The notes under the pieces: model-generated
Database searches by the model: none
What the model saw: the letters and a program-made list of their open reading frames with translations, nothing else
Told to the model about the DNA's origin: nothing
In this document: piece after piece, positions 1 through 64,000 of the stretch
Position numbering within the stretch: the first letter of the stretch is position 1
How the letters are laid out: each line of letters starts with the position of its first letter
Made by a program: the position numbers and the translations under genes
Assembly (NCBI RefSeq): GCF_003018115.1
Contig: NZ_CP027457.1
Direction: 5' to 3' (one strand)
Origin: Escherichia coli
Lineage (GTDB): Bacteria; Pseudomonadota; Gammaproteobacteria; Enterobacterales; Enterobacteriaceae
DNA: 64,000 nucleotides

Positions 1-1079
1 GCGCTGCCGCCGGGTATTATGCAACCCGCGCCGGTTTAAACGTGCTTATGACCGACGCCCATATGCCACCACATCAACACGGCAGCCACCACGGCGATAC
101 GCGATTAATTCGCCATGCTTATGGTGAAGGCGAAAAGTATGTCCCGCTGGTCCTCCGCGCGCAAACGCTGTGGGATGAGCTCTCCCGCCACAACGAAGAT
201 GATCCTATTTTTGTACGCTCTGGTGTCATTAACCTTGGCCCGGCTGACTCCGCATTTCTCGCCAACGTCGCCCACAGCGCCGAACAGTGGCAACTCAACG
301 TTGAAAAGCTCGATGCGCAAGGGATTATGGCCCGCTGGCCAGAAATACTCGTCCCGGACAACTACATCGGCTTATTTGAGACTGATTCCGGTTTTTTGCG
401 CAGCGAACTGGCGATTAAAACCTGGATCCAACTGGCGAAGGAAGCGGGCTGTGCGCAACTGTTCAACTGCCCGGTCACCGCAATTCGTCATGACGATGAT
501 GGCGTAACTATTGAAACGGCTGACGGTGAGTATCAGGCGAAAAAAGCGATTGTCTGCGCGGGAACATGGGTAAAAGACCTGCTCCCGGAGCTGCCTGTCC
601 AGCCCGTACGTAAAGTATTTGCCTGGTATCAGGCCGATGGCCGCTATAGCGTGAAGAATAAATTCCCGGCGTTTACCGGTGAACTGCCCAATGGCGATCA
701 ATATTATGGTTTTCCGGCAGAAAACGACGCGTTGAAGATTGGTAAACATAACGGAGGCCAGGTTATCCATTCAGCGGATGAACGTGTTCCGTTTGCGGAA
801 GTGGCCAGTGATGGGTCAGAAGCCTTCCCGTTCTTGCGCAATGTATTGCCGGGTATCGGTTGCTGCCTGTACGGCGCTGCCTGCACCTATGATAATTCGC
901 CTGACGAAGATTTTATTATCGATACCCTACCCGGCCACGATAATACACTGCTCATTACCGGCCTGAGTGGGCACGGTTTTAAATTTGCGTCAGTTTTAGG
1001 GGAAATAGCTGCCGATTTTGCGCAAGACAAAAAAAGCGATTTTGATTTGACGCCATTCAGGCTTTCCCGCTTCCAATAA
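1..1079 (+). CDS. solA: N-methyl-L-tryptophan oxidase (5' end outside window)
   Basis: Frame open to window edge; translation ...[43 protein letters not shown]... matches recalled E. coli SolA; gene order with yceO/yceJ. Confidence 0.93.
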
Positions 1080-1088
1080 TCATCATTA

Positions 1089-1113
1089 CGGCCTCCAGAA
1101 TGAGGCCGTTTTT
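1089..1113 (+). terminator. rho-independent terminator after solA
   Basis: cggcctc-cagaat-gaggccg stem-loop followed by ttttt, 10 nt after the solA stop. Confidence 0.75.
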
Positions 1114-1126
1114 ACAGGAGTATTTA

Positions 1127-1240
1127 ATGCGTCGGCTGTTGCACTATCTCATCAATAATATTCGCGAGCATCTGATGCTTTATCTTTTTCTCTGGGGATT
1201 GTTGGCAATTATGGATCTGATCTATGTGTTTTATTTTTAG
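1127..1240 (+). CDS. yceO: small membrane protein YceO
   Basis: ATG 1127, stop 1238-1240; 37 aa [37 protein letters not shown]; position between solA and yceJ as in K-12. Confidence 0.7.
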
Positions 1241-1500
1241 TTTTCCGCACTGACATAAACTGACAAATATTTAATCTCCCTTTCATTTAGCGTGAAAAAT
1301 TGAATGAGATTATTCCTGCTTCTACAGCACTCACCAGACATCTCTGATGCTGAACCCACTAAACTTATGAAGATTCTTTCATTATTAATTCAAAATTATT
1401 GAAATAAAAATAAATATCATTCAATTTGTTATTTTTGTGTTGCAATTCATTCTCCGACACGCCATTTTCTTTCTCTCGCAAATTCGTTTTGGATGCACTT

Positions 1501-2067
1501 ATGTCATTCACAAATACCCCTGAACGCTATGGTGTTATATCTGCGGCCTTCCATTGGCTAAGCGCAATTATTGTCTACGGCATGTTTGCTTTAGGTCTGT
1601 GGATGGTCACGCTCAGTTATTACGATGGCTGGTATCACAAAGCACCCGAACTGCATAAAAGCATCGGTATTTTGTTAATGATGGGGCTGGTTATTCGCGT
1701 TCTGTGGCGTGTCATATCTCCACCGCCGGGTCCGCTGCCGAGTTATTCGCCCATGACTCGTCTTGCCGCAAAAGCTGGACATCTCGCATTGTACCTATTG
1801 CTGTTCGCCATCGGCATCAGCGGCTATCTGATCTCAACTGCCGATGGTAAACCGATCAGCGTTTTTGGCTGGTTTGACGTCCCCGCGACCCTTGCCGACG
1901 CTGGCGCACAGGCAGACTTTGCCGGTGCCCTGCATTTTTGGCTCGCGTGGAGCGTCGTAGTACTGTCCGTTATGCACGGATTTATGGCCCTGAAGCATCA
2001 TTTCATCGATAAAGACGACACTCTGAAGCGCATGCTGGGAAAGTCGTCATCTGACTATGGAGTATAA
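1501..2067 (+). CDS. yceJ: cytochrome b561 homologue
   Basis: ORF 1426..2067; ATG at 1501 gives 188 aa MSFTNTPERYGV...; multi-TM protein with His residues; precedes yceI by 3 nt. Confidence 0.88.
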   Translation: MSFTNTPERYGVISAAFHWLSAIIVYGMFALGLWMVTLSYYDGWYHKAPELHKSIGILLMMGLVIRVLWRVISPPPGPLPSYSPMTRLAAKAGHLALYLLLFAIGISGYLISTADGKPISVFGWFDVPATLADAGAQADFAGALHFWLAWSVVVLSVMHGFMALKHHFIDKDDTLKRMLGKSSSDYGV

Positions 2068-2070
2068 AAA

Positions 2071-2646
2071 ATGAAAAAAAGCCTGCTTGGTTTAACCTTC
2101 GCGTCCCTGATGTTCTCTGCCGGTTCAGCGGTTGCCGCCGATTACAAAATTGACAAAGAAGGTCAGCACGCCTTTGTTAACTTCCGCATCCAGCATCTTG
2201 GCTATAGCTGGTTATATGGCACCTTTAAAGATTTCGACGGTACTTTTACCTTTGATGAAAAAAATCCAGCTGCCGATAAAGTGAATGTGACAATTAACAC
2301 CACCAGCGTCGATACTAATCACGCCGAACGTGATAAACATCTTCGCAGTGCAGATTTCCTCAATACCGCAAAATATCCACAGGCAACATTCACCTCCACC
2401 AGCGTGAAGAAAGACGGTGACGAACTGGATATTACCGGCGATCTGACGCTGAATGGCGTAACCAAACCCGTCACGCTGGAAGCGAAATTAATTGGTCAGG
2501 GCGACGACCCGTGGGGTGGTAAACGAGCAGGCTTTGAGGCCGAAGGCAAAATTAAGCTCAAGGACTTCAATATCAAGACAGATTTAGGTCCAGCTTCTCA
2601 GGAAGTGGATCTGATTATTTCAGTGGAAGGCGTACAGCAGAAGTAA
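2071..2646 (+). CDS. yceI: periplasmic YceI-family polyisoprenoid-binding protein
   Basis: 191-aa ORF with signal peptide [22 protein letters not shown]; K-12 synteny. Confidence 0.92.
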
Positions 2647-2656
2647 GAGTGAAATG

Positions 2657-2681
2657 TTGCCGGATGGCACGCATCCGGCAA
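2657..2681. terminator. stem-loop between convergent yceI and yceA
   Basis: ttgccggatg / catccggcaa perfect 10-bp inverted repeat with 5-nt loop. Confidence 0.6.
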
Positions 2682-2687
2682 TGATAT

Positions 2688-3740
2688 TTATTCTGTTGGA
2701 TCAGGAATGCCCAGTGTTGTATTCAGACGTCCACGAGACTTATTAAAGATCTTATTGCCATTTTCACGTCCTGCCCGACGGCGTCGCTGTTCTTCTGGCG
2801 GTAACGCGCTTTCTTCGCAGCAAATCTCACTACAACAACCTTTGTATTTTTCCGCACATACTGGACACTGAATAAACAGCAGGTGGCAGCCATCATTTTT
2901 ACAGTTGGTATGGCTGTCGCACGGCGCACCGCACTGGTGGCAATGCGCAATAATCTCATCAGTTATACGTTCGCCCATCCGCTCGTCAAAAACAAAATTT
3001 TTGCCAATAAAACGCACCGGCAAGCCCTGCTCGCGCGCCCTACGGGCGTATTCAATAATTCCGCCCTCGATATGCCAGACTTTATTGAATCCGTTATGTT
3101 TCATCCAGGCACTGGCCTTTTCACAACGAATGCCGCCGGTGCAGTACATGACGATTTTTTTATCTTTATGTGCCTGCATCATCTCGACTGCTTTTGGCAG
3201 CTGCTCACGGAAGGTATCTGCTGGAATTTCCAGCGCGTTTTCAAAGTGCCCCACTTCATACTCATAGTGGTTACGCATGTCGATAAACAGTGCATCGGGA
3301 TCGTCAAGCATGGCGTTCACTTCCGCCGCTTGCAGATACTCACCAACATTGCTGGCATCAAAGTGAGGATCGTCAATACCGTCGGCAACGATACGATCGC
3401 GGACCTTCATGCGCAGTACCCAGAAGGATTTCCCGTCATCATCCAACGCGATATTCAGGCGTAAGCCATCTAAAGCCGAGTCGAAGGCATAGAGCTGCGC
3501 GCGAAATGTTTCAACATTGCTCGCAGGTACGCTGATTTGCGCGTTAATGCCCTCATGCGCCAGATACACTCGCCCAAAAACATTCAGCGCGGTAAACAGC
3601 TGATATAAAGCGTCACGGGTCGCCTTAGGATCGGCGATGTGGAAATACTTATAAAACGAAATGGTGGTTCGCGGTTCGCTCTCAGCCAACATTTTGGCTT
3701 TTAACGCGTCGTTGGAAATGCGGTTGTGTAACACTGGCAT
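2688..3740 (-). CDS. yceA: rhodanese-domain tRNA U34 hydroxylase (YceA/TrhO)
   Basis: ORF 2688..3794; [16 protein letters not shown] start at 3740 gives 350 aa; rhodanese [10 protein letters not shown] motif; C-terminal Cys cluster. Confidence 0.9.
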
Positions 3741-3964
3741 GGTGTACGATTCCTGCGAGATGGGAAAGTAAAAATCCGCGGCATGATATAGCAATTATCG
3801 ATAATTAACATCCACATATTTTACGCTACATTTGCGCATTAAAAATTATTTGTTATTTACAAGCGCGGCAATTTCGCCCAGTCTTCAGCCACAAATTTTG
3901 GTTGCGGGCGAAAAAATGCGACAATACATACAATTGCCCGAATAGGTTGAAAAACAGGATTGAT

Positions 3965-4885
3965 ATGACGAATCTACCCAAGTTCTCCACCGCACTGCTT
4001 CATCCGCGTTATTGGTTAACCTGGTTGGGTATTGGCGTACTTTGGTTAGTCGTGCAATTGCCCTACCCGGTTATCTACCGCCTCGGTTGTGGATTAGGAA
4101 AACTGGCGTTACGTTTTATGAAACGACGCGCAAAAATTGTGCATCGCAACCTGGAACTGTGCTTCCCGGAAATGAGCGAACAAGAACGCCGTAAAATGGC
4201 GGTGAAGAATTTCGAATCCGTTGGCATGGGACTGATGGAAACTGGCATGGCGTGGTTCTGGCCGGACCGCCGAATCGCCCGCTGGACGGAAGTGATCGGC
4301 ATGGAACACATTCGTGACGTGCAGGCGCAAAAACGCGGCATCCTGTTAGTTGGCATCCATTTTCTTACACTGGAGCTGGGTGCGCGGCAGTTTGGTATGC
4401 AGGAACCGGGGATTGGCGTTTACCGCCCGAACGATAATCCACTGATTGACTGGCTACAAACCTGGGGCCGTTTGCGCTCAAATAAATCGATGCTCGACCG
4501 CAAAGATTTAAAAGGCATGATTAAAGCCCTGAAAAAAGGCGAAGTGGTCTGGTACGCACCGGATCATGATTACGGCCCGCGCTCAAGCGTTTTCGTCCCG
4601 TTGTTTGCCGTTGAGCAGGCTGCGACCACGACCGGAACCTGGATGCTGGCACGGATGTCCGGCGCATGTCTGGTGCCCTTCGTTCCACGCCGTAAGCCAG
4701 ATGGCAAAGGGTATCAATTGATTATGCTGCCGCCAGAGTGTTCTCCGCCGCTGGATGATGCCGAAACTACCGCCGCGTGGATGAACAAAGTGGTCGAAAA
4801 ATGCATCATGATGGCACCAGAGCAGTATATGTGGTTACACCGTCGCTTTAAAACACGCCCGGAAGGCGTTCCTTCACGCTATTAA
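3965..4885 (+). CDS. lpxL: lipid A lauroyl acyltransferase
   Basis: ATG 3965 gives 306 aa [20 protein letters not shown]...; K-12 synteny. Confidence 0.93.
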
Positions 4886-4892
4886 ATCTCCC

Positions 4893-4923
4893 ATGCCGGA
4901 TGCTTCAGAATGGCATCCGGCAT
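4893..4923 (+). terminator. REP-like stem-loop after lpxL
   Basis: atgccggatgc / gcatccggcat 11-bp inverted repeat with 9-nt loop; no T-run, so terminator function is uncertain. Confidence 0.45.
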
Positions 4924-5056
4924 TACCACAGCAAATCCCCCTGATTTAGCGATAAAAGCTCTCTGGATTGCGCCCCCTGGAAGTCGGGCGCATAATTAGT
5001 GTGCTTATCTTTTCTTCTTATGTTCACCGCGCCTGGCGCACCAACAGCGGATTGCT

Positions 5057-6283
5057 ATGTCACCCTGTGAAAATGACACCCCTATAAACTGGAAACGAAA
5101 CCTGATCGTCGCCTGGCTAGGCTGTTTTCTTACCGGGGCCGCCTTCAGTCTGGTAATGCCCTTCTTACCCCTCTACGTTGAGCAGCTTGGCGTTACCGGC
5201 CACTCCGCCTTGAATATGTGGTCCGGTATTGTCTTCAGCATTACATTTTTATTTTCGGCCATCGCCTCACCGTTTTGGGGTGGACTCGCCGACCGTAAAG
5301 GCCGAAAACTCATGCTATTACGTTCTGCTCTCGGCATGGGCATCGTGATGGTGTTGATGGGACTGGCACAAAATATCTGGCAGTTTTTGATCCTGCGGGC
5401 GCTTCTTGGTTTACTTGGCGGATTTGTCCCCAACGCTAATGCTCTTATCGCCACACAAGTACCGCGTAATAAAAGCGGCTGGGCGCTGGGTACGCTCTCC
5501 ACAGGCGGCGTTAGTGGTGCGTTGCTCGGCCCAATGGCTGGCGGCCTGCTCGCCGATAGCTACGGCTTACGTCCGGTATTCTTTATTACCGCCAGTGTGC
5601 TCATACTCTGCTTTTCCGTCACCCTGTTCTGCATCAGAGAAAAATTCCAGCCGGTCAGCAAAAAAGAGATGCTGCACATGCGGGAAGTGGTGACATCACT
5701 TAAAAACCCGAAACTGGTACTCAGCCTGTTTGTCACCACGTTAATCATCCAGGTAGCGACGGGCTCAATTGCCCCCATTCTGACGCTGTATGTCCGCGAA
5801 CTGGCGGGTAACGTCAGTAACGTCGCCTTTATCAGTGGCATGATCGCCTCGGTGCCAGGCGTGGCGGCTCTGCTGAGTGCACCACGACTCGGCAAACTTG
5901 GCGATCGAATCGGCCCCGAAAAGATCCTGATTACGGCGCTGATCTTTTCTGTACTGCTGTTGATCCCAATGTCATACGTTCAGACGCCATTACAACTTGG
6001 GATTTTACGTTTTTTGCTCGGTGCCGCCGATGGTGCACTACTCCCCGCCGTACAGACCCTGTTGGTTTACAACTCGAGCAACCAAATCGCCGGACGTATC
6101 TTCAGCTATAACCAATCGTTTCGTGATATTGGCAACGTTACCGGACCATTGATGGGAGCAGCGATTTCAGCGAACTACGGTTTCAGAGCGGTATTTCTCG
6201 TCACCGCTGGCGTAGTGTTATTCAACGCAGTCTATTCATGGAACAGTCTACGTCGTCGTCGAATACCCCAGGTATCGAACTGA
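5057..6283 (+). CDS. mdtG: MFS multidrug efflux transporter
   Basis: 408-aa ORF, about 12 TM segments, [24 protein letters not shown]...; K-12 synteny. Confidence 0.93.
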
Positions 6284-6365
6284 TTTTTCGCCTTTCATAC
6301 TTGCAAAAGCGGAGAATCAGCTATCCTTTTCCCTGAAACCTCATCAACTCAAAGGGAGAATCGTG

Positions 6366-6740
6366 ATGACCATGTACGCAACGCTTGAAGAAGCCATTGA
6401 CGCTGCACGCGAAGAATTTCTTGCAGACAACCCCGGCATTGACGCCGAAGACGCGAATGTGCAACAGTTCAATGCCCAAAAATACGTTTTGCAGGACGGC
6501 GACATCATGTGGCAAGTTGAGTTTTTTGCCGACGAAGGGGAAGAAGGTGAATGTTTACCTATGCTTAGCGGTGAAGCCGCGCAAAGTGTTTTTGATGGCG
6601 ACTATGATGAGATAGAGATCCGCCAGGAGTGGCAGGAAGAGAATACATTACATGAATGGGACGAGGGGGAATTTCAGCTTGAGCCACCGCTGGATACCGA
6701 GGAAGGACGCGCAGCAGCTGATGAGTGGGATGAACGTTAA
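6366..6740 (+). CDS. msyB: acidic protein MsyB
   Basis: 124 aa MTMYATLEEAIDAAREEF..., extremely D/E rich; K-12 synteny. Confidence 0.92.
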   Translation: MTMYATLEEAIDAAREEFLADNPGIDAEDANVQQFNAQKYVLQDGDIMWQVEFFADEGEEGECLPMLSGEAAQSVFDGDYDEIEIRQEWQEENTLHEWDEGEFQLEPPLDTEEGRAAADEWDER

Positions 6741-6968
6741 TCACTCATACGGGCCATGATGAATGTCGATCGGCAGCAGTAAAGTATCAAAAACCAGGGA
6801 GAATGGCAGATCAAGGATTGTGACATAACGCCAGGCGGAGTCACGCACATCCCATTGCACACCGGGATAATATTGGTTGCCATGCCCCTGCCCCGGTATA
6901 GTGCGGCTAATGATGCTGCCACAGCCACTCAGCAAGGTCACCATGATGCTCACCACAATTAAACGCAT
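6741..6968 (-). CDS. yceK: lipoprotein YceK
   Basis: 75 aa with lipobox LLSGC; convergent with msyB. Confidence 0.88.
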   Translation of the reverse strand: MRLIVVSIMVTLLSGCGSIISRTIPGQGHGNQYYPGVQWDVRDSAWRYVTILDLPFSLVFDTLLLPIDIHHGPYE

Positions 6969-7032
6969 TTGATACCTCTTCCGTAAAAAAATACCGGCAT
7001 AACGCCGGTATTTTTATTGGCTCGTTGTTTTT

Positions 7033-7131
7033 GCCAGATGCGACGTGAACGCCTTACCCAACCTACAAAATCTTGCAAAATCAATAAATTGCAGGAACGA
7101 TGTAGGCCTGATAAGCGTAGCGCATCAGGCA
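7033..7131. repeat. REP pair (BIME-like)
   Basis: gccagatgcgacgtgaacgccttacccaacctac and inverted gtaggcctgataagcgtagcgcatcaggca resemble the E. coli REP consensus. Confidence 0.75.
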
Positions 7132-7140
7132 ACTACGTTT

Positions 7141-11323
<4,183 letters not shown>

Positions 11324-11604
11324 TCAGCACGCTGGCTCATGGATTAAGCACCTGATTGCAACCGTTTTCACTTTCCGTGCTTCTCCTAAAGACAGAAGCA
11401 TCGACTTCGTGTAGGGTTTGCCAGCAAATTTATTTATCAACCGTCTTACAGACGCTTCCATTCTGGTTAGTGGTAGCGGTGATGCTATGCATAAAAACTT
11501 GAAGCCTGCGCCTGGCGCGGTCAGGTCGGTGTCGCTATGGCAACAAGCCTAAAGGCATAACCCGACAGGGATAAGACGAAAAATCCGAGATTAGTTAACC
11601 ATAT

Positions 11605-12762
11605 ATGAATCCAGTACCCGCGCAACGTGAATATTTCCTCGACTCCATCCGCGCCTGGCTGATGTTGTTAGGGATCCCTTTTCATATTTCTTTAATCTAT
11701 TCGAGCCATACATGGCATGTGAATAGCGCCGAACCGTCATTGTGGCTGACCCTTTTTAATGACTTCATCCACTCGTTCCGCATGCAGGTATTTTTCGTTA
11801 TATCCGGCTACTTTTCCTACATGCTTTTTTTACGCTATCCCTTGAAAAAATGGTGGAAAGTACGTGTCGAACGTGTAGGTATCCCGATGTTAACAGCCAT
11901 CCCCCTACTGACATTGCCGCAATTTATTATGCTGCAATACGTCAAAGGGAAAGCGGAAAGTTGGCCTGGACTGTCATTGTATGACAAATATAATACGTTG
12001 GCCTGGGAATTAATATCGCACCTGTGGTTTTTATTGGTGTTAGTGGTCATGACGACGCTGTGCGTCTGGATATTCAAACGCATCAGAAATAATTTAGAAA
12101 ATTCTGATAAAACGAATAAAAAATTCTCGATGGTAAAACTATCGGTGATTTTTTTGTGCCTCGGCATCGGCTATGCGGTAATAAGAAGAACGATTTTTAT
12201 TGTGTATCCGCCCATTCTGAGTAACGGCATGTTCAATTTTATTGTCATGCAAACGCTATTTTATTTGCCGTTCTTTATCCTCGGCGCACTGGCTTTCATT
12301 TTCCCTCATCTTAAAGCCTTGTTTACCACGCCGTCTCGTGGCTGTACCCTCGCAGCAGCATTGGCATTTGTCGCTTACTTACTCAACCAGCGCTATGGCA
12401 GTGGCGATGCCTGGATGTACGAAACCGAGTCTGTGATCACCATGGTCCTCGGTCTGTGGATGGTGAATGTGGTCTTCTCCTTCGGCCACCGTTTGCTTAA
12501 CTTCCAGTCAGCGCGGGTGACTTACTTTGTTAACGCATCGCTATTTATCTATCTGGTTCACCACCCGTTAACGCTGTTTTTCGGCGCGTACATTACACCG
12601 CACATCACCTCCAACTGGCTTGGTTTTCTCTGTGGCCTGATATTCGTAGTAGGGATTGCGATAATTCTGTATGAAATTCATTTACGCATCCCATTACTGA
12701 AGTTTTTGTTCTCTGGTAAACCGGTTGTTAAGCGTGAGAACGATAAAGCACCAGCCCGTTAA
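11605..12762 (+). CDS. opgC: OPG succinyltransferase (membrane acyltransferase_3)
   Basis: 385-aa polytopic ORF divergent from opgGH; K-12 synteny. Confidence 0.92.
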
Positions 12763-12769
12763 GCCGCGT

Positions 12770-14200
12770 TTACAATAACCATTCCACGGGCAATATCGAC
12801 GCCAGTCTGACCATAACCCGCTTCCAGAAACTGGTGGCGGGTTCTTTTTTGAGAACAATCTCTTTCTTTGCATGACGATCAACCCAGTTGATCCGTCCCC
12901 ACCTGTCCAGACGGAGCTGCCAGGCCGCATCATACTGGCTCTGAATAAAGCGTTTATCAATTAACTGTGCCAGCGTTTCGCTCTCTATCACGAAGCCCAT
13001 TTCAGTATTGAGCAATGTTGAACGCGGATCGAAATTGAAAGAGCCGATAAACACCGTTTTACCATCGATGCTAAAGGTTTTAGCATGCAGGCTGGCACCG
13101 GAATTACCTGTTATGCCGCGATCGTGTAACGTACTACTTTGTTCACACGTCGGCTTGAGTTCATATAATTCCACGCCATAACGGAGCAATTTTTTGCGCC
13201 AGCGCGCGTATCCGGCATGGACGACAGCAACATCGTTAGCGGCAAGAGAATTGGTTAGGATCGCAATCTTTACCCCTTTTCTCACCATCCGTAAGAGTTG
13301 CGCCACACCTGCGCGTGTCGGTACAAAATAGGAAGAGATAATATCGATGCGTTCACTGGGTGAGCCCATGATATCGAACAGGCGCTGCGGTAACAGTGAA
13401 TGCCGTTTTGCCTTGCCCTCCCCTTTCGCCGGATCATCACTTAATAAACGTGTCTTCGCCCAGATAAGCGGCAACGTTCCATCAACCAGATGATTTATAA
13501 ACGGACTGGATTCCATTTTGCGTAAATAACGATGCGTCATGGCATCGTTATGCCAGGAGGCGGGTAACTCGATGCGATCCGCCATTTCACCTTCCGGGAC
13601 ATCCAGCACCTGCTGTAAGGGTGAAACCGATTTGCAATACCAGTAGCGGGCGAAATCATCGGCAACGTCCTCTACTACGGGTCCTATTGCCATGACATCT
13701 AAATCCGAAAAAAGTGGCTCTTCCCCTGCCCCAAAATAGGCATCACCAATATTTCGCCCCCCTACCAGCGTCACCACGCCATCGACAGTGAAACTTTTAT
13801 TGTGCATACGGCGATTGAGGCGGGAAAAGTCGGTGATATAACCAAGCGGACGCAGCAAGCGAAACGAGAAAGGATTAAAAAGCCGGACTTCAATGCGGGG
13901 ATGGCTGTCAAGCAAGCGTAAAATGTCGTCAAGTCCGGGCGTATTGTTGTCGTCCAGCAACAAACGGACGCGAACGCCACGCTTTGCTGCGGCTAACAGG
14001 GCGGAAAACAGTAACCGACCCGACATATCGTCCTGCCAGATGTAATACTGAACATCCAGCGTATGCTCTGCCATTTCGGCCAGACGATACCGGGCGGCAA
14101 ACGCATCCAAACTTTTCTCCAGAGGGAAAAGACCACACTGACCGGGATGTTGCGAACACAGTGGCAGCACCGCGCTCGCCAGCCGGGGCAAATCATTCAT
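12770..14200 (-). CDS. clsC: cardiolipin synthase C (PLD family)
   Basis: ORF 12770..14350; [11 protein letters not shown] start at 14200 overlaps ymdB stop (gatgaatga); two HxK PLD motifs ([16 protein letters not shown]). Confidence 0.9.
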
Positions 14201-14726
14201 CTCCTTGTTGGGTAAGGAGTCTTTCGTAGAGGTGGGCGTTTTCTTCATCATAACAGACAAAGTATACCTGTTCGGGTAAAGCGTGACGGGTAATAAATTC
14301 TGAAACGGTTTTAACTGCGATTTCAGCCGCTGCCGCACGAGGGTAACCATAAACCCCAGTACTGATTGCAGGAAAAGCCACTGACGTATAGCTGTTTGCC
14401 GCCACCAGTCGCAGGCTATTCAGATAGGCATCCTGCAAAAGCTGGTCTTCGTTTTGTTCACCACCACGCCAGACTGGCCCGACGGTGTGTACTACGGCTT
14501 TAGCGGGAAGATCGCCTGCAAGCGTAATAACGGCATGCCCCGTAGGGCAATCGCCCTGCTGTTGCCTGACTTTTAAACAGGCATCCAGCAGGGCCGGACC
14601 CGCTGCGCGATGAATGGCCCCATCGACGCCGCCGCCTCCCATTAATGACGGATTAGCCGCATTCACAATCACATCAACGGCCAGTTTGGTAATATCACCC
14701 TGCACAACATGAATACGCGTTTTCAT
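14193..14726 (-). CDS. ymdB: macrodomain O-acetyl-ADP-ribose deacetylase
   Basis: 177 aa [25 protein letters not shown]...; macrodomain signature. Confidence 0.93.
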
Positions 14727-14820
14727 AACGCCTCCTTACACCTTCTTGTTTCTTAAGTGTACAGCAGGCTTTTTGGTTAAATCGCATTTTTCTGCTCAGC
14801 AACGTGCGTTGTTCAGAAAC

Positions 14821-15585
<765 letters not shown>

Positions 15586-15643
15586 ATTCTTCTCCCGAAA
15601 AAAAACAGGGCTTGCGCCCTGTTTCTGTAATACAAATGATGTA

Positions 15644-16099
15644 TTAGTACTGATGAGCGGTCGCGTTGTTACCAAAGCCAACCTGAGTCACGTTGACGGA
15701 GGAATTAGATGCAGTCTGGTCAACTGCAGCACCGTTGCCACCACCGAACTGTTTAACAGTCATTTCAGAATTTTTGCCGTTCCACTGATCAAGAGTGGCG
15801 CTGTTACCGAAGCCACGTTGGGTCAGATCGATTGAGCTGTCATCTGAGCCCTGACCAACATCTGCACCATTACCACCGCCATGCTGGGTAATAGTCAAGT
15901 CAGAGTTACGGGCATCAGTTTGCAGAGCAAGTGCAGAGTTACCGCCACCGTACTGGTAAATGTTCAGCTCTGAATTTGGGCCGCTATTATTACCGCCACC
16001 ACCGTGGTTACCGCCGCCGCCGTACTGAGGAACAACACCTGCCAGAGCGCTACCGGAGAATACGATTGCTGCAATTGCTGCTACTTTTAAAAGTTTCAT
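15644..16099 (-). CDS. csgA: major curlin subunit
   Basis: 151 aa with five Q/N/G-rich repeats (SELNIYQYGGGNSALALQ...). Confidence 0.96.
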   Translation of the reverse strand: MKLLKVAAIAAIVFSGSALAGVVPQYGGGGNHGGGGNNSGPNSELNIYQYGGGNSALALQTDARNSDLTITQHGGGNGADVGQGSDDSSIDLTQRGFGNSATLDQWNGKNSEMTVKQFGGGNGAAVDQTASNSSVNVTQVGFGNNATAHQY

Positions 16100-16139
16100 G
16101 TAAAACCCCCATCGGATTGATTTAAAAGTCGAATGGAAA

Positions 16140-16595
16140 TTAACGTTGTGTCACGCGAATAGCCATTTGCGACTGTCTCTGCACTACAATTGCCGTTTTT
16201 TGAGTACCATACTGTGTAATATTTGCTTTATTACCAGAACCTTTCTGGATAATCATCGCAGTATTACCATAAGCACCTTGCGAAATACTGGCATCGTTGG
16301 CACTGCCCGCCTGATCAATATATGCAAGGTTATAATCTCCTGTCTGGTCAATCTTTGCCCGGTTGCTACTACCTTCTTGCGCAACAACCGCCAAAAGTTT
16401 TGAGCCTCCCTGCCGTAACTGAGCACTATTATTAGTCCCAGCTTGACCAATTATGGCTGCCTGATTAAATGAAGACTTACTCAATTCATTTACCGCGAAG
16501 TTATATTCTGAATTAGCTAAATCATAACCTGCTGCGGCTGCAATCCCAGGCGCACCCAGTATTGTTAACATCATAAATAACAATTTGTTTTTCAT
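16140..16595 (-). CDS. csgB: minor curlin nucleator
   Basis: MKNKLLFMMLTILGAPGIAAA start at 16595 gives 151 aa; curlin repeats. Confidence 0.95.
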   Translation of the reverse strand: MKNKLLFMMLTILGAPGIAAAAGYDLANSEYNFAVNELSKSSFNQAAIIGQAGTNNSAQLRQGGSKLLAVVAQEGSSNRAKIDQTGDYNLAYIDQAGSANDASISQGAYGNTAMIIQKGSGNKANITQYGTQKTAIVVQRQSQMAIRVTQR

Positions 16596-17348
16596 GTTGT
16601 CACCCTGGACCTGGTCGTACATTTAAGAAATTAAATCATTTCAACTTGGTTGTTAACGCAACCTGTATTTTGTTAACGCTGCGTTACGATGGAAAGTATG
16701 TCTGCGGAAATATTTTTAATAACTCACCCGCGCGTTGTATTTTTCTTTTTTTGTTCATACCAAAGTATTAAAACCCACGTAAATACGCTGTTATCTACGC
16801 AAAAAATATTTTGTTTTCTTTTAAATCTCCGTTTTCCGCTAGCAAAAAACACCAGACAGTCATTCTTCTTGCCCGTCGCTGATTGCTGCGATATGTCTTG
16901 CGCACAAGCCGTGACAAACCTCGTCTTTTTGCAGTAAAAAATTGTCCACGGAGGTGTGGAGAAAAAACAAGAACGTTTTACATGACGAAAGGACTACACC
17001 GAAATATTTTTTATATGCATTATTAGTAAGTTATCACCATTTGTATGATTTTTTAAAATTGTGCAATAAAAACCAAATGTACAACTTTTCTATCATTTCT
17101 AAACTTAATAAAACCTTAAGGTTAACATTTTAATATAACGAGTTACATTTAGTTACATGTTTAACACTTGATTTAAGATTTGTAATGGCTAGATTGAAAT
17201 CAGATGTAATCCATTAGTTTTATATTTTACCCATTTAGGGTTGATTTATTACTACACACAGCAGTGCAACATCTGTCAGTACTTCTGGTGCTTCTATTTT
17301 AGAGGCAGCTGTCAGGTGTGCGATCAATAAAAAAAGCGGGGTTTCATC
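16596..17348. promoter_or_regulatory. divergent csgBAC / csgDEFG control region
   Basis: 753-nt very AT-rich intergenic region between divergent csgB and csgD; known hub for many regulators and a long csgD 5' UTR (established knowledge, sites not mapped here). Confidence 0.85.
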
Positions 17349-17999
<651 letters not shown>

Positions 18000-18003
18000 A
18001 GCC

Positions 18004-18393
18004 ATGAAACGTTATTTACGCTGGATTGTGGCGGCAGAATTTCTGTTCGCCGCAGGGAATCTTCACGCCGTTGAGGTAGAAGTCCCGGGATTGTTAACTG
18101 ACCATACTGTTTCATCTATTGGCCATGATTTTTACCGAGCCTTTAGTGATAAATGGGAAAGTGACTATACGGGTAACTTAACGATTAATGAAAGGCCCAG
18201 TGCACGATGGGGAAGTTGGATCACTATAACGGTGAATCAGGACGTTATTTTCCAGACTTTTTTATTCCCGTTGAAAAGAGACTTCGAAAAAACTGTCGTC
18301 TTTGCACTGATTCAAACTGAAGAAGCACTAAATCGTCGCCAGATAAATCAGGCGTTATTAAGTACGGGCGATTTGGCGCATGATGAATTCTAA
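18004..18393 (+). CDS. csgE: curli secretion specificity factor
   Basis: 129-aa ORF, synteny. Confidence 0.94.
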
Positions 18394-18417
18394 ATAAAAA
18401 ATTGTTCGGAGGCTGCA

Positions 18418-18834
18418 ATGCGTGTCAAACATGCAGTAGTTCTACTCATGCTTATTTCGCCATTAAGTTGGGCTGGAACCATGACTTTCCAGTTCCGTAA
18501 TCCAAACTTTGGTGGTAACCCAAATAATGGCGCTTTTTTATTAAATAGCGCTCAGGCCCAAAACTCTTATAAAGATCCGAGCTATAACGATGACTTTGGT
18601 ATTGAAACACCCTCAGCGTTAGATAACTTTACTCAGGCCATCCAGTCACAAATTTTAGGTGGGCTACTGTCGAATATTAATACCGGTAAACCGGGCCGCA
18701 TGGTGACCAACGATTATATTGTTGATATTGCTAACCGCGATGGTCAATTGCAGTTGAACGTGACAGATCGTAAAACCGGACAAACCTCGACCATCCAGGT
18801 TTCGGGTTTACAAAATAACTCAACCGATTTTTAA
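18418..18834 (+). CDS. csgF: curli assembly component
   Basis: 138-aa ORF, synteny. Confidence 0.94.
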
Positions 18835-18860
18835 GCCCCAGCTTCATAAGGAAAATAATC

Positions 18861-19694
18861 ATGCAGCGCTTATTTCTTTTGGTTGCCGTCATGTTACTGA
18901 GCGGATGCTTAACCGCCCCGCCTAAAGAAGCCGCCAGACCGACATTAATGCCTCGTGCTCAGAGCTACAAAGATTTGACCCATCTGCCAGCGCCGACGGG
19001 TAAGATCTTTGTTTCGGTATACAACATTCAGGACGAAACCGGGCAATTTAAACCCTACCCGGCAAGTAACTTCTCCACTGCTGTTCCGCAAAGCGCCACG
19101 GCGATGCTGGTCACGGCATTGAAAGATTCTCGCTGGTTTATACCGCTGGAGCGCCAGGGCTTACAAAACCTGCTTAACGAGCGCAAGATTATTCGTGCTG
19201 CACAAGAAAACGGCACGGTTGCCATTAATAACCGAATCCCGCTGCAATCTTTAACGGCGGCAAATATCATGGTTGAAGGTTCGATTATCGGTTATGAAAG
19301 CAACGTCAAATCGGGCGGGGTTGGGGCAAGATATTTTGGGATCGGTGCCGACACGCAATACCAGCTCGATCAGATTGCCGTGAACCTGCGCGTCGTCAAT
19401 GTGAGTACCGGTGAGATCCTCTCCTCGGTGAACACCAGTAAGACGATACTTTCCTATGAAGTTCAGGCCGGGGTTTTCCGCTTTATTGACTACCAGCGCT
19501 TGCTGGAAGGGGAAGTGGGTTACACCTCGAACGAACCCGTTATGCTGTGCCTGATGTCGGCTATCGAAACAGGGGTCATTTTCCTGATTAATGATGGTAT
19601 TGACCGTGGTCTGTGGGATTTGCAGAACAAAGCAGAACGGCAGAATGACATTCTGGTGAAATACCGCCATATGTCGGTTCCACCGGAATCCTGA
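18861..19694 (+). CDS. csgG: curli secretion channel lipoprotein
   Basis: 277-aa ORF with lipobox LLSGC; synteny. Confidence 0.95.
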   Translation: MQRLFLLVAVMLLSGCLTAPPKEAARPTLMPRAQSYKDLTHLPAPTGKIFVSVYNIQDETGQFKPYPASNFSTAVPQSATAMLVTALKDSRWFIPLERQGLQNLLNERKIIRAAQENGTVAINNRIPLQSLTAANIMVEGSIIGYESNVKSGGVGARYFGIGADTQYQLDQIAVNLRVVNVSTGEILSSVNTSKTILSYEVQAGVFRFIDYQRLLEGEVGYTSNEPVMLCLMSAIETGVIFLINDGIDRGLWDLQNKAERQNDILVKYRHMSVPPES

Positions 19695-19757
19695 CAGATA
19701 AAAATGCCAGAATTAATAATCCGGCATTTACTGTTTAAGCGAAAGCGTGAGTGCCCC

Positions 19758-20249
19758 TCACGCTTTATTTTTGATTTCCTGCTCACGGTGAGCCGTCTTT
19801 GCACTACGCGCCGCCAGCCACAGGCCGCTGTTTTTCATTGCGTAACCAAATACCAGCCCAAGCGCCAGCGAAGGTAACACCAGTTTCCAGTCACCCTGCC
19901 CGGCAAACGTCGCGCATGCGCCTATAAACGTCCCCGGAACAAATGAAAGCAGCAGCTGTTTGGCCTGAATACACATCAGAAACGCGACAATACCGGTTAT
20001 GACATAACCGAGAATTTCCAGATGTGGCGTCAGTGCACTACCGTAAATAATGACCATCGCCCACACCACGCCACTAAGCAGGGTTGCAGCGGAGATCGCC
20101 AGCCCTTTCAGCCCACCTTGCGGGCAAGCAAAGTAGGCCGTACAGCCCAGGAAGCCCGCCCAGCTTAGTAAGCCCAGGGAAACAGCCACCCATCCCCAGA
20201 TACCGGAGAGAATGCCTGTTGTGATTGCAATAGAGAGAAGTATGTTCAT
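19758..20249 (-). CDS. ycdZ: inner membrane protein YcdZ
   Basis: MNILLSIAITTGILSG start at 20249 gives 163 aa; hydrophobic. Confidence 0.88.
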   Translation of the reverse strand: MNILLSIAITTGILSGIWGWVAVSLGLLSWAGFLGCTAYFACPQGGLKGLAISAATLLSGVVWAMVIIYGSALTPHLEILGYVITGIVAFLMCIQAKQLLLSFVPGTFIGACATFAGQGDWKLVLPSLALGLVFGYAMKNSGLWLAARSAKTAHREQEIKNKA

Positions 20250-20350
20250 GCCGCGCATGATAGCAGAAAACGCGGCCATGAATGAGATCGAGCACACATT
20301 TTATGCAACAACAAATTATCAGTTGCAGTTATGAGTGACGTAGATCACAT

Positions 20351-20905
20351 TTACTCTTCAGAATCCTCTTCCAGCTCGTCCCACATTGCACTAATGGCAT
20401 CACGGGTTAGCGGTGCCATGGTGCGCCAGAAAGGCGTGGTTGCATGGGCCTCCACTTTGCCAAGGAACGCGCCACACCAGGGTACCAGATACTCACTGAA
20501 CAGTGTTTCCAGTGCTTCGCTCTCATCTTCCGTTGACTGATCTTCCAGCCAGGAAGCCGCGAGCAGCAATGTGCCGATGTGATCGGCTGGCGTATCTGCT
20601 AATGGCATCCCTCGCTCAGAAAGAAAAGCGCGCACTTCCGCTTCCGTTGCGTCCTCAACCCATGCGCTACGATATGGCGGCACGGCACATTCATCGCCGA
20701 TAAACAACGCATTGTAATCGGCAGAGACTTGCGTCATATCACAGCTTTTCTGCAAACGTGTCAGCAACTCATCCTGCTCCAGTGGCCAGTTCGCAGCCAG
20801 TTTCCCCTCACGAATCAGGGTAAACAGCGGCACCAGTAAAGGATCTTGCGGTTGGCGGTAATAGAGCGAACCCAGCACACGACAGAGGATAGAAAACTCG
20901 TTCAT
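20351..20905 (-). CDS. ycdY: TorD-family chaperone YcdY
   Basis: 184-aa ORF, synteny with ycdX. Confidence 0.9.
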   Translation of the reverse strand: MNEFSILCRVLGSLYYRQPQDPLLVPLFTLIREGKLAANWPLEQDELLTRLQKSCDMTQVSADYNALFIGDECAVPPYRSAWVEDATEAEVRAFLSERGMPLADTPADHIGTLLLAASWLEDQSTEDESEALETLFSEYLVPWCGAFLGKVEAHATTPFWRTMAPLTRDAISAMWDELEEDSEE

Positions 20906-20928
20906 TAATATATTTCCATTACTAGTAA

Positions 20929-21666
20929 TTAAAGGTCTGCAAATTCCGCAATCGGTGCCATACCGCGAGATTCAAGGAAGTTCAGTAAGCGGCGCGGAGA
21001 AACATTCAAAATGCGCTCTGGCGGAAAATCTACCGCGTCGAGGATTTTAAGACACTCTTCAAATTCCCCCAGGGTAAACGCGGTGTGAGAATCCGAGCCT
21101 AATGCAACCCAACCTCCAGCATCACGTACCGCTGCGGCTACCGCACGACAGTTGTCTTCACTGCCCTTACGTGAGTGTAAAAATGAGGAATTATTGATTT
21201 CCAGCGCCACCTGATGTTTCGCGGCTGCTTCAGCAACGGCTTTAACATCTATTTCATATTTCGGATTTCCGGGATGGCTTATTATATGCACATTGCCGCT
21301 GGCGATAGTGGCGATCATCGCTTGTGTATTGGTCGCTTTGTCATGTGGTGCAAAAACCGGCTCATGAAAACCGGCAATAATCAGATCCAGCGAGTCAAAC
21401 ATTTTACCGCTGCAATCAATTTCACCATCAACATTTTTAATGTTAGCTTCGATGCCGCGCAGGATCCCTACCCCATCAACCACTCGCGGCCAGATACGCA
21501 TGTTAATGAAGTGCCAGTGATGCGGCGCATCTTCCATATCCGGGCCATGATCGGTGATCGCAAAAAGTTTAATGCCCTTTTGTTTGGCCTGGGCAATGTA
21601 ATCACTCAATGTGCTATATGCATGTGTGCTGGCAACGGTATGCATATGAAGGTCGACGGGATACAT
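20929..21666 (-). CDS. ycdX: PHP-domain zinc phosphatase YcdX
   Basis: 245 aa [18 protein letters not shown]... (PHP motif). Confidence 0.92.
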
Positions 21667-21720
21667 AACTCTCTCCTGTATTCAATTCCCGCCAAGGATA
21701 GCAGGAATCCTGATGCTTTA

Positions 21721-22698
<978 letters not shown>

Positions 22699-22892
22699 TT
22701 ATCGTTATGATCTACAAAGGCCACCAGCATAACAAATCCGTGGTCGGTGGCAAAAAAAGCAGATTTCGCTTATTAAAACCACACATTGATTGAAGTTTGA
22801 ATAAACGCGCGATTTTTTAAAAAAGTTTGTTGACCTCAGGTCATGATTTCCCTAAATTAGCGCCCGTTCCAGCAAGACAGGAACGACAATTT

Positions 22893-22980
22893 GGTGAGGT
22901 GTCCGAGTGGCTGAAGGAGCACGCCTGGAAAGTGTGTATACGGCAACGTATCGGGGGTTCGAATCCCCCCCTCACCGCCA
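22893..22980 (+). tRNA. serX: tRNA-Ser (anticodon GGA)
   Basis: ggtgaggtgtccgagtggctgaaggagcacgcctggaaagtgtg...ggttcgaatccccccctcaccgcca; 88 nt with long variable arm, cu-GGA-aa anticodon loop and encoded CCA. Confidence 0.95.
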
Positions 22981-22986
22981 GATTAT

Positions 22987-23019
22987 AAGCGCATGTTATT
23001 GTTTAACATGCGCTTTTTT
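22987..23019 (+). terminator. serX terminator
   Basis: aagcgcatgtta / taacatgcgctt 12-bp stem followed by tttt. Confidence 0.85.
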
Positions 23020-23129
23020 ATTTTTCCTTCCAGACAGTATGCCATCGGGTATGCCATCTGAAACCGGTTTATATGCCCCGCGATCATATCTTATCGGACA
23101 ATTTCCGATCTTTGAGCATACTGGCAAAG

Positions 23130-23971
23130 CTATACTGCCAGCATGTCAGGATAGTGTTTTGCGATAATATCATTCAGTCTGTCAACCAGTTCTGGTTTTC
23201 TGAACGTGATATGCGCGGAGCCCTTCTTAAAGTATCTGATGCTGAACATCTCATCTTCATAGTCCTCTTTTCCCTGAACAGATTGGATATGGTCATCCAG
23301 ATGAATGGTGATGTTTTCCCGGTTGTCGGGGATCGGTTTGCCGCTGAACAGGTGCAGCATTCTTTCCAGATCGGCAAGTCGATCGGCCTGTTGCCCGGTG
23401 ATAAGATGCCCCCCCACCGGTCCCACCTCACCAGATTGTTGACGATAATTTTACTGCCAAATTTGCAGGGTGAATTGGTTTTGTAATTCCAGCTCAGTCC
23501 CCTGAAAACGTTGATCACCCCTCGCTCAAACACTTCATCTTTGTTCTGGTGCAGTTGTTCAAACGTGCTCAGGATATTCGCTTCGCTGATTTCCGGAAAA
23601 TTATCGTACTCCAGTGACCGGTACCATGTATCACGGGCTTGTGCATCCATTAATGACAGCATCCCTGAACGTTGCATCAGGTCACGCCAGATTTCGCGGT
23701 CAAGGTTGTGGGTGATGGCTTTCATTGCGGTTTCCGGTTTCTCCATGAGCCAGCAGCCACAGCGAAAATCCTGTTTCATGGCCCAGTCCAGTGCGGTTTT
23801 ACCTCCGATGCTTTCCGCCAGCACCGAGATTTCTGCCAGTTGCCGGATAAGCGTGTCGATTTGCAGCAGTGTACTTTTTCGTACAGCCAGAATGTGGCGG
23901 ATACTGGTTGAGCAGATAACGTCCGTATGCCCGTTGACAACTTCCAGACGAGAGGCTGTGATATCAGACAT
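23130..23971 (-). pseudogene. DUF4942-type protein, frameshifted in a C7/G7 tract
   Basis: ORFs 23174..23971 and 23130..23426 are consecutive parts of one protein (...LVRWDRWG | GHLITGQQADRLADLE...); junction at the C7 run 23409-23415. Confidence 0.75.
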
Positions 23972-23981
23972 AATCGATTAT

Positions 23982-25403
23982 ATGAACGCATCCCGTTTGC
24001 AAAGGCATCCATTGTTCTGACATCGACGGTAGGTTGCAGCTTTATATCCGGCTTTATTGCAGCCCGGAAGCTGCGAGCCCCTATGTAATTCGCCGACTCA
24101 CGCCTCATTTCCTCAGCGGGCTTTAGGCCCAATCGATTATCCAGGTTTAGTGAGTCACGGTCTTACCTGTCTTTGTCATCACGCTGGCTGCCAGAGCAAC
24201 CTTTCTGCATTCACCCTTTTGTAAAGAGTTTATGTTTATCGGTATCAGCGATTAATCAGGCCTGATACTGACATGATTTTTGTCGTATTTACGTCCGTGA
24301 GCGGCTATTGCCCACACCGTTCGCGCCAGCTTGTTTGCCATTGCGACGATTGCCACGCTGGCCGGACGACGCTTTTTCAGTTCGGTTATCCATGGACCAG
24401 GTTCTTTGGTCAGTAATGCTGCCGCCCTTGCACCATGAATAAACAGGGTTCGCAGATATTTATCACCACGTTTGCTTATTCCCAGCAGGCGGATTTTTCC
24501 TCCTGAGCCTGTCTGTCTGGGCACCAGACCGATAAACGCGGCGAATTCCCGTCCCGACTTAAAGGCGGAGGCGTCTCCCATCGTGGCAACGGCAGCGGTG
24601 GCGATTAACGGCCCCACGCCTGGGATGTTCAGTAACCGCTGACAGGTTTCATTCTGTCTGGCTACCGCCTGCAACTGCTTCTCAATGTGGTCAAGATGTT
24701 CATCAAGTTCAGTAATTCGCTGATATTGTTCATCCAGCATGTTTATCAGGTAGAGCGGTAGCCGCTCCTTCAGACGCTCCAGGGCTTCCGGCACCTCCTT
24801 CGCCAAAGCAGCACGCCCCTTGTGCGTCGTTTCACCAAATTCCAGCAAGAGACCGTGAAGCGCGTTTATTTGTGCTGTCCTGAACTTCACCAGTTGCTGG
24901 CGCATTCGGTGTAACCCCAGCGTAGCCTGTTGCTCCTCGCTTTTAACGGCGACGGATTTTACCGGCTGCTGAACCGCCAGCCAGATGGCTCGGGCGTCCA
25001 TCACATCGTTTTTATTTCCCATCACGAATGCTTTGACGAACCGGCCTTTGAGTAATCTGACCTTATGTCCCAGTTTCTGAAGCTCACGCGCCCAGTGATG
25101 AGAACCCCCACAGGCCTCCATGCCGATAAGGCAGGGTTCACGGTTGCTGAAATATTCAAGGAATTTCTCACGCTTAACCTGCTTATCGATAATCTCTCCG
25201 GTATGTTCATCAACGAAATGCACCTGCATAAGATGTTTTGCAATATCAACCCCGACAGGGATATATTTCATGGTGTGGATCCTCCAGTCTGTTGGGAGCG
25301 AAACGCATCCCGTTGGGCACGATGATGCCGGAAATCTGCGGGGATCCACACTCATCTACTTAATCCCCGAGCGGCTCATTTCATAATGTTGGGATGCGTT
25401 CAT
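23982..25403 (-). mobile_element. IS110-family (IS1111-like) insertion sequence, approximate ends
   Basis: 13-bp inverted repeat atgaacgcatccc (23982-23994) / gggatgcgttcat (25391-25403) brackets a DEDD-type transposase gene; about 1.42 kb. Confidence 0.7.
24252..25271 (-). CDS. IS110-family transposase/recombinase
   Basis: MKYIPVGVDIAKHLMQVHF... start at 25271 gives 339 aa; MEACGGSHHWARELQKLGH and LLNIPGVGPLIATAA motifs typical of IS110/IS1111 transposases. Confidence 0.88.
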   Translation of the reverse strand: MKYIPVGVDIAKHLMQVHFVDEHTGEIIDKQVKREKFLEYFSNREPCLIGMEACGGSHHWARELQKLGHKVRLLKGRFVKAFVMGNKNDVMDARAIWLAVQQPVKSVAVKSEEQQATLGLHRMRQQLVKFRTAQINALHGLLLEFGETTHKGRAALAKEVPEALERLKERLPLYLINMLDEQYQRITELDEHLDHIEKQLQAVARQNETCQRLLNIPGVGPLIATAAVATMGDASAFKSGREFAAFIGLVPRQTGSGGKIRLLGISKRGDKYLRTLFIHGARAAALLTKEPGPWITELKKRRPASVAIVAMANKLARTVWAIAAHGRKYDKNHVSIRPD

Positions 25404-25484
25404 TACATTTCCTTTTTGCAGATAAATGAAAACGCCAGCCCTGTTCAGGCTGACGTCAGTGGAATAAAGTCTGGTGAGTGAGAT

Positions 25485-25682
25485 TCACCGGTTCTGGTGC
25501 AGAAGCTGCAGTTGGCGCAGGGTACGGATATCCTCCCCGGCCTGTTCAATACAGGGCAACAGTGCTGCCGAATCCGTTTTATCTTCATCGTTGTCAAAGA
25601 TAATCCCCGATTCGCAGTCGATATTGTCCTGCAGCCACGCAATCAGAATATCCAGTGCTGTTTCCGTGGTTAATGATTTCAT
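25485..25682 (-). CDS. DUF957-type small protein
   Basis: 65 aa MKSLTTETALDILIAWLQDNIDCESGIIFDNDEDK...; usual position after the yeeW-like gene in CP4-type islands. Confidence 0.7.
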   Translation of the reverse strand: MKSLTTETALDILIAWLQDNIDCESGIIFDNDEDKTDSAALLPCIEQAGEDIRTLRQLQLLHQNR

Positions 25683-25693
25683 GTTGTTCCTGG

Positions 25694-26182
25694 TTACCAG
25701 TCGAAAGTGGGTAAATCCGGCAGACATTCGGCGCTGGCATCCAGATGAATGAGACTGACGCCATAACGTCGGGTAAGTGTGACAACCAGACGGCGGAACG
25801 TTTTTGACAGCCCCAGGCGTTTAAGCCGCAGAACCGGGTATGACCACGCACCGGTACGTAACAGATATCCGCTACCTGTGAAATGAATCCATTCTGATTC
25901 GCCAGTGTCATTCGTCTGATGTGACAGCGAATACAACCAGGCGTTGTCCTTTGCCGTGATATGCGCGGTACTGCAGCGTATGCCGGTCAGGGCAGCAAAT
26001 GGTGGCGTGCGCTCTGCTGATGTCCGGTCAGATTCATCAACAACACGAAGGGAGTAGCCATTGTCGCAGGCCACGTTAATCAGTTCAGCGAGATTAACAC
26101 CATCGACGTCAACGACAATTCGTCCCATGTTCAGCGCCTGCACGTTAACGCTGTCTGCTTCCAGCGTCAGGGCCAGTTTCAT
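25694..26182 (-). CDS. DUF5983 / YeeW-like protein
   Basis: 162-aa ORF whose start overlaps the cbtA stop by 4 nt; synteny with K-12 yeeW. Confidence 0.75.
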   Translation of the reverse strand: MKLALTLEADSVNVQALNMGRIVVDVDGVNLAELINVACDNGYSLRVVDESDRTSAERTPPFAALTGIRCSTAHITAKDNAWLYSLSHQTNDTGESEWIHFTGSGYLLRTGAWSYPVLRLKRLGLSKTFRRLVVTLTRRYGVSLIHLDASAECLPDLPTFDW

Positions 26183-26556
26183 TGTTTCGCCCCCGGATGT
26201 TTACCCAGGGTAATGTTATTTACCGTTCTGTAATTGTCGCGGGTCATCAGGCCTGTCGCCCGGCGGGCCCGGAGGATATCGATGCTGTTTATTAACTGAG
26301 AGTGGGTACAGGTGCTGAATCCCGGCTGGTCGGTACGCACCAGTGCGTATTTTTCCACGAGAAAGTTCACCGCATCGCACAGTGAAATGCCGGCCTCAAT
26401 ATGCTGCTCAATCACACGTTCATCAGCGAACGGTGTGTCATTCAGCGTAAGGCCGTAGTGCTGGTCCAGTAGTCGGGAGAGCAGTGTCTGCCAGATGGTG
26501 ACGGGAGACGGGCTGCGCGATGCCTCCCGTACGTGTGTATCGGGTAATGTTTTCAT
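26179..26556 (-). CDS. cbtA: CbtA-family cytoskeleton-targeting toxin
   Basis: 125 aa; ...IWQTLLSRLLDQHYGLTLNDTPFADERVIEQHIEAGISLCDAVNFLVEKYALVRTDQPGF... near-identical to recalled K-12 CbtA/YkfI/YpjF. Confidence 0.9.
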   Translation of the reverse strand: MKTLPDTHVREASRSPSPVTIWQTLLSRLLDQHYGLTLNDTPFADERVIEQHIEAGISLCDAVNFLVEKYALVRTDQPGFSTCTHSQLINSIDILRARRATGLMTRDNYRTVNNITLGKHPGAKQ

Positions 26557-26645
26557 ACTGAAGATTTTCCTGATATGAGAGATTAAATTTTGAGGAGAGT
26601 GGTGCTGTAGCGCACCGGGCCGGAGCAGACGATTATTTCGGTGGT

Positions 26646-27014
26646 TTACTTTTTCGTTTCTGGCGTCGGATAAACAGCCATATAAACGTAACCACAGCTG
26701 CCGAGGGTGTCGGCTTCGCAGGTCAGCCCTCTGGCATACAGCGTGACGGTATGCTGATGGCTGGGGCTGAGTTCACCGCTGGTGAGCATGAGTTCCAGTT
26801 GTTTCATCAGCAGCGGAAAGGCCTGGTCCAGATGGTACGCATCCGCGTCGCTGAACCGGCCTCTGATACCGGCGCGGTCTGCAAGGTAATGCAACCGGTT
26901 ACCCTCCTGCACCAGACGTGCCCCAAAACAGGGCGTCACGGTGCAGGGTAGCCCCCACCAGGGGCGGTCGTTGTTATCGTCGGGATGCGTTGTCCCGGGG
27001 AGAGTGTCTGACAC
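26646..27014 (-). CDS. cbeA: CbeA-family antitoxin
   Basis: 122-aa ORF directly upstream of the toxin gene; YeeU/YafW/YfjZ-like (WWGLPCTVTPCFGARLVQEGNRLHYLADRA). Confidence 0.88.
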   Translation of the reverse strand: MSDTLPGTTHPDDNNDRPWWGLPCTVTPCFGARLVQEGNRLHYLADRAGIRGRFSDADAYHLDQAFPLLMKQLELMLTSGELSPSHQHTVTLYARGLTCEADTLGSCGYVYMAVYPTPETKK

Positions 27015-27093
27015 GATAAAATCCTCACAGAAAATTGGTTAAGAATGGTCCGGTGGTGGCGATAATTCTGCTCTTCTGAATGCCCTTCCAGAC

Positions 27094-27315
27094 TCAGTTC
27101 AGGGTGACGCTCATCAGCCGGACATACGGACCGAAACTGTCCTTACGGCGTTCTGCAAACACAGCCAGCACACCGGGAATATCCTGCACTTCACGGCCGG
27201 TATATGTATCCGTGCTACCGTGCCAGCGGTATTTACCGGTACAGAACGGAAAAAGACGGGATGCAGGATGCTGACGGTGAATACGCATGGCTTCACCACG
27301 GGGGATGATTTTCAT
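27094..27315 (-). CDS. DUF987 (YeeT-like) protein
   Basis: 73-aa ORF; conserved position between the radC-like gene and the antitoxin. Confidence 0.75.
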   Translation of the reverse strand: MKIIPRGEAMRIHRQHPASRLFPFCTGKYRWHGSTDTYTGREVQDIPGVLAVFAERRKDSFGPYVRLMSVTLN

Positions 27316-27401
27316 GAGAATAGTCCTCCTGAATGTGAAAGTAAGAAACAGCTGAGAAAGAGAAACTGAAGTGATATGAAGGTGATTGTGACGGTGACGG
27401 G

Positions 27402-27893
27402 TTAAAGCAGTCCGTGTTCCGCAAAGGAGAAAACCTGGCTGCCACCGACTATCAGATGGTCCGGCACCCGGATATCCACCAGAGCCAGTGCCTGTACCAG
27501 ACGTTCCGTGATAAGGCGGTCTGCCTTGCTGGGTGTGACTTCACCGGACGGGTGATTGTGCGCCAGCACCACGGCAGCGGCATTGTGATACAGGGCGCGT
27601 TTAATCACTTCCCGGGGATGGACTTCCGTGCGGTTGATGGTGCCGGTGAAGAGGGTTTCACCGGCAATCAGCTGATTCTGGTTGTTCAGATACAGCACCC
27701 GGAATTCTTCACGCTCCAGTCCCGCCATGTTAAGAATCAGCCATTCCCGTGCCGCACGGGTGGAGGTGAAGGCCACGCCGGGTTCATGAAGATGGCGGTC
27801 CAGGGTTTTCAGGGCCCGCAGAATGAGACTGCGCTCGCCGGGCGTCATCTCTCCGGGCAGAAAGGAAAGCTGCTGCATTGTTCCTGCCTCCAT
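27402..27893 (-). CDS. RadC-like JAB-domain protein (YeeS-like)
   Basis: JAMM motif HNHPSGEVTPSKAD; alternative start MQQLSF at 27878. Confidence 0.85.
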   Translation of the reverse strand: MEAGTMQQLSFLPGEMTPGERSLILRALKTLDRHLHEPGVAFTSTRAAREWLILNMAGLEREEFRVLYLNNQNQLIAGETLFTGTINRTEVHPREVIKRALYHNAAAVVLAHNHPSGEVTPSKADRLITERLVQALALVDIRVPDHLIVGGSQVFSFAEHGLL

Positions 27894-28379
27894 TCAGTCG
27901 ATGATGCGCATAATGGCGCTGCATTCCGGATGCTGCAGGGCGTAATCCCGCAGCCGGTAATAATGGACCGTCATGGCATAACACTCCGTACGACAGGCAT
28001 GATGACTGTACGTCATCAGACAGGCAGCAATGCCGGCGGCTTCCGGACTCATTTCAGCGCGGTTACCGTTCATGGCATTGAACAGTACCCATTTTTCGTC
28101 ATCATCGTCATCCGGTTCAGGTGCCATAAATGCCCCGCCGTTGTTCAGGGTGTACAGATTCCAGATACCACCGCAGTAGTCTTCGCACAGACGGTCCATC
28201 CAGCCGAAAACACGGGGCTCCAGGGTCACCCACTGTGGAATGAGGCCAAAATGCTGCGGCCAGAAGCTGATGCGCTGTTCATCAGGGACTATGGTGGCAA
28301 CCAGCTGAGGCTGGTCATTCCCTGATGCAGCGGTTACGGAAACAGAAGGAGTGGTGGAATTATGCAAGACGGTTGTCAT
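27894..28379 (-). CDS. ArdB/KlcA-family antirestriction protein
   Basis: 161-aa ORF; ...LCEDYCGGIWNLYTLNNGGAFMAPE...YHYYRLRDYALQHPE typical of YfjX/YafX/KlcA. Confidence 0.82.
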   Translation of the reverse strand: MTTVLHNSTTPSVSVTAASGNDQPQLVATIVPDEQRISFWPQHFGLIPQWVTLEPRVFGWMDRLCEDYCGGIWNLYTLNNGGAFMAPEPDDDDDEKWVLFNAMNGNRAEMSPEAAGIAACLMTYSHHACRTECYAMTVHYYRLRDYALQHPECSAIMRIID

Positions 28380-28470
28380 GAGATGATTCCTTATAAAAAG
28401 TAAATGAATGGAAGAAACCCCGGGGGAAGGGACAGACGTGAGTCAGAACTGCGCTTTCAGGGAAAAGGCA

Positions 28471-29289
28471 TCAGCACATGCTCTCCAGCAGCGTTTCAGC
28501 CATCACCCACAATGCGCGGTTGAGCTTAATATCGGTGTCGATGCTGTGAATGGCCCGGGTATGGATACGTTTTCCTCTGGCACTGCGACCGGAAATCCCG
28601 CCTTTCAGCATATTCTCCTGGATGGTCTGATAAGCACTCCACAGGTCCTTACCGTAATCCTCCCGGCGTCGTGGCGTCAGAATGTCGGCGGTGGTGACGG
28701 GCTGATGTTCGTCACCATAACGGTAAGTCAGTGCCGCCTGTGCCAGCGCCTGGCGTGCCGGTGGCGGCAGAATCAGCGACTGCATGGCATCACGTTTCTC
28801 TTCAATCCGGTCAAAAACCCCCACCACCTCGTAAGCACCTTCAATCACCCTGTCCACCACGTTTCCCCGGTGTGGCACCCGGACTTCTCCCAGCGACTGA
28901 CCGCAGACCAGGCCATTGGTGCAGATGGCACGAAAATATCCGGGTAACATCTGGTAGCTGGATGAACCGTCATGGGAGTTGAGCAGAATAATTTCAGGCA
29001 CATGCTGACCGGTTATCTGTCCGGCCCGCCGCAGACGCAGCATATGTTTGGTATATTCCCGGCGGCTCTGGTCGCGCACACGGGTCTGGCAGGCGAAGAA
29101 CGGCTGAAAGCCTTCCCGCTGCAGATTTTCCAGGACGGTGATGGTGGGAATGTACGCATACCGTTCACTGCGGGAGGTGTGCCGGTCTTCTCCAAAAATA
29201 CTCGGGACGTGGTACATCAGTTCTTCGCGTGTCAGTGGGCGCTCCCGACGGATCTGATTTACATGACCAAAACGACTGGCTAATTGCAT
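28471..29289 (-). CDS. DUF932 (YafZ/YfjQ-like) protein
   Basis: 272-aa ORF MQLASRFGHVNQIRRERPLTREELMYHVPSIFGEDRH...; CP4-type island synteny. Confidence 0.8.
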   Translation of the reverse strand: MQLASRFGHVNQIRRERPLTREELMYHVPSIFGEDRHTSRSERYAYIPTITVLENLQREGFQPFFACQTRVRDQSRREYTKHMLRLRRAGQITGQHVPEIILLNSHDGSSSYQMLPGYFRAICTNGLVCGQSLGEVRVPHRGNVVDRVIEGAYEVVGVFDRIEEKRDAMQSLILPPPARQALAQAALTYRYGDEHQPVTTADILTPRRREDYGKDLWSAYQTIQENMLKGGISGRSARGKRIHTRAIHSIDTDIKLNRALWVMAETLLESMC

Positions 29290-29378
29290 ACTTTGCTCCT
29301 TATGAATGAGTTAGCGGTATAAACGAAAAGGCCGCGTCTCCCGGAGAAGACGCGGCCTGATGGATGAAATGAAGACGT

Positions 29379-29614
29379 TTATTGCCTGAGAATTCCCTCA
29401 CTGGCGAGATACGGATTTAGCTGTTTTCCGGCATCAGATTCAAAATTCCAGCACCGCCAGCGCAACTGACCTTCAGCGTTGCGGATCACCAGACGAAAAT
29501 GCGTACCCGGGTCATCCTTGATAAACACATTGCGGTAAGCGGTTATGACAGCAACCGCCTGCCCGTATGAGAAAGATCCTTCAGCCAGGACATACTCTGT
29601 GTGTAACCCGGCAT
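29379..29614 (-). pseudogene. DUF905-like small gene, start and body in different frames
   Basis: Body frame reads ...[69 protein letters not shown] (stop 29379-29381) but has no start codon; ATGs at 29614 and 29593 are in another frame and stop after 23/16 codons. Confidence 0.45.
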
Positions 29615-29688
29615 ATCTGGTTTCTCCTGATAAATAGCCTCTGCCACAACGTATGGCAGAGGCTGAAGCATGAAACTGACTTCAGGGA

Positions 29689-30144
29689 TCAGTTAACATT
29701 TTTTCCGGAAACGGTAATCAGCAGTGGATGGTAGTCCTGGGGATCGAAAACCGATAACGGCAGACTGACACGATGGCCGTTACTTTCTTCAGTTGCTTTA
29801 ATGATTTCGGTTGTGGCGACATTTTCCACGCACTCCGTTTCCAGAAATGCGTCTGTGGTTCGCGTGGCATTACTGTCACCAAAGGCTTCCGTTTCCATTT
29901 TTCTGGTCACCAGCGTCTGACCATATTTGTCTTTGAGTTGCAGAGTGATGGTGAGGGGGCCAAATCCTTCATAGTTTCCGCCATTATCCAGCCGGAACTG
30001 GTAGGCACAAATATTTCCCGGGAGCCATATCGTATCTGTATTGCGTATACTGATGTAACGTTGATCCTGTGCCCGGAGTGGGGCAGACCACGTTAACCCC
30101 AGAATGAAGGCGGTAATCATGCAGGTTTTGAACAGGTGAATCAT
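29689..30144 (-). CDS. irmA: small secreted protein, IrmA-like
   Basis: 151 aa with signal peptide MIHLFKTCMITAFILGLTWSAPLRA; lies downstream of flu-yeeR, which is where I recall irmA lying; identity by position and memory only. Confidence 0.6.
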   Translation of the reverse strand: MIHLFKTCMITAFILGLTWSAPLRAQDQRYISIRNTDTIWLPGNICAYQFRLDNGGNYEGFGPLTITLQLKDKYGQTLVTRKMETEAFGDSNATRTTDAFLETECVENVATTEIIKATEESNGHRVSLPLSVFDPQDYHPLLITVSGKNVN

Positions 30145-30219
30145 GGTATTTACCTCTCTGAGTCATGACGATGACACTGACAAATCAGGTGATAAAACGT
30201 AAAAGGCGCAGAATAGCCG

Positions 30220-32742
30220 TTATGCCGGTAACTCCGGGGGTAATGCTTCTTCCAGTCGGTTAACCATCTTGCCGAGATGGGATACATCATATTCCATGAC
30301 GGGGCGTTGCCTGATGATACTGACCACCAGTGGTTTGATTAACATATTGGTCGCGGCCCGTTGTTGTATACCGGCGGCGAAAATGATCTCCAGAGCATTC
30401 TGATCGATAACACGGGCCAGATTCGCGTTCAGATTTTCAATCTCATGTCCGGTCAGCAGGAAACTGCCGGCAAGCCATGTCACCTGCTCCTGAATCATTG
30501 CCAGAATTTTGACGCGATCTTCTTCAACCAGCGCTCCGGCAATTTTTCCTGATACAGCGGAGGCAATCATTCCCCCCAGAACACCGCCAACCACACGTCC
30601 TGTCAGTGCACCAAATGGTCCCAGTGGACTGAACAATATCCCGCCCGCCACTGACCCGACAGCACCACCTGCCACACCGGAAGATGCCACGGCAAGATTC
30701 CTGATGAACTGCGCACCGGAGATCCGTCCCCGCAACATTTTGATCATGTCAGGGCCGGTTGTGACAGCGACCAGTGCCAGAGATGTCACCAGCGTACCCT
30801 TCATCACTTTGTTCAGGGCACTGATATTTCCTGCACCGGTCCCCTTCTGAAGCGCCTGCCGGACAGTCGGGCTGGCCGTCGAAAAATCAATATGCTTCAG
30901 CATACCCTGAACAACACTGAGCCGGTGAAGTTGCTGGGTTGTGACGTAGACAGCCAGTGTGCGGGTGAAGGTTTTTCCTGCCTGGACAGCAGCTGTCTGC
31001 AGGGCAGCATCGCGATCGCCGGTGCTGAGCCAGAAGACCGATGCCGTCAGGGCAAAACTGATCCCTCCGGCCGCCAGACTGACAACCGCCCCCTCGGCAA
31101 TATCATAAGTGACCGATTCGATGGTCCCGAACCGGGTGATATTACGGGCCTGGGTATAAGTCAGATGTCCCCGACGAATCAGCCGGGACGCTTCTGCGGG
31201 ATCGGTTACACCGGGTACTTTACCTTCGCGGATCTTATTCTTCATGGTTTCCACAGCGCCGGCATACTGATCACGGGGGACTTCCAGTTGCATGGGACCA
31301 TGATTTCCCATGTAACGATACTGTCCGTTTTGTCCGTCGAATGCCGCACCGACGCTACGGGCTGCAGTTGAACAATATTTCGTCTGGATTTCTGTTCCGC
31401 TGACCAGTCTGTCTGCTCCATTTCTGGCATTATTATCACCGAGGATCCGTGCGTTTTTCAGACGGACTCTGTCGACAATATGGTTTCCCCGTTCAGCGGC
31501 AAACCCATGTCCCTGCCCTCCGGAAGCAAACATTTTCTCATTTGTACTCCAGGTTTCCGGCAGTTTCATGAGAATCAGACCATTCGCCGTTGCATCGGAA
31601 ATAAAACCGGTGTAAGAACGTTCATAAATGTCCTGACACAGTGTTTCTGTTTCGCGACAAAGAGAGGAGCAGTACCATTCCGGATCCGGCTTATGATTTT
31701 CCGGGGCATGATGTACTTCTGTCAGCCCGCAGGAGGCACAGATACGAAGCTCATCCACGTGGTGGAATGATACAAAACGGCGGCCTTCTGAAAAGGGGTA
31801 CCAGTCACCGCCGTCCAGGCAACGATCGAGAAAATCGTCATTCGCTTCCGGTGATAAATTCAGGCGGTTCCGGAAGAGGGTTTTCAGTTCATCAGGGGTA
31901 AATGACAGGCTCTCTCTCAGCTTTTCGTTGAAACCCGCCATGTTTCTTTCATACCAGGCATTGTCCAGTAGCCAGTTTCCGTCTGCCAGTTCAAATTCCC
32001 TCAGCTCTCCCCGGGAAATCCGTTGTGAAATGAGTGTCAGCCAGATGCGCTCCGTCAGCGTTTCAGGAAGGCTGTAATCGTTTTGCAAACTGCTCAGCCA
32101 CGATTTACTGTTGAGCACCGGTTGTTCTTCCAGTGTCTGGCGGATGGCACTGGTCAGTCTTTTCAGCGCCTGGATCTGGCTGGCCGCCCATAGCAGCGTC
32201 ACTAATGCAGCCAGCCAGTACAACAACCCGCCCCACCACATCAGTGAGGGTGAAATATCGAACTGCAATGCGATCAATGGTGCGTATGCAGAACACGCCA
32301 TAAGGAAAAAAGCAGTATAAAAACAGCAGTAATACCCGTTAATTTCCTTGCTGATATCTTCAGGTGTGAGCCCGTTCTGCTGAATGGTTCTTATCTGCAC
32401 GGGAAGAGCCAGCAGACCAGCAGCGAGAGCGGTGGTCAGAATAAATTTTACAGAGTCAAAAGTATGAGCCTCCAGTGCGATATGTTTACCATCAAGTCCC
32501 CACATGAAGCTGATGATCATTCCGGCAATCGTCAGAAATACGCCTGCCAGCCAGCGAATATGGAATAACCGGGTTATGCGTTCAGTGATATAGCCAGCCA
32601 GTAAAGCCGGGCCGAACAGACACAGCAATACGAATCCTGCCAGCGCAGACGCCGTGCTGGTTAATGCTCTGAACAAAAGGCGAAGAATGGCAAATCCTGC
32701 GATCAGCAGAATCAGCGCGCCGACTATCTGTAACATAGTCAC
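30220..32742 (-). CDS. yeeR: YeeR-type inner-membrane protein, full length (840 aa)
   Basis: N-terminus MTMLQIVGALILLIAGFAILRLLFRAL... as recalled for K-12 YeeR; several N-terminal TM segments, a CASC...CSSLC cluster, a GGQGHGFAAERGNH core and a Gly-rich C-terminal hydrophobic region. Confidence 0.85.
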   Translation of the reverse strand: MTMLQIVGALILLIAGFAILRLLFRALTSTASALAGFVLLCLFGPALLAGYITERITRLFHIRWLAGVFLTIAGMIISFMWGLDGKHIALEAHTFDSVKFILTTALAAGLLALPVQIRTIQQNGLTPEDISKEINGYYCCFYTAFFLMACSAYAPLIALQFDISPSLMWWGGLLYWLAALVTLLWAASQIQALKRLTSAIRQTLEEQPVLNSKSWLSSLQNDYSLPETLTERIWLTLISQRISRGELREFELADGNWLLDNAWYERNMAGFNEKLRESLSFTPDELKTLFRNRLNLSPEANDDFLDRCLDGGDWYPFSEGRRFVSFHHVDELRICASCGLTEVHHAPENHKPDPEWYCSSLCRETETLCQDIYERSYTGFISDATANGLILMKLPETWSTNEKMFASGGQGHGFAAERGNHIVDRVRLKNARILGDNNARNGADRLVSGTEIQTKYCSTAARSVGAAFDGQNGQYRYMGNHGPMQLEVPRDQYAGAVETMKNKIREGKVPGVTDPAEASRLIRRGHLTYTQARNITRFGTIESVTYDIAEGAVVSLAAGGISFALTASVFWLSTGDRDAALQTAAVQAGKTFTRTLAVYVTTQQLHRLSVVQGMLKHIDFSTASPTVRQALQKGTGAGNISALNKVMKGTLVTSLALVAVTTGPDMIKMLRGRISGAQFIRNLAVASSGVAGGAVGSVAGGILFSPLGPFGALTGRVVGGVLGGMIASAVSGKIAGALVEEDRVKILAMIQEQVTWLAGSFLLTGHEIENLNANLARVIDQNALEIIFAAGIQQRAATNMLIKPLVVSIIRQRPVMEYDVSHLGKMVNRLEEALPPELPA

Positions 32743-32856
32743 TCCGTGATGAATATCATGTTATTGTGAATGCCAGTGAATGTGGCACTGAAACGTTTTC
32801 CCCCGTCCGGGTCCCGGTCATGATGACCGGGACCACAGAGAGGCAATGCAGAATTA

Positions 32857-35800
32857 TCAGAAGGTCACATTCAGCGTGGCCTGACTGCTATAACCTTCAG
32901 CGCTGCTGCCGTTGATGCTGTGGGCATAACCGGCCTGAACGCCCAGGGTGATATTTTCCCGGACACGGGCTTCCAGTCCGGCCTGCAGATCCAGTGAAGT
33001 GCCATTCTGTGAGGGAGAGAACGTCATCCCGCTGCCTGCGGTGGAGGTCCCCACACGCATATCACCCCGGGAGCTGAAGGTGCGGATAACGGAAGGCTGT
33101 ACCCACCAGTTCACCGGCAGTTCACGCACACTGTGTTTTGCACTGTCACGCAGGGGGGCACGGGATGAGGTGCCTTCACCAAAGGTCATATCGTTGTGGC
33201 TGCCCAGACGGAAACCGGCACGCACATGCTGTGCACTGCCATGCCCGAACTTCACATAACCGGCGTTGTCCTTACCGTCATCCAGCGAAAGCCCCTGCCA
33301 GGTGTACTGCAGCCGTGGCTCCAGCATCAGGTTGTCAGTGATACTGAAGGGCAGACCGGTTTCCAGTGAGCCCAGCCAGCCCCAGCCCCGTGCGCGGAAG
33401 TCGTTATTGCCCGATGACGCTTTCATACTGTGGCGGGTTCCCTGTGCCACAATGTCAGCCCACAGGCCGGAGGAGGTGTGTGCCAGGTTCATATATCCGC
33501 CCAGGCTGCCGGCATCATCCCGGACCGTGCCGGCGCGGGAGCCGTCATCATCCTTAACATCAACGGAAGAATGGCCTGCAGCACCATACACTCCTGTCGT
33601 CAGTGACATACCGGCGACCTCTGTTCTGAGCAGGTCACCCTCCAGACGGACGAAGCCATAGCTGCCGCTGCTTTCCGGCGTGGCCCCACGGGCAATACCG
33701 CCGTTGTTATCGTGACCGAGATGGCCGCCCTGAATGCTGAGACGGACGCTGTTATTTTCACCGTTTACACCGGTCTGATGGCTGCGGGAGCCTGCCAGAA
33801 TCCGGTCATAGTCCATTGCCTGTGTCAGCATGGAGGCGTACAGGGGGACTTCAGCACGATAACGTTCTTCACTGCGCAGATACCAGCTCTCATCACTGTC
33901 CCGGTTGAGGGTGTAGTTAAAGGCCCCGGCCTGCAGCATATTCCCCTGGACAAAAGCCCCTTCCTCCGTGGTGGCACCGTTAATGGCCTCAACCACCTGA
34001 ATACCCTTACCGGTGGTCGCCAGCCCCGTACCACTGTTGCCGGCGTTCACCAGATTCAGGATGGTTTTTCCGGTTGCCCTGCCACCGTCAATGACCAGTC
34101 TGTCAGCATTGTTCTGCGCCATATCCGGACGTACACGCAGGCTGATGGTGCCATTCTGCCCGTTCAGGTTTTTCACCTGCAGAGTTGTCGGAACGAACTT
34201 CCCTGTGCGGGCGGAGGTGAAATGAATCTGTCCGGCATGGCTGAGGTCATCCACCACCGACTGAACCGTGGCGTTATCGGGAATATTCCAGGTGGCACCA
34301 GAGGCGAGAGTGACATTCGTGGGGTCAATGGCACCGTTCAGCACTGTGCTGCCGGTCAGCTTCAGGGCCGTGCCGCGCTGAGCAATGACATCCGTGGTGA
34401 CGGTACTGTCGTTCAGCGTCAGCGTGCCTTCATTCAGGTTGACGGCTTTCTGGGTGAGTGTGGTGTTGCTGACAGTGAGTGTTCCACTTCCTGATTTTTC
34501 CACCCTGCCGTTACCGGTGAGAGAGCCTCCCTGCAGGAGTGCATCGCCTTCACGGATGGTCAGGGTATCGTTGTTCACCGTCTTCCCGGAAAGGGTAAGT
34601 ATGGCGCCGTTATTCAGCGTGGTGGTGCCCGCCAGTGTGCCGCCCCTGGCGGTGAACAGTCCGCCATTTACCGTGGTATCCGTGGCCGTATCACCGGCGT
34701 TCAGCGTGAATGAACTGCCTTTTTCCAGCATCAGGGCATCCGCCTGACCGCCTCCGATACGGAATGCCTTTCCGTCGCTCCGGGTACCACTGACAGCGGC
34801 ACCGGAATCGGCCAGCAGTACACCGCCATTTCCCATGGATACGGTGGTGGCGGTGCCACCGTTGCGGACATCCAGCGTTCCGCCATCATCCACGCGGGTA
34901 TTAGTGGCTGTGTGTCCGGTCAGCACATCCAGGCGTCCGCCATTTTCCAGTACGACATTATCAGCTTTACCCTCCACAACAGAGAATGCTCCCAGGCGGT
35001 TTATGCCGGTAACGGTTGCAGCCGTACTGGTAACCAGTGCGCCGCCCTGCTTCAGGGTGACATTCGTGGCTGTACCACCGGCGTCCACCTGCAGTCTGCC
35101 CTTCTGATTAACGGTGGTATTCCCGGCCACACCCCCGTTTTTGACAATCTGCCAGCCGTCACTGTTCACAACAGTGTCAGACGCTGTACCGCCGTTGTGC
35201 ACATACTGGTATCCCCCATTCAGCGTGGTATCCAGTGCGTGACCATGTACAGTCTGGTCGCCGCCGGCATAAACCACAGTGGTATTTGCCGTTCCTTCAG
35301 TTCTCACAATCTGGCGACCGTTTTTATTGATGGTTGTGCGTACGGCATCCCCGCGAACAAACTGCCCGGTATCACCGTTTTCTGCATCCGGTCCCCCTTC
35401 CGCCCCGGTATTAACAACGGTATCCGTTGCCACTGTACCGGGCTTGACGACCTGCCAGCCCTTATCATTAATGACGGTTCCTGTGGCTATCGCCCCCTCA
35501 TGCATCCACTGTTCGCCACCATTCAGCGTGGTGTTCACTGCCCGTCCCTGAAGGCTCTGTCCGCCTCCGGCACTGATAACCGTGTCTGAGACACTTCCAC
35601 CGGGGTTCACTCTCTGAAGACCACCACTGGTGACAGTCGTTTTGTTGGCTGTTCCGCTATCCTGTACCCATTGCCCGCCGGTATTGGCCTCATTGTCCGG
35701 CCCGTACTCCAGACCGGTACTGATGGTCATTCCGTTGACCGTACCGAAGACAATCTGGTTGTCATGATTTGTCAGTGTTCCGCCGTTCACGGTTTCTCCC

Positions 35801-35976
35801 GCCTGTACAACCGTGTCAGCAGCCAGTGCCGGGACTGACGTGACAGCAGCAAGAGACAGCGCAACCGCCACACCAGCGCGTTTTCCCCGTGAGCGGGCCA
35901 GTTCGGAGGCCACCACCAGGGTGCCCGTAATGTGATTCCATACCAGCCTGTAGCTGGTGTTCAGATGTCGTTTCAT
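32857..35976 (-). CDS. flu: Antigen 43 self-associating autotransporter
   Basis: MKRHLNTSYRLVWNHITGTLVVASELARSRGKRAG start at 35976 gives 1039 aa; extended signal peptide, beta-helix repeats and a C-terminal beta-barrel ending ...ATLNVTF. Confidence 0.95.
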   Translation of the reverse strand: MKRHLNTSYRLVWNHITGTLVVASELARSRGKRAGVAVALSLAAVTSVPALAADTVVQAGETVNGGTLTNHDNQIVFGTVNGMTISTGLEYGPDNEANTGGQWVQDSGTANKTTVTSGGLQRVNPGGSVSDTVISAGGGQSLQGRAVNTTLNGGEQWMHEGAIATGTVINDKGWQVVKPGTVATDTVVNTGAEGGPDAENGDTGQFVRGDAVRTTINKNGRQIVRTEGTANTTVVYAGGDQTVHGHALDTTLNGGYQYVHNGGTASDTVVNSDGWQIVKNGGVAGNTTVNQKGRLQVDAGGTATNVTLKQGGALVTSTAATVTGINRLGAFSVVEGKADNVVLENGGRLDVLTGHTATNTRVDDGGTLDVRNGGTATTVSMGNGGVLLADSGAAVSGTRSDGKAFRIGGGQADALMLEKGSSFTLNAGDTATDTTVNGGLFTARGGTLAGTTTLNNGAILTLSGKTVNNDTLTIREGDALLQGGSLTGNGRVEKSGSGTLTVSNTTLTQKAVNLNEGTLTLNDSTVTTDVIAQRGTALKLTGSTVLNGAIDPTNVTLASGATWNIPDNATVQSVVDDLSHAGQIHFTSARTGKFVPTTLQVKNLNGQNGTISLRVRPDMAQNNADRLVIDGGRATGKTILNLVNAGNSGTGLATTGKGIQVVEAINGATTEEGAFVQGNMLQAGAFNYTLNRDSDESWYLRSEERYRAEVPLYASMLTQAMDYDRILAGSRSHQTGVNGENNSVRLSIQGGHLGHDNNGGIARGATPESSGSYGFVRLEGDLLRTEVAGMSLTTGVYGAAGHSSVDVKDDDGSRAGTVRDDAGSLGGYMNLAHTSSGLWADIVAQGTRHSMKASSGNNDFRARGWGWLGSLETGLPFSITDNLMLEPRLQYTWQGLSLDDGKDNAGYVKFGHGSAQHVRAGFRLGSHNDMTFGEGTSSRAPLRDSAKHSVRELPVNWWVQPSVIRTFSSRGDMRVGTSTAGSGMTFSPSQNGTSLDLQAGLEARVRENITLGVQAGYAHSINGSSAEGYSSQATLNVTF

Positions 35977-36193
35977 CAGCTTTTCCTTACAGAGGGTGAA
36001 TAAAAAAGCCGGTACCCACAAATGTGGATACCGGCAGGTACAAAACAGCATGGTCAGATAAAGTGGTTTTTCCCGGACATAAATGCTTCCCCTCTCTCAT
36101 CCGCCAGAGAAGTATCAGTCCGTTGTGTGCAATTCCGTTCTGCATGATGAAGAGATTCAGCTGCCTTTTCGCAGGCCATTAACCACCATAAAC

Positions 36194-36229
36194 GATCGAT
36201 AGTAACGATCGATACCTGTTTTATCGATC
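36194..36229. promoter_or_regulatory. flu (agn43) Dam/OxyR phase-variation switch
   Basis: Three GATC sites at 36194, 36207 and 36226 within aacGATCGATagtaacGATCGATacctgttttatcGATCGtttta, about 220 nt upstream of the flu ATG. Confidence 0.85.
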
Positions 36230-36348
36230 GTTTTATTCTATTGATAGCAGAGCGGTCACGCAAGAGAAACAGGAGGGGCATGAGGTGTTTGTATCATGTT
36301 TTCAGTTGGTTAACGCAATGTAATCAGGCATTTCCCCTGGCAGACTGT

Positions 36349-37221
36349 TCAGAAGAAAATCCAGTTCCATACCGCGCGGGCAACAGAGACCACCGAGTCA
36401 CGGACGGCACGCAGAACCGTGCGTGCAACAGAGGCAATACAGACGCTCTCCGCCGTGTCAAATATCCGGTCCACCGCACCGGTAAACTGTTCACGGGCCT
36501 GAGACCGGACAGATTCCGTGCGCAGCTCGTCCTGCAGGCGGGTCATCAGGGGGCTGGCGGCATGGTCGGGAAGCGCTGTCATGAGCGCACTGACCAGCGT
36601 ATCCAGTTCCCAGCCGGTGCGGGCCGATACGGCAACAACCGGATGTACGGGCCGGAACAGACGGAATACCGCCTCCGTTTTTTCGCGAATGTTCTGTGCC
36701 TGTGCGGGAGAAGGCTGAATGCCGGCCATATCCCATTCATGGCAGGGCTCCGTTTTGTCGGCCTGCGTCACCACAAACAGCACCTGCTGATGCCCCCGGT
36801 GCAGAATGTGTCGCCAGAAATACTCATCCACAGACAGGGCCCGGTCATCGGCTTTAATCAGCCACAGTACCAGGTCCAGTTCAGACAGAATGTTACGGTA
36901 CAGGGCTTCATACTCTGCATCCCTGTCACGGCTCTCGCCCACCCCGGGCAGGTCAGTGATAACCATGCTGTGACCGTGACCACTCAGACGGAAGCGCTGC
37001 ACTTCCCGGGTGCCGGCGTGAACATCACTGACCGGGGTGACCTCCCCCTGAAACAGTGCATTACAGAGTGAGGATTTACCGGCCCCGCTTTTCCCCATAA
37101 TGCCAATCACGGGTTCGTGACTGGTGAGTTTGCGCAGATGTTCCAGGATGTGACGGGAAAGTGAGTAAGGCAGGGAAGAAAGTGGTTTTTCAATTGCCTC
37201 AATGGCATCAGACGGATTCAT
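36349..37221 (-). CDS. YeeP/YfjP-type GTPase
   Basis: MNPSDAIEAIEKPLSSL start at 37221 gives 290 aa; P-loop GIMGKSGAGKSS and DLPG motif. Confidence 0.85.
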   Translation of the reverse strand: MNPSDAIEAIEKPLSSLPYSLSRHILEHLRKLTSHEPVIGIMGKSGAGKSSLCNALFQGEVTPVSDVHAGTREVQRFRLSGHGHSMVITDLPGVGESRDRDAEYEALYRNILSELDLVLWLIKADDRALSVDEYFWRHILHRGHQQVLFVVTQADKTEPCHEWDMAGIQPSPAQAQNIREKTEAVFRLFRPVHPVVAVSARTGWELDTLVSALMTALPDHAASPLMTRLQDELRTESVRSQAREQFTGAVDRIFDTAESVCIASVARTVLRAVRDSVVSVARAVWNWIFF

Positions 37222-37384
37222 ACATGTATTCCCGGTGAAAAAAGACAAAACCCCGCGCACCGGAAAGATGGCGGGGGATTCACGGAGATAATATCTGTCT
37301 GAAATTATTTGAAATGCAGGTATATGCAGCTAATTTGTATCAGCTTATTGGTACAGTACTAAACCTCATCTGACAGTCCGCTCT

Positions 37385-37399
37385 GTGCCAGGAGCGGAC
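37385..37399 (+). repeat. left copy of 15-nt direct repeat gtgccaggagcggac
   Basis: Identical 15-mer at 38896-38910; this copy forms the 3' arm of hairpin gtccgctc-tgtgccag-gagcggac (37376-37399). Confidence 0.6.
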
Positions 37400-37502
37400 A
37401 TTCCGATATTGAAAAGTAAATTGTCTTGCTGTATTTTTTCAGTCATAAAAATGAATAAGGATTCTCAGATGAGTGAGATATTTGAACTATTCAGTTCTAC
37501 TG

Positions 37503-38219
37503 TCAGTCCTTAAGTTTATTCATAGAAAGCCGCTCTTGGCGTTTAAGCTCATTTAAAGTGAAAAAAGCACATTTATTAGATAAAATATAAATAGTTCCTA
37601 CTAACCGATGTAAGCGCCTCATTTTTTCGGGCATAGAGAATTCAGCATTTTTGACAAACATTAAAGAATCAACCCCAGCAGAGAACATATATTGTAAACT
37701 TTCCATATTAAAAGCCTCTAGTGGATTTACTTCGTTAATATCAATACTATTAACAGACCTCTCTATTTCGAGGTAATCTTCACTTGTCATTGAATAGTCT
37801 ATTTTATGAGCGAATTTATTGCGGATAGAATTCAGCTTAACTAAAGAATTTGCAATTGAGAGAGGTAAACCTAAAGCAACACAGATCTCCAGTTTTGGAG
37901 TAAAATATCGTGATGGTTTAACGAACTGCTCAGTACCAGGCTTCCTAACATTGTTGATGAATACTTCCAAGAAATTCTCAATCAATAGGCTAAGTCTTAG
38001 CAAGACTGATGCTTCGTCATTTATACTTAGTAAAGGTGCAAATTTTTCTGCGTCAAGAAAGAAACCGAGGTCATTATTAATCGCTACATATCCAGTTAGA
38101 TTGTTATTTGACTTCATATTCATAAAAACCTTATCTTGTATATTAGCGGCATATTGTACCATAAATTGAATCGTGGTTTGTTCTAAGAATGGACACAAGA
38201 ACTTCCTCTCCTCACTCAT
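37503..38219 (-). CDS. hypothetical protein with HEPN-type R-x4-H motif
   Basis: ORF 37503..38228 (TTG); ATG at 38219 gives 238 aa; motif IRNKFAH encoded at 37806-37823; AT-rich; no close family recognised. Confidence 0.6.
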   Translation of the reverse strand: MSEERKFLCPFLEQTTIQFMVQYAANIQDKVFMNMKSNNNLTGYVAINNDLGFFLDAEKFAPLLSINDEASVLLRLSLLIENFLEVFINNVRKPGTEQFVKPSRYFTPKLEICVALGLPLSIANSLVKLNSIRNKFAHKIDYSMTSEDYLEIERSVNSIDINEVNPLEAFNMESLQYMFSAGVDSLMFVKNAEFSMPEKMRRLHRLVGTIYILSNKCAFFTLNELKRQERLSMNKLKD

Positions 38220-38230
38220 AAGAGACAACC

Positions 38231-38267
38231 ATACTCAAATCTCCCACATTGCAGGAGATTTGAGTAT
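38231..38267. promoter_or_regulatory. perfect 14-bp inverted repeat between divergent starts
   Basis: atactcaaatctcc (38231-38244) / ggagatttgagtat (38254-38267) with 9-nt loop; the right arm contains the ggag SD and the first two nt of the recombinase ATG. Confidence 0.6.
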
Positions 38268-38868
38268 GAACACGTCACCGTGGAACAAAGACCGTATCAT
38301 CGCCCAAAAAAGACCACTTCAGATATCTCATATCTGGGAGATCCGAATCCGGCTTGAACTGGAAGGTAAAACGCGCGATTTAGCTCTGTTCAATATGGCC
38401 CAGGACAGTAAGCTTCGAGGCTGTGATCTGGTCAAACTCAAAGTATCGAATGTGGCATATGGTAGCTCGGTTTCAAGCAGAGAAACGGTGTTGCAACAAA
38501 AAACCGGTAACCTTGTGCAATTCGAGATAACCAAAGGGACAAGAGAAGCTGTTGCTGCATTGATAAAGCTTGGCAATTTGCACAGTAAAGACTTCTTGTT
38601 TCGGTCTCGGGTCGGAACTAATCGGCACATATCAACCCAGCAATACAGCCGAATTTTTCATGGGTGGGTAGAAAAGCTTGGTCTCGAAGCTTCGCTGTAC
38701 AGCACACAATCCATGAGAAGAACAAAACCTTACCTAATCTACAAGAAAACCAAGAATCTCCGGATCATCCAACTTCTGTTGGGTCATAAGAAACTGGAAA
38801 GCACGATCCGTTATCTGGGCATTGAAGTCGATGATGCGTTAGAGACCTCTGAATCGATTGAAGTCTAA
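38266..38868 (+). CDS. short (200-aa) tyrosine recombinase, FimB/FimE-sized
   Basis: ATG 38266 preceded by aggag; catalytic signature ...SKLRGCDL..., ...QSMRRTKP..., LLGHKKLESTIRYLG (R...R...H...Y); no long N-terminal arm-binding domain. Confidence 0.8.
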   Translation: MNTSPWNKDRIIAQKRPLQISHIWEIRIRLELEGKTRDLALFNMAQDSKLRGCDLVKLKVSNVAYGSSVSSRETVLQQKTGNLVQFEITKGTREAVAALIKLGNLHSKDFLFRSRVGTNRHISTQQYSRIFHGWVEKLGLEASLYSTQSMRRTKPYLIYKKTKNLRIIQLLLGHKKLESTIRYLGIEVDDALETSESIEV

Positions 38869-38895
38869 GGTTGTCAGAGCTGCAATAGCAGCCCC

Positions 38896-38910
38896 GTGCC
38901 AGGAGCGGAC
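38896..38910 (+). repeat. right copy of 15-nt direct repeat gtgccaggagcggac
   Basis: 28 nt after the recombinase stop; identical to 37385-37399. Confidence 0.6.
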
Positions 38911-39026
38911 CTAACTAAGTTCATACAACATTGATTATTGAAGATTAGGTCAGAAATAAATACTTTATTTTGATAATTTAGTTACGTTAGAACACCGCAA
39001 TGTACAACGTAAAAATGAGGAATAAT

Positions 39027-40388
39027 ATGACTCGGAGTGAAATAAACGTCTGGGATGAGAGAAGAGGTACCAATAGTCATCGAGTGGAGGAGATTCGATC
39101 TGAAGCTCAGCACGACCTTTCTCGATTGATTCACTCGTCTGCTTTCAGACGATTACAATCCAAAACACAGGTTCTTGGTCTGGGTGAAAGTGATTTCTAC
39201 CGCACACGACTGACTCATTCTATGGAAGTCGCACAAATCGGTTCAGGTCTTCTTGCTAAGTTGAAAATAAAATATAAAGGTAAAGAGCAAGAGCAATTTT
39301 TACCAGATAACGCTCTTATGCAGGCAGTATGTCTCGCACATGATATTGGACATCCTCCATTTGGTCACGGCGGTGAGGTAGCTCTTAACTACTGTATGCA
39401 GGATTACGGTGGTTTTGAAGGAAACGGTCAGACGCTTCGCATTCTCTCGAAACTAGATAAGTATACCTTAGAACACGGACTCGATCCTACACGCAGACTT
39501 CTGCTAGGCATACTGAAATATCCGGTTAAATACTCGGAGCTAGTGGTTACAAAAGACAGAATCCCGGTCACTATCGGATCACCAAACTGGCTCTTTAAGT
39601 CATCTGATTTTAAACCTCCAAAATGCTATCTAGATTCAGAATGCGATGTTGTAAAATTTGCTCTCTCACCATTTACTGAACAGGATCGGAGGCTTTTTAC
39701 TTCCGTTGAAGATGGTCAAACTAAATCCGATCATAAAAAAGCTTCTTATAAAGCTCTCGATACAACTATAATGGATCTTGCCGATGAAATTTCGTATTCG
39801 CTGCACGATTTGGAGGATGCTATTTCTCTCGGAATGGTGACACGAGAAATGTGGATGGAGCATTTCAGTGAACATGAAACCCTATTTACTAACTGCCATG
39901 GAAAAATATTTTCCGAAACATGCCAATCTGTAGCGGATAGCCTTTTTGGTGAAAGTTACAAGAGAAAAGAGTGCATCGGGATGCTGGTTCACCTGATGAT
40001 TACAAGCGTTGAGCTTATTACAAAGAATCCAGCATTCGAATGTGGCATGCTCAAATATAATGCGGTCCTTCCGGAAGCGGTCGAAGCACTACGGTTGAAA
40101 ATTTTCAAACTGGTCAAAAATAAAGTAATTAAGCATGAAAATGTACAGCAGCTTGAATTCAAGGGACAAAAGTTGATTGTTGAGCTCTTCGGTGTGTTGG
40201 CGAACGATCCGTGTCGGTTTCTACCTGCCTCAACGAGGGAAATTTACGAGCGGCAGACTAGCTTAGACAAGAAGGCTGGTATGCGAGTCATTTGCGACTA
40301 TGTTTCAGGGATGACTGATGACTATGCAACAAAGCTTTATGAGAAGATCCTTATTCCACGCAAAGGGTCTATTTTTGACCATCTCTAA
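39027..40388 (+). CDS. dGTPase-family HD-domain dNTP triphosphohydrolase
   Basis: ORF 39000..40388; ATG 39027 follows aggaa; motifs IHSSAFRRLQSKTQV, YRTRLTHSMEVAQIG, HDIGHPPFGHGGE, DLADEISYSLHDLEDA. Confidence 0.85.
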   Translation: MTRSEINVWDERRGTNSHRVEEIRSEAQHDLSRLIHSSAFRRLQSKTQVLGLGESDFYRTRLTHSMEVAQIGSGLLAKLKIKYKGKEQEQFLPDNALMQAVCLAHDIGHPPFGHGGEVALNYCMQDYGGFEGNGQTLRILSKLDKYTLEHGLDPTRRLLLGILKYPVKYSELVVTKDRIPVTIGSPNWLFKSSDFKPPKCYLDSECDVVKFALSPFTEQDRRLFTSVEDGQTKSDHKKASYKALDTTIMDLADEISYSLHDLEDAISLGMVTREMWMEHFSEHETLFTNCHGKIFSETCQSVADSLFGESYKRKECIGMLVHLMITSVELITKNPAFECGMLKYNAVLPEAVEALRLKIFKLVKNKVIKHENVQQLEFKGQKLIVELFGVLANDPCRFLPASTREIYERQTSLDKKAGMRVICDYVSGMTDDYATKLYEKILIPRKGSIFDHL

Positions 40389-41372
40389 CACGGTAAGAAT
40401 GATACTCTGAGTTCAATTGACCTATAAACATTAACCAAGGCATCTACCAGGGGGGATATCAAATCCCCCCATTCTGAATTTGTTCATGCAGAATCGGTGA
40501 ACGTTCTCATCTGAGCGTTAAACGCCAATAATCATTGATCTACACTGATCATTAATACACCTTAATACCATTAGCGTCTTACTCCGTTATGAGAACAAAC
40601 GCGAACTTCCGCTGTTCGCTCAAAGCAGACCATTCGCTCAGTTAACGCATCAGTGTCGTGCTAGAAGTAGAAGTGGTTAACAACAATGTGAGTTAATCAA
40701 CGGAGAGCAGGTCAACTCTAACCTGTATCAAAAAACAAATGTGTCATAAAGATGCCGCATGCCTTAATTTGAGTATAATTGAGACGGAAGTAGACGGTTT
40801 ATGACTAGATATTGTTGATATATAGCTATTTGAAGAGTTGTAGCGCAAGCGCATAGCCCAAACTAATAACGCTACGCCCCTTATCAAAGAGCGGCAACGA
40901 TGCACAGCTCGCACGAGACAATATTCGCACAAGAAATCAGGTTCGGAAATAACCAGCTCTGGCATGGCGGGGAGAGTATCAATGGTCAGGCTTTCGGTAA
41001 GATGCGGCGGGATGAGGTCGGCGTGGGTTACAGCAGTACAAGGTCGCCCACAGAGGGTAAGCCACAGCGTGGAATCCTCGGTTTCTATCAGGGATTCGGC
41101 GAAGCGGGCGCAGTTGTCGACCAAGACGATGAAATCCATTGTGGCATTATAAGGGAACGAACAATAGATCGAGTAAATCGCAGTCAGGGACAAGGATTGT
41201 AGTCATAGAGAAGTCTCCTGTAACGGTTTTCAGGAGGCTAATCCCGACGCCTGATTTCGCAGGCGCGGAAAGAGAGGATACTGCGACCATTAATCCGCCA
41301 CAAGTCATTTACGTACATAAATCGCGCAGTCAGATCCGACTCCCACTGTAGTTCTTGAACTTGATACCACAT

Positions 41373-41389
41373 TTAGCTAATTTAGCTAA
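41373..41389. promoter_or_regulatory. tandem palindromes TTAGCTAA-t-TTAGCTAA (putative operator)
   Basis: Two self-complementary octamers at 41373-41380 and 41382-41389, 26 nt upstream of the small HTH ORF that heads the R-M operon. Confidence 0.5.
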
Positions 41390-41414
41390 ATTATCCAGTA
41401 TACCAGTGGTTGCC

Positions 41415-41660
41415 ATGAATATGAATGAAGATGAGATTTATCGCCATATCCGGCAGGCACTTTCCAGTGCGCCGCGTAACCAGTACACCGTCGAGCTACA
41501 CCTGCAAATGATTAAATATGCCGACGAACTGGAACACATTACGGCAAAAGCCTTTTGCGAAGGCACCGGTCTGAGCCAGAGCCTCGGTACCGAATTCAGC
41601 AAAATGCGTAACTTAACCCGTCGGTTGAAGGCCGCCGGTCTGAATACCGATCTGCTGTAA
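41415..41660 (+). CDS. small putative HTH protein preceding hsdM
   Basis: ORF 41355..41660; ATG 41415 gives 81 aa MNMNEDEIYRHIRQALSS...ITAKAFCEGTGLSQSLGTEFSKMRNLTRRLKAAG (HTH-like by eye). Confidence 0.6.
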   Translation: MNMNEDEIYRHIRQALSSAPRNQYTVELHLQMIKYADELEHITAKAFCEGTGLSQSLGTEFSKMRNLTRRLKAAGLNTDLL

Positions 41661-41699
41661 CCGACTTACGGCAGATTATCGCGCAAAACGAGATATTTA

Positions 41700-44138
41700 A
41701 TGGCTATCAAAAAAACCGAACTCTATTCTTCCCTGTGGGCAAGCTGCGACGAACTGCGTGGCGGGATGGACGCCAGCCAGTACAAAGACTATGTACTGAC
41801 CCTGCTGTTTATGAAGTACGTTTCCGATAAGTATAAAGGCGATCCTTACGGGATGATCGTGATACCCAAAGGAGCCAGCTTTGACGATATGGTTGCGCTG
41901 AAAAATGACAAAGAGATCGGCGACAAAATCAACAAAATCATCCACAAGCTGGCGGAAGAGAACGGCCTGAAGGGCGTCATCGACGAAGCCGACTTTAACG
42001 ACGAAGATAAGCTCGGCAAAGGCAAGGAAATGATTGACCGCCTGAGCAAGCTTGTCGGTATCTTTGAAGGGTTAGATCTCTCCAGCAACCGGGCCGAAGG
42101 CGACGATCTGTTGGGCGATGCCTATGAATATCTGATGCGTCACTTCGCAACCGAATCCGGCAAGAGTAAAGGGCAGTTTTACACTCCGGCGGAGGTGTCA
42201 CGTATTCTGGCGAAGGTGATTGGTATTACTCCCGATACGCCGCGAGATGCAACGGTTTATGACCCAACCTGTGGCTCTGGTTCGCTGCTGTTGAAAGTGA
42301 ATGATGAAGCCCGGCGCGGACTATCGATTTTCGGCCAGGAGATGGATAACGCTACCAGTGCACTGGCGCGGATGAACATGATTCTGCATAACAATGCCAC
42401 CGCGAAAATCTGGCAGGGTAATACGCTGAGCGATCCGCAGTGGAAAGAGGCGAACGGCAAACTGAAAGCCTTCGATTTTGCCGTGGCGAACCCGCCTTTT
42501 TCCAATAAAAACTGGACCAACGGGTTGACGCCGAAAAAAGATCCGTTTGAACGCTTCGGCTGGGGCATTCCGCCGGAGAAAAACGGCGATTATGCTTTTT
42601 TGCTGCATATCATTAAAAGCCTGAAAAGTACCGGCAAAGGCGCGGTGATCCTGCCCCATGGCGTACTGTTTCGCGGTAACGCCGAGGCAAATATCCGTGA
42701 AAATCTAATCAAGCAGGGCTATATCAAAGGCGTTATTGGTTTGCCGGCCAACCTGTTTTACGGCACCGGCATCCCGGCGTGCATTATTGTGATTGATAAA
42801 GAGCACGCCCACAGCCGCAAAGGCATTTTTATGATCGACGCCAGTCGGGGCTTTATCAAAGATGGCAACAAGAACCGCCTGCGTAGCCGAGATATTCACC
42901 GCATTGTGGACGTGTTCAACCATCAGCGAACGGTGCCGGGCTACAGCCGGATGGTGCCCTCCAGCGAGATCGCCGGAAATGATTACAACCTGAATATTCC
43001 TCGCTATATCGAGAGCGGCGAGCCGGAAGATTTGCACGATCTGACCGCGCACTTACAGGGCGGTATTCCAGCACGCGATGTGGATGCTTTGCAGGATTAC
43101 TGGCGGGTATTCCCTGCCCTGCGCAACGTGCTGTTTGCTGACGACCGTTCCGGTTACTGTCGGGCGCAGGTGAACGCGCAGCAGGTGAAACCAACCATTC
43201 TGGCACATCAGGAGTTTAAGGATTTTGCCACCCGCAGCCTGCTACCGTTTAAAGCGTGGGTGAAAGAGGCAAGTCTGGAAGAGATTCGCAAAGGTGATAA
43301 ACCCAAAGCGCTGATCCACGATATCAGCGAGATGTTGCTTGTGCAGTACGCCAACAGTGAGTTGCTGAACAAGTACAGCGTGTACCAGATCCTGATGGAT
43401 TACTGGGCTGATGTCATGCAGGACGATGTGTATGTGATTATGCAGGATGGCTGGCAAGCCGCCGCGCAAATCCGCGAGCTTCAACCGGTGAAAGGCAAAG
43501 ATGGCAAAAACATCTGGAAAGAAACGCACGATTTCGAGTTTACCAAACAGCGCTACAAGGCCGATGTGCTACCCCGTTCACTAGTGGAAATTCGCTGCTT
43601 CCCGGAACTGCTGGATACGTTGAACCGCGCGCAGGAGCGCAGTGAAGAAGCCAGTCGTCAGCTAGCGGAACTCATCGAGGAGCAGGCAGGGGAAGAGGAT
43701 CTGCTGGCTGAGGCGAAGAACGATAAAGATAAGGTGACGCAAAAGCTGGTGAATGCCCGTCTGGCACAGTTGAAGAAAACCCCTGCCGACCCAGATGAGC
43801 TGGCAGTGCTGAACCGCTGTCTGGCGCTGATTAAGGCCGAGGCCAGTGCGAAAAAAGCGCTGAAAGCCGCACAGGAAGCGTTGGATCGAGCGGTATTTAA
43901 ACATTATCCCACGCTGGATGAAACAGCGATTAAAACGCTGGTAGTGCAGGATAAGTGGCTGGCAACGTTGCAGGCAGGAATCAAGGCGGAGATTGAGCGT
44001 ATTACCCAGCAACTGGCGTCGCGCGTAAAGGAGCTGGAAGAGCGTTATGCTGAACCGTTGCCAGCGCTTGAAGCCTCCGTTGAGGCGTTGAGCGAGAAAG
44101 TGGCCGGGCATTTGCGGGCGATGGGGCTGGAGTGGTGA
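41700..44138 (+). CDS. hsdM: type I R-M methyltransferase subunit (long form, 812 aa)
   Basis: AdoMet motif VYDPTCGSGSLLL and catalytic motif FAVANPPFS; about 330-aa charged, helical-looking C-terminal extension. Confidence 0.92.
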   Translation: MAIKKTELYSSLWASCDELRGGMDASQYKDYVLTLLFMKYVSDKYKGDPYGMIVIPKGASFDDMVALKNDKEIGDKINKIIHKLAEENGLKGVIDEADFNDEDKLGKGKEMIDRLSKLVGIFEGLDLSSNRAEGDDLLGDAYEYLMRHFATESGKSKGQFYTPAEVSRILAKVIGITPDTPRDATVYDPTCGSGSLLLKVNDEARRGLSIFGQEMDNATSALARMNMILHNNATAKIWQGNTLSDPQWKEANGKLKAFDFAVANPPFSNKNWTNGLTPKKDPFERFGWGIPPEKNGDYAFLLHIIKSLKSTGKGAVILPHGVLFRGNAEANIRENLIKQGYIKGVIGLPANLFYGTGIPACIIVIDKEHAHSRKGIFMIDASRGFIKDGNKNRLRSRDIHRIVDVFNHQRTVPGYSRMVPSSEIAGNDYNLNIPRYIESGEPEDLHDLTAHLQGGIPARDVDALQDYWRVFPALRNVLFADDRSGYCRAQVNAQQVKPTILAHQEFKDFATRSLLPFKAWVKEASLEEIRKGDKPKALIHDISEMLLVQYANSELLNKYSVYQILMDYWADVMQDDVYVIMQDGWQAAAQIRELQPVKGKDGKNIWKETHDFEFTKQRYKADVLPRSLVEIRCFPELLDTLNRAQERSEEASRQLAELIEEQAGEEDLLAEAKNDKDKVTQKLVNARLAQLKKTPADPDELAVLNRCLALIKAEASAKKALKAAQEALDRAVFKHYPTLDETAIKTLVVQDKWLATLQAGIKAEIERITQQLASRVKELEERYAEPLPALEASVEALSEKVAGHLRAMGLEW

Positions 44139-45445
44139 TGGTGGATTTAATGGTGAATGAGCAACGATCAGGTACGGCGGGGAAAGATGTGCCTGCGGGG
44201 TATAAGCTGACTGAGGTGGGGGTGATTCCTGAGGATTGGGTAGTAATCTCTATTGATGACTGTACAACCAAAGTTGGTAGTGGAAAAACACCAACTGGTG
44301 GAGCATCTGTTTATATTGATAGCGGACGCCCTTTTGTCCGTAGCCAAAATGTTGATTGGGGAAGATTAGATCTCGCCGATGTCGTACATATTACAGATGA
44401 AACCCATAACACATTCTCTGGTTCTGAAATTCAGCAAGATGATGTTTTACTCAACATAACGGGAGCATCTATCGGCCGATGCGCTAAAGCTGATTTTAGG
44501 GTTATAGGTGGTAATGTTAACCAACATGTTTGCATCATCAGAACAGAGGCAAAAAAACTCTCCCCATCCTTACTGGTTGAATTAATCAATTCAAATTATG
44601 GACAAAACCAGATTGATAGTTATCAAGCCGGAGGAAACAGAGAAGGACTGAATTTTTCTCAAGTTAAAAATCTTAAGTTTGCTATTACACCAAACTCCCT
44701 TGAACAAACGGAAATTGTCAGAACATTAAATGATATTAATGCATTCACTCTCGCTCTGGAAAACTTAATTGCTAAAAAACAGGCCATAAAAGCCGCTGCT
44801 ATGCAACAACTACTCACCGGTAAAACCCGTTTGCCGCAGTTTGCGTTGCGCAAAGATGGATCTGCTAAGAGATATAAAAAGAGCAAGTTGGGGGAGACTC
44901 CAGAAGATTGGGCAGTTAATAATATTGGAGATTTATTCTCCATTACCGCAGGAGGAGATTTAAGACAGTCTGAATTCTCTAATATTCAATCTGAAAAACA
45001 TCTTTACCCTATTTATTCCAATGCAATTAGTCATTATGGTTTATATGGCTATTGCCAGAGTTATGATTATGTTGGTGACTATCTAACAATCACTGCGAGG
45101 GGAGGAATCGGCCATGCCGTGGCAAGAAAAGGAAGATTCTGTGCAATTGGACGATTATTAGTTCTTAGTCCAAAAGGAGATTCAAACGTAAAATTTTATG
45201 AAGGGTATATAAACCAATACTTATCATTTGCAAATGAGAGCACTGGAGTCCCTCAACTTACAGCTCCTCAAGTTGCAAAATATCCGGTTGTTTCCCCATG
45301 CATTGAAGAACAAACCGCCATCGCCACCATCCTCTCCGATATGGACAAGGAAATTCAGACCCTGCAACAACGTCTGGACAAAACCCGTCAGCTTAAACAG
45401 GGGATGATGCAGGAGCTGTTAACCGGGAAAACACGCTTAATATAA
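44135..45445 (+). CDS. hsdS: type I R-M specificity subunit
   Basis: Start overlaps hsdM stop; two AT-rich variable TRDs separated by conserved [26 protein letters not shown] and ending [17 protein letters not shown]. Confidence 0.92.
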
Positions 45446-45456
45446 AAGGGAAACCT

Positions 45457-46107
45457 ATGACTACAGCGCCAGCCTCAATCCGCAAAAAGCCCTGATCTGG
45501 CGTATCGTCCATCGGGACAATATCCCGTGGATTCTGGACAATGGTCTGCACTGCGGCAACAGCCCGGTGCAGGCTGCTAACTGGATCAATATCGGCAACC
45601 CGGAGCTTATCGGCAAGCACGCCGGACATCCGGTACCTGTCGGGACGGGCGGGACACTGCGTGACTATGTGCCATTTTATTTTACCCCCTTCTCGCCAAT
45701 GCTGATGAACATCCACAGCGGACGTGGCGGCATTAAGCAACGCCCCAATGAAGAGATCGTTATTCTGGTCAGCAGCCTGCGGCACGTGGCAGCACACGAC
45801 GTGCCCTTCGTGTTTACCGACAGCCATGCTTACTATAACTGGACCAACTACTACACCAGTCTGGATAGTCTGGACCAGATCGACTGGCCCATTTTGCAGG
45901 CACGGGACTTTCGCCGCGATCCAGACGATCCGGCTAAATTTGAACGCTATCAGGCAGAGGCGCTAATCTGGCAACACTGCCCGATCTCGCTGCTGGATGG
46001 GATAATTTGTTACAGCGAAGAGGTCAGGTTACAATTAGAACAATGGTTGTTTCAGCGTAATCTAACAATGTCCGTTCACACACGGGCTGGATTGGTACTT
46101 CTCATGA
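45457..46107 (+). pseudogene. darT: DarT ssDNA ADP-ribosyltransferase toxin, out of frame at both ends
   Basis: ATG 45457 (frame 1) stops after 12 codons; body in frame 0 ([19 protein letters not shown]...[16 protein letters not shown]...[11 protein letters not shown]...RYQAEALIW...) aligns with recalled Thermus DarT; native-looking end ..DWYFS* (TGA 46105-46107) is back in frame 1. Confidence 0.8.
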
Positions 46108-47171
46108 TCACATATACACAAGGCAATTTACTGGACGCACCGGTGGAAGCTCTGGTGAATACGGTTAATACCGTCGGTGTCATGGGGAAAGGCATCGCGT
46201 TGATGTTTAAAGAGCGCTTCCACGAAAATATGAAAGCCTATGCCCTCGCCTGCAAACAAAAGCAGGTGATCACCGGCAAAATGTTCATTACCGAAACCGG
46301 GGAACTGATGGGACCGCGCTGGATTGTTAATTTTCCGACCAAACAGCACTGGCGCGCTGACTCCCGCATGGGGTGGATTGAAGATGGCTTACAAGACTTA
46401 CGTCGATTTTTGATTGAAGAGAACGTGCAATCCATCGCCATTCCACCGCTGGGCGCAGGCAACGGTGACTTGAACTGGCCGGACGTTCGGGCGCAGATTG
46501 AATCTGCCCTTGGCGACCTTCAGGACGTTGATATCCTGATTTACCAACCAACTGAAAAATACCAGAACGTTGCCAAAAGCACTGGCGTAAAAAAGCTCAC
46601 TCCCGCCAGAGCCGCCATCGCTGAACTGGTGCGTCGCTACTGGGTATTGGGGATGGAGTGCAGCCTACTGGAAATCCAGAAACTGGCCTGGCTGTTACAA
46701 CGCGCCCTTAAGCAGCATCAACAGGACGATATCCTCAAACTGCGGTTTGAAGCTCACTATTATGGCCCCTATGCGCCCAATCTGAACCATCTGCTTAATG
46801 CGCTGGACGGCACCTATCTTAAAGCCGAGAAACGCATCCCGGACAGCCAACCGCTGGATGTGATCTGGTTTAACGATCAGAAAAAAGAACACGTTAATGC
46901 GTATCTGAACAGCGAAGCCAGAGAGTGGCTACCGGCGCTGGAGCAGGTCAGCCAGTTAATTGACGGCTTTGAATCGCCGTTTGGTCTGGAGCTGCTGGCA
47001 ACCGTAGACTGGTTGCTGAGCCGTGGCGAATGTCAACCAACACTGGATTCCGTTAAGGAAGGGCTGCACCAGTGGCCTGCGGGCGAACACTGGGCCAGCC
47101 GTAAGTTGAGGCTGTTTGATAATAATAATCTGCAATTTGCCATTAACCGCGTAATGGAGTTCCATTGCTGA
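46104..47171 (+). CDS. darG: DarG macrodomain antitoxin
   Basis: 355 aa [39 protein letters not shown]...[12 protein letters not shown]...[14 protein letters not shown], closely parallel to recalled Thermus DarG; ATG overlaps the darT TGA (ATGA). Confidence 0.9.
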
Positions 47172-47189
47172 GGGTTTAAGGAGCGCCTT

Positions 47190-50100
47190 TTGAGTACCGT
47201 GGGCCAGCGCGAACGCGCCACACAGCAGCGTCTGATTCAGTTTTTTGTTGAAGATTTAGGTTACCGCCATCTGAGTCACCGCACCGGGTACACCGGGAAC
47301 AGCAACATCGACACTAATATACTGAGCGCGTGGCTAAAACGGCGCGGCGTTAATGATACGTTGATCACCCGGGCGTTGCGGCAACTGGATTCCGCCGCCG
47401 CTCTGGGCGAAGGCAAAAAACTCTATTACGCCAATAAAGAGGTCTATCGCCTGCTACGTTACGGCGTGAAAGACAAAGAAGGCGCAGGCGAGCAGAACCA
47501 AACCGTGTGGCTGATTGACTGGGCCAACCCACAAGCCAATGATTTCGCCATCGCCGATGAGGTGACGGTCAAAGGCGAGTACTGCAAGCGCCCGGATCTG
47601 GTGCTGTACGTTAACGGCATTGCGCTGGGCGTGATTGAACTTAAGCGTTCGTCAGTGCACGTCAGCGAAGGCATCCGGCAGAATCTCGATAATCAAAAGA
47701 AAACCTTTATCCGCGATTTCTTCACCACTATGCAGTTAGTGATGGCGGGCAACGATACGCAGGGCCTGCGCTACGGCACCATCGAAACCCCGGAAAAATA
47801 CTATCTGGAGTGGAAAGAAGATAATCCAGGCGACTATACACATAAACTCGACTTTCATTTAAGTCGTCTGTGTAGCAAATCCAGGCTGTTGGATATCGTC
47901 CATAATTACATTGCCTTTGATGTCGGAGTGAAAAAACTCTGCCGCCATAATCAGTTCTTCGGCGTCGAGGCGGCTAAACAACATATTGCCCGTCGTGAAG
48001 GCGGTATTATCTGGCACACACAGGGATCGGGTAAAAGCCTGACGATGGTCTGGCTGGCGAAGTGGATCCGTGAAAATGTGCCAAACTCCCGCGTGTTGAT
48101 TGTGACTGACCGCACCGAACTGGATGAACAGATCGAAAGCGTGTTTATGGGCGTGAATGAAGATATTTATCGCACCTCCAGCGGCAACGATCTTATCGCA
48201 ACGCTCAATCATCCTAACCCGTGGCTCATTTGCTCGCTGGTGCATAAATTTGGTCGTCGCAGCGAAGCTGAAGACAATGCGGCTACCGACGCCTTTATCA
48301 CCGAATTACAGCAGTCCCTGACGAAAACATTCCGCGCCAAAGGCGATCTGTTTGTTTTTGTGGACGAGTGCCACCGCACACAATCCGGCAAGCTGCATAA
48401 CGCCATGACTGCCATTCTGCCGGACGCCCTGTTTATCGGTTTTACCGGCACACCGCTGATGAAGAAAGATAAGAAGAAGTCGGTTGAGGTGTTCGGCCCT
48501 TATATCCATACCTATAAATTTGATGAAGCGGTGGCCGACGGTGTGGTGCTGGATCTGCGCTACGAGGCACGCGATATTGACCAGTATCTGACATCAGAGA
48601 AAAAGGTCGATGACTGGTTTGAAGCCAAGACTCGCGGTTTGTCGAATTTAGCCAGGACCCAGCTTAAGCAAAAGTGGGGATCAATGCAGAAGCTGCTCTC
48701 CAGCAAGTCGAGGCTGGAGCAGATCGTTAACGACATTTTGCTGGATATGGATACCCGTCCACGCCTGATGGACGGGCGCGGCAACGCCATGCTGGTATGC
48801 AGCAGTATCTATCAAGCCTGCAAGGTTTACGAGATGTTCAGCCAGACCGAGCTGGCAGGAAAAGTAGCGATTGTGACCAGCTATCGCCCCGATGCCGCCA
48901 GCATCAAAGGCGAAGAAACGGGCGAAGGGTTAACGGAGAAACTCTCTAAACACGCCACCTATCGTAAAATGTTGGCTGACTATTTTGAACAAAGTGAAGA
49001 GAAGGCCGCCGCACGCATTACCGAGTTCGAGCGGGAAGTGAAACAGCGTTTTATTGAAGAGCCGGGGCAAATGCGCCTGCTTATCGTGGTGGATAAGCTG
49101 CTGACTGGCTTTGACGCGCCGTCCGCCACCTATCTCTACATTGATAAAACCATGACCGACCATACGCTGTTTCAGGCGATTTGTCGGGTGAACCGGCTGG
49201 ACGGTGAGGATAAAGAGTATGGCTATATTATCGATTATAAAGATCTGTTCCGTTCGCTGGATAAAGCGATTACCGATTACACCACGGGCGCGTTTGATGA
49301 TTACGATCGGGACGATGTGGCCGGGTTGCTGAAAGACAGGCTGGAGCAGGCGCAACTGGATCTCGACAGCGCGCTGGAGATGGTTCGCAGCTTATGTGAA
49401 CCCGTCAAAACCCCGCGCAGCCTGCAGGACTATCAGCACTATTTTTGCGGTGAATCAGGAGAGAATCAGACTTCGTTAAACGAAAAAGAGGCGCTGCGCC
49501 TGACATTTTACCAGTGCGTCGCCCGTCTGCTACGCGCTTATGCCAGCATCGCCAATGAAATGCCGGAAGCAGGCTACACTGCCGAAGAGGTAGAGAGCAT
49601 TCGCGCCGAAGTCGCTGAATTCGAAAAACTGCGCTATGAGATTAAGCTGACCAGCGGCGATCTTCTGGATATGAAGCGCTTTGAACCCGCTATGCGTCAT
49701 TTACTGGATATGTATGTTCGCGCCGATGATAGCGAAGTGCTGATGGATTTTGAAGAGTTAAGTCTGATTGAACTGATTGTCGAGAAAGGCTTGGCGGCGA
49801 CCGTCGCCCTGCCGGATGATATCCGTAATAATCAGGATGCGATGGCGGAAACCATCGAAAACAACGTGCGCAAAACCATCGTGGATGAAAACCCGGTTAA
49901 CCCAAAATACTATGGACGCATGTCGCAGCTGCTGGATGAACTGATTACCCTTCGCCGACAAAATGCGCTCAATTATCAGCAGTATCTGGAACGTATCCGC
50001 GATTTGTGTAAACAAGTCATCCGCCCGGAGCAAACCGCCGGAGCGTGCTACCCTGCCACCATGGATACACAAGCAAAGCGCGCCTTCTATGATAACTTCG

Positions 50101-50285
50101 GCCACGACGAGGTACTGGCGACCCGCATAGATACGACGATTCGCTATACCAAAAGGGCAGAGTGGATTGGCGATCGTTTTAAAGAACGGGAAATTGCCAA
50201 CGCATTACGTGAAGAGACCGCCAGCTATAATATTGATATTGATGAGGTGATAGCGCTTGCCCGTCAGCAGAAGGAATATCACTGA
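47190..50285 (+). CDS. hsdR: type I R-M restriction/translocase subunit
   Basis: 1031 aa; nuclease PD...ELK (RPDLVLYVNGIALGVIELKRS), Walker A TQGSGKSLTM, DECH box VFVDECHRTQSG; TTG 47190 follows aaggag. Confidence 0.92.
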   Translation: MSTVGQRERATQQRLIQFFVEDLGYRHLSHRTGYTGNSNIDTNILSAWLKRRGVNDTLITRALRQLDSAAALGEGKKLYYANKEVYRLLRYGVKDKEGAGEQNQTVWLIDWANPQANDFAIADEVTVKGEYCKRPDLVLYVNGIALGVIELKRSSVHVSEGIRQNLDNQKKTFIRDFFTTMQLVMAGNDTQGLRYGTIETPEKYYLEWKEDNPGDYTHKLDFHLSRLCSKSRLLDIVHNYIAFDVGVKKLCRHNQFFGVEAAKQHIARREGGIIWHTQGSGKSLTMVWLAKWIRENVPNSRVLIVTDRTELDEQIESVFMGVNEDIYRTSSGNDLIATLNHPNPWLICSLVHKFGRRSEAEDNAATDAFITELQQSLTKTFRAKGDLFVFVDECHRTQSGKLHNAMTAILPDALFIGFTGTPLMKKDKKKSVEVFGPYIHTYKFDEAVADGVVLDLRYEARDIDQYLTSEKKVDDWFEAKTRGLSNLARTQLKQKWGSMQKLLSSKSRLEQIVNDILLDMDTRPRLMDGRGNAMLVCSSIYQACKVYEMFSQTELAGKVAIVTSYRPDAASIKGEETGEGLTEKLSKHATYRKMLADYFEQSEEKAAARITEFEREVKQRFIEEPGQMRLLIVVDKLLTGFDAPSATYLYIDKTMTDHTLFQAICRVNRLDGEDKEYGYIIDYKDLFRSLDKAITDYTTGAFDDYDRDDVAGLLKDRLEQAQLDLDSALEMVRSLCEPVKTPRSLQDYQHYFCGESGENQTSLNEKEALRLTFYQCVARLLRAYASIANEMPEAGYTAEEVESIRAEVAEFEKLRYEIKLTSGDLLDMKRFEPAMRHLLDMYVRADDSEVLMDFEELSLIELIVEKGLAATVALPDDIRNNQDAMAETIENNVRKTIVDENPVNPKYYGRMSQLLDELITLRRQNALNYQQYLERIRDLCKQVIRPEQTAGACYPATMDTQAKRAFYDNFGHDEVLATRIDTTIRYTKRAEWIGDRFKEREIANALREETASYNIDIDEVIALARQQKEYH

Positions 50286-51001
50286 TGCCAATCATGCAAA
50301 TAGGCTCGTTACACTTGCTGGTCAACCGTAAGGCGATTAAGAATCTGCATATCAGCGTGCTGCCGCCTGATGGCAAAGTCCGCGTTTCAGCGCCGGAACA
50401 TATGACGGAGACGGCGATTCGTATGGCGGTTGCTTCACGCTTTCGCTGGATCAGAAAACAGCAGCAGGATTTCGCCAGACAGCCTCGTCAATCAGAGAGG
50501 GAAATGGTCAGCGGAGAGTGCCACTATCTTTGGGGCCGAAGATATCGCCTACTTGTGATTGAGCGTCACGGGCGTCACGAAGTAAAAGTTGCGGGAAATA
50601 ATAAGCTCCAGCTTTATGTTCAACCGGGAACCCGTGATGAAAATAAGGCATTGGCGTTAAGTGAATTTTATCGACATGAACTAAAACAGCAGGTGGCTAA
50701 GCTTCTACCTGAATGGCAGGACCGAATCGGTGTTCCCCTAACATTCTGGGGCATCAAAAAGATGAAAACCTTTTGGGGCACCTGTAACACTACAACAAAA
50801 CGAATCTGGCTCAATCTGGAGCTAATTAAGAAGCCGCCGGAGTGTCTGGAGTATATTCTGGTGCATGAACTGGTTCATCTTCTGGAACGTCACCATAATG
50901 CTCGCTTCCGGTTGCATATGGATCGGTTTATTCCTGACTGGCGTGAGCGTCGGGATTTGTTAAATAATATGCCGTTAGCGTTTGAGGCATGGGAGTATTG
51001 A
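50285..51001 (+). CDS. DUF45/YgjP-like zinc metallopeptidase
   Basis: 238 aa; HELVH at 50864-50878; ATG overlaps the hsdR stop (TGATG). Confidence 0.8.
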   Translation: MPIMQIGSLHLLVNRKAIKNLHISVLPPDGKVRVSAPEHMTETAIRMAVASRFRWIRKQQQDFARQPRQSEREMVSGECHYLWGRRYRLLVIERHGRHEVKVAGNNKLQLYVQPGTRDENKALALSEFYRHELKQQVAKLLPEWQDRIGVPLTFWGIKKMKTFWGTCNTTTKRIWLNLELIKKPPECLEYILVHELVHLLERHHNARFRLHMDRFIPDWRERRDLLNNMPLAFEAWEY

Positions 51002-51100
51002 TTGAGCCTGTAACTGTTTTTTGTCCATAAATTAACCTTCATTTGATGCTGGATTGAACATATCAAAATCAGACAATTACACAAATCTATGTACAGGCTC

Positions 51101-51168
51101 AACTCCTGCCATGGAACGTAGTACTCACCAATAAGTAAGCATCAATACGGCGCTCCGTTAACGCTTAC
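51101..51168 (+). mobile_element. 68-bp right-end remnant of an IS66-family element
   Basis: aactcctgccatggaacgtagtactcaccaataa...cgctccgttaacgcttac is a near copy of 53832-53899 (right end of the intact IS), in the same orientation. Confidence 0.8.
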
Positions 51169-51452
51169 TAGCATGGTTATCTCCTTAAAAAATTGAGGCG
51201 ACAACTATGCTGACACAGGGGGTTACTCACCGATCTCCTTCACGGTAATACGCAGTTCTTCAGAACCCGCCTCCGATACCAGCCTGGCGGTCGCCCCGGC
51301 GCAACAGAATAAATCAACCATCGTCAGACTGCGATCATTCGTAATGTTCCGGGGACCTCATCTTCAGTAAGCGTAAACTGACCGCCGTATGTAGCCATTA
51401 AGCCAGTATTGGTAACGTAGGTGCCCACCTTTTCAACTAGTGGACACCTGTT

Positions 51453-51878
51453 ATGGAACAGAAAATATTATCCTCAGAACCCCGCAGATCATTTTCAAAT
51501 GAGTTTAAACTTCAAATGGTTAAACTGGCTTCACAACCAGGAGCCTCTGTTGCCCGTATTGCCCGGGAACACGATATCAATGATAACCTCCTGTTCAAAT
51601 GGCTCAGGCTCTGGCAGAACGAAGGGCGTATATCGCGGCGTCTTCCGGTAACAATCTCTTCTGGCGCTGGCGTTGAATTATTACCTGTTGAGATAACGCC
51701 TGATGAGCAGAAAGAGCCTATGGCGGCTCTTACTCCGCTTTTATCCACTCCTTCACAAAGCACAGTCAGTGCCAGTTCCTGTAAAGTTGAGTTCCGCCAC
51801 GGTAACATGACGCTGGAAAATCCTTCACCAGAGCTGCTCACGGTGTTGATCCGTGAACTGACCGGGAGGGGACGATGA
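51453..51878 (+). CDS. IS66 accessory protein TnpA (orf1)
   Basis: 141-aa ORF with HTH-like N-terminus; 4-nt overlap with orf2. Confidence 0.85.
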   Translation: MEQKILSSEPRRSFSNEFKLQMVKLASQPGASVARIAREHDINDNLLFKWLRLWQNEGRISRRLPVTISSGAGVELLPVEITPDEQKEPMAALTPLLSTPSQSTVSASSCKVEFRHGNMTLENPSPELLTVLIRELTGRGR

Positions 51879-52225
51879 TCTCGCTCCCATCAGGTACCCG
51901 TATCTGGCTCGTTGCCGGCGTTACCGATATGCGTAAATCCTTCAACGGACTGGGAGAACAGGTACAACATGTGCTGAATGATAATCCCTTCTCCGGTCAC
52001 CTGTTTATCTTCCGTGGCCGACGGGGTGACACCGTCAAAATTCTTTGGGCTGATGCTGATGGTCTGTGCCTGTTCACCAAACGCCTGGAGGAAGGCCAGT
52101 TTATCTGGCCTGCGGTACGTGACGGCAAGGTATCCATTACCCGCTCGCAACTGGCAATGCTCCTCGATAAGCTGGACTGGCGTCAGCCAAAAACATCCAG
52201 CCGTAACTCACTGACAATGTTGTAA
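51875..52225 (+). CDS. IS66 Orf2 (TnpB)
   Basis: 116 aa MISLPSGTRIWLVAGVTDMRKSFNGLGEQVQHVL..., a typical IS66 Orf2. Confidence 0.88.
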   Translation: MISLPSGTRIWLVAGVTDMRKSFNGLGEQVQHVLNDNPFSGHLFIFRGRRGDTVKILWADADGLCLFTKRLEEGQFIWPAVRDGKVSITRSQLAMLLDKLDWRQPKTSSRNSLTML

Positions 52226-52255
52226 AAAACTCCTGACCGCATTATAAAAACGGTC

Positions 52256-53869
52256 ATGAGTCAGAAATACCTCATTCGCATCGCAGAGCTGGAAAGATTG
52301 CTCTCTGAGCAGGCTGAAGCCCTCCGTCAGAAAGACCAGCAACTGAGTCTGGTTGAAGAGACGGAAGCCTTCCTGCGCTCTGCACTGACACGTGCCGAAG
52401 AAAAGATCGAAGAAGATGAACGGGAAATAGAACATCTGCGGGCTCAGATAGAAAAACTGCGCCGGATGCTGTTCGGTACCCGTTCTGAAAAACTGCGTCG
52501 TGAAGTTGAACTGGCTGAGGCTCTGCTGAAACAACGTGAACAGGACAGCGATCGTTACAGTGGGCGGGAAGACGATCCTCAGGTTCCCCGCCAGTTGCGA
52601 CAGTCGCGCCATCGTCGTCCGTTACCGGCACACCTTCCCCGTGAAATACACCGCCTGGAGCCAGAAGAAAGCTGTTGCCCGGAGTGTGGCGGTGAACTGG
52701 ATTATCTGGGGGAAGTCAGCGCTGAACAGCTGGAACTGGTGAGCAGTGCCCTGAAAGTGATCCGCACAGAACGGGTAAAAAAAGCCTGTACAAAATGTGA
52801 CTGTATTGTTGAAGCACCGGCGCCGTCCCGCCCGATAGAGCGTGGTATCGCGGGCCCCGGATTACTTGCCCGCGTGTTAACGGGAAAATACTGCGAACAT
52901 CTGCCACTGTATCGTCAGAGTGAAATCTTTGCCCGCCAGGGTGTCGAACTGAGCCGGGCCTTACTCTCCAACTGGGTTGACGCGTGCTGCCAGTTAATGA
53001 CACCGGTGAATGATACCCTGTACCGTTATGTAATGAACACCCGCAAGGTTCACACTGATGACACACCGGTAAAGGTACTGGCACCGGGTCAGAAAAAGGC
53101 GAAAACAGGGCGTATCTGGACGTATGTCCGGGATGATCGCAATGTGGGTTCGTCATCTCCTCCAGCGGTCTGGTTCGCGTACTCGCCGAACCGGCAGGGG
53201 AAACACCCGGAGCAACACCTCCGCCCCTTCCGGGGTATCCTGCAGGCGGATGCGTTCACAGGTTACGACAGGTTGTTCAGTGCAGAACGTGAAGGTGGTG
53301 CACTGACAGAAGTTGCGTGCTGGGCCCATGCCCGGCGAAAAATCCACGATGTATACATCAGCAGCAAAAGTGCGACGGCAGAAGAAGCCCTGAAGCGAAT
53401 CAGTGAACTGTACGCCATCGAGGATGAAATACGGGGATTACCGGAGTCAGAGCGTCTTGCCGTCAGGCAGCAGCGAAGCAAAGTGTTACTGACGTCGCTG
53501 CATGAATGGATGGTGGAGAAGAATGGTACGCTGTCGAAAAAATCCAGACTGGGCGAAGCGTTCAGCTATGTACTGAATCAGTGGGATGCCCTCTGTTATT
53601 ACAGTGATGACGGTCTGGCGGAGGCGGATAATAATGCTGCGGAAAGAGCGCTTCGTGCAGTCTGTCTCGGAAAGAAAAACTTTATGTTCTTTGGCAGCGA
53701 TCACGGCGGCGAGCGTGGAGCACTGTTGTACGGGCTGATCGGCACCTGCCGTCTGAACGGTATCGATCCGGAAGCGTATCTGCGCCATATCCTGAGCGTA
53801 CTGCCGGAATGGCCTTCCAACCGAGTTGATGAACTCCTGCCATGGAACGTAGTACTCACCAATAAATAA
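52256..53869 (+). CDS. IS66-family DDE transposase (orf3)
   Basis: 537 aa with N-terminal coiled coil, CPECG zinc motif and DDE core. Confidence 0.9.
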   Translation: MSQKYLIRIAELERLLSEQAEALRQKDQQLSLVEETEAFLRSALTRAEEKIEEDEREIEHLRAQIEKLRRMLFGTRSEKLRREVELAEALLKQREQDSDRYSGREDDPQVPRQLRQSRHRRPLPAHLPREIHRLEPEESCCPECGGELDYLGEVSAEQLELVSSALKVIRTERVKKACTKCDCIVEAPAPSRPIERGIAGPGLLARVLTGKYCEHLPLYRQSEIFARQGVELSRALLSNWVDACCQLMTPVNDTLYRYVMNTRKVHTDDTPVKVLAPGQKKAKTGRIWTYVRDDRNVGSSSPPAVWFAYSPNRQGKHPEQHLRPFRGILQADAFTGYDRLFSAEREGGALTEVACWAHARRKIHDVYISSKSATAEEALKRISELYAIEDEIRGLPESERLAVRQQRSKVLLTSLHEWMVEKNGTLSKKSRLGEAFSYVLNQWDALCYYSDDGLAEADNNAAERALRAVCLGKKNFMFFGSDHGGERGALLYGLIGTCRLNGIDPEAYLRHILSVLPEWPSNRVDELLPWNVVLTNK

Positions 53870-53909
53870 GCGTCAATACGGTGCTCCGTTGACGCTTACA
53901 GCTTTCCCA

Positions 53910-54284
53910 CTATTTCTTGATTCCTAAACGGAACATATCAGTTGGGAATAAAGGTTGTATTATCACTTCATCATTAAAAATGAATAATTTGGGCGATAAA
54001 GCTGTTACGTCATAGATATTTTCAGCGATTAATCTTAGATTTGACCTAAAAACTGGAATACTTGCATCATCTGCAAAGACAAACATGTCATCGTTTTTTA
54101 CAGAGTTTGCACACAATAGCTCATCAAAACTCTCATAATCAGAATGCCAGATCTCTGACCAAGTAACACTTCCTTTCGCGAGAGGGTACTTATTTAAAAT
54201 GCCCAGAGCCTCCTGCTGAGCCAGCCCCTCTACTATATTAAAATCAGCACTCAGTGCTTCCCGACACTCATCAAATAAAGTCAT
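53910..54284 (-). CDS. CdiI-type immunity protein, orphan module 4
   Basis: 124-aa AT-rich ORF 5 nt downstream of the orphan toxin stop; its stop is 10 nt from the IS66 end. Confidence 0.7.
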   Translation of the reverse strand: MTLFDECREALSADFNIVEGLAQQEALGILNKYPLAKGSVTWSEIWHSDYESFDELLCANSVKNDDMFVFADDASIPVFRSNLRLIAENIYDVTALSPKLFIFNDEVIIQPLFPTDMFRLGIKK

Positions 54285-54289
54285 TTGCT

Positions 54290-55657
54290 CTACCTGTTTA
54301 GCTGTTTCAATATTGTTTCAAAAGACTTTTCATTGCCTTCAAAAGGTATGACTTGCTTCACCGCTTTTCCAGGGCCTTTACCCTGCGAGTAATCCCATAT
54401 ATTGATGTGTGTGCCTTTTTCAGGATCATAATCAACACGCCAACCAACTTTTCCGTCGCTGGATTGCCGCCCTATGACTTTCCCATTACCAGCGCTGACT
54501 TCCAAACGTCCGATAACTGGCTTAGAGTCCGCTCCTAAATTACCTACAAGATCCAATGCCTTGTTTCGAGCAGTTTCCCAGTTTTTCTCTGGCTTGAGGA
54601 TTTGTTCAATTTTAGGCTGGGAATTCCCTTTAACCTTACTAATTCCCCCAAATGCTGACGCCGCAGCGCTCGCGACTATTCCCGCCTGAACTTCATCCAA
54701 ACCGTATTCTTCTTGGAGTGCTTCCGAGACTTTGTTGGTCGCGACAACCCCTTCAGCCTGCATTTGCTGCGCAAAAGTCGCCGTCAGATCGTAGACCATT
54801 TTGATCGGGATATCTTCACCCAGAGCACGATCTATTGCCTGCTTCACCGCCAGACTGTCAGTCAGTACATCACCGTATTTCTGCTGGCAGGTTGCCGGGC
54901 TGGCTGCACAGTCACTGATCAGTTGCTTTTGCTGTGCCGTACTCAACTCTTCGTACTTTTTGATAATACCGCCGCAGTCACCGCCTTTCGCCTGACAGGA
55001 CTTCATTTCAGCGGACCAAGCATCTATCTGCTTACTGCTCAGATAGTTATTCTCAACAGCATTCTTCCCGCTTTGTGCTCCCACTGCTGCTGATGCGGTG
55101 CTGTTTCCGGTAAGACCTCCGGCCAGCCCTGCTGACACGGTTGCCAGCGTACTTATCGTTTGCTTCTGCTCTTCACTGAGGTCTGACTGTTTCACGCCCG
55201 GATACAGCATGCCGGCAATCGCTCTGACTGCCAGCTCTCCCGTTGCTGCGCCTGCTGCACCGGCAGCAACATTATTACCCTGCATTGCCGCCACTGCGCC
55301 GCCCAAAATGGCGTGAGCAATGGCGTTTACTGCCGGGTCTTTTTCTGTTGATTTCAGCAGGTGCGCCAGTTCCGGAGCCGAAGTTCCGGCCAGAGCACCC
55401 GCTAAATTACCCCCCGCCAGCCCCTGAAGCGCGGCCTGGATACCCCGCTGAATTTCACTGCCGGTACCATACTTCGCCATTTCATCCCTGTAAGCCTGCG
55501 TGTCACGCAGTTTTGCCAGATATGCCTGCCGCTGCTCTTCCGTCGCATCCGCCGGAACAGGCCCATATTTATCCTGCGCAGCCTTCAACGCATTCAGTTC
55601 CCCCTGCGTCCGCGCAATATCAGCCACCTGACTGCCTATGTCACTGATAAGCCCCAC
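54290..55657 (-). CDS. orphan cdiA-CT module 4 (pretoxin remnant + VENN + toxin domain)
   Basis: VENN encoded at 55046-55057 ([11 protein letters not shown]); about 200 aa upstream resembles the resident cdiA pre-VENN region; homology extends to about 55705 ([12 protein letters not shown]) beyond the first ATG. Confidence 0.8.
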
Positions 55658-55742
55658 TGTCTGCAGACGCTGCTGCTCTTTTTCCTTGTCAAAGATGGAA
55701 AAGCAAAAAAACCAGCCAACTGAACTAGCTGGTAGTTAAAGT

Positions 55743-56006
55743 CTATTTGATTTTGCTTAAAATATTATTGACTATCGGTATTACAGAACTAACCAATTGC
55801 TCTTCCTCAACTGTATACAAAAGCAATTCGATCTCATTCTCCGCATTAAATAACATTGTATGGAGCCACTTTTCCTCAACAGCAACAATTTGGCTTTCCG
55901 CAGCATAAATTTCTGATTGAATACTTTGTACCGTTATTTTCCCTTCAAGAAAGTTTTTACAAGAGTGTTGTAACCTCTCGATCACCTCAGGATAAATCCA
56001 ACTCAT
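55743..56006 (-). CDS. CdiI-type immunity protein, orphan module 3
   Basis: 87-aa AT-rich ORF overlapping the toxin stop by 4 nt. Confidence 0.65.
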   Translation of the reverse strand: MSWIYPEVIERLQHSCKNFLEGKITVQSIQSEIYAAESQIVAVEEKWLHTMLFNAENEIELLLYTVEEEQLVSSVIPIVNNILSKIK

Positions 56007-56737
56007 TGCCCACTCCTGCGAAGAATAGTAACAATAATATTACTGTTATTTTCAGTGACTACACCTACGTCACCACTCCAATAAGTCGTTCTAGTTACGC
56101 CATTAACGACACTATTTTGAGGAGTTCCTTCTTTGATAACACTTTCAACCATATTCGGCGTTATATTTCTCCCTGGGCCAACTGTGCCGGCTGGAGAACC
56201 AGATGGCTGCATTCTATCAACAGCATGTTGTGAATACAAACGATGACCTATTTGTGCATATTGTCGCCCATCTACTGTAACCTTTCGATAATTTTGCCAA
56301 GAGTCCCAAGGTAACTTTTCAGAACTATTAGGTACGTTTTCTGATGAGGTTTTCTCATTACGTTGCTCTATTGATTCATTATTCCTGGCGTTCTCCTCAT
56401 CCTGCGGCTCCCATCCCCCCGGTGTTCCAGCACCTGCGCCACCAAGCTCAGCTTTCTCCTTGTCCGTAGCGCTCGCTACGTCTTTGCCCAGATTCGGCTG
56501 TTTGTTTTCGTCTGTATTGTCGCCATTCAGCACATACCCCGGCCCCCGGGCACCATCGCGACTCGGATCACGTACAGCACACTGTTCCCGTGAGCCTTCA
56601 CAACCACCACCGGTATCCCAGCTATTATCATTCCCGGTATCCTTACTGGCATTACCTGTAGCACCAGCTATTGCTGCTGCCGTATTAGCTGCTGTTTCAG
56701 TGGCTATCACGTTCAGCATATTGTTTTCAGCAACAAC
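56003..56737 (-). CDS. orphan cdiA-CT module 3 (AENN variant; DUF4258/RelE-fold-like C-terminus)
   Basis: Frame opens IVVAENN-MLNV...; C-terminus ...YSQHAVDRMQPSG...GRNITPNMVESVIKEG...VTILRR resembles my recollection of DUF4258-type RNase toxins. Confidence 0.65.
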   Translation of the reverse strand, partial: VVAENNMLNVIATETAANTAAAIAGATGNASKDTGNDNSWDTGGGCEGSREQCAVRDPSRDGARGPGYVLNGDNTDENKQPNLGKDVASATDKEKAELGGAGAGTPGGWEPQDEENARNNESIEQRNEKTSSENVPNSSEKLPWDSWQNYRKVTVDGRQYAQIGHRLYSQHAVDRMQPSGSPAGTVGPGRNITPNMVESVIKEGTPQNSVVNGVTRTTYWSGDVGVVTENNSNIIVTILRRSGQ

Positions 56738-56955
56738 TATTTACGATAGTATCTTCGCATTTGTAGATAGAGTTGTAACCAAATCCCAGCACCTCCCCAT
56801 AAGCCAACTACTGCGCCAATTATTCCGTATTTTACATACACCTCAGAAGGTATTGGTTCCCGAGCTATAAGCCAGATACTAACCACTATTCCAATAGAGC
56901 AAGTAGCTATAGATATAAGTAACAACTTAATAAGAAGTAGTAGATGTTTTTTCAT
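56737..56955 (-). CDS. small two-TM immunity protein, orphan module 2
   Basis: 72 aa with two hydrophobic helices (LLLLIKLLLISIATCSIGIVVSIWLIA; IIGAVVGLWGGAGIWLQLYL). Confidence 0.7.
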   Translation of the reverse strand: MKKHLLLLIKLLLISIATCSIGIVVSIWLIAREPIPSEVYVKYGIIGAVVGLWGGAGIWLQLYLQMRRYYRK

Positions 56956-57860
56956 TTTTTGTCTCCATCAACTTCTTTTTGCGTTGCGCTGCTTGCACCT
57001 TCTGATACGAATGAACCAACAAATCCACCAAATGTTCCTGGTATAGAGCTCATTTGGCCGCCTTGATACATACCGTATCCGATAGACTTTTCCGAATATT
57101 GCAGTGAATATTTACTGGCGTCCATTCCCAGTTGATTTTTGATGTATTGAGCTTCTAACTTATTAGTAATTGAAGCCCCAATGTTATAGCCAAGGCCTGT
57201 ACCAGCCATGCTACCCACTACTGATGCGGTACTGTCCTGGCCTTCAATCTGGCTGCTCATGTAAGCGCTACCGGCACCCAACAACTGATTAGCGTAATAT
57301 CCTTTCCCGGCTGTACCTACACCAGTCAAGCCTGACATCATGAAACTGAGATAATCGAACTTATCACCGATATTTCCCGTACCAATTTGTACCGCACCAT
57401 TAGCCCCATAGCTCAGCCCGGCACTGACAAATTTTTCAGTCAGCGTGGCTGATGATGTTAACAATGAACCCGCTCCGGCAACCGTACCCCAGTAATTTTC
57501 CGGTTCCCCGAAGAAAGCCAGAGCCTTATCACCTTTCGATGTGTTGTTGTTCAGATAGTTCAGGTCATAGCTGTTACTTTCAGTGACGTAGTTCTTCACG
57601 TCCTGGTTTTCCAGCGAACCATACAACCAGCCAGGCCGACCTGCCGCGCTGAGTCCGCCCTCAATATTCCATTTATCTTCCCCGGACAGAGCCGTCAGAG
57701 GATCTGTGGCCACATCAATGTGTAATTTCTGTCGGTGCTCTGCGCTTATTACAGCATATTTATTCTGAATATCGCCGCAGTCTCCACCCACTTTACGACA
57801 GGCCGTCATTTCTCTGTCAAAAGCATGCGCCTCGTCGTAGCTGAGGTAGTTATTCTCAAC
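56952..57860 (-). CDS. orphan cdiA-CT module 2 (Gly-rich, probably membrane-active toxin)
   Basis: VENN at 57849-57860 (ERVVVENNYLS); first ATG only at 57809; C-terminal half is G/A/S-rich and hydrophobic. Confidence 0.7.
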   Translation of the reverse strand, partial: VENNYLSYDEAHAFDREMTACRKVGGDCGDIQNKYAVISAEHRQKLHIDVATDPLTALSGEDKWNIEGGLSAAGRPGWLYGSLENQDVKNYVTESNSYDLNYLNNNTSKGDKALAFFGEPENYWGTVAGAGSLLTSSATLTEKFVSAGLSYGANGAVQIGTGNIGDKFDYLSFMMSGLTGVGTAGKGYYANQLLGAGSAYMSSQIEGQDSTASVVGSMAGTGLGYNIGASITNKLEAQYIKNQLGMDASKYSLQYSEKSIGYGMYQGGQMSSIPGTFGGFVGSFVSEGASSATQKEVDGDKK

Positions 57861-58173
57861 AACAACTCTTTCCGACGTAAGTTGCTGCGATGAACCCTAT
57901 TTTCTCCTTGCCTTTCCGTGAATTACAACCGTTTTCCCCTGCTGTACTTCCTGCCTGCCAACTTTTTGCCCCGACGCGCCTTTTTCGTCTGAACACGCTA
58001 CCGCCCCGGTGAAAAGTCCACCGAGTAAATAGCCTGCGGCTATTTAACATAACGCGCGGGAATTATGCGCAGTTCAGGAGGCCGAACCACGCATAATCAG
58101 CGTTATGTCTTGCGCCCTTCAGAAGCCTGCGATAGTGCAGGCTGACAGTCAGGAGACCCAGACGGTTAAGATA

Positions 58174-58467
58174 TTAACTGTCGGGCTCTCCTTTTTTATT
58201 ATTTTTATAATCAATCATCAAGTTATTCACCTCATTCCATAGTTGCTCATCGTTAAATTCGTATTCTTCACGATCATTATCTGGGTTGTACATATCAGCC
58301 ACACAGAAGACACTGGATAATAATTCACTTAGATTATCATTATCTTGCTTAAGTAGGTTACTATCACGCTCACCCTTCCACTTCGCCATATAAGTGTCGG
58401 TAAAATATTCAGCCGATATATTCTTAGCAAGAAAATCATCAATGTATTTTTTAAGAGACTGACTCAT
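58174..58467 (-). CDS. colicin-D-immunity-like protein, orphan module 1
   Basis: 97-aa acidic ORF overlapping the toxin stop; ...YMAKWKGERDSN...FCVADMYNPDNDREEYEFNDEQL resembles recalled ImmD-type immunity proteins. Confidence 0.65.
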   Translation of the reverse strand: MSQSLKKYIDDFLAKNISAEYFTDTYMAKWKGERDSNLLKQDNDNLSELLSSVFCVADMYNPDNDREEYEFNDEQLWNEVNNLMIDYKNNKKGEPDS

Positions 58468-59219
58468 CTTAATGTCCCGTTATTTATGAAGTTTTCATAT
58501 TGCTTCGTTTGAGGATCAAGCTTCCACCCACTAACAAAATTACCAGATTTATCAATTACAACCACATTATTAGTTTGTGGATTGAAGAACACCTTTGATT
58601 CTGGAATTAATAGGTATGTCCCATGTTCATAAGTCGTCTTATTATCTAAATGTGATTTGATGGCAGCCTGATATTCTGCAATGGTATCACTATTTTTCTT
58701 AGTTGTTATTACGCCAAAATCAGAAGCATGTTTAAATTTCTTATCTAACTGTTTTGCGCTGAAAGCGACACTATCAGAGACGATTGTAGCTCCAGCATTT
58801 GGAATTTTCTTCCCTGGAAGTATAAGGCTAGCCAGTATTCCGCCAGTTGCTTCCAGCGCAGCCTGGTTCCCTCCATACGCTTGTTTCACATTCTCTGCTA
58901 CTGCTGACCAGGTTTCACTTTGCATCAGCGCTTTAACGCTGTCTGCCACTGCCTGATTTTTACCCGCCAAATCACTCAGTGCTTTATCACAATAGCTTTC
59001 GCCGGTTGCACATGAGGCGAGCGCCATTGCCGCATCACCCACATAATCGGCTGAGCCTATTGCCGTATCACCGGAGTCAGCGATGACATTAATAATGCCG
59101 TTGGCAATAGCCGATGAGGCTCCGTCTCCCAGCTTATCCCTGACCTGTGTTTTCCACCATTCAGCACTTTGTTTGACCGATTCCCTGGCCTTATCACCCG
59201 CCAGCGAGTTATTCTCAAC
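58464..59219 (-). CDS. orphan cdiA-CT module 1 (colicin D-like tRNase domain)
   Basis: VENN at 59208-59219 (MSERVVVENNSL); C-terminus contains QLDKKFKHASDFGV, which I recall as the colicin D nuclease-domain signature. Confidence 0.7.
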   Translation of the reverse strand, partial: VENNSLAGDKARESVKQSAEWWKTQVRDKLGDGASSAIANGIINVIADSGDTAIGSADYVGDAAMALASCATGESYCDKALSDLAGKNQAVADSVKALMQSETWSAVAENVKQAYGGNQAALEATGGILASLILPGKKIPNAGATIVSDSVAFSAKQLDKKFKHASDFGVITTKKNSDTIAEYQAAIKSHLDNKTTYEHGTYLLIPESKVFFNPQTNNVVVIDKSGNFVSGWKLDPQTKQYENFINNGTLR

Positions 59220-59438
59220 AACAACTCTTTCCGACATAAGTTGCTGCGATGAACCCGGATTCTCCCTGCATTTTCCGTTAGTTACAGCCGATTTTCCCTG
59301 TTGTACTTCCTGCCCGCCAACTTTTTGTGCTGTTAAGCGTTTCTGGCCCCGCAGACGCTACCGCCCCGCCGTGACGCGCCACCATCATATAAGCAAACTA
59401 CAGCACCACTTAGGATGGTGGTGTCTTGGATTTATATT

Positions 59439-59822
59439 TCAATTAAGAAGTTCCTTTGATACGTTACCAGTATCAAAAAACTCTTTTAAGATCTTTACAA
59501 TAAGTTCACAGTCTTTTGTAAGCTGAGATTCCGGCCAGTAATCACCAAGAATCACCATTTTTGTATCAGGTTTAGATGAGTCCCAGTACGTTCTTACTTG
59601 GTATTCATCTTCAAAAATTTCACCTAATGTTATCAAGTAATAACCATTCTCCGTTCTGATCTGAAGCATTTCAGCGCTATTATCGCCACTGTTCTGTATA
59701 TCAAGAGTAAGTGTTCCTTTTTTTCCCTGAATTAGTTTAAACTGATTTAATACCATGTCCCAATTTGAGATCTGTTTATTGCCACCTGTTTCGCCCAGTG
59801 TCCAACTCACTTTAAAATTCAT
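59439..59822 (-). CDS. cdiI: CdiI immunity protein of the resident cdiA
   Basis: 127-aa AT-rich ORF starting 1 nt after the cdiA stop codon. Confidence 0.8.
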   Translation of the reverse strand: MNFKVSWTLGETGGNKQISNWDMVLNQFKLIQGKKGTLTLDIQNSGDNSAEMLQIRTENGYYLITLGEIFEDEYQVRTYWDSSKPDTKMVILGDYWPESQLTKDCELIVKILKEFFDTGNVSKELLN

Positions 59823-59823
59823 T

Positions 59824-62800
59824 TTAATCCCTAACCTTGAGAGATTTCATGCCAGGCTGCCAGTAGAGGACTGATCCTGTAGCCTCTTCATAAATTGTTA
59901 AAGATTTTAGCCCCGCTTTATCAGCCATGGCTGCTATATCACCGCGGCAATAACCACATACAGGCTCTTTAGATACACTCATTGTCATCTCACGCCCTTG
60001 AGACATACCCTTTTCAAAAGCTTGCTGTATAACACCTACTTCAGCATGAGCTGTAGCCATATTGCCGTTAGGAAGAGGCTTGTTTTGCTTATCTATTTTA
60101 GCTTGGATTCGTCCATCAATGAGTGTTGGCTTATTCACATCTGCTAAGTTGGAAGGCCTTGCACCCTGATTAGTATCAGTAAACTTAGCTCCATCAACAT
60201 TACCTTTCGCTACGACCTTAAGATTAGCATCAACGATTTTACTTAATTGTTTTGCCGCAGCAGAACCCAAAATTGGTGTCACCGAAGCCGCAATGCTCTC
60301 CAGACCCTGCTTTGTTTCGGTGTAGCTTTCTGCGGTCTGACGATCCACCCCTTTGGTGACCATGAAATAGTTAATCATGGCGTCTTTCACCTGTTGCTGA
60401 TTCTGTGCATCAACACTGGTGATATCGAGGAGATTGACCATCTGACCATACGCATCAGCGTATTGCTGGCTGTATTTCGAGTTATAAGGGCCATCTTCGT
60501 ACCCTTCTTTCGACGCAATAACTTTCAGTCTTGCGCTGGCACACGCTGAACTACCCGCATTACCATTACCGCAGGCAGCAATAACCTCCTTATCACTGGC
60601 AATATCTTTCTCACGCAGAGCATTATATTTCTGTTGCGCCTTTTCGCGCTCTGCCGGATCTTTACTATTTTTAAGCGTCTGTTTTGCTATCTCAAGCTCT
60701 GTCTTTTCAGACACGCTAAGATAGTTATTCTCAACCGCGTTCCTGCCTGCCTGTGCCCCCGTACCGGCAGACGCCGTACTGTTGCCTGCAAGCCCGCCCG
60801 CAATACCTGAGGCAATGGTGGCCAACATGCTGATTTGCTGACGTTCCTGTTCACTCAGGTTATCAGTACGACCACCATAGTAGTTATCAATGATATACCG
60901 GGCTGCAAGTTCACCGCTGAATGCCCCTGCAGCACCGGAAGCCGCATTGTTTCCGCCCAGTTGTGCGGCAAGCGCTCCCCAGACTGCGTGAGCCATCAGG
61001 TTTGCTTCCCGGTTATCGCCGGTGGCCTGTTTTATAAGCTGTGCCACTGCCGGATTCAGACCGCCAGCCAGTATCTGCCCCGGATTCCCTGCATTCAGTC
61101 CGCCCAGCACACCCGTGATGGCCTGTACCACCATCTGCGGCGTACTGCCCGTACCGTAGCCTTTCATGACCTCTCTGTATTCCGGGGTCTCCCGCAACTG
61201 TGCATCGCTCATGCCAGGATGCTCTTTCCTGGCTGCTTTCATCGCTTCAGTTTCGCCATACGTCATGACGATGTTACTCATCTGACCGCTAATCTGGCTG
61301 ATAACCTGCGCTTCCTGCAGACGCTTCTGCTCTTTCTCCCTGTCAAATATCGGTGCAATGCTGCCGTTGGCGTTTTCCGGGTCCCGGCTGAGCCCGGCAA
61401 TATCCTGCTTCTGACTCTCATTATCACGGATAATGAGATTTCCGCCGCTGATGGCGGATGACGTGGTACCTTCAGCATGTCCACTGCTGCCGGACATACC
61501 GGTAAGTGCGTTCGCCGCACCGGCTATTGCATTTGAGGCCACCATCTGGCTGGCTGACATCCCTGAGCCACCCGATAAACTGATTCCGGTATGGCTGGCT
61601 TTATAGTCTGCCTGGTTATGGATATCCGACCAGCCCAGCGTATTGGTATTGAGGCTGTTTTTGTCATCCGTTGCCGTGGACGCAATTACCGCACCATTGA
61701 GCTGAGTGTGATTCCCAACAGTGACATCAAACCCGTCTTTTCCGGCGTAGATACCACTCTGTTCCCGGACAGAATCGTAATTGCTTTTAATTTTGTCCTG
61801 ACTGATGCTGGCATAGCCGCTGCCGGACATTGAGCCAAACGTGAAGCTTCCACCTGCAGCCACGCTGTTCTGTCTGCTGTCGTAACGGTCACTGTCCTGA
61901 AGGCTCGAAATGGTCAGGTTGTTGCCGACATCTGCTGTGACTTTCTCGCCACTGACCTGAGCCCCCGACAGGGTGGTATCACGTCCGCTTGTGAGGGAGA
62001 CATTTTTACCCGCATCCAGCGTGGTTTCGGTCCAGGTCGTGCCGTTGCCTTTCTCCCTGCCCTCTGAACCATTGATACCGGCGAAGATACTGAGGCCTCC
62101 GCCATTGGTTCCACCACCAAAGCTGACGCCCACGCCGCCACCTTTGCTGCTGTTCTTCCCGGTTGTCTGTCGGGTGTCAGCGGCGGCAGCCAGCAGAATA
62201 TCGTTCTGTGCATTCAGGCTGGTGTCATTGCCGGACTTAATCTGGCTCCCGGTAATGAGAATATCGCCGCTGTTGTTATGGTCCTTATTTTTCCCCGTGG
62301 CAGTGACAGAGACATTGTTACCGGCGCTGAGGGTTGAGCCGGAGACGATATCGTGCTGATATTTCGTCTCAGACTTCGACTGCTGATGGTTGAGCGAAAT
62401 GCTCACGCCGATACCATTATTCGGGTCAGCACTCTGTTGCTGCAGTCCGTGGTTAACACCGGCCTGTACACCAGACAGAACCGCCTGTGTTCCTTTCAGT
62501 GCCGCCAGACGGCTGTCGCTGGTTTCTTTCGCCTCCCGGGCCATGGTGGCAGCATTATTGATGGCACTGCCCACTGTGCCGGAAAGGGCAACCGTCAGCC
62601 CGCTTTTCTTCTGCTCAAATTTTTCGTCCACAGTACGACGGTCATGCCCCGGGTCAACCACCACACTGTCACCGGTAATGCTGATATCCCGGTTCGCAAT
62701 CACATCCGAACCGCTGATATGAGCCTGTTTGCCCGCGGTAATACTGACATTACCAGCAGTGGAGCCGATGGTGCTGGCACTCTGACTCTGCGTTGTCCCG

Positions 62801-64000
62801 GCCTCGCGGCGGTCGTGCGTTGTCTTACTGCTGCCAGTGGTGAAACCAATACCGCCGGTACCCGTCAGACCGGATTTCTTCGTTTCCTTAAAGCGCCAGG
62901 ACGTATCTGTACTGGTGGCAGCAAGAACATCAACATGGTTATCCGCCGCCAGTGACACATCCCAGTCAGCCACCACATCCGAACCCTGTACCGTCAGGTT
63001 ATTACCGGCGTTAACGGTCACGCGGTTTCCCGACAGCAGGGAGCCCTTCTCACGGGTGACGCTGTCTTCCGTGATGGTCCGGGTGGTCTGATGGCTGAGG
63101 AGACGGTTACGGGTTTCCCCTGATTCACTGTAGTGATAATCACTTTCCGTGGCAGTACCCAGTACGATGTCATGACCGGCATTCACACGGATATCGCCCT
63201 TTGCCGTTACAGCGGTCGCAACTGAGGTGATATCCCGTCCGGCAGTAACCGTAATGTCACCGCCACTGGTCATGTCTGTTCCCTGCTGCCGGACCGAATC
63301 ATGAACCGTCTTCATGCTGAAAGTGCTGTCGTGGTCACCTGCGCCTGTGGACTCCGCAGCCATGTTCACATCCCGTCCGGCGCGGATAGCCATACTGTTT
63401 TCAGCCGTAATACCGGCAGCCTGGCTGTTCACATCACGACCGGCGGAAAGCATCAGACTGTTCCCGGCAGTGACCGTGGGGGCCACGGCATGAGTTTCAT
63501 ACCACCCGGACCCGCCATAGCGACGACGTTCTCCGGCCTGTATCGCGTTCATGTTCAGGTCATTACCGGCGGACAGTAACACGCTGTCACCGGCAGAAAC
63601 GGCGGCACCGGTGATACTGATATCCCCGGCTGCGCCCATAAACAGTGAGTCCGTTGCCCTGACAGCAGCCAGCGGACCGGTATCCGTTCCGCTGAAATGG
63701 TTATATCCGTTGTTCATCGCCCACTGTTCTGTCCGGGTGAGGTTACTGATGTTTCCGGTGGCGCTTTCCAGGGATACGGTTTTACCGCTGATGACTGAGC
63801 TGATATTGCCGATATCCCCGATGGCCTTCAGGTTCAGTGCACCACCGGCGTTTATCAGTCCGGCATTCAGGTTGTCGATACTACCTGTGCTGTCGAGCAG
63901 GAGGTCATTCTGTGCGTTGATGCTGCCGCCGCTGTTGGTGATATTGCCACCCGCAAGCTGCACGTTGTTCCCGCTGATAACGCTGCCATTATGAAGGGTG
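59824..64000 (-). CDS. cdiA: CdiA contact-dependent inhibition exoprotein, C-terminal about 1390 codons (5' end outside window)
   Basis: Frame open to the window edge; filamentous-haemagglutinin-type repeats, pretoxin region, VENN at 60724-60735, then a 303-aa CT. Confidence 0.93.

Follow-up and report, generated by a model that had tools for sequence, protein, structure and literature searches.

A frameshifted darT beside an open darG in an RRDM-type defence island of Escherichia coli

The window described here is a 64000-nucleotide stretch of Escherichia coli contig NZ_CP027457.1 (assembly GCF_003018115.1), and all positions refer to it. With a probability of about 0.9, its darT gene is a clade-specific pseudogene within an otherwise standard RptR-HsdM-HsdS-DarT-DarG-HsdR-M48 (RRDM) island. 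Comparison of the genomes shows that the continuity of the darT frame has been lost at both ends of the gene in a five-genome clade, where its decay is ongoing. The pseudogene is already annotated in RefSeq and lies within a published defence island; it is in that sense an ordinary feature. A first-pass annotation of this DNA had left a choice between recent inactivation of the toxin with retention of the antitoxin, and an unusual fused arrangement of the two proteins. It is the former that is borne out: the lesions occur in only 5/249 records, RefSeq lists the gene as a pseudogene, one clade member has gone on to delete a further 226 bp, and the dN/dS of darT is low.

The island and its toxin gene

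The first gene of the island is an rptR-like gene for a small HTH repressor (41421-41660, +), carried in RefSeq as an “HTH-like domain-containing protein” (WP_024175231.1), with coordinates converted from NZ_CP027310.1 3153712-3153951. It lies directly upstream of hsdM and matches the published position of rptR. There follow hsdM, the methylase subunit of a type I restriction-modification (R-M) system (41700-44138, +, WP_000985461.1), and hsdS, its specificity subunit (44138-45445, +, WP_000228012.1 and the ORF list). After darT and darG come hsdR, the type I restriction endonuclease subunit (47190-50285, +, WP_000108736.1 and the ORF list), and, as the last gene, an M48 family metallopeptidase (50285-51001, +, WP_001122107.1). 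This order is that of the RRDM islands (RptR-RMS-DarTG2-M48), the seven-gene defence island of EPEC E2348/69 in which DarTG2, placed between hsdS and hsdR, takes part in phage defence (PMC12255303). The M48 accession named for the EPEC island is identical to that of the window (PMC12255303). A functional DarTG2 arm is however missing here, with darT disrupted at both ends.

The darT gene, of the DarT2-type single-stranded DNA thymidine ADP-ribosyltransferases, occupies 45457-46107 (+) and is recognized as DarT by Pfam, NCBIfam, and PADLOC, while PGAP marks 45492-46107 as a “frameshifted” pseudogene. The region matches Pfam PF14487 at 1.3e-40 with 139.7 bits (cut-off 22.5), and the body frame of the protein scores 212 bits against NCBIfam NF048013, rising to 256 bits once repaired (cut-off 150). 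The intact orthologue is WP_000312835.1, of 218 residues. The family is encoded by unbroken ORFs of about 213-220 aa, each having a start and a stop of its own; the window has no such ORF. The window sequence is 100% identical to that of E. coli 2014C-4135 (NZ_CP027310.1), where RefSeq also flags darT as a “frameshifted” pseudogene, beside an intact darG (WP_024175232.1).

Seen against DarTG2 of EPEC E2348/69 (DarT WP_000312835.1, DarG WP_000634203.1; PMC12255303, PMC7003065), the window has the same gene order, M48 accession, and ATGA overlap, as well as residues E170 and G49 of DarT, and the nucleotide identity over darTG is about 96.7%. Unlike EPEC darT, the window gene lacks 7 bp at its start, has an extra T before its stop, and carries R57H, and no 218-aa DarT is possible. 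The catalytic glutamate (E170 in EPEC numbering) is nevertheless present: homologue comparison places its GAG codon at 45957-45959 (+), within an intact RYQAE170ALIW, in keeping with what had been noticed in the first reading of the sequence. E170A is the standard inactivating mutation of DarT (PMC13368585).

Two lesions, one at each end of darT

When the window is aligned with intact EPEC darT, two indels are seen and no more: a loss of 7 bp and a gain of one T. At the 5′ end, the window reads GGGAAACCTATGACTACAGC, vs. GGGAAACCTATGGCCTATGACTACAGC in E2348/69. What is missing is one unit (CCTATGG) of the near-tandem repeat CCTATGG-CCTATGA, a unit that holds the in-frame ATG. The alignment and the raw junctions place the deletion at 45454-45460 (+), where one CCTATGA unit is left, the exact breakpoint being ambiguous within the repeat. 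The intact-type sequence is the 14-bp CCTATGGCCTATGA at this repeat and GGATGG at the 3′ site. The deletion turns ATG-GCC-TAT-GAC (M-A-Y-D) into ATG-ACT-ACA-GCG, which runs into a TGA stop at 45493-45495 after 12 codons. The sequence and its frame translation thus leave a 12-codon remnant ORF (45457-45495, +), which begins at the only ATG of darT served by a Shine-Dalgarno sequence and is out of the frame of the DarT body. Slippage between the two CCTATG direct repeats would have removed the 7 bp, and ribosomes loading at ATG 45457 would then read 12 codons and release a 12-aa peptide at the TGA. The first-pass annotation had also suspected a frame change at this end, placing it in a run of A residues (A5 instead of A6). 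The intact alleles have the same A5 run (CCG-CAA-AAA-GCC), so this does not hold. Repair of darT from A5 to A6 was accordingly rejected: the run is common to intact alleles, and the true lesion is the 7-bp deletion.

Since the 7 bp lost correspond precisely to a single unit of the near-tandem repeat CCTATGG/CCTATGA, a slippage-prone type of sequence, a phase-variable switch might be imagined, in which one or two copies of the 7-bp unit would toggle darT off or on. We consider this extremely improbable. The parental allele has just two units, and no repeat is present at this site in the majority E. coli allele, GCACATGGCTTATGA. Moreover, all five one-copy genomes also carry the extra T, and a regained unit would leave the gene broken.

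At the 3′ end, the alignment and a 66-nt allele query both point to a +1 insertion, with TT at 46092-46093 (+) where orthologues have a single T: the window reads GGATTGG, vs. GGATGG in 244/249 E. coli records. The insertion lies 15 nt before the native darT stop, and through it the body frame leaves WYFS* for the frame of darG. The native tail is R-A/S-G-W-Y-F-S*, reading RAGWYFS* in the majority allele and ...SVHTRSGWYFS* in the EPEC gene, while the window body frame has GLVLL in place of GWYFS. The one-base insertion thereby strips both the WYF tail and the stop from the DarT body. A single extra base in the interval 46083-46107 had already been proposed, and this part of the proposal stands; the base is however the T at 46092/46093, and not a G of the GG at 46089-46090. 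The native end deduced from that G, ADWYFS*, falls with it, since orthologues end in R-A/S-G-W-Y-F-S*. Repair by deleting the G was for the same reason rejected. The tail given for Thermus DarT in the first-pass annotation was correct: structure 7OMV ends in ...IRKDWY, aligned to TRAGWY. Repaired window DarT aligns with this Thermus sp. 2.9 protein (PDB 7OMV) over residues 11-216 (2e-25), including the ...R-x-x-W-Y tail. Unlike 7OMV, the window body frame stops short of W-Y.

The remaining ATG 45457 and the native TGA at 46105-46107 share a frame, the two lesions adding up to −6 nt. Between these codons the shared frame misreads darT and has many stops. That they share a frame at all is probably a coincidence, with a 1 in 3 chance.

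Distribution of the lesions and later changes in darT

The locus is present in 249 complete E. coli records, which correspond to 248/5426 genomes. With the 66-nt query spanning the 3′ site, 5 records match at 100%, and in the other 244 the alignment has a gap of one base. A 69-nt query spanning the 5′ site finds the short allele in the same 5 records, with the other 244 being 7-8 nt longer. Both lesions therefore occur together in the same 5/249 records. These come from strains 2014C-4135 (USA), 1303 (Germany), C311 (Hong Kong), CFIAFB20180511 (Canada), and STEC2017-197 (Switzerland), in all of which RefSeq annotates darT as “frameshifted.” Among the remaining 244 records, 233 have 99% identity or more to the majority allele, and every sampled row is of intact length. 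The comparison with other E. coli darTG loci that the first-pass annotation had put forward thus comes down on the side of a strain-specific lesion, with 244/249 records having the single base.

Could both indels simply be sequencing or assembly artifacts, the true genome having an intact darT? The same 64-kb window does contain other frameshifted genes (a DUF4942 gene, ymdA, and an IS66 tnpC), a pattern that can mean assembly indel errors. Identical lesions are however found in five independent complete assemblies from five countries, and neither sits in a long homopolymer, one being a 7-bp unit and the other a change from T to TT. The concordance of five independent assemblies rules out sequencing error, an explanation that we regard as next to impossible.

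Within the clade, darT has gone on changing. In STEC2017-197, a deletion of 226 bp has been added, bounded by 8-bp direct repeats, CTGCGGCA (positions 2159-2548 of its locus, L007, equivalent to window 45551-45784), which removes about a third of the DarT body, and Ala is replaced by Asp at window 45934. A Tyr-to-Ser change is common to strains 1303 and CFIAFB20180511. Judged from these genomes, the extra deletion and the missense changes in clade members are progressive decay of darT. A literature search on DarTG pseudogenes returned nothing specific to this lineage.

Divergence of the DarT body

The body of DarT is little decayed, with E170 and most of the catalytic core intact and a low dN/dS. 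The window protein has six amino-acid differences, of which P39, A43, S109, and H112 are common states in other species. At residue 57, on the other hand, homologues have a nearly invariant Arg, and the window has His (CAC, 45618-45620, +). In EPEC DarT2, R57A compromises editing, and growth resembles that with the catalytically dead E170A (PMC13368585). From residue conservation and the effect of R57A, R57H is a plausible candidate for a third inactivating lesion of darT, in this case a missense one, and it could even be the first event.

Compared with intact alleles, frame-repaired darT differs at 25-29 sites with a dN/dS of 0.07-0.14, and darG has a dN/dS of 0.16-0.18. The low value for darT means that most of the divergence predates the loss of function, so that inactivation is recent relative to the divergence of the allele. 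A protein search with repaired DarT found no intact copy of this divergent allele; its best match was 85% identical (Salmonella), and the E. coli DarT cluster was absent from the matches. This query also missed the approximately 97% identical E. coli proteins WP_000312833.1 and WP_000312835.1, while the search with the composite ORF did find the E. coli DarG cluster P0001 (759 members).

The divergence is unevenly spread. Of the 29 differences between darT and the majority allele, 27 fall within the first 354 nt (window 45457-45810), and hsdR, adjoining darTG, differs from the majority allele at only 2/1509 sites. This clustering, together with the near-identity of hsdR, indicates that the allele is a recombinational mosaic. 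In the N-terminal half of hsdR (window 47282-48597), 22 sites differ from the four other clade members and 2 from the majority allele (L004). The pattern of differences suggests patches of recombination across the island.

The composite DarT-DarG reading frame

Translation in three frames shows frame 0 running from the DarT body straight into darG, and frame 1 ending in ...HGLDWYFS*, with its TGA inside the ATGA at 46104-46107 that overlaps the ATG of darG. Both observations had been made from the letters alone, and both are seen in the translation. The ORF list and the frame translation give a composite ORF of 534 aa (45567-47171, +), made of DarT residues 40-213, then LVLL, and then DarG. 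Its Pfam matches are to positions 31-188 of 201 of the DarT profile, to Macro, and weakly to SocA_Panacea. The ATGA overlap of darG with darT is the reason why the T insertion puts the body frame in the register of darG. With darG beginning in the frame of darT shifted by +1, and with no more than four sense codons between the insertion and the darG ATG, the chance of meeting no stop after any +1 indel at this position is about 0.83. Any such indel would thus fuse the two ORFs more often than not by chance, and fusion by itself carries no information.

A genuine single-chain DarT-DarG protein, functional and kept by selection, would have in its favor the open 534-aa frame, holding both DarT and Macro domains, and the existence of a 497-aa two-domain match, P0010. 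The first-pass annotation had held that orthologues conserving the fused frame would make this a genuine fusion family. However, 119 of the best 120 matches to the composite ORF consist of DarG alone, with about 355 aa, and each of the best 120 matches to repaired DarT has a single domain and a length of 213-249 aa. The sole two-domain match, P0010, is a metagenome database singleton from one sequencing run; its contig is L011 1-2089 (Logan, SRR26541425). This contig has an in-frame stop in the N-terminal block of DarT (NLP*VL), a different junction, and an intact darG. As a genuine fusion P0010 was rejected, the in-frame stop showing that it is another broken darT beside an intact darG. Judging by this contig, a broken toxin with an open antitoxin seems to recur, P0010 being a second and independent case. 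Conservation of the fused frame is found neither in orthologues nor in independent lineages, and separate, overlapping genes are kept in 244/249 E. coli loci.

The fused frame also has no usable start. Its first ATG, GTG, or TTG codon is the GTG at 45567, already at residue 40 of DarT, and the Shine-Dalgarno pairing there (−1.7 kcal/mol) is well inside the random background. For comparison, the pairing energies are −5.3 kcal/mol at ATG 45457, −5.2 at darG, and −8.4 at hsdR. A scan of every start codon in frame 0 found none as strong as the annotated starts (−4.7 to −8.4), the best being −4.0 at GTG 45669. A product begun at GTG 45567 would moreover be without the L9-N37 block and without R212, W215, Y216, and F217. 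In 18 DarT homologues, L9-N37 is almost entirely invariant, R212, Y216, and F217 are invariant, and W215 is nearly so; the N- and C-terminal conserved segments also align with the Thermus structure 7OMV. In the window, the N-terminal block (L9...H21...N37) and the C-terminal R212/Y216/F217 are not translatable in one frame from a start codon. A functional fusion, lacking both a start and a Shine-Dalgarno sequence ahead of residue 40 and deprived of invariant terminal residues, is therefore extremely unlikely, and the “unusual fused arrangement” suggested earlier is to be set aside. It is improbable that the 534-aa composite ORF is translated as such; it looks like a mechanical by-product of ORF finding, with no initiation site of its own.

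Some low-level translation of the DarT body may still take place, through a −1 slip at CGC-AAA-AAG (45482-45490) or through non-canonical initiation. In E. coli, A-AAG is one of the motif types on which ribosomes slip more readily. A −1 shift at AAA-AAG (45485-45490) would take ribosomes from frame 1 to frame 0 just before the conserved ALIWRIVH block. By such recoding, the few ribosomes that slipped after loading at ATG 45457 would make a single chain of tail-less DarT(R57H) and DarG, covalently self-neutralized, which might keep some role in sensing or defence. The heptamer C-AAA-AAG is however only partial, not the canonical X-XXY-YYZ, and inspection reveals neither a Shine-Dalgarno-like stimulator upstream nor a suitably spaced hairpin downstream. 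All intact alleles have this A5 run too, in another frame, so that it was not selected for slippage; the product would carry R57H and lack WYF; and the deletion of 226 bp of the body by a clade member argues against selection on it. Recoding of this kind is thus very unlikely, and the reading that we retain is that of a darT pseudogene from which no active DarT would be made.

The darG antitoxin gene

Immediately downstream, darG (46104-47171, +, WP_024175232.1) is an intact ORF of 355 aa, encoding a macrodomain DNA ADP-ribosyl glycohydrolase with a C-terminal DarT-binding domain, as identified by RefSeq, NCBIfam, Pfam Macro, and PDB matches. The protein scores 443 bits against NCBIfam NF048014 (cut-off 250), covering positions 1-337 of 338 of the profile. 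It is also called by PADLOC, and its macrodomain matches PDB 5M31 and 5M3I at about 1e-52. Along with this full-length match and intact ORF, the invariant catalytic Lys80 is present, in FPTKQHW. The ORF is open in all five carrier genomes.

Two conserved macrodomain positions are nonetheless altered. Codon 40 (46221-46223, +) is His, where 22/22 aligned homologues and the Thermus and Mycobacterium structures have Pro. Codon 122 (46467-46469, +), in the GAGNGGL macrodomain loop, is Asp; Gly occupies this position in 21/22 homologues (with one Ser) and in PDB 5M31 and 5M3I. The window protein thereby departs at Pro40 and Gly122 from the DarG macrodomains of Thermus aquaticus and M. tuberculosis (5M31, 5M3I), and P40H and G122D are among the 8 substitutions that set it apart from EPEC DarG. 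In C311, DarG has A278E. From their conservation elsewhere, P40H and G122D would fit relaxed constraint following the loss of the toxin, and darG itself may be drifting.

There is at most a hint that darG is still under selection. All disruptive events of the clade (3/3) fell in darT, with P of about 0.055, or 0.15 without the founding lesion, which is not significant. That selection retains the gene, whether for protection against DarT toxins that come in or for repair of DNA-ADP-ribose, is very unlikely; it may be no more than a passenger, carried along between hsdS and hsdR. As in the general erosion of toxin-antitoxin systems, multiple toxin lesions are seen here beside an open antitoxin ORF, in this case in five genomes. 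Unlike orphan antitoxins in general, however, darG sits in a type I R-M operon.

Expression of darG could be affected by the state of darT. The gene would remain as an orphan antitoxin gene whose frame is open and which may still be expressed, and might be translated from its own weak Shine-Dalgarno sequence. As a speculation, the approximately 600 nt of untranslated mRNA before darG could bring about Rho-dependent polarity on darG and hsdR. A promoter and terminator scan of 45200-47300 gave counts no higher than in shuffled sequences.

The surrounding mobile region

The island lies within a larger mobile region beside a tRNA-Ser gene, flanked by IS66 (window 22893-22980 and onward to 64000). 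This region also carries a CbtA/YeeU toxin-antitoxin pair, an antirestriction gene, Ag43, an anti-phage dGTPase (39027-40388), three IS66 copies, and cassettes with orphan CDI toxin/immunity and colicin-D-domain genes (about 59234-64000). The other genes that RefSeq lists as frameshifted in the window are ymdA (14822-15132, −), the DUF4942 gene (23130-23971, −), and the IS66 tnpC (54710-56292, +).

Implications of the darT pseudogene

For annotation, the consequence is that the 534-aa ORF should not be named a fusion protein. The point extends to other loci, as overlapping ATGA gene pairs yield spurious “fusions” after any late +1 indel. In counts of defence systems, this island is to be scored as lacking a working DarTG2 arm; any function left to it would be that of a type I R-M system, with the abortive-infection arm gone. 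The locus offers a clean and small example of the stepwise erosion of a toxin, in which the start was lost, the stop was lost, and in one strain 226 bp were then deleted, with the antitoxin ORF open throughout.
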